Translations under genes and position numbers: made by a program
Origin: Intoshia linei
Lineage: Eukaryota > Animalia > Orthonectida
Length of the DNA: 49,608 bases
Direction of reading: 5' to 3'
NCBI GenBank assembly: GCA_001642005.1
Contig: LWCA01000132.1
Location: forward strand, 1 to 49,608
The notes under the pieces: model-generated
Database searches by the model: none
What the model saw: only the letters and a program-made list of their open reading frames with translations
What the model was told of the DNA's origin: nothing
Shown: piece after piece, positions 1-49,608 of the stretch
How positions within the stretch are numbered: the first letter of the stretch is position 1
Layout: each line of letters starts with the position of its first letter

Positions 1-1369
1 TATATACATAATTTTTAAATGATGTATGAATTTACCAACTTTGTATTAAATAAATTTAGATTATTACTGAATTATTAATATGAAAATACAATTAAAATAT
101 TATCAAATTTTATTTTCTATGTGTGTGTCAGTGTGTTACTTTTTATTTAACAAATTGACATTCATAGAATTTACACAAACCCAATTTCTATATAGTTTTT
201 ACCAGGACGTGTTTATATTTATTTTTCAGTTTCCGAATTTGAGTCGTTCAAAGTCAAAAACCCAATTTTCCATTTTTTTAAAAATAAAATCAGCCGAAAA
301 ATGTAATAAAACATACATTTTGGGACGCGTTTCAAAATAATTAACATTGTCGTTAATCTCAGCTTCAGAAACGCACACCTTCATGGTCAAAATCACAAAT
401 TACCTATTAAAATGAAACTTGTACTAAAATTTTATAAAACACTAGGTTGGATGTTATATACGTCGTACAAACAGCACATAGTTCTTCCGAGGGCGGACAT
501 TTTTAATTCTACTAGAAAAATAAATTCAATAAGAAAATCTAACTTAAAAATGCCATTATTCACTTTTATCAATTTTTTAAATGAGTGATTCTCAAACTTG
601 TTTTATAATATATTAAAAATTATTTTTCACCGGGAATGCGTAGATTTTTGAGGTTCACATTTTGTATTTATATCAACTATATTACAATCATCAACTGTGT
701 GAACTATTTTTATAATTATTATCATAATACATGTATATATACATAAGCATAAGTATATTATTATAATGTATGAACATCAAAATAATCAACTATACTATAC
801 TACAACTATAATATAGAATAAGCCGTATCAGAATATTTTTTTTTTTTAATTGTAGGGCTATTAATTATTTTAAATTTGTTTATATTTTCAAAATTTTACA
901 AATAAAATAGTTTCGTAATAAAAAAAATGAATACTCATACTAATAATACTAAAATGCTTTTTTATCATAAATGCGTCACTTTGTCAGATTTAAATTTATT
1001 GTGTGTATTCACTGGATTTTTTTAAATGCTAGGACTATATTTATTTTTTAAAAAAAGGGCAATCTGGGTTTTGACGACCCTGAAGAACTCAATTTCTGAA
1101 ATTTAAAAATAGATATAAACACGCCCTGAGAAAAACTGTATTAAAAATTAATATATTTAAAGGTTAATATTTTAAGGTAAATTAATATAAAGTATATATT
1201 AGTAATAATCAAATGTATTTTGAATTAAATTATTCAATTTTAAATAAATTACCTCTGCAATTATCTGGTTTGTATATGCATTCTTTACAAACGGTTTCAT
1301 CTGAAAATGCATAGACACAACCTATATTTATAATTAGTAAATACACAATACAATACAGTAATATATGTT

Positions 1370-1767
1370 CAGTCAGACCTCTCAATATCGGCATTTTGGT
1401 TTTTCGATATTTATGGCGGTATTGAGGGTTTGGTGTTATTGAGAGTATAAAGTTGTAGCGAATAGATCATGGATACGGTTACTATGTATTAATAAGCATT
1501 CATTTAGTAAAATAATGATAACATGAAGTTCCTTCATCCAATAAATGCGTTTTTATATTTATTTGTTTATAAATTTAAGGTTAGGTTAGTTATAATTAAA
1601 ATTAGATTAATAATTTATATAATATTGGTTTATATTAAAACATTTATGATTTTAAATTAAGGATTTAACTCATTTTAATCAAATTTTGTTTTTTTAAATA
1701 TTTTAAAATTGTGGCGGTGTTGAGGGGTCGCTGTAATGAGAGTTTGCGTCATTGAGAGGTCTGACTG
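1370..1767. mobile_element. Tc1/mariner-superfamily (pogo-like) MITE
   Basis: Perfect 17-bp TIR CAGTCAGACCTCTCAAT, TA on the right flank, and repeated subterminal GGCGGT(A/G)TTGAGG..TGAGAGT motifs. Confidence 0.8.
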
Positions 1768-2529
1768 TATATATAAATTACTTTTACAGATATTATTAAC
1801 ATTTCTTCCTTGAAATTTAGGGCAAGCTAAAAAAATATTATTTTTTACGACTTTTATGTATTTGTATATTTAGAAAACAGAATGTTTACAACATATTCGT
1901 TTAAGAAAATTGAATGTATGAGTCAAAAATTTAATTTTCACATTGGACGGGAGTCGTTGGAAATTGTTATAATACCGTTTATGATTAATTATCTTAGTGC
2001 ACCAGCAAGGCAATTAATGATGTTTTAACGATGTAATTGATGAATATCGTAATGAAAACATATTCATTTATATCATAGAAATAGATATAACAGACACTAA
2101 CAACTAGATTTATCATATTGAGAAACAAACATAAAATTCGGTCAGTCAATGAATTTAAATAATCTCACGTATCCTTAAAATTAATGTCACTCTATATATG
2201 AAATTTTCAACGAAATCATACCCATTTTAATAAATGATATCAGTGTACACAATAAAATAATATCCAAAAATATATGTTTCATGATATTGAATTATTTTTT
2301 CCAAATTATACAACAAAATAGTAAACAATGATATGAAATACAAGTTTAAAGCTATGTAAATAAAATATATATTATAATACCAATATTTTAAACTAATATG
2401 AAGTACATTTCTTATTTCTTATCAAATATTTAACTGCGATATGCCATCTATGGAAAATCTATAATTTATTTCAAAATTGGTAAGCTCACCAGCAATTCTG
2501 TTGCAGCATATACATTATGTATATTAGAG

Positions 2530-2978
2530 CAGTGGTTCGCAAATGGGGGATTGGCCCCACATGGGGCCTTCAGAGTCTGAGGGGGCGCAGATTTAAGAAA
2601 AATGTTAAAATTAAATTAGAATTTTTAACATTAATTTGATTTAGTATTTGATATTTAATTAATAAATTCTTGAAATTCGGATTAATTTTGGATTTTAATA
2701 AATTTAAATGTTATTAACCCTTACGAGACAATAATACGTATACAATATATACAAAAAAGAACAATCATTCATTTGCAATGATTTGTATACTAGGGTATTA
2801 CCTATAATAAAAAATGATTTATAACAAAAATAAAACCAATAATATTAAAAGATAACATTTTTTAATGGCTGTTATAATAATATAATAAACATATTTACTA
2901 TTTTATACTAATTGATCTTTTCTAAAAATATTTGTATACTGTTAGGGGATCGACAATATATTTTTTTGGGAAGCACTG
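2530..2978. mobile_element. hAT MITE with a nested truncated piggyBac MITE from 2718
   Basis: CAGTG..CACTG ends and 8-bp TSD TATTAGAG/TATTAAAG (7/8). Internal TTAA|CCCTTACGAGAC is identical to the TIR at 48386. Confidence 0.75.
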
Positions 2979-4719
2979 TATTAAAGTGTCAATTTTTGTG
3001 ACTGATATGTAGATTTATGTATTATAATAATACATTTTGTGTTTTCAACCTTTTTGTGTTCGCGAATAGCGACCCTATTATGAACATAAAAATTTTCACT
3101 ATATTCCAATCATATCATATTTCAAATAGCTAAGACCAATTTTAAATTGTATTAAACAGAATGTAAAAATATTTCCGTAATACTATTACTGTCAATACAT
3201 TATATCAGGCATTCTCAACCTATTTTCGATGTGGACCCTACTATGATATTGGAAAAAACCTGTGGACCCAAAAAAATTTTTAGACATTACATCCTTTATT
3301 TATATATAATTTAATGTGTGTGTTACCGTTTATTTAAAAACATCATTAGCTAATACAGTTTTCCACTGCACTGCATCAATGTATACATCTTTTTCGATTC
3401 TTGGACAGATACTAATGTATACTAATGCTGACAGTCAAATGATTATAATTTATTTGTTAAAAAAAATAAATATAAATGCACTTTTTACTCAGAGACCCTG
3501 ATAAATCAGAGTGTCCAATATGGCTAAAAATGAGCACATAAAAGACCAATCAAGAAAAACAAGGGAATTAATCTTTGTATAATCAAAAAAATATTTTTTC
3601 ACTATTAAATTTTGATCGTTTTTCAAAAACTTTGCTACATTTTATCTCAAATACAAATAGTATATAAATATTTATTACCACAGATAAACCTGGATCTGTA
3701 AAGGGTTTTAAATTCATATGAACTAGGGCAGGTACACAACCTTTCAACCAATTCAGCAGCAAAGCTACTTAACTCATTGATACTACGGCCGCACAAAATT
3801 TATTTTGACATTGAGTAAGTATAAATCCATTTTAACAAAGTGGCCAATGTCAAACATGTAACTTTTTTAATTTGACGTTAAATCGTATATTTGAATGCAC
3901 AATAAAGTTACAAAATTGTTTGTAAAATTGTAATATTAATGTTAATAAAATTTTATTGTAAATGTAAACAAATTACAATGCCAACTTGTAACATGTTTAA
4001 CTACACACATAAATAATAATGTAAATATTGTATCGTATGAAAAATTGAATCGGCCCAAAGAGGTCGATTCTACCATTATTGCGAACCACTACTTAGTACA
4101 GATCCGTATTCTTATTACCAACTTTAAATTTTACTTTGGACCTAAAGTTTAGGTCTAATAAAAGAGTTAATTTTAAATTTTAATATCAGCAACATTTAAT
4201 TTATTAGAGAAACTGGCCAAAGTTGAGAATGTAACTTTTTGATTAAAATATAGATTATCCTTGAATAAAATGATTAAAATTTTCAAATTCAAGTAAAATG
4301 ATATATGCATTATGATTAGGTTGTGCATTTCTTAACTAGTGAAATGTATGATACTTTATGAAAACGGAAAAAATTTAGATTTAAAACAATGCTGACGCGA
4401 GACTATTCAAAATCATTATGTCTGCACTTGTTTGTGGAATTTTGCTGTATTTGACTCATTCACGATAAATCAGGAACATTGTAAATTTGGAAACATGTAA
4501 CGCCACCAGTAAAATATTGTAAACCACAATCCAAGATTTTTTAATTATTTTTATTTTTTATTATTAATTAGTACTGTCATCAGTAACTGATGTGTTACGA
4601 ATTCAATTAAAATTTTGTACTTTGTATTTTAACTTTTTTAAGGTATACAAATTGTGTATTTTAATATATAAATTATCATTAGCATATAACATTCATCGAA
4701 TTTTTAACCTTTTCTAAGG

Positions 4720-5320
4720 ATGTCTAAAAGAAGACAATGAAATAACAGTTACGTAGAATTTGGTTATACCTGTCGTAATGATGTAGATGAAACCGAAAAA
4801 CCTCAGTGCATTTACTTTTCGGTGTTTTATGCAATAATAACATAAAGCCAAACCTCCTACGTAATAATGAAAATATAAAACACTCAAACCTCATTGACAG
4901 TGTTGAAGTTATCTCTCGAAAAAGAAGACATTTCGATATAGGTGGAACAGTTGACAATTTATCATTTCTTCTTAATGTAACAAAATTGTAGAGGCTTAAC
5001 AAAAATGTTGCTTACATGTTTTCTAAAAAAAAAGCATCATACCATCGGAAACGTTGATCAAACCCTGTACTCTTAATATTGCAGAACTTCTACTTGGCGA
5101 AAAACAAAAAGGGCCACTTAAATCAATTCCTTTGTAAAAGCATTAAAAATTTAGCAGAAGTTATCGAAACTTCAAGTTATGCATGAACTTCGAAAAAAAC
5201 TTCGAATTGGACGAATCTACTGATGTGTTTGCAAGATATGTTGTGAATGATAACATTAAGGAGGAATATCTGTTTTGTAAGTCATTAAATAAAACTACAA
5301 GAGAATTGATGTATTCGAAA
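4720..5320 (+). pseudogene. Decayed hAT transposase (Buster/ZBED5/SCAND3-like)
   Basis: MSKRRQ*..YVEFGYT..EKPQC, HHTI-ETLIKPC, LKSIPL and LDESTDVFARYVVNDNIKEEYLFCKSL across frameshifts and stops. Confidence 0.85.
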
Positions 5321-6487
5321 TAAATTATATATTAATAAATTAAAATATTTATAAAATTTTTTACATAGTCCTTTGATTTTTCTAGTGGCCGTTTGGGAAA
5401 TATGTTATATATGATTATAATAGCTTTAAATGTGATATTTGGTGTATTATGCTTAATATCTATCCATTTGTGACTGAAATTGCCTTTGAAGTAATTATTA
5501 CTTTTGTTACAACATAGTGATTTTGTGAGGCTGGATTTTCTATTCTAACAAATTAAAAAAAATGAAAAAAAAATAAATTAAATGTTCGTGCCGGTAAGCG
5601 AGTGAGCCTTTTAAAAACAATGCTAAGCTTTAGCTTACTTCTCAATTCAAAGCAACAATAACGATTACATTAAAATTTATGTAAATAAATTTGTTGAATT
5701 GTTATGTAAAAGTTTTCCGCTACTACTTAATTCGTCTATTTTCTGAGTCTTTAACATAATATTTGAATAGTCTATTTTTGATTAATTAATTTGGTGGTAT
5801 GACCAGGGTTATTACATTTTCCGATATTTTACAATGGAAAATCGATAATATATATGCAACACTGGATATTGCAGTAGTACTTACAAAACTTTTAGTGGAT
5901 ATGATAGTTGACACGTTTTCATTTATATAAAGGTTTGAAGTAAGTACAGACATGGTCATTGAGAGAGTCATACGTCCCGTATCTACAATTATGAGAGACT
6001 ACTTTTTTAATTTATTAATAGGTATTGATGAAAAATTTCTTAAGTATATCATATTTTCGATAATCAATACGATTTCTAATGGTTTAATTTTTAGATAATG
6101 AACGTTCGATTAATTAATGTATAGAGGTCCTTTTTTAAAAATTTTTTATAGGGGCCTATACTTTCTATCGCGCCCGGGCCTTTTGCTGGCTCTCCACGAC
6201 CATTATTATGACCAAATCAGCTTTAATTCTTAAATTGTATCCGTTTAATTTAAGTAACTAGTTAACACTTTATTTATAATTTATATTGTATTCATTGATT
6301 TTTAATCAGGGGTGCACAGTCATTAAGATCAATATTTGGGGGTGCATAGGAAAAAAAATGTTAAGAACCATTGATTTATATAGTGATATACTTTTTTAAT
6401 ATCTTTTATATATGAATGAATCATATAAAGATAACAATTGTAAATAAGTATATATCCATAGTTACAACTATATTATCACAACATTTC

Positions 6488-9400
6488 ATGTCTGCGGAAA
6501 ATCGGAAAAAAGTTACTCATTTATTAAAAATAGAAAAAGGAATTCAAAAAGAATGGGCATTGTCGAAAATACTAGAAACTGATGCTGCTTCTTTTGGTAC
6601 CAAAGACAAACCTAAAAAGTTATAATAAATATTATTAAAATAACATCTATTCAGATTTTTTGCAAATGCTTGTTATCCTTACATGAATGGAAGATTACAT
6701 TTAGGACACGCGTTTAATTATTCAAAACTTGAAGTATTATAAATTATATAAAGTATATAAATGTGCCTAGTTTACGGTCAGGTTCAAAAGATTGGACGGG
6801 TTTCATTGTATGATGCCAATGGCGATGCATTGCACGGGAATACCAATAAAAGTATTTTATCTAATTGGAATTTTTATAAAATTAGGCATGTGCCGATAAA
6901 ATAAAAAATGAAATTGAATTATATGGAAATCCACCCATATTTCCGAACGAAAACCCGCCTGAAAAAGAAGAGAAGAAGCAAGACATTGAACTCAAGTTGG
7001 CAAATTTATCTAAAGGAAAAAAGGTAGTTTAAGATTTTTTTTTTTAAAGTATGTTAGAGTAAATTAGCGGCCAAAACGATCAAATCAGTTTATCAATGGA
7101 ATATCATGAAAGATATTGGATTTTCGGATGATCAAATTGGCGCATTTGCAGATCAAAATCACTGGATTAGTTATTTCCCTTATTATTTAAAAAAAGATTT
7201 ATCCAGAATGGGATGTCATATTGATTGGAGAAGATCATTTATAACTACAGATAAAAATCCTTTTTATGATTCATTTATAAGATGGCAATTTCATTATTTG
7301 AAAAAAAATAACTATATAAAATTTGGAAAAAGGTATACAATATTTTCTCCTAGTAATCAGCAACCATGCATGGACCATGAAAGACAAAAAGGAGAGGGTG
7401 TCGATGCTCAAGAGTACCTAATTGCAAAATTAAAAATAGTCGAGTCACCCAATGCTAAAGTAGCTGAGATATTGAAAAAATATGATAAGGTTTACATGTT
7501 GGCAGCGACACTGCGACCAGAAACTTTGTATGGAATTACCAATTGCTGGGTGGGACCAAAAATTAAATATGGCGTGTTTGAAACTAAATACAATTCGGTT
7601 TTCGTCTGCACAAAGAGAGCAATGGATAATATGTCTTATCAAAATTTTACAAATGTGTTTGGAAAAGTTAATTTACTTCATGAAATTATTGGTATTGAAT
7701 TGGTAGGATCTAAAATTTATGCACCATTGTGTTCGTTTGAAATAGTTTACGTTTTACCAATGATGAATGTTTTGGAAAATAAGGGTACTGGGATTGTATT
7801 GAGTGTTCCTTCTGATTCTCCAGATGATTATGCTACTTTGACTGATTTAATTAAAAAACCTAAATTTGCAGAACAGTATGGAGTTACATCGGATATGCTT
7901 GATTTTAAACCGGTTCCAATAATACGTATTAAAACTTACGGTGACTTATCTGCTATTACACTTTACAATGAATTAAAAATTGTGAGCCAGAATGATACCG
8001 AAAAATTAAAACTTGCCAAGGAAAAATGTTATTTAAAAGGATTCGAAGAAGGAGTAATGCTTCTTGGTGATTTTAAGGGAAAACTAGTAAAAGAAATTAA
8101 ACGAAAAATGTTTGATATGTTGATAGCTAAGGATCTAGCCCATATTTATTATGAACCAGAAAATATGGTAGTTTCTAGAAATGGAGATATATGTGTTGTA
8201 GCACTATGTGACCAGTGGTATTTGGACTACGGCAACCAAGAATGGAAAGATAAAGTAATCAGTTACATTGGGAAAATGGTTATTGCTCCAAGCGAAGCTA
8301 CTAACAATTTTTATGCCACTTTAGATTGGCTTCATGAACATGCTTGCAGTCGATCTTTTGGTCTTGGAACACGGTTGCCTTGGGATGAACAATATGTAAT
8401 AGAATCCCTTTCAGATTCAACTATTTATATGTCATTTTATACGATAGCTGCGCAATTAATGGGTAACACGTTTAATGGAACCGCCGAAAATAATATTATA
8501 GGTATTCAAGCCAATGAAATGACTAATTGTGTGTGGGATTATATTTTCTTGAATGCTGGATATCCTACAACTTGTGGCATAGATAAGAAAAAATTGGATG
8601 TATTGAAAAATGAATTCAGTTATTGGTATGGAGTTGATTTACGTTGTTCGGGTAAAGATTTAATACAAAACCACCTGTGTTACTATATATACAATCATGT
8701 TGCAATGTGGCCTGACAATTCTCAATTTTGGCCTAAAGCTATTAAAATTAATGGTCACTTATTATTAAACAATGAAAAAATGTCAAAATCTACGGGAAAT
8801 TTTATGACACTGGATCAAGCTATAGATAAATATTCCGCAGATGGTATGCGATTATGCTTGGCTGATGCTGGTGAAAGTTTAGAAGATTGTAATTTTACCA
8901 ACGATGGGGGCAATGCAGCTCTACTAAAATTGTATAACTTTGTAGATTGGGTGAAGTGTCACGTTGGGTATATAAATGCACATAAAAACATTAATCTCAA
9001 AGTAATCAATAAAATGCAATACATCGACGAGGTTTTCTTGGCACAAATAAAGAGTCTAGTGATTTCTACTTATGAAAATTATAACAAAATGAACTTTCGA
9101 GATGCTGTTATATGTGGATTTTTTGAATTTCAAAAAATTAAAGACAAATATATTGAAATAAAAAGTGTTAATGTCTCTATCGGTAATATGACACCTGTAA
9201 CTTTAGAACTTCTTAGTAAATTTACTTTAATTCAAATTATTATTTTATCTCCCATTTGTCCACACGTTTGCGAGCATTTATGGAGGCAACTAGGTCAGGT
9301 AATTTAGATAAAATTTGATTGCCTGTATATAGCACCAAAAATAAAATTTTATACATAATTTTAAAGCATAAAACTGTACCCGTGAATAAACCACGAGATA

Positions 9401-10669
9401 TCATTGTAATTACAATGCGTGTGTCTAAACGGGTGGTATTTGGTATTTTTATCTTATTTTGAAAAACGATTGGTTCACAATTTTAAGTTTTACTAACATT
9501 TTTGGTGCTTGTGCATATAAGCCGTAGAATTTTATATTAATTTAGTCCGAAAGCATTTTGCATTCTCGTTGGCCAAACATTACAGGACTAACGAAAAGAG
9601 ATGAGCAATTGCTAGTTGAAAAAGATTATGTGACGAAAGTTATGCATCAATTCAGAATTTCACACAAAACATATCTTAAAACTGTAAATTATTTATTTTA
9701 ATTTTCAATTAGTTTAGAGCAAAAATAGACTTCCAAATTTTGCTACAATTTATACTTCAGTAGATTTTGCAAAATGGCAAAAAGATGTCTTAGAAATTAT
9801 GTTTAATTTTTACGATGAGGTACGTGATTTGTCTCATTTGTTTACGTTTTTAGAAAAAGGGAATTGAATCTTTAGACAACAAAGTTATATCTATGCAAAT
9901 TCTTAAATTGAAAATTTTATCAAATAAAATGATTCAAGTAGCAATGTCATTTGTTCAACTCGTAAAGGTATCTAGTTTATGAAACCATCTATTTATGTTT
10001 TTTAGGATTCACTACTGAAATCTATTAATTTGAATGACTATATCAAAAATGTCTTAAAATTTGAGGAAATGAAAATAATGGACAATTTCAGGGAATATAT
10101 ATGTACTAATTTACAAGTAAATTTAATATACTTTTGATATTTAATTTTAATTTTAGATTATTGATTTTGTAGTCGAACCAATTGTAAATATTCCTGAAAA
10201 ATTCTCTAAGCTAATGTTTAAATGCTGTCCAAGAAGTCCCATTATTCATTATCAAATTAATGTTCAATATTTATGCATTGTGTTTATATTTATTTAGGAA
10301 TATTTTATGATAAATATTTCTAATTTCCAGTCCTGTACTCCCGTCTTTACTATGAAAATTCCTGTTTTCGTATGTGATAAATTGGAAAACATTAAAAACA
10401 GAATAAAATCCAAATTAAACAGAAGTAATAATTGATTATTTATTTTATCATCATTTTTAGAATTAACTAATTTGTATCTATTTTATTACAAGGACGAGAA
10501 ACTTGGTAGTCGAATAAATAAAGGAAACAAAACCAAAGAAGATTTATTTGAACATTTTGTAAACGGACAATTAATTGTAGATATTTCGTCTGCAGAACTT
10601 CGATATAAATCGAATATAAACTCAAACATTGTATATATCGGCACAGAAATGTTATATTCAATTGATTAA
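6488..10669 (+). CDS. LARS1: Cytosolic leucyl-tRNA synthetase, ~12 exons (large exon 7058-9298)
   Basis: Spliced translation gives YPYMNGRLHLGH (HIGH), HCTGIPIKACADK, ATLRPET and GTGIVLSVPSDSPDD (CP1 editing), IESLSDSTIYM and KMSKSTGNF. The C-terminal exons resemble metazoan UNE-L. All introns are GT-AG and ~34-40 nt, except 9299-9545. Confidence 0.97.
9331..9509. mobile_element. Small TIR element inside the only long LARS1 intron
   Basis: 12-bp inverted repeat AGCACCAAAAAT/ATTTTTGGTGCT spans most of intron 9299-9545. Confidence 0.6.
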
Positions 10670-11006
10670 ATTTAAGCAAAAACTCTTGATTCCTTGTATC
10701 ATTTTAAATTTAAAAAACTATAGATACGCATTAAAAATTTTTTTAAACGCCACCCCTGCAGGAATCAAAAAATTTTGTCACCTTCCAAAAAAGATTTCAA
10801 TTTATGTCGCTCCGAACATATATACAGCACCATTAATCTACAAAGAATGCGCCCTAAATAGCGACACTTAATTCGATTCTTTACGTATCACTAAAAACTG
10901 GGATAATGCTTAAAATTATGTATATTAAAAATATCCTTGGATTTGTTTCAACTACGCATACTTAATAAATATAATGATTACAATTTAACTTTATTCTGTA
11001 ATCTGG

Positions 11007-12241
11007 ATGACTAATATACAAAATTTTCTTAATTTGATTACCAAAAGTGTAAATCTTCTTTATAATTATGATACTTATTCCGTTATAGAAGGATGTTATA
11101 CAAATATGCCAAAACTTTACGATTTATTTGAAAAAATCGAAAAATGTACATTTATCTATTCTATTTTCTTATATAGTTCCACTTACTTTTTATAGCTCAC
11201 TTTTGATCAAGAAATAATTGAAAATATAAATAAAACTATATCTCCACTATTTTTGTCTCAATTGGGTAAAATATTTTAATTTTTCTTATATATTTTAGAT
11301 GACCAAAATCTTCATGATGTTATCTGTTTATGCTCTGAAATTATGAATATTAATAAATATACCTTCACTGAAAAACCGAAACATTTTGCAATTTTGTTCA
11401 GTAGAGTTTGCATTGAACTAAAAATTCTGCTTGACTCTGATGTAAAAAAGCTAAATTAATATAAATTATCTTTAGAGAGATCGAAAATTTGCTACACCTT
11501 GTTTCGAAATTTTGGAAAAATCATTCGATCTGCTATGTAACGAAAGTTTTGCGGCAAATTTTATGGAACCTGAATACCATTTTATATTTTTATTTCAACG
11601 CTTAGTAGACGTTATGCACCACGTTGTAATCTTTATTGATAATTCTATCAATAAAAGAATACCTATTTATGTAGATATGAGCCCATTTTTAAATGAATGC
11701 ATCATTTTTTTGTCGAAATGGCTTAAAATTGATACAGAATCATTGGAAAAAGAGCTCTATCAACTATTTCCCAAATTACTCAAATATTGGTTTATTTTTT
11801 ATGTATAAAATTTTAAAATATTTAGTTTCCAACAAGAATACTTAATGAACCAATTGTATAGTGGTATTATATTACGGTTGTTTACGATTATTGATATCAT
11901 CACTCAAAAAGATATTCTTACGCACATACTTACTAATTGGTTATCAATGTACAGAGCAAAGTCTAATTTATATGATCAACCTTGCTTTGATATGATTAAG
12001 CTAATTTGTGAAATACACCAGTCACCACAGTATATCAATCGTATCGTACGTCATAAACTATATCCAGAATTCAAAATTTTAGTCAATGAATTGGTAGAAT
12101 CTAAAGATTTTAAAAGTTGAATTGTTTTATTTTATTTTTATGCATATTTTAGATGAACCAGCTGATAACCAAATTCATTATAATCGATTAATATTTTCCA
12201 TGAGTCAACCTTACACCGAAAACCCAACTTGGTTAAAATGA
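11007..12241 (+). CDS. NCDN: Neurochondrin-like protein (shortened, ~330 aa, 7 exons)
   Basis: PKHFAILFSRVCIELKILLD and FLSKWLKIDTESLEKELYQLFPKLLKY resemble neurochondrin motifs ([42 protein letters not shown]). Six GT-AG micro-introns keep the frame. Confidence 0.6.
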
Positions 12242-12264
12242 TGTAAATTTTTAATTAAATACAT

Positions 12265-14475
12265 TTAATATATACAACCTATTGAAAATTGTACACCCCT
12301 TTTTATTCTAAATTGAATTGTAGATACTATTATAAAGTCATACGAGGTTGAACTGCCTTTTTTAGGAATGATGTAATTTAATTCTACTCTAATCGTTGGC
12401 GAAAATTTCACTAATAATCCAGCTCCATATGACACTTTACCTATTAAAAACAAACCATTATAAATTATGTACTATATATACAATTGGGTTGATCATTTTT
12501 TATGTCCATAACATCACCCAAGTTGACAAACATTTGTAATCGTAATTTGTCTGTTATGCTGCTCATATATCGAGAAAGGAAGGGTATTTTGCTATATACA
12601 TGAGTATTTAGATTATAATAGAAATTTCCTGTGTCTACAAAAATATTAATTGTTACATAATTGTATACATAACAGTGGATTTAATCCACGAACGACGAGG
12701 GGGTTATTAAAATTAAATTTATCTGCAAAATACACATCTGTCAAATCAAAATTTCTTGTAAAAAGGAGACCGGTTCCTCCATAAGTCTCAACATTCTAAT
12801 TTAAAATATCAATATATATTTTATAAGTTACTAGATATTTCCCAATATTTCTTAAAAATTGAAACCCTCCATCTATTTTAAATTCATAATGATTTGTAAA
12901 TAGTGACCGAGACAGTTCCTAAATTTTTATAAAAATTATGTATTCTCTAAACACATTATTCCATCGTAAAGAAAATGTATTTCCGAAACTTTCATTGTTT
13001 AAAATAATGTTAAATATGGTATCATTCTTTAGAAGAATTTTGCAATTATGTTTTGTATCAGTTTCTTTTTCGTATTCGCGTATAATAGTATCAAGTGTAG
13101 AAGAATGTAAACATCGAACAAATGTATTCTAAACAAATAAATATCGAATGTACTTAATGAAACCTGGAAGGATATTCCAAACCTTTTAACCTTTTCAATT
13201 ATTTTGTCATGGTAATGATTTTTTTGGTTTGTAGCATGCATAGATATCCTAATCACAAGTAAATTAAATAAAATAAAATATTTACCTTTTATTAGCTTCA
13301 AAATTCATTGGAATAGTGTAAAATAATGATGATCCCATTGATTTGTCAGTACTTTTTTCCATTTTTATGGATATAGATTCACCGTTTCCAAACAAATTAG
13401 AATAACCCAGAATAACAGACTAAATTTATAACATGTATAAATAGATAGATACCGCCGTAGAAGCACCTGATTGCGCAACTGATGTCTTTCCTTCAGCTTT
13501 TAATGAACCAGTTTCTTTTGCGTAAAGATCTATCCCATATTTTCCATCTAATATTGAGATGTAATTTTGCTAAATCGAACTGTCTGATAAAAATTGACAT
13601 CCTGAGTCAGTCATTAATCGGGTTTTCAAATAATCTAATATCATTCTCTATCCCTGACTGATCAGTTTCAAGTAAAAAAGAACAAATAAAGACAATTTTC
13701 CCAATTCCTAAAAAACAATTAATTTGATGACCAGTCAATGATAGACAAATTTTTACATCGATGCGAAAGTACAATAACCGTTTTGCTGATTTCATCTCAC
13801 TAATTTAATTATTAAAAAATGTAATGTTTGTAGTTGCCATTTTTTAAAAGGTACTTGAATGTATAAAACATGAAAGTAGAAAAAATTGGGGTCTATGTAA
13901 AAAAACTTTTTTATACCCTATATATGCTTATTCCAGTGCTCCTCAAACTGGACCCACCAAACATCTGATTAAAAATAGACTTTAATGTTTTAGATTAAAG
14001 TAGTAAAATAGGTCTAACGATATATCTTTATATAAATGACTCAATTTCTGCAATGTGAAATATTGTTCTAAAAAGTATATGGAATTGTTAACACTGTTGT
14101 ATTACCGAGTACTATTTTGGAAGGGTTCGCAAAAACCGACTTCATATAATGGTATGTGGATTAGAAAGTAATGACGACTGACATTATAACTTATAAATAA
14201 CCTCTATAATCTAACACTGTCTTAATATTGTCAAAAATACCAGCACATTTAAAATTGTTTTGTATATAAGACGAGCAAGCAGAAATCTAATATATATCAT
14301 TAAAATATGGTTACTTCAAAATTACATCAGCTATGCATTGGCAATTTTTAAATTTATTTTTGATGTAAGACAATGTAGCTTGACTGCATTTTTTTGTATC
14401 GTGGATATTTACACTATCAACTCTAAACTAAATATTGGTCATGAAAATAGCAATATAATTTACATTAGAATCCAT
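12265..14475 (-). CDS. SAMM50: Sam50/Omp85 mitochondrial outer-membrane beta-barrel assembly protein, ~12 exons
   Basis: POTRA-like N-terminus (FRVDSVNIHD...AGIFDNIKTVLDY), NLFGNGESI, loop-6 VRGL, and C-terminal SYGAGLLVKF..IRVELNY...GVQFSIG. The frame is kept across GT-AG introns, including a 654-nt intron (14201-13548). Confidence 0.88.
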
Positions 14476-14939
14476 TCACTTTAATTAATGTTTTTAATAT
14501 GATTGTATCTTTATTACCCAATGGTCATTTTTAAGTTTTAAAAGTGCATGTAGCTTTCAATTCATTGATTGGAAGTTAAATTATATAATGACCGGCTTTA
14601 AATTGTTAAATTTTCAGACATTGTAAAAATAAAAAACTAGCATGATATTGCTCTACTGATAAATTCTATAAACCAAATTAATTCATGTATATTTAACACA
14701 GTGGTTCCCGATTAAAATAGTATAGGTATCTGTGGAACGAGCTGTGTTAGACCTAGGAATTGTTTTCAGCTCAAAGAAGACGAAGCTTAATTTCAATATA
14801 ATTGAAGATATACTATTCTTAAAAATTAATAGACGTTTCAATAAATGATTTACTACTTTACTTACTTTTTTGTCTACTGTTGTAAACTGTTTCATCAACC
14901 GGGAAAACCACCGCACAATTCTCCCGGTTTTCACCTCTG

Positions 14940-15230
14940 GTTAAAACTAACAGTTTTAACTAATTTATAATAATGTTAATTGATAAAATAAAATAAGAAA
15001 CAATAATAATGAATTAAATGTACATTGTACAAATAATGTAAAAATGGTAATCATGAAAAATATGACAATAACTGTAAAAAGAGAAATATGCGTTAATAAT
15101 TTTTATACAAATAAAAATATATATGATTAACGCACATTAAAAATAAATATAACTTAAACTTAAAAATAACGCACATTCCACAATTGGAGGCAACAAATGG
15201 CCCGCGGGCCGCACAATTGACACCCCAGAT
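14940..15230. mobile_element. hAT MITE copy (same family as 27179-29515, opposite orientation)
   Basis: Body matches the reverse complement of ~28480-28625; ends GGCCCGCGGGCCGCACAATTGACACCCCA. Confidence 0.7.
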
Positions 15231-15530
15231 TCTAAACAAAAATATCCCTGGAGGTCGAAATACTGTTGCATTTTGTTGTATAGTGTAATAAATATTATTT
15301 TTGTGTTCATCATAGTATCACTCAAACTTTTCATTATACAAAAATTTTTAATTATTTTCAATAAAATTTTAAAGTCAAATAGCACCAATTATCAAACAGG
15401 TTTCAAATAAAATTGAATTATATTTAATACGGTTTATTTCTACTGTTACCGTTAGAGCGAACGTCATTTTATTGGGAAGTTGCCGTTGGCGTTTACGCTA
15501 CAATTTTATCAATTATTTATAATCTATTCA

Positions 15531-16701
15531 ATGAAAAAGTATTTACAGATAAAGTCCAAAGTTTTATTTATTTTTATAGTAATTGTATGAATTTTTAGTA
15601 TTTATTTGAATTTCGTCGTCGAAGTATATTAAGAAGTGATATAAATGATTTTAATTACATACTTGTTTATGTAAGATCCCTACATAAAATTGATAAAAGT
15701 GTGGATGTAGTAATATTATATCGCGACCCCATGAGTGGAGAAATGTTACCTATAAACAATCCGTTCAATTTTGAATTATGTCTAAAAAATGTGGGAAATG
15801 ACCTACTTCGAATTATTATTCAAAAAAAAGGTAAATTTCCTTTCTTTATAATTATATTTTAGAAAATTATCAAACATCATATATACCAAAGCACAAACCC
15901 AATGTATTGGAACGATTGCTCAATAAACCACCCAGCCACTACCAATTTGTGATGGGAGATCCAACTGATTTTCATATGGTATCTCAAATGATTGATACTG
16001 ATGACGTTCCTGTAAGTTGTCGACGAGTGAGATTAATCAAGCGACCTGATTCAAAACCACTAGGTTTTTGGATTAGAGGTGGTCCAACATTAATACAAAC
16101 AAGCAATGGGCTCATTAAGAGTTCAGGTATCTACATTTCACGAATATCCCAAAATGGACTTGCAAAAAGTACGGGTCTTTTAGCTGAAAGAGACCAAATA
16201 ATTGAAGTTAATGGTATAGATGTTAAGGGGAAAACCATTGATCAGGTCACCCATATGTTAGTTGCTAATGCACATAATTTAATTATGACAGTTCGTCCTG
16301 TAAATCAGCGTAACAATATACGTACAAAAGCTATACAAAACACCTTACCACACAGAAAAGATACTTCACACAACATATCTGATATACAAAGTACTTCTCT
16401 TTCACTGAATGAACTGTCCGTCATTGGTTCTCGTACTATGATTGACCGTGGAACTTCTGTCAAAGTTTATGAAAGCGTACCTGAAATTTTTGAAAATACA
16501 ACTAACAAATTACGGGATTCCAATGATCCTATTTCTGAAGCTCACAATGAAGACAACCCTTCTTCAAGTGACGAAAATGAAGCTTATAGCAGTGATTATC
16601 TAGCGCCTAATGACACCGAAGAGGACGACGACGAAGATTACGTTGAAGATAATATAGAAAATTACATTGATGACAATGGAGATAGGATCTATAGGTTGTA
16701 A
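15531..16701 (+). CDS. PARD6: Par-6 polarity protein (PB1, semi-CRIB, PDZ, acidic tail), 3 exons
   Basis: QIKSKYLFEFRR and MLPINN (PB1), GDPTDFHMVSQMID (semi-CRIB), RRVRL..KPLGFWIRGG..GIYISR..GLAKSTGLLA..EVNGIDVKGKTIDQVTHMLVANAHNLIMTVRPVNQRNN (Par-6 PDZ). Confidence 0.96.
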
Positions 16702-17602
16702 TGTAATGTGAATTTAAATTTAATACTCCTCTTTATTTTAATAAATTAATTGTAGCATATTTTATTAGATATTTTCATGTAAATATTGTATTTATTAGGG
16801 ATATCCTCTTAAAACCAAACTAATCGTCAAATTTTAAATTACTTTCAAAACTTATTTTATTATAAAGATATACTAACTATCACACATAACGTCGATTTGT
16901 CAGAATCTTTTGAAACTTATTTGGAACCTACCTAATTACCCCACATCACATTGTTAAAAGGACATTGGAGTCGCAGTGTGCAGGTGGTGCATAGATCTTT
17001 GACAAATGAGATACGTGAAAGATTTATGGAAATAATGGATAACTTATTCCTACAGGCAGAAATACATGTAGTATAAAATCGCTATCGCGTAAGATTTATT
17101 TTTGTCATTATAAGATTTTAGCTGATTGTGTTAGATATTATACCAACCAGAACTTCTGGTACTTCTCTTGAATTTTTGTTTTAAATTTTTTCTGGATGGT
17201 TCCATTTGTCAGAATGGCGACGTTGTGTCATACATGTATATCGTTCCCAAACTTCTTTTACTGTTAATTCCATATTAACACTGTAAATATAAAAGTTACA
17301 AATTCAAAAGTATAGCATATAACATTTTACAATTTTTATTATTTTGATAATAAAAAATTTCAAGGAATTATTACGTTAAAGTTAACGACTACTAACAAAG
17401 ATTACAAAAGCATTAGCATCACATTACTTTTTTATATTTATTATTAATTTTTTAGTTGATCGGTAAACTTATTATAGGGGCTAGTTGTGGTCCGCGAACT
17501 CACGTTTGGGAACTGATCATTTAAATATTACTGTTGTATAGATTAGTATCGTATTATTCGAGATTCTAAACTACCAGAGACTAGTTATGGTAATATCATT
17601 AA

Positions 17603-17830
17603 TCAGAACCTACCGTACTCCGAGACCTTTGACGAAATTTTTATAAAATTGAAATTTTAAAAATATGTTCTTTAATATCATAAATATGCCAAATTAAAAG
17701 ATTATAATCTCAAATTAAAACCTTTGGAGAGGTGACTAGGGCTACATGACACTACGAATCGTTTGCTAAAAATTTTTGAGGATCCTACTTTTCATTTCGA
17801 GTGGACTCGAGCTTGGTAGGTTCGGCTCTG
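17603..17830. mobile_element. Probable MITE
   Basis: Inverted core GAACCTACC / GGTAGGTTC; right end GGCTCTG. Confidence 0.45.
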
Positions 17831-18038
17831 TAATTTAATACATTGCATTCAGTATTTGTTCGTGTTCTGATTTTAGTATCTTCATTTCTAGGTGAACTCA
17901 TTGAAATTCACTGGTACTTTTTATTATATAAGATTGCCAACGTTTATGATTTCTGTCTATGAATGTGCGCCATAATTTTATATTTAACGTATCCACGTTT
18001 ACCAATACACAACTATAAATTTTAATTTATTAATAATT

Positions 18039-18669
18039 ATGGATAAAAAAAATTTAACATTAGGAAGAAAAAATATTGATACTAGTTCTATACAGGACTT
18101 GTTAGCAAAATATGATATTAAAAACTACGATGATGGTGTCATCCCTGCTGTAGTTGAATTTGCATATAGTAATTATTTCGTCTTTTTATTTTTATTATTT
18201 TTTGGTTATACTTCACGAATTGTCAATGAAGCTGATGAATACGCATCATTTAGAGGAGATAACATGATAAATGAAAACGATTTAAAATTTTCTATAGATA
18301 ATTACGCAGTTCAACATGGAAATTTTAAAGTGAAAGTATTAATTTTAATATAACTAAAATACCTGTTTATTTAGAAAATGTATAATATTGCAGCTCAAAA
18401 AAATTTAATACCATTACCTACAATCCAACCGTTTAAGGGTATTAAAATACCTGATGATAAAAATTCTCTAACTAATCCGACATATACACTTAAATTGAAA
18501 GACGTAATTTTATTTTAGTATGTATTTAGAAATTTATTTTTAGACACACCAATTTACTAAACCAAACTTATTATCAAACTTTCAATTCAAAAGAAGTGAT
18601 GTTGCAAAATGTAACTCTAATGTACCAATTTCAAATGTTAAAACTCTAAATATTAATAGAAACAATTAA
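18039..18669 (+). CDS. TAF9: TFIID subunit TAF9 (histone fold), 4 exons if 18169-18204 is spliced
   Basis: IQDLLAKYDIKNYDDGVIPAVVEFAY/YTSRIVNEADEYA..INENDLKFSI, then IAAQKNLIPLPTIQPFKGIKIPDDKNSLTNPTYTLK, match the TAF9 histone fold and conserved C-terminal region. Confidence 0.92.
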
Positions 18670-19370
18670 ATATTTTATAAAAGTATCGTGATTTAGGATA
18701 AGGATTAAGATAGAAAATTGTACTTCTTCCAATGTAGATCTGAAATTAATGATCAAATTGATTGCTATTAATCCATAAGATTGAAATAAAGCATTATAAT
18801 TATAATTAGTTTAAGCTAAAAATTTTTAAAAATATGACAAAACGGAAAATTTAATTGAATGAGTATCTTAAATTAAGATTCTTAACAAATTAAATAAAAC
18901 GATTTGCTTGAATTCGAAATCTTTCGACAGTAGTATTAATTATACTCATAGAAGAACCAATTGATAATAGAAATTATGTAATTATCATCATTTTGAAAGT
19001 GAAATGTATTGTTCATATTTGACATAATTTTGAAAAACTTAAACCATTTTCTAGATTTAATCTGCATTGCTTCCAAACCAGTTCAAATTTCAATCAAAAA
19101 ATGTTATGAAACCTCTCTTTCTGCAATTTATCAGTTTTCGTATAAAAAAAATTTAATTTTAAATTGCGACAAATCTAGAATCATTCCGTGACCCACCTGT
19201 TGGAAGCACTGGGTTAACGTTTACAATTTATTAGAATATATATGTTATTGTTATTATATCTGTAAATAGAGACAATACTCTTGGTATAAAAACATTTATT
19301 AAAAATGCTAAACACATTCAATGTACAAATGTAACGTAATCTACTAAATATGGTTGAATTGTATAAGGCA

Positions 19371-24162
<4,792 letters not shown>

Positions 24163-25017
24163 ATTGAATTTTGGCAAGAACGATCAAAATAAATTCGATT
24201 CAAATTTTCATACCTAAAAAGTATTATTAAAATCAAAATGATAATAACCGCAAAATCGATGTAATTAATTAAATGCAAATGTCTCAAAATCAAGTATTTA
24301 ATCCTTAAAAATTAATCTTCTCAAACAAAATCTCAATAAACAAATAACATAGTAATAGATGAATACCATAGTGTTTAATAAAATTGAATTAAGAGATTAA
24401 ATTGATTTAAAATTAGCATATTTATTAACTTTTTATATTTTATCAATATAAATTTGAATTGACAAGCGAATCAATTATATTTTGCAGACATGTTAAAAAA
24501 TGTAGACAATTGATGATAATGTTAAATTAAAAATATTTATATGAAATGGTCAGTTATAAATATAATGTGATTTTCAACTCTATATCAGAGTTCTCAACAT
24601 TCTTCTAAAAGAGTTACATTTCAAATTATTCATGATTTTAGGGCTAATTATTTTTAAATAATCATTAATTTATTTCAAAATCTACGGATATGATATTATT
24701 ATTTAAATAATGTTTTCGCTTAGGTCTAAAAGATCGACTAAAGACCAGAATATAGGATCCATCATTTGTGTTTATTTCGCTGTTCTACTGTTATTAATTT
24801 TTTCTCTGTATTTAGTCATTTTGAATTTTAAATGTTGACATGTATACTGAAATGGAAGTACCGCTAAGACCTAACGGATTCACTTAATTAAGGGAACAAT
24901 TTATATACTGAATTTTTGAGATTCCATTTATAACTCATACCAACACAAACGACAACTGATGTATCATATAAATTTTGAAAATTCTAATTGGTACATAATA
25001 ATATTTACAATGTATAA

Positions 25018-25312
25018 CAGGGTTTGTCCAAACACACGGCGAGGGGAGACCAAAAAATAAATTTTACAAATTTCGCAGGCCCAACATTAACAAATATAAT
25101 TAGTATTTTATACAGTATATTTTATCATAATACAAAAGGTCCAATAAATAAGATGAGAATAATTAGAACAGAAAGACAGAATTATTTCTAAAAAATTTAA
25201 ATTAATGCTAGGTAATGTGGTAATTATGATATTTCTGTGAATCAATGCTTTTCAAAATATATTATTACATAATTTCGCATGGGGTAGGCGGGACATGCTT
25301 TGGACCCCCCTG
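25018..25312. mobile_element. hAT MITE
   Basis: CAGGG..GTCCAAA / TTTGGACCCCCCTG ends; TSD ATGTATAA/GTGTATAA (7/8). Confidence 0.8.
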
Positions 25313-25687
25313 GTGTATAATAATAATTTTAACTTTTCGCGACCTCCAGTTGAAAAACCATGTTCCGTCATTAGTATACGACAATTATTTATACATATAA
25401 TAAGACAAACAGATTCTGAAGATAGAAATGGCTGAGAGGTAGAGAAGGGTTATAATAGAGGGGAGAGAGCTTAATAGCGTCTTAAATTTTTGAAAAAAAA
25501 AAAAAAATTACTACCATGCGTCGTTATCTTCATGCGACACGACAATTATTAATATTTATTATAAATATACGTAAGTACAGTAAGTCTTTAACGTAATGCA
25601 AACACGTACACGAGCTTCGGGTCGTGATGCAGAATTCTACACCTTTTTTAATTTGAATCGGAAAAGTTATTTGAAAATATATATAAT

Positions 25688-25880
25688 TCTTTAATTATAT
25701 AAGATTGAATGTCTGCGTGTGTGTTATCGTTTATTTAAAAAAATGTTTTTATGACAATTTTGTAGGTTGTAAGTATAATTTTATTGTTTTAAAGATTATA
25801 CTCATTGTTTAATAAATTAAAAAGTCGGCACTCGCTAGAGCTAGCTGCTGTTTGTACGAAGTACATACCAGTCAATCTAG
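25688..25880 (+). mobile_element. Short non-autonomous Helitron-like element
   Basis: 5' TC..TATATAAGATTGAATGTCTGCGTGTGTGTT; 3' GTACGAAGTAC palindrome then CTAG|T. A related 3' end lies on the minus strand at 441-481 and a related 5' end at ~3292. Confidence 0.55.
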
Positions 25881-26722
25881 TGTATATATGAAAAGCTAAA
25901 TTGAATTTATCAGTCTGCAAAAATAAATATTACCTATATGATTTTTAAATGGCAAATTATGAATAATCGAAATTAAATAAATATTTGCTTGTGTCTGTAA
26001 AGGTTAGTTTACGTTGAATTATGAACTGAATGAAGTGTACACAAGTGAATACATGAATAATACTTATTTTTTATTCCGGTTAATATTATGTAACTTGGAA
26101 TTTTAATTTTCGAGTACATTATTATATCAGATAAGACGAATATCATACATGATCGGATAAATAAATCAAAAAACGTAAAACCACCTTTTAAATATATAAA
26201 TGTGTATATTTTAAAATATCACTAAATTTATTTTTATTATGAGATGTTATTACGTTATAAACTAAAATTATTATAAAATGCATTTATAATTACATGTTAT
26301 AGGTACATTTACTGTACTTAGTATTTATATCTTAGTATGGTATTTAACACTTAAGCATGTATACTATTCATTATTAAGCATTAATTAATAAAAATATATA
26401 ATAATACAAACTGTATAATTGAATGTCATATCATGACTTTATGTTTTATATATACCATTCATATAACGGTATGTGACATTTTCTGTCTATTTTCGTAAAG
26501 TCGTATAAACGGTGCAACTACAGATTAGTAGCCATAATATAAATATAGAATATATATTGTAATTTATACAATATAAATAATAATTTAACTTTGAAATGAC
26601 TAATCATTAGCATTTACGTAATAATTTAGATAAAATTATTTTAAATTCAAATTTTAAAACAACCTTTTTTTAGTTTTTTCAACATATTTCAATCAAATTG
26701 TAAATATAAATGTAAGTTTATT

Positions 26723-29700
26723 ATGACTATTTTAAAAAAATTAAAAATTATTGAATTTAGCATAAAACATTTTTCCAAAACATCCAAAATAAACAACAAT
26801 GTAAATATTTTTGATTCAACATGTAAAAAGCATCAAAGAAAAATAGCAGATGGTATGTTTGAACCTAAGCAATACGATTATATTCGAAAAATGACTGGAG
26901 AGATGTTATCAGAACGCATATGTGATATAAACAGGTATTCAAATTTTTCAATTGAACTAAACGTAATTGCAATTTGCAATGTTAGAAATTTATAACTTGC
27001 CATCTAAATTTAAATAATTATTTATGTTCATGTACTTTGAAGGTTTCATTAATAATTTGAGAACAATATTATTTATCTACATAAATTTACCAAAATATGG
27101 CGTTTGGATGAACATATCATTCAATCACATATATAACACTTATTCTATATCGGTTGAAATAGACTGAAATTTATATACCAGGGGTGATCATTATGCAGCC
27201 CGCGTTATGATTAGGTCAAGTTTTTTTGGGACCTATAAATCTGAATTTTTGTACCTAATAGAAAAATATTTTAACTTTTTGGATTAAAAAATTTTTTATT
27301 CAAAGAGCAACAATTGAAAATAATTATATTAACTATCCTATTTATGACAAATTAATTAAAATTCACTGAAAATTATAATATTAATTAGTTTAATTTGTTG
27401 CTAAATTATAATGACAAACTATATATTTTTTAATAATATCGGTTTTAAAATTTCTATCTTTTGCAATCAGTTTTTTAAGCATATAAAAGCTGTTTATAAA
27501 AGTTGATTGACAATTTTCCAATAGTTCATATATATACGGATAAATATTATCATTCTTCAATTCACAAATAACTATAATGTCATTGTTTTCCATGTGTTTC
27601 ATAATGTATCATTTGATATTTGTACATGGATCTTCTTCAAAATGGATATTTTTCATAGCTTTCCAGGCTTTAATTATAGAAAAAGAGGAATGTTCACATT
27701 TTTTTATTAATTCATGTATTATTTTGTAGTCTGATATAATTTTTAATTCTGATGGTAATGTTTCTTTGGATATTGTACATTTAGCTTGTCTAACTATGAG
27801 ACCGTCACCTTCGAATTTGTTAACTATACGTTTTACAGTTGGTAAATGTTTTTCATAATAATTTGAAGCAGCTAACCAAGTTCCTCATCGTGTAGCAACT
27901 GGCATAGGAGGGTATCCAATTTCTGAGAATAGCGAACCTAATAGCTATCCACATAATACATTTTTGTATGATTAACAGTATTATCACAGATAATGCAATG
28001 TAAATTACTGTCAACGTTTTTGAACTCATCAGGTATTTACGTTTAATATTTAAAATTTTTATAGAATTGGATTTAGCAATTTTAGCCACTAAAATTAACT
28101 TATTACAATAAAATGATTTCTAAAATTACTTAAAATTGATTATATCAATATATTTTCAATGTTAACTGATTTGAAATGGGATAAACTATGAGTGATAAAT
28201 TTAATATAATTAATGAACGTTACCTATAATTAATTTGAATTGAATGTAACTAACTTTTTGTACTTTATTTTTAAAATTCTGACTTTTTGGACATAACGAT
28301 AAAAATTTCAACTTTTTGGACCTTTAGGACTTTTATGACATTATAAAATATTAATTATATTTTTAATTGGGATAATATTAATTATTATTAATCATTATCA
28401 TGATACTCGTAAGAATTTTCTAATTAATCTGTGAAATTTTGACTTTTTGGACTGATACTTGCCTTAGTTATGATATAAATTTTTATTTTTATAACAATTT
28501 TTTACATATATTTCTTGTTTTACAATTTTAACATTAGTTGTACACTTATTCCATTACTATTATTTCTTATTTCATTTTATGAATTAAAATTATTATAAAT
28601 TAATTAAAACTGTTGATTTTAACATAATTTTTTGAGTAAAATTTTTTTTGTNAATATTTGTAATATTCAACTTTTTGTACTTTATTTTTAAAATTCTGAC
28701 TTTTTGGACATAACGATAAAAATTTTAACTTTTTGGACCTTTAGGACTTTTATGACATTATAAAATATTAATTATATTTTTAATTGGCATAATATTAATA
28801 TCATGATACTCGTAAGTATTTTCTAATTGATCTGTGAAATTTTGACTTTTTGGACTTATACTTGCCCTAGTAATAACTTATTATTATTACTAATTACTAG
28901 GGCCACCGTTTTTGACTATTTTATAGCACATTCTTGGGCAGATTTTGCAGATTGATAATACATTTCGCTGTAACAACGAAATTTAAAAATTATTGTTTTT
29001 CTGATAAATTTTCATTGAAATTTATTTTTTAATTTATTTAAATTGTACTTTTAACTAACAAAAATTAAATTAAATTTTAGTAAATAATAATAAATAAAAT
29101 ATAAGCTGAAATTAGTGTAAAATAATTTTAATATTTTGTTGTTACAGCNTTAATTATATTTTTAATTGGGATAATATTAATTATTATTAATCATTATCAT
29201 GATACTCGTAAGAATTTTCTAATTAATCTGTGAAATTTTGACTTTTTGGACTGATACTTGCCTTAGTTATGATATAAATTTTTATTTTTATAACAATTTT
29301 TTACATATATTTCTTGTTTTACAATTTTAACATTAGTTGTACACTTATTCCATTACTATTATTTCTTATTTCATTTTATGAATTAAAATTATTATAAATT
29401 AATTAAAACTGTTGATTTTAACATAATTTTTTGAGTAAAATTTTTTTTGTGCGGCCCGCGTAATAATTTTTTGTTTACATTTGGCCTGCCAAGCAAATTG
29501 AGTCTGACACCCCTAGTATTTACAAATTAATAAAATCAGTTCATAAATTCACATATCATAATAATTAAAATTTATTAACAACATTGTAAATTCAGAATTT
29601 ACCATCTTGCAGGTTCTACAAACACGCCATTAATTATTTTTAATTTTCAAATGATCAATAAAATTATGTACATAAATGTATGAAATGCCCTATGGTCGCA

Positions 29701-32700
29701 TGTTTACCACGAGTGATGTAATAAAATTGCATCATATATTATTATATTTATACAAATTGGTAAATAATTTTTAAATTTAGAGATTTTAAAGTTATAGGTC
29801 AGTTTGGAAATGATCGAGACTATGTATATGAAAATATACCCAAATCAATATTTCCAACTGAGGCATTTCAGTTTAGCAATTATTCAAAAAAATCGTAATT
29901 ATTTTATTATTCATGTTTAAAAATTGCGTTCCATTAGATACAGAAAATTTAATAATTTTGAAAAAATTAAAAGATGTTGCATTTCAGAAGAAAATTCCCA
30001 TTTTTTGTCATCTGAATATGGCAATTACTTTGACTTAATCTTTTCAAATTTGTGGTAACTTGCTATATACATTAAAATGTTAACCAGAGTTTTTAGTTTA
30101 CATTGGATTAATGACTTACCCTACGTTTTATCAAATGTAAATATAAAATTATAGTAGTTATAATGGTCTACAATTAATATACTACAATGTACTATAAATA
30201 TCTATTAAAATAACCAGTTATTATTAACTTCTTTTGATATTATTTATTGACAATTTAATAAATTAATTTTGAAGGGGTTATTTAAATAAAAAATTGATAA
30301 ATTATTGGCTATTAGGGTAAATATTTATAAAGGTTAGGAACAATTCGTATCAATCACTGATAAAAATTAAATAAAATAGGATGTATATCATTGTTTATAA
30401 ATTATTTTATGAGTGCTATCCTGCAGAACTAATGTTATAAAATAATATACCGAACATCACAAATGTAAACTGAGCTCGTTTTTCTTTAAAAATCAATTCA
30501 AAATGAAGAATATATGACGATGGAGCCATACTTAGTTCCTCTTATACCATTAATCGATTACTATATTTTTTATTTTAAATTTCTAGAGTTGTAAACCTCT
30601 TATTCACATAAATAAGATGTGGAGAAGGGTAATAACAGCAGCATCGCTTTTTTGATAAAAACTTGTAGTCATATAATTTTCATTAATTTTGTTAGTTTAT
30701 AAGATTTACACAATTAAATAAATTTTGTAAGTTTGAATCGCAGGACAAATATAATAGTAATTCCTTTTCAGAATTGGTTAAATCACTGTCTTATATTGAT
30801 TCAGCTATGAAAGGATTTCTTATCCATTCGGATCATGAAATATTCCTATTAATAAAATAGAAATTATATTGGTTTTTCAAAAGTAATAAATGATTCAATA
30901 TAATTTTTTTATTATGTTTAATTTTTAAAGAGTATTGAAAATTAATCGAACTTTGGAACGATTTATGATTATTACATTGAACCATCACATATCCACATAT
31001 CAATCTTTTTAATGAATAAATTAGTATTTTGACCTTGAATTGATGTGTTCAATGTATTCATTTTTTCAAATATATATATTAACCATATATATCAACTACA
31101 TATATACATTTATATTTATACATGTAGACAAAAATATGAAATTATGATCTTGAAATTTTTCATACTCATCCATTTTATTATCTTTACAAAATATAGATAT
31201 CCATGACTCATATCAAACACTCTTTCTAATGATTTACCACGAGAGAACCATCTTAATTCACAATAATATAATAATTTATGGTAATCAATGTCATTATCAT
31301 TACATACTTTTTAAAGAATCGGGCTTTGAGGGAGCTATTTTATAAAATTAATTACTTTTGTTATAACTTTTAATGTCAATGAATTCATCGCTCATATGTT
31401 TAGATGTGATATGCCAATGCTTGTCTATGTAGCATACAATGTGTTCATTTAGAAACTGACGAAACCTTTTTGATAAAAGCTCGTAGTCCAGATTTATGAC
31501 TTCGCATGACCTGATCGCCGTCTATAAAAATACCAATGCATTTTTCCATGACTAAATCGTTATTTTTAAAGAATGAGTTTATAATATTAAATAATTCAAA
31601 TCTTATTTTGCTCTCCGGTATAGGTTTAGAAAATAGTATGTCCTCATTAATAACATCATTATTTATGAAGCTCACATACGAAATGAAATGTGAACCTCTA
31701 GACGTGTATGTCGCTCTGTCCAATTGTAATGAAAACATACTATTTTAAGAATGTTAATTAAGTGGTCTCGTACTTCAGCTGAGATATCCAACTTTTTTCG
31801 TTTGACGTAGTTTGTCACTACACATATATTATTAATGAAGGATTTCCTAGCATTGTTTTTTCACAAAATCTTTTATAACCGGCATTAGTAATATTTCTCC
31901 AATAGAATATTACTTTTTCGTTCGAGCTATGTGATATAACATTAATATAATCATTATTAGCATATAAATATATTTATGAGCTAGTTACTCTTCTATTACA
32001 ATTATTTTATAAAAAAAACATTTTTTTAAATATTTTTGGTAAAATATATTCAAACTATCTCGCGCCACCACTTTGGCGAACACTGATGTATACAGTGTGG
32101 CAGTATAGTTATTAATTACGCTAAAAGTCCCACAAATTTTTATCCTTAAATTATTCTAATTTATACGCATCAAAATAAGCTGTTGTATATAATAGAAATT
32201 TATAAAATTGTTTAAATTAGATTTATTCGTCCCTTAAAAAGGGAGGGTGCTTCATGGGTTGTTTATATGGTGAAAAAACATTGCACGAATTACGATCGAG
32301 TCTTCAGTTGGCAGAAATCAATCTACATGGAGTATATATGAGTATGTAACCTTTAGTATTAATTTTAAATTAAGGGTATGTTAAATCATATTTCCCCTTT
32401 TACCACAGCTGCGGATTTTGGCTCTTTGCTTCAAAACAGTGGATACTCTCTTATTACATTGGTTTTTTAATTAGTATTTTTTATATTTTTTAGGATATTG
32501 AAAAGTTTGTTATAAATTATACTACCATTTTTCAACTTATTCGTGACTTAAAAGGTTAAATGTTTATTTGTTATTATACACGATAGCAGTGGTCACCAAT
32601 TTTTCAGCGCCACTTTGCAGGAGTAAAGCTGTAGAAATATCTCAGCACTATTTAAAAAATTCTAAAAAAATTTTTTTACAGTTTTAAAGATGCAGAAATT

Positions 32701-33770
32701 AATAAGGCTATTGAAGAGAAACCAAGTTTTTATGGGAGGTGAACTTGTTACAGTTCATATCACTCAATGTTTTTAATATTAGTCGTTATTTTCAATAATA
32801 ATTGTTTTACGATTTTCGAGTCACCCTATTTGGTGAACACTGCATTATAATACAATTATCGCTCTCAAAACTGACCGATTTTATGAGGTGTTTAGTTAAT
32901 GACATTATTGAATGATTATATATTATTACTCATTATTTATGAGAAATGAACATGAAATTTATCATGGTCTAATACCAATAATGATACATAATTAATAAAA
33001 AAATTAGTATCTTTTACCGATAGACCGATACTGTATAGATAGATAGATATACAGTATAATTTAGAGTAATACATCTCGATATTTATTACAAACCAATTAT
33101 TATTAATAATATTATTATTGTTCAACCCAAATAAATTTTTCAACTAAAAATTTTTTATTTAGAGCAGAATACTCAACAGTTTTAATTTCGAGTACCCTCA
33201 AATTATTTTTTAAATGTTGTATGTGTCCCTTCGTCGATTCATCTACATTATTCCGGGTTTGAGATAATACTATAAATTGACCGTCAATTTTAATTTCATT
33301 TTTACATCAAACTTTAAAAATTACATATTTATTAAGTGGTTCTATCTTTCAGATGTTGAGAAATTATATAAATGAATACCAATTTATAAAAAGCACAATT
33401 ATTGGTCACTTTTAAAAGCGCAAGGTGTAATTAAGTTTTTTGTAAATACATAAGTTCATAGGAATGGGAGAAAGTTCGTGTTGCTATGATAGACCTAGTG
33501 TTATTAACAAAAATGTGTTATTTAGTGCCGCCGCTATTATATTAGGTAATTTTTTCGTTATCTTATTTATTTTCAATAGAGTTATATAAAAATGATAAAC
33601 ACATTGTCGAGTCTACTTTTGATGTTTTGTACTTTATAGCATGGAAAGATGATGAGGTAATTTATTTGGGATATTTTCATTTCTAATTATAGGTTAAACC
33701 GAAAAAACGTGGATCTGCAACATCTTCCTTCAAAGATTTATCAAAAATTCTTGATAATAATAAACTTTAA
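26723..33770 (+). CDS. NDUFAF5: NDUFAF5 (complex I assembly factor / NDUFS7 arginine hydroxylase), ~10 exons with TE-expanded introns
   Basis: Exons at ~26723-26934, 29781-30137 (3), 32221-32554 (3) and 33462-33770 (3) give NIFDSTCKKHQR..YDYIR..SERICDINR, FDLIFSNLCLHWINDLP, GEKTLHELRSSLQLAE, HISPFT, DLKGMGES and PKKRGSATSSF. Confidence 0.93.
27212..28466 (-). mobile_element. Internally deleted hAT element (DUF659/CGGBP-like transposase remnant) nested in another hAT MITE (27179-29515), inside NDUFAF5 intron 1
   Basis: Perfect 8-bp TSD GTTATGAT (27204-27211, 28467-28474); ends TAGGTCAAG/CTTGCCTTA. Translation PPMPVATR*GTWLAASNYY..FEGDGLIV and SFYMLKKLIAKDRNF (hAT dimerisation region); subterminal ACTTTTTGGAC repeats. 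Confidence 0.88.
28352..29450. repeat. Duplicated blocks around single-N scaffold joins (28652, 29149); probable assembly artefact
   Basis: 29150-29450 repeats ~28352-28651. 28670-28870 is a slightly diverged copy of the hAT end with a different flank. Confidence 0.75.
30650..32085 (-). mobile_element. Decayed Buster/SCAND3-type hAT element in NDUFAF5 intron 4
   Basis: FSLQLDRAT..EDILFSKP..KCIGIFIDG, HCMLHRQALA, INFIKNSSLK and LRWFSRGKSLERVF; terminal CAGTGTTCGCCAAAGTGG on the minus strand at 32085. Confidence 0.88.
32587..32843. mobile_element. hAT MITE in NDUFAF5 intron 7
   Basis: CAGTGGTCACCAA / TTGGTGAACACTG imperfect TIR; TSD weak. Confidence 0.7.
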
Positions 33771-34090
33771 TTACCTGATAAACGTATTAATTAGTATGCC
33801 CAGAAATGGCTGATTTTCTGATAATAACAAACAGTAATGCATTCCAAATAAAAATCAGATGTTAATTATTAAAAATTACATCTTTACATTTAAATTAATT
33901 TCACGAGATTTTAAGATTTTAATTGATATGATTTAACATCTGTCAAAAAAAATAATTGGCGTTTTTGTGATTAAATTATCGTTTACTGTTTCTTATTGAA
34001 TTGATTCCCGATAAATTTGACCACTATACTGGGACCGGTACAGGATAAAAATTGTCTAATTTATAGACTGGAACTTATTATGATATACTA

Positions 34091-34920
34091 CACTCCGTCC
34101 ACTAATTTTAAAGACAACATGATATTGTGTAAAATATTTAATTTGGATGGACCAGTTTATTACATTTATTATAGGCATGATTTGCGTGATAAAATTCCTG
34201 AAAGAGTGAATGGACGGTTCGGTGTAGGAGGTATTATGATTTGGGATGCTTTCTCCAGCGGAGATATTAAGTGTATTGTCAAAGTTGACGGTAATATAAA
34301 TTCAATCAAATACCAAAGTATTTTAGAGAAAAACCTCATCCATATTCTTTTTACTAGCGACGAATTGAAGAAACATTTAGTGTTTCAACAAGATAATGCC
34401 GGTTGTCACACGATGGCTTAACAAAAACTTTTTTAAATAATCATTTTACTGAAATTATGGAGTGGCCTGCTCTCTCTCCAGATATCAACCCCATTTAAAA
34501 TGTATGGGGTATCTTGGCTAGACAACTCTATGGTGGAAATAAACAGTATAGTAATCTCAGTGAACTACGAATAGCGATAATGAGTACATGGCGGACCATC
34601 ACTGATGCAACGTTTATTAAACTGGCAAACTCAGTTCAAATTGAAATATTGAAGATAGAATAGATATATAATAAGAATAGAATAAGAAGATATATTAATT
34701 CTACGAGGGTAGCGAATTGAATAGTCATTGCTATTGAAAACAATCATTATGTAATTTATGTAATAATAATAAAAATGTTGTTATAATTGTGGACACGTTA
34801 TTTATTGTGATTTTAACTATATTAATAACTTTTTATTTTGATTTTTTCAAAAATATTTATTTATTAATAAGAAAGCTATGTCATAATATCATGTTGTCTT
34901 TAAAATTAGTGGACGGAGTG
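34091..34920 (+). mobile_element. Tc1/Tc3-like (DD34E) deletion derivative
   Basis: Perfect 36-bp TIR CACTCCGTCCACTAATTTTAAAGACAACATGATATT and TA TSD. FNLDGP..HDLR, GGIMIWDAFS, FQQDNAGCH and WPALSPDINPI*NVW are present; the DNA-binding domain is missing. Confidence 0.95.
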
Positions 34921-36350
34921 TATTACGTAAAAATATTTGATCAACTTCTGAATAACTGAAATTATCTAAATTAGATGTGATTAAGCCTCGTTTGGAATTA
35001 TTAAACATTCAACATATTGATCCTCTTCCACAATTTCTTAATGTTTATTTTGATTAAGAGACAATTAACATCTTTATTATCATTTAACAAAGATTGCAAA
35101 GTATGTCGTGTTGTTTACATCCCTGATTAATACTCTGTGAGTATGACCAATGGTCATTGACCATTCTTCAGATTTCCTATATTGTGATTAACAGTATTGT
35201 GAGTTTTTTTGTATTTGGAATTTTTTTGCATCTAATTAGTTGTTACTGACATATCAGTATTAATTGATTAAATTGTAATTAAACTTGTTTTTTTCGATTT
35301 ATTTATTTCAATAGATGATATATCCCAATCTTGAATCGAATTACAAATTGAAATTATTTATATTTGGAATATAAACATTAATCTGCCATTAATACTAATT
35401 TATTTTTTGCTCCATTTCCTTCGTTGATCCTTTTGTACGGTTGACACTAATCATCATGCGAATCTTTTTCAAAGATACCAAAAGTTATAAAAGCAACTTT
35501 AAATTTTTGAATAAAATGAGTAATGTTAAATAATTCAGTTAATTATATAGTTATAGGTGAAACAGAAGATATTCCGTTAAATTCTACACCAACAGTAATC
35601 GGTAATATTGTATATCTACTTTTATATTTAATTATAACAATAGTGAATATTATAAGATTAGTTTCATGGATAAGGTCAAATCGTTACTTTTATACATAAA
35701 AAGAATGTTATGACCCGACTAAGTTGAACCATAATAAAGATAATTCTAATTTGTAATAGAATATGATACACATCTTATATAAGTACCGGGTACTTATATG
35801 TACTATATACTATGTATATATATTATATATACTGAGAATGGGTACCCATTCCTGTTATATTTAGGATCGCATCAATAATATGGTCATGGGTTCATACATT
35901 AATACAATCGTTTATATGTCATTTTATTATTATTTTGTATTATTGTTTCACTTCGTTTCATATATTGACAGGTTAAATAGTTAGTTAGTTCACTGCCGTG
36001 GTACTTAAATGTCAATCCACATAAACAATGGACAACAGATTAATACATTTTACAGTTGCATACACGTATAAGTCATTTTTTAATGATAATTATGATTTAT
36101 TTTAATCTAAATTTTACAGTATAATATTTGTATATTACGAAATATGAGATTATGTTGCATTAACTTTACTTCTTAATGATTTTGTTTACGGTGATACACG
36201 ACACATCTTATGAGAAAGTATATTTTCTTGAAGACAAAAGCGTAGGAACCATTGGTTAAATCCTACGCGTTTAGTCTGATTAACTGGTATAAAAAATATT
36301 AATAATGGCTGCTATAATCATTGGGCACACTCCTGATTGTTAGTATAGAA

Positions 36351-36791
36351 AAAAGGTGGCCAACCTTTTTTTGATCTCATCGACTTTAAAATTTTTCTAT
36401 GAGTAGCGATCGACTAATACATTGACTAAAAAATGTTTCTGATGGGAACCTATTTCAAAAAAATCGCCTTACGGAATCCTATAAAAATATATAACTTAAT
36501 ATTTTCAGTGTGATCATTAAAAAGATAAAAATTAAAATTCGGAATAATTCTATGCACCTTCGCTGTATATTTGAAAATAATCGTCCAAACCTAGTTTAAG
36601 AAATATAGACTAATGTTTTTATTAGATAAAGATTTAAACAAGTTACATGGAATTTATTCACATGTGTAAAAATTTTAACAATATTAAAATATAGATTATT
36701 TTAATAACGAATATTAATACAATAAAAAATCATTTTTAATTTTGGCGGTCGACTAGAAAATGATCTGCAATCGACAAATTGGGCATCCCTG
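36351..36791. mobile_element. hAT (Charlie-like) MITE upstream of the MATE gene
   Basis: GGTGGCCAACC / TTGGGCATCCCTG ends, subterminal ATCGAC repeats, TSD GTATAGAA/GTATAGAG. Confidence 0.75.
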
Positions 36792-37052
36792 GTATAGAGC
36801 GTTATAATAATTATACTATACATACTTTTTTGACGATTCCATATGCATTGTACAATTATGATATAGATGATACTTGTATTTGTAATAAATAAATAATATA
36901 TTATGTATAATATACATTTGTATAGTATTTATGAAATATAAATTTTTTTAATTTTACATAACCCTGATTTATCAGACTACTCATCTACACAAGCTATATA
37001 TGACACAAATAAGGAAAGCGAATATTCATTACAAAGTACCGATAAAGGATTT

Positions 37053-40000
37053 ATGAAAAACATATTTCCAACAGGGTTTTTAAAAGAATTGAAATTCTTG
37101 CTTAAATTGGCATGTCCTATAGTAATATCAATGTCATTATTTTATTTTTGTTGGTTTTAAGTCAATTTTTCCAAATATTGATGTCCCCAGTAGCAATGAT
37201 ATTTTGTGGGCATTTAAATGATAAATACGCGTTAGCTGGTGTAGCTTTGGCTATTTCTGTAATTAATGTCTCATCGATTTGTTTTGCAATGGGCCTCGGA
37301 ACGGCGGTCGATACATATATGGCGCAAGTAAGACCTTTAAAATATTAAAATGCATCTACTTATAGGCATATGGAAGTGCGAAAAAATACAAAATGGGAAT
37401 TATTCTTCAGCGAGGTTGTTTTTAAAATGTTAATATATTCCTATTTAGTAATGATTATTTTCATGATATTTTGTTCATTGTGTGTGGCAACCCATCTCCA
37501 TGTTGAAAGAATCCTTATATTACTCTATCAAGAAGCTGGAATATCCAAGTAATTGATTTTAATGTGATCAAGTTTCCACCGTGTGATATGTGGTTTAAAT
37601 GTCTTACTGGAAAATGAAGATAAAATATAATTTTTATAAATTTCGATGTTATAAATAGTTATTACTTACTAATTCGATTATTCTACCAATAATCATAAGT
37701 ATAATTGATTGAATGGGCGGATTTAAATTACTTGTGAACTATCACAAGAGCAATATTATTCATTTTTATTGTTAGCACTTTTGTAAATAATAATAATTTT
37801 TTTCTGTCATTCACCCTTACTCAATTATAAGTTGAAACCGGATCCCATTGATATATAGTCATAAGTAATGCTTCATTATTTCCAAAATAAATTTTTATGG
37901 CCCATTTAACAATTTTTGGAATAAAAGAGCCCATGTGTCGGAAATATTGGAGACCTTATCAAAACCAGTCACCCTAAAAGGCTATATCGAATCAGAAAAT
38001 ATCACAGTATTCAGTACAAAAAAGTAATTTTGAGAAACTTTAAACGATATATAATTGGATTATAAGTATAACAGATAAACAGACATTGATAATTATCAAT
38101 AATAAATATTATAACAATCTTCATTCGATCAACTTTTTACGATTTATTCATATACAATTTATTTATATATTAGAATTGCAGGAGACTACGTCATTTTATT
38201 TATTCCTGGAGAAATAGTAATAATACTTTGATATGTTAATATTTTTAGTGTTTCTTTTTGTATACCTGCATTTCAAAATACTTACACAATCAGGTATATA
38301 TGTGTTATGTGTTATGTGATATATTATTTTTAAGAATATCGTTGTCCCCTGTACAATATCGTGCATAATAGCCAATATCATCAATATATTTTTGCATTGG
38401 CTTCTTGTATTTTATTATAATCTAAAAGTGATGTAAGATTATAATATTGTATTATTACCTAAAATTTTATATGTAGTGGATCAGCCATAGCACTTTCTGT
38501 TAGTTATTGTTGGATGCTGGCGATTTTATTATTTTATGTGGGTGTTTCTCGTGTTTTTGTTGATTCTTGGACAGGTAATTGTAACATTTTAATCTTAAGA
38601 TATACAACCATAGGGTTTTCATACCAAGCTCTGTACGGTTGGTGGAGTTTTATTAAATTGGCAATACCGGGAGCTCTTATGATATGTTTGGAATGGTGGG
38701 GGTTTGAAATTGGAGTGATAGCTGCTGGTTTACTAGGTCCTATACAACTTGGTTCACAATCTCTCGTATTACAATTAGATTCACTTTGGTTTCAAGTATT
38801 ATAAATTATATATCAAATTAATATATAATTAGATACCTATGGGATTCCAAATAGCAACTTCTGTCAGAACTGGCCAGTATATGGGTGGAGGAAACAAGTT
38901 AAATGCCATAACATTGTGCCGAGTAGCTATTATTTCAATATGTTTGCACATATTTATACTTATTAATTCATATTATTAGCTGTTTTATCTATCTTCGTAA
39001 TTGTTTTTTTTACAACATGTCGGAAGTTGCTTCCATCTTTACTAACAAATGTTTGGTAATTTGTGTATTTGATTTTCTATATTTTTAGGGAAGTAGTTGA
39101 TTTGTCGGCCAAACTTTTACCAATTATTGGAATATATATGTTCTTTGATGGCATAGCGGTATGTACCAAATTAGTGTAGTGTAACAATCAAAACAGTACT
39201 GTTATAAATTATATTTATGGGATATCATTGCACAATAAATGTTCTACTATTTACCTTTGTATACATATAAAAGCGTAAATGAGAAATGAATGATAAATAT
39301 ATTATATTTACATATATAGAGGGCATAAATCCATATTTTAAATATTCAATGTTGTATTGTTAACACTTTTTTTTGAGCTAATATAATATTCATTTACAAA
39401 CTTAGAATTTTTAAGTTTAAAATTTCAGTACAAAGTACAAACTTAAGTTTAAAATGAATCAATTTTTTTGTAATATACATAAATATATAGCGTAATTAAA
39501 CATTACATAAATGATATAAATATAAATTAATAAATTTAATAATTCTTAAATATATCTCCCATTTTTTCAATTGTCCACCATTGGTGGCGATATTGCCCAC
39601 TTTGGGAACCACTGCATTAAAGTATCCAAATAGCATACATTAGTGCAAAAATGACATTATGTTTTAAATTTGACATGTCATTATGAAATAACTAATATTC
39701 GTTACAAGGTTAAACAGTGAACTTGGCAGACCTAGGAGTGCAGAAAAACTAATTATGTATAAGTGTCTAACTCGTATTATATTTTTGTTTGTATTATCTC
39801 AAAATTTAAACTGACTTCATGTTAGTGTGGTCTCCAGTCAAATAGATATTTACACGACACTCTACTCAATATAAAATAATTATTTAATAGACCGTGTGCA
39901 AAGGTATTCTTCATGGAACTGGAAGACAAAGAATCGGTGCTATAATAATGTTTGTATTTTATTACATTTTTGCGCTGCCTATAGGACTAAGCATAATGTT

Positions 40001-40450
40001 TACAACCAGTCTTGAAACGGCAGGTTTGTATTATTTTAATTTAAAACAAAATTAGCTTATTGGTACGCTCTATGTGGGAATCTAATAATACAATCAATCA
40101 TACTTTTGATTATTTTTCATTTTACCAATTGGGATAAAATGGTATCTGAGGTATATCCATTTTATTTACGATGTTTTTTCTTAATATATTTGAAAACTAC
40201 ATTGCATTGTTAATTATCTATTTAGTCAAAAGATAGGATCCATCGTTTATCTTTTATGTCAAATAGTATATTTACTGAAGGAACTTCATCCGATCATGAT
40301 ATGGTTTTTGATGCTTTGGATAATGCATGTGAATTAAAATCTAATACTGCTAAATCACATTGGTGGAGAGTATTGATTGCTTTAGTTTTGTGTATACCCT
40401 TGATAATATCTATTTTATTGAAAATTTTAATATCAAATAATAAAATGTAA
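37053..40450 (+). CDS. SLC47A1: MATE/SLC47-family multidrug and toxin extrusion transporter, ~15 exons (start uncertain; frame is open from ~36942)
   Basis: ELKFLLKLACP, FCGHL, LAISVINV..GLGTAVDTYMAQAYG, GIILQR, FIKLAIPGALMICLEWWGFEIG, GILHGTGRQRIGA, plus a C-terminal hydrophobic helix (TM13-like). Confidence 0.93.
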
Positions 40451-42416
40451 TTAATAAAACTTTTCATTTGCAGGTGTTACTCGTCAGTGATTCTCAAATT
40501 GGTTCATATGAACCATTAGTAATCTACAGAAAAATTTTGATGATCCTCACAGAGCTTCATTATATTATTTAAAATATATCCATTAAAACGTTTTATTATC
40601 ACTATTAAACTGTCATATCAGGGGATCTGACATTTTTTAAAAACGGACCGGAATTTCAGAAATGCTAGGTTATATTATGAAACTAGATTATATTTATTAT
40701 ATTGAATCGAAATTACTAGCAATCTTGAAATAAATTTGATAAAAAACGTAATAAATTTAATTATAATACATTGCATGCACGTTTATCCTAAAAAATCCTA
40801 AAAATAAAAATAATGCATTTTTCACGAACAAGTAACGGCATTTGGAAATTCTGTGTTACATGATGAGTCATCATTGATGACACAATATTATACTTTGTGA
40901 GGTACATTTAATAAATGTTAGTGCTTCGTACTGAGGTAGTTTTTCAAGTACTAGAATTCACTTGAGTAGGATTTTCCAGATTAATTGTCGGAGAAGGCTG
41001 TAATTTCATGGGAAGCTGTTATGGCGTTTTTAAAGATTAAGGTATAAAGTAAAAATACTCATATAAAAATTAATACTTGAAACCATAATTATTTTACAAA
41101 GTTTAAAAAATATAGACATAAAGTCAAGAATTTTCTATCTTAGAGATATTTTTAGTGTAATTAATAAAATTTGAAAGGAAAAAATGTGTTGAAGATCTCC
41201 AAATTTAAAAGCAATTAAATAAATTGGTTTTTTGAAAAAATATCTCAAATTTTAATAACTTCATTTTCATTTTAAAAGGTGTTCTCCTCATCCAACTGTG
41301 CATGAATTCGAAATTCAAATGCATCATTCTCATTTATTTTGAGAACGAATACGATCCTGCCCTGACCGAAAGGGAAAATTTTATTAGGAAAAAAGCACTT
41401 GATAATAATGACCATGGTCCAAATTCCAAATTACATGTATTTATGAATCAAAGTTATCATTTATAAATTATCACTCTTCTTTTCAACAAATTTTGAATTA
41501 TCAATGATAATTTATCATTGATTCATCTGAATTCATAATCAATTTCTTTATTAGTCACTTTGAAATTTAAATGGATATTCAATACGATATTTACAGGCAG
41601 AATTTGAGTCAAAATGTTACAAATATAGATTATAAAGACAACTCAATGCTACACTGTCTTAGTGCACTCAAGAGTCTGCCGTGCAGACTAAAATAAATGA
41701 GTAGCCTAAAGTTAAATAGTTAAATTTTGAAATATGTACACAACAATGCCAAATTATTCGTTAACACTGAATAATGATCATTGTAGTATTCATGATTAAT
41801 TTATCTACTGTCTACTTGCACTGAGTTAGCACGCCTGATTTCCAAGTAACTATATTTGTATTGTATTGAGATAGTCAAAAATGGCACGCATTATATTTTT
41901 ATTGTTATATCGATTGAGTTTCTATAGTGTTACTGTTTCTGATACACGTAATTTTAGCAGAAGAATCAGATTTCAGTATAAATTAACGTCATACTCACAT
42001 TTTCAGTCTCGTATTTGTGCTACATAACATTGTATTAGTAGTAGTTTAAACATCGTTGCCTGAAAAGTTGAATAAAACATTAAACATTACAAGCCTATTT
42101 TATTCGGCCAAAAAGACTCAATCCAGAAACAACATACTTGGATATAGTTCTTAACAATTGTTTTTAACGTTTGGCTTAATTTCTAACAGTAGAAAATCAA
42201 CATCCACATATTTCATATCCTTACATAAAAAGTAAGCAAGCCTTGTATTTGCAATTGTGTGATTCGTTGAATATAAATAAGCCTTAGTATGGGGAGGTCT
42301 GATTTAGCTTTTAGATATAGGGATATTTCAATGTTTTACAATATCAATTTTAAATATATGTTTGTGCGATAATTAATATGAACCACGTTTTAATTTTTTA
42401 ATAATGAATTTAGTAA

Positions 42417-44107
42417 ATGTCAACGGCGGAGCCACAACCACAACATCCTAAACCTCCGAAACGGCCATTAACGCCGTATATGAGATTTAGCAAATCGGTA
42501 AATATTTTGTAATCATTATTAATATTGCCTAGATGTGGCCATCAGTTAAGTCAACTCACCAGGATCTTACGGTATGTGAAATTGGAAGTACAATTGGTAA
42601 GATGTGGCGAGGTCTCACGGACGTTGAAAAGAAAGTATACAATGATGGCTTTCTTGAGGAAAAGGTTGGTTTAAACATGGTTGTAGTAAATAATTTTTAG
42701 AAACAGTACGAAGTCATATTGGCAGATTATATGAAGGAAACTGGTTTAACCATTTCGGAAATATATAAGAGAGGAAAGAAAAAGGAAAGTTTCAAGAGGA
42801 ATAGCAATAGCCAAGCACAAATTAAGGAACACGTACGAGCTGCTTTGATGAAAGCGAAGAATAATTCAAATATTCGAAGTACTATGCAATCACAGAGTTA
42901 TCCTTCAGTTTCGAATCACATGCAGATTAACCAAAAAGATATGCAGAATAGACAATTTGCTATTCAGCAAAATCCAAATTATTGTAGAATGAACCAAGGC
43001 CAACATCCCAATAACCAACCCCAAATGCAACCGCCCAATTTTCCACAGTTTGTGATATCTGGATTTAACAATGGAATGGGTAATCCTCCTCAGCAATACG
43101 GAAATAATCCCAGACCAATGATGTATATACAGAACAATAGTATACCTAATACATGGAATGAACAATTACCTCATTTTTCGCAAATATGGACAAATCCGCA
43201 AAACAATGATTTAAATGGAACAAAGAACCAGCAGAATATGGTTACACTTCCAGGTGGACAGCAAGGTTTTATTGTACAGCAAAGGTTTAATTCTCCTAAT
43301 ATGACTCCCATGTCCATGGCTAATCAAACACCAGTGTACATTCAAACCAATCCTTCTCAAATAGCCATGCAAAATCAGCAAATAGCAATACCCTCACAAA
43401 TTCAAGGAAATGCTAAAATTCAGGCTCAGCAAGGACAACAAAATTTACAAAGAACTCAACAAATGCAACCTTCGCAAGGACAGGGTGTGCAGCGTATTCA
43501 AATTACCCCAGTGCAAGGTGGACAACAAAATAATCTTGTACAGAACGTGCAGGTAGTTAGTAATAATGGAAATAATGTGAATGTATCTCCAAATAATCAT
43601 AATACTGAATTGGAACCAAATAACCAAGTCCACATACAAAGTCAACTTCCCACGATGGTGAACCAGCAGTTTCAACCACAATATACTCAGTATTCTAATA
43701 ACATGGAAGGCCAAAATGGTAGTCAGAATATGAAAATTGAAGGGTGGACTTGGCCAATTGTATTAAATGCTGCAAATATGCAAGGTGCACCAAGTGGGGC
43801 TCCAAATCCAAACCACGTAGAAGGAAATGATAATGGACAAATAATAGTTATGCAATCTATGGTTCCAGTGCAAAATAATACTGATTATATTTATACAAAC
43901 CAAAATTCTCAGGTTAATTATTCCACAAATAATGACTCTGCTAATAAAATTATTAAAACCGAAACTGCGTCTAATTGGGTTAATAATAATTTAAACGAAG
44001 TTTCTGATGCTAGCGATGTTCAAAATTGGCAAAACACTAGTGGATATAGCCAGGTTACAATGGCTCACGATAGGAATGAAACTGAAAAGACAAAAACTGA
44101 CGTGTAA
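42417..44107 (+). CDS. SMARCE1/BAF57-type HMG-box protein with long Q/N-rich low-complexity C-terminus, 3 exons
   Basis: Two small upstream exons give PKPPKRPLTPYMRFSKSMWPSVKSTHQDLTVCEIGSTIGKMWRGLTDVEKKVY (BAF57-like HMG box), spliced in frame to ORF 42719-44107. Confidence 0.8.
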
Positions 44108-44223
44108 AATATTTAAATTCATCTATTACGCACTTTTGTTTTTAAAACCAAAAACTCGAGTATATGGTTTACATTTATCTAAAATGTGACTAATTATATA
44201 TGTGTTGTAATGTATAAATAAAT

Positions 44224-47200
44224 TTAATAGGTACATTGCATATACAATCTAGATATTCTAATCAATTCTGTGGTTACTTCATCCCATTGGTATGTTAATT
44301 TTGATGAGTTTAATTTTTTGTAAATTTCCACCTGTTCATTTATTTGCTTTACTATTGGGTTTAAAATCTAAAAAAGTATGAATTTAATTTACAAAAGGTA
44401 ACATTATAATTGTGAGAGTTGGTGGAAACTAGGATTGAGTAAAAAATCGATATACACGATAAAATCACATTTTCATCTTTTTCGGTTATAATACTGGAGA
44501 TGGCATTCATAATCTTAATATTACATTAAATGAATGTTAAATTAAAAATATATACCTCGTTCATGTTCGAATAAAAACAACTAATATTCGCGGACATTGA
44601 TTCACTCAAACACATTAATGCACTGCTTCGAATTAACCTTTTCTCAGATTTGACAATAAACATAACGTAATTAAATATTGTCGATTTGTATTTTTCAATG
44701 TTTGCTATAAATAATAAATATAAAATTCTATGTAGTCTAATTCCTCGTTAACGGAATTTTATGTTGAGTAATTTCAAGTTCAAAAATATTCAACTTCTCT
44801 AGCCTACCGCGGTGGGAAAATGGGAAACACTGTCTAAAAGTGAGCGACAAGTATTAATGAAATTTTTAATGAATCTTAATTTATTAACAAGGATTGAAAA
44901 TTTACACTGTAAGGTGTCGGTAACTGTTAGTAAAATGTATTAATGTTTTCTTGATTTACGTTTGTCGCTATTGTTAATTATTATACAAGTTTAATATGTG
45001 TTTACATCTAAAATAAAGTGTTTAGTAGATTAATATTGCACAGACAATTAACTATTTTTGACGTTATTCTGTGTCACAAAAACTATCGAAATTTTTATAA
45101 TTGATAAAAATCGTAATCCGTTAATCAGGAATTAGACTGTTATTGCAAATGTGATGAAATTATAAAATCAATTTATGGACTGGTGCTATAAAAAGTGGAA
45201 ACTCTGCCATACCATTTAAAAAGAAATTTAAACTACTACCTACAAATTACTACTGCAATGAGTTAATAATTTCGATAAATTGAAAATTACCTATTCTTCG
45301 TATGCATTTGATTAAGCATTCGTGTAATTTTATCAAATCAAAAGACAATTTGGATACATCATTGTCGTTGTTGGAACAACTATTTAGTTTGAAAGCATTC
45401 ATTTTATCAATACATGAAAAAACATTTTCAAAAAAAATCGGTAGGCATATATCCGTGTTCAATACAAACATATCTTCTATTACATTGATAGCATTTAAGA
45501 AAATGTAACTATCAGAATGGAAAAGCATACTTAAAGATTCTCTGTAAAAACAAATCAATTCATCAACTTTAATTTTTTTTAAATCAAAAGTTTTATTGGA
45601 TAAAATTTGATGTAGCATAATCAACCCTTGTCCAATATCTGGAATGCTACAACTAGATAAGCAAGTTTGTATTTTAAGGATATTTGAATCAATTTCATGG
45701 TCGTTTATAATATCTATATCTATAACAAACGGGCTTTCAGTATTGTTTGGTTTAGACAAACAAATTTTTTTGTAATTTGGATATTTGGCTTTTAGTAAAA
45801 TAATAAAATTTTCAAATTTTGGAAGATTATGTATTTTAGGTTCTACATGAATAAAATTATCTACTATACCAAAAAAAGAAGCCACGTAAAATATATCGCG
45901 TAGAAATTCATTATCTTTGTCTACAAGCGATAAAAAATCTTTGTTTTGCCTATAATCTGGGTGGTATACATCTCCAATATTGTCCAAAATTACAATTATA
46001 AGTGAAACACTTTCATCACACACTTTGTCTTGTCTTATTTTGTTAGCAAATGTTTTAACTGAATCAATAAGATATTGATATACCACATATGATTCGCTTT
46101 GTTTATCAACGAAATTCATGTTTTTTGACAATGTATAAGCAAGTTTGTGTAAAACATAATTAGGAGATACTGGGTTTTTATTAATTAAATGATTTAATTT
46201 TAACTTTTCTTCTTCTTTCGTTAATCGTTGACACACTGCAGAAAAAATATCCGACACAAAATTAGATTTGTTGTCCTTGCTACATAAAGATATTGTTTTT
46301 ACTATACCAGTCACCGTCAAATTCACATTAGAAATACAAGAACATTTCTTCAAAAAAAAAAAATTATCTGAAACGGCTATAATCATAACATGTATATCTA
46401 ATAGATTATTTAAAATATCTTTTATTCCTTCAGAACCATAATAAGAATGCAAAATATCCAAACACATTTTGGGCATATCAGTTATATTCATAACTGCTTC
46501 ATATTTATCAATTTTGTTTAGTTTAACTTTACCATGAAACATTAACACTAAAAACAAACGTAAATATTTCTTAACAAATGGGTTTAAAATAACTAAAAAT
46601 TGTTGGTTTAAATCTTTTTCATACAAAGAAACAATAATATTTCTCATGTAACATATTTCTGTGCTTATTTTGTTAAAAGAAAAATGTTCATCTAAATGTT
46701 GAAATGGAGGACTCATACTATTAACTACTTTATCAATAAGGATAATATTATTAGTAAACAAATTTTCATCGAGAAGAGATTTGGCAATTTTAGAAGAGGC
46801 GTACAATTTTTTTATAATATATCCACCCAAACACCGCATGTCTTGATAAATATTACCAAAGAAAATTGCAGATAATTGATTACAAATTGAAGTAAAATAA
46901 AATGTAGAGTCATAATATTTCGGTTTTTGAGCAATCGTATTTCCAACGGTTTGATACTTAATTTGTTTTGAAGTGAGAATAGATTGCATTGCAATGAGTC
47001 CACGTTTTTCAGTTATGATCCGAGTTATTAATGACCCAGTCATCATAATTTTAGCATTTGTCCATGCATCGCGACCATTATTTTGTTTAAATAGATTTAA
47101 AGTAGTGAAAAGTTTGGATAGGAGTTTACTAACATTCAAAAATAAGGTCCATTTATTAATCACGTTGTTCATTTTATTGTATGTATATTTTTCAATATGA

Positions 47201-47853
47201 GAATTTAATGATTTGTCAATATTGCATATTAACTGTGAAAGTAATTGAGTATTAACTAGAATAATAATAGAAAATTCCCAATTCTTCATAAGAATTGTAG
47301 CATACCACTTGCATTCTATCAAAGTTGTAAGCAATTCATTTAGTATGGCAAGTAGGAACCATTGCTGTATATAATAACTGTGATGCTCCGTCAATTCATC
47401 CAAATTCGTGGGCATTCGTTTCATTCCGCAAAATTGATCAAATAAAAAATTTAGAGCCGTATTAATTGTGGACTGGTCATATAATGAAAGATGCATTTCA
47501 ACATCTTCGATATTTTGAACGTTTAAAAAAATAGAATGTAGGCACATCATTATTAGAAATTCATCAGAATAATTATCTATATTAAAGTCTATACAATTCA
47601 AATTAATGGATGAATTATCGTTTTTATATCGAAAATCAGAGGATTCAATAATTCCATTAATAAAATGATAATTTGTCACAAAGTTATTTGGCAATTTTTT
47701 CAATGCATTGAAATTTATAAAAATTTGTTTAATTATATTATTTTTTTCATCTTCCATAATATTGTTAAGGGTATAGTAATTAATACTAGTAAATTTAATT
47801 TGATTCTTTAATAAATGAACCAAAACATTGATTATATCTAAAGAATCAACCAT
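44224..47853 (-). CDS. TANGO6: TANGO6/TMCO7 (Rtp1-like ARM/HEAT protein); 2.56-kb first exon plus 3-4 small exons
   Basis: IPDIGQGLIML, HSDSYIFLNAI, IKLHECLIKCIRRIG and downstream exon LIRSSALMCLSE resemble Rtp1 C-terminal motifs (DSYIYLSAI; RASSLANLGE). The N-terminal part is very divergent. Confidence 0.72.
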
Positions 47854-47936
47854 AATAATAATTTAAATAGAATACTAACTTTGTTGATTTACGTTTCCAT
47901 GTATAATTGTACTTTTATGAACAATTTATTTCGAAA

Positions 47937-49140
47937 TGATGATTTTGACTAATTTAGTGGTATCAGAATCAGACGAGGAATATATTATATTAGTATCAAA
48001 CATATGACTGAAACTGACGAATCTATCTCATATACAAATTGTACGTTCACTGGAAAAGATGGGGAAAGTGAATGGTATGATTTTAAAGAATCTCAAAAAG
48101 GTTGTCCTTTGATAAAGGATACAAAAAGTATTGTTAATGGATACAATATTACTATAGAAGAAGCGTTTAGACTTTTTTATACAAATATTATGGCATCAAT
48201 TGTCATTATTGTTATCAACAAACATAAAAATTGAAGCGATTTCTAAAAATTTTGGCAGAAAAACAGAAAAATTCTCAACATTCTTGCAGGGAATAGTTAT
48301 ATAATATATTCTTCTGGAAATGAACATATTCCTAGGCGGATGTATTTGAGAGAATTTGGAAAATCTATATGCCATAATCATTTAACCCTTACGAGACAAT
48401 TGCATGTATACATTCCAAAAACTACACTCATAAATTTACATTGGTTTGTATACAAACCAAAATAAAGCGGTACCAATATAAATTATGAACAAATTACTGC
48501 TCATAAAATTAATTTTATTATCACTGCTTACATTGTGTCAGCAATATAATAAATTATATTCTAATAAAATACAATCACGTGACGTGATTGTAATTACGTG
48601 TCATAAATTAAATATATTTTATTGCTAATTCTAAGCCAAATATTAAAGTCAAATTTAAGTTGTTCACTTTACAAATCAATGATATTTGAAATTTCATGAC
48701 TTTTAAGCTTTAAATTATAGTGTTTTTTATCATTTTAAAAGTGAAATTTTTTGCTTTCAATTTTGAAAATCAACATAGTCTCGTAAGGGTTAATACTTAG
48801 ATCTCAATCTATGAATAATTCAATCGGTAGTTTATAATAATTATTGAAAATTAATTTAATTTTTAAAATTGTTACCTGTTCAAAAAAGGCGAAGATGTTA
48901 TTTATGTAATTACAATGCTAAAAGAACATTTTAAGTATGCGTTTTATGTAATCAGCATATTTGCAAAAATCATGCAAATATGATTTGTAAAAAATGTTCT
49001 GAAAACCACGCCTATTAAAATAATTAAATTGTATAACAACATGTTTTATTGCTTCGTGTCACATTTTTTATTCATAAAAATCGACCCTTTTTTGGCGTCT
49101 GCGAGCGTTTACATTATAAATAAGCGCGAACACTAACGGG
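47937..49140 (+). mobile_element. Internally deleted piggyBac transposase remnant with right TIR
   Basis: Acidic N-terminus, GKDGESEW..AFRLFYT, ILAGNSYIIY..RRMYLREF and Cys-rich CRD RRRCYLC..CVLCNQHICKNH..ICKKC; ends ..AACGGG|TTAA at 49140. Left TIR not found. Confidence 0.82.
48386..48789. mobile_element. piggyBac-type MITE inserted in the piggyBac remnant
   Basis: Perfect 12-bp TIR CCCTTACGAGAC with TTAA duplicated on both sides. Confidence 0.93.
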
Positions 49141-49608
49141 TTAATCAATTTAAACCTTTTTCAGTTATTTTATAAAACATCAATTAAAATTTTTTTTTAA
49201 AAAATTTAGGGGGTGAAACTGCACCTTTGAATCCGCCCCTGTTATCATTCATAAATATACAATTTAGTGTAAGTATATAAAAATTTATAAATTTCAATGT
49301 GATGGTATTATTTTTTATAGAGATTATAAATTGTTGAAAATTTTTTTGTGATTGAAATTTGTATCGTCAAGTGAAACAAGGACACAATCATAATACCTAG
49401 TTCATTTTATCTAATCAATGATCCTAAATCAAAAATTCAAAATATAATGTTGGTCTTATCAGTTGAAATTGTGAATTGGATTTATTGATTAATTATGAAT
49501 CGAACAGACATCAGGGCAATATCCTTAATTTATCAAATGCAAGACTTTGATGAGACTTTATTTTAATGATTAACTATATTAAATTATATACAAAATGTAA
49601 CTAGGACA

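Follow-up and report, generated by a model that had tools for sequence, protein, structure and literature searches.

An intron-like segment of 36 nucleotides ending in TG within the histone fold of the Intoshia linei TAF9 gene: a candidate GT-TG micro-intron

What is to be made of a short segment that interrupts a conserved coding sequence, carries a good splice donor and a T-rich body, and ends in TG where an AG would be expected? This is the question raised by positions 18169-18204 on the forward strand of the 49,608-nucleotide stretch of Intoshia linei DNA analysed here (hereafter the window), which is eukaryotic DNA of 26% G+C from a 41.6-Mb assembly in 3520 contigs. Short introns and the size of the genome are both on record for this animal (PMC6543705). 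A first-pass annotation had described the segment as having a good donor, the typical size of 36 nt, a T-rich body and a TG end, and on each of these points both the sequence itself and the intron census reported below agree with it.

The segment lies in a TAF9 gene of four exons (18039-18669, forward strand) with three intron-like gaps, two of which are ordinary GT-AG introns. Exon 1 (18039-18168) starts with the ATG at 18039, and its translation ends in ...EFAY followed by the first base of a split Ser codon; exon 2 (18205-18335), as delimited by the parser, opens with the GT that finishes this codon and then reads YTSRIVNEADEY.... The second intron (18336-18374) is a GT-AG intron of 39 nt, a multiple of three with in-frame stops, and the third (18504-18543) is a GT-AG intron of 40 nt; between them lies exon 3 (18375-18503), and the last exon (18544-18669) carries the TAA stop. 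The gene matches the Pfam family PF02291 (TFIID-31kDa) with 54.9 bits, where the cut-off is 29, and it does so exon by exon along profile positions 7-122: residues 14-43 of exon 1 correspond to positions 7-36, exon 2 to positions 38-69, and exon 3 to positions 84-122 (31.3 bits). The codon score of exon 1 is +0.28 per codon.

These features bear on the possibility that the gene is a decaying pseudogene in which the TG is one lesion among others, which we regard as scarcely credible. The odd acceptor itself and the want of a matching database protein speak for it, and nothing else does; no further lesion is present, both the start and stop codons being in place, the remaining two introns normal and every exon that matches Pfam undamaged. 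A profile search found this gene to be the single PF02291 match in the whole genome, and a TAF6-like partner is present, with two matches elsewhere to the TAF6-type histone-fold family PF02969 (26.6 and 25.9 bits).

The database result was as follows. A word search with the 104-residue read-through open reading frame against a collection of 5.8 billion proteins, over lengths of 57-182 residues, returned no match, itself included. No form of the TAF9 gene, with or without splicing, is in the collection within that length range, so that public annotation may lack the gene or model it wrongly. A search of the PDB with the same read-through matched no TAF9 chain.

The segment itself (GTAATTATTTCGTCTTTTTATTTTTATTATTTTTTG; 18169-18204) contains 25 T, 6 A, 3 G and 2 C in its 36 nt, and is thus 69% T. 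It begins with GTAATT, ends with TTTTTTG, lies in phase 1, and is both a multiple of three in length (3n) and free of stops in the frame of the gene. Inspection of 18169-18204 found no AG within it, the nearest being the A|G that spans the donor (18168-18169) and the AG at 18230-18231. The terminal TG (18203-18204) occupies the place of the AG and is flanked as normal acceptors are, with T at -3 and G at +1, so that one base separates the segment from the consensus acceptor TTTAG|G. Read through, the protein runs ...EFAY-SNYFVFLFLLFFG-YTSRI..., which adds 12 hydrophobic residues to TAF9 and sets 75 residues against 63 profile positions. Once exactly 36 nt are removed the colinearity becomes perfect, as the first-pass annotation had claimed, and Pfam joins profile positions 36 and 38 by way of the split Ser codon. 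Because GT recurs directly after the segment, moving both boundaries by +1 (TA..GG) or +2 (AA..GT) leads to an identical product; GT..TG is the only one of these options with a standard donor. We also considered an intron ending at the AG of 18168-18169 and rejected it, as the conserved exon 1 would be lost. Over 100 kb and on both strands, this is the only T-rich in-frame stretch within a long open frame that has a strong donor and lacks an AG, and the comparable stretches in the same DNA are all ordinary GT-AG introns. The uniqueness of the segment therefore points to more than chance.

How closely the segment resembles the introns of this genome can be judged from a census of 100,136 bp, made up of the window and twelve stretches surrounding genes for CCT chaperonins. 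Introns were called with a parser that combines codon log-odds, weight matrices for donors and acceptors, and a length prior; it was chosen because the pairing of long open frames proved too noisy at 26% GC. The census comprises 69 GT-AG introns with confident coding flanks, which end in AG by construction. Their lengths form a sharp peak with its mode at 36 nt (13 of 69 introns are of exactly that length and 29 fall at 35-37 nt). At donor position +3 there are 45 A, 23 T (a third of the introns), one G and no C, which is to say A or T in 68 of 69, and G is found at +5 in only 12 of 65. Acceptors have T at -3 in 58 of 65 cases and most often G at +1. The introns are also uniform in their 3' parts, with some 6-8 nt between the last A and the end of the U-tract.

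Against this background the TAF9 segment conforms in its GTAATT start (with A at +3), its length of 36 nt, its T at -3 and its G at +1, and departs in one trait only, the terminal dinucleotide, which is TG instead of AG. With the end dinucleotide ignored, its intron score of 7.17 nats is higher than that of 99% of the 69 census introns, and its acceptor scores 5.79. The gene spliced at TG scores 30.05 nats and the read-through 20.04, so that splicing gains about 10 nats as long as TG itself is not penalised. In coding terms the segment scores -0.20 per codon, and each of its flanks about +0.27. When all 16 end dinucleotides were allowed at a penalty of 5 nats, the segment was still called as an intron; the only other non-AG call with confident coding flanks came from a MATE transporter gene in the same window (see below), the remaining 68 of 70 introns ending in AG. 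A U12-type intron was considered and rejected. The donor GTAATTAT (GTAATT) is not the RTATCCTT box, and by its sequence the segment can be classed as U2-type; minor introns do tolerate varied 3' dinucleotides, and one GT-TG intron is listed among them (PMC1557818), but the TAF9 donor excludes that class. Judged from its letters, then, we are highly confident that this is an intron, or was one until very recently.

Whether it is still removed, and where, is a separate matter. Our preferred reading, which we hold with slightly less than even confidence, is that the segment is a real U2-type micro-intron that is most likely still spliced at the TG. Splicing there would yield a TAF9 of 171 residues with a normal histone fold. 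The main cues for the 3' cleavage point may be how far it lies from the branch region and the conserved last G; that distance may play this part is suggested by the marked uniformity of introns here. The penultimate base, normally A and here U, would be read only at the second catalytic step, at which U would occasionally be accepted, and this last step is modelled on documented TG acceptors in human and fly genes.

GT-TG introns are indeed documented as a rare class of U2-type intron in both human and Drosophila. Human TG 3' splice sites were found in 36 genes, in every case as alternatives to an AG at a distance of at most 28 nt, with position -3 taken by a pyrimidine and position +1 by a purine (Szafranski et al. 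2007, PMC2374985). Such TG-AG tandem acceptors occur at about 0.02% of human introns (PMC2374985), GNAS and TSPYL2 being two examples (PMC4176328). In Drosophila melanogaster, FlyBase R6.04 holds 23 GT-TG introns, of which 19 have RNA-seq junction support and 13 lie within coding sequence; they form the commonest non-canonical class, and for 22 of them a similar alternative splice exists (PMC4528330).

The TAF9 segment resembles the human tandems in its U2-type donor, its pyrimidine tract and its TTG|G context. It also has an AG inside the 28-nt limit, at 27 nt (8 nt in the MATE gene), but an AG within 27 nt also lies downstream of 71% of ordinary acceptors in this genome, and AG proximity alone is not significant. 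The human sites are alternatives to a productive AG, whereas here most productive splicing would have to go through the TG, since the nearby AG is embedded in conserved coding sequence in TAF9 and puts the protein out of frame in MATE. The TAF9 case further differs from the human tandems in being a 36-nt micro-intron, and one known here from genomic sequence alone. The comparison with Drosophila is between two animal genomes with short introns, although GT-TG introns number a few per ten thousand in the fly and one or two among a few dozen in this window. On the preferred reading of splicing at the TG, the AG 27 nt downstream may aid early recognition of the intron, as has been proposed for the human TG-AG tandems, and may give rise to a minor in-frame TAF9 product lacking 9 residues.

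That same AG could instead be the one that is used. It is the first AG downstream of the TG (18230-18231), it is in frame, and its use would remove 63 nt as a GT-AG intron and leave a TAF9 without nine residues of helix alpha-2. An AG-only version of the parser chose this site when untrained, and the outcome would mirror that of human AG>TG disease mutations, in which neighbouring AGs are activated and the TG is not used (PMC2374985), a precedent that also weakens the TG reading for TAF9. We nevertheless consider use of the downstream AG highly improbable. The residues that would be lost align to the conserved profile positions 37-45 of PF02291, the acceptor scores -3.39 and the intron -6.4, the gene as a whole then reaching 14.2 where splicing at TG reaches 30.05, and a length of 63 nt lies far out in the census distribution.

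Alternatively, the intron may have been inactivated, with the 36 nt now constitutively retained and TAF9 either tolerating or crippled by the 12 hydrophobic residues added to alpha-2. A segment that is 3n and stop-free keeps the frame when retained and goes unseen by nonsense-mediated decay, and the ease with which inactivation of such an intron would escape surveillance is a second point that weakens the TG reading. The AG-only parser in its trained version favoured the read-through, human AG>TG mutants do not splice at the TG (PMC2374985), and a fast-evolving parasite lineage could fix damaging changes. A good deal stands against retention, however. An AlphaFold model built from the read-through sequence alone, at a low mean pLDDT of 61.8, has helices at residues 15-24, 34-73 and 79-92, and places the insert in the middle of the second of these. 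The first-pass annotation had located the segment in helix alpha-2, and it would fall within the central histone-fold helix, which in this low-confidence model would grow from about 28 residues, the canonical length, to 40; on this modelling, retention looks harmful. The insert also has the poor codon score given above, and the remainder of the TAF9 gene, the sole copy, is intact. The donor and the U-tract are still perfect, so that any inactivation would have to be very recent. Retention would, moreover, leave the MATE case unexplained, since there it truncates the protein. On balance we think constitutive retention distinctly unlikely.

The first-pass annotation had offered two options, a spliceosome tolerant of TG or an intron in the course of becoming exon. 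Both stay in play, but the list was incomplete, as it lacked the AG 27 nt downstream as well as an error or polymorphism at the odd base, to which we return below. The divided behaviour of the AG-only parser has a practical side in that gene finders confined to GT-AG would mis-model TAF9 with either a 12-residue insert or a 9-residue deletion, and this may explain the missing public TAF9 protein.

The census offers a wider view of introns whose retention would keep the frame. Lengths of 3n are not depleted (30 of 69 introns, the mode of 36 nt being itself 3n). Only 2 of these 30 are free of stops in the reading frame, against 17 of 60 control frames (the other two frames of each), and this suggests selection for in-frame stops in 3n introns, such that retention gets caught; the count is small, and the parser is biased against calling 3n introns without stops. 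An ordinary GT-AG intron of similar appearance to the TAF9 segment (36 nt, 3n and stop-free) is present in one of the CCT genes (L004). In Paramecium and other eukaryotes with tiny introns, Jaillon and colleagues reportedly found in 2008 that 3n stop-free introns are statistically depleted under translational surveillance. The TAF9 segment is like such introns in that its retention would be invisible to nonsense-mediated decay; that work differs in dealing with statistical depletion and not with non-AG acceptors.

The second candidate for a TG acceptor is the first intron of the MATE transporter gene, also on the forward strand. Exon 1 (37053-37121; MKNIFPTGFLKELKFLLKLACPI) gave no match to Pfam or the PDB in the tools used, and we take it to resemble the segment of human MATE1 just before TM1. 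It is followed by a candidate GT..TG intron of 32 nt (37122-37153; GTAATA...GTTG), which is not 3n; reading through it shifts the frame and then meets a stop, and gene finding restricted to AG truncates the gene at this first exon. Exon 2 (37154-37327; VLSQFFQILMSPVAMIFCGHL...) matches PF01554 at profile positions 4-58 (E = 4e-10) and corresponds to residues 48-102 of human MATE1; a search of the whole genome with PF01554 gave no match at genome-level E-values. With splicing at the TG, exon 2 begins V-L-S-Q, and S3 and Q4 align by HMMER to V48 and Q49 of the human protein. Set against human residues 31-47, exon 1 presumably ends at exactly residue 45, and the TG join would then be gapless against human MATE1.

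Three frame-compatible models exist for this intron (within 37122-37161): GT..TG of 32 nt, GTC..AG of 29 nt and GT..TA of 38 nt. The first scores -0.76, at the 25th percentile of the census introns. The second is the sole GT-AG alternative (37133-37161) and adds one residue; it scores -7.48, below all 69 census introns, and has a C at +3, which occurs in 0 of 69. The third, in which two residues are lost, was the choice of the parser itself. The MATE site would thus seem to favour real use of TG, judging by the sequence, although the support that recurrence lends to TG splicing rests on this one ambiguous junction.

The TAF9 and MATE sites share a donor context of ATA|GTAAT and an acceptor context of TTG|GTT (18166-18173 and 18202-18207 in TAF9; 37119-37126 and 37151-37156 in MATE). 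Of the 69 census introns, one has ATA| before its donor and five have |GTT after the acceptor; the shared context is a post hoc observation. The two sites are also alike in that the sequence between the TG and the following AG starts with GT.

The MATE site bears most directly on whether the TG of TAF9 is real at all. The letter could be a base-call or assembly error, or a rare allele, the true sequence being TTTTTAG|G and the segment an ordinary 36-nt GT-AG intron. All but one of its bases make a textbook intron of this genome, and a single A-to-T miscall after the T run would give the same picture. The odd base follows five T, and T runs are a context prone to phasing errors. The assembly is, besides, a draft in 3520 contigs, and the CCT loci are without TG acceptors. 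Such an explanation sits poorly with the MATE gene, which lies in the same 50-kb window and has the same A-to-T difference at -2 of its acceptor (37152), with no homopolymer before it. Two independent errors at the same acceptor base, with no other examined splice-site base affected, would be an improbable coincidence, and we therefore consider an error or rare allele at TAF9 unlikely. Should the TG nonetheless prove to be an error or a null allele, the finding would be an ordinary one.

How common, then, are TG acceptors in this genome? Among about ten CCT genes (about 50 kb) none needed a further TG acceptor, and over the 100 kb of census DNA a non-AG acceptor was needed at the TAF9 and MATE sites only. 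A TG intron predicted in a CCT gene on contig C436 was rejected as an artefact of a long canonical intron. The orphan junctions of the AG-only parse that we inspected on gene strands likewise turned out to be long canonical introns, and the other pairs looked, in part, like antisense artefacts. TG acceptors are therefore rare in this genome and form a small class at most, and tolerance of TG as a pervasive, genome-wide feature, one way of taking the first suggestion of the first-pass annotation, is not borne out by these counts. A bolder proposal would be that TG is the constitutive and sole productive 3' splice site of a small class of introns, perhaps ~1% of them or fewer, marked by ATA|GTAAT ... 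TTG|GTT; we offer this as a doubtful but serious possibility. Were it true, the spliceosome of this animal would set the 3' splice site by distance and the last G, and not by the AG dinucleotide.

If the TG of TAF9 is both real and used, as in the reading we prefer, an essential gene would have a constitutive intron whose sole productive acceptor is TG, a situation absent from the human survey. Such a case would also offer a natural test of the parts played by AG and by distance from the branch point in the choice of 3' splice site within ultra-short introns.

The CCT genes yielded several further observations on intron structure. Two fairly similar CCT paralogues, L004 and L003 (contig C457, 10078-10923, reverse strand), differ at one site. 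The copy on contig C3388 has a GT-AG intron of 36 nt, 3n and stop-free (L004, 1476-1511, reverse strand), and the copy on C457 reads through there in one open frame, a difference in intron presence between paralogues. Another CCT paralogue, L002 (1501-2955, reverse strand; contig C2466, 10750-12204), is an intronless open frame of 504 codons, unlike the other CCT genes, which are split by many micro-introns, and may be a retrogene-like copy. Finally, a CCT intron at L030 (1454-1516, forward strand; contig C1958, 8868-8930) is 63 nt long, 3n and stop-free, with a weak GTTTTT donor.
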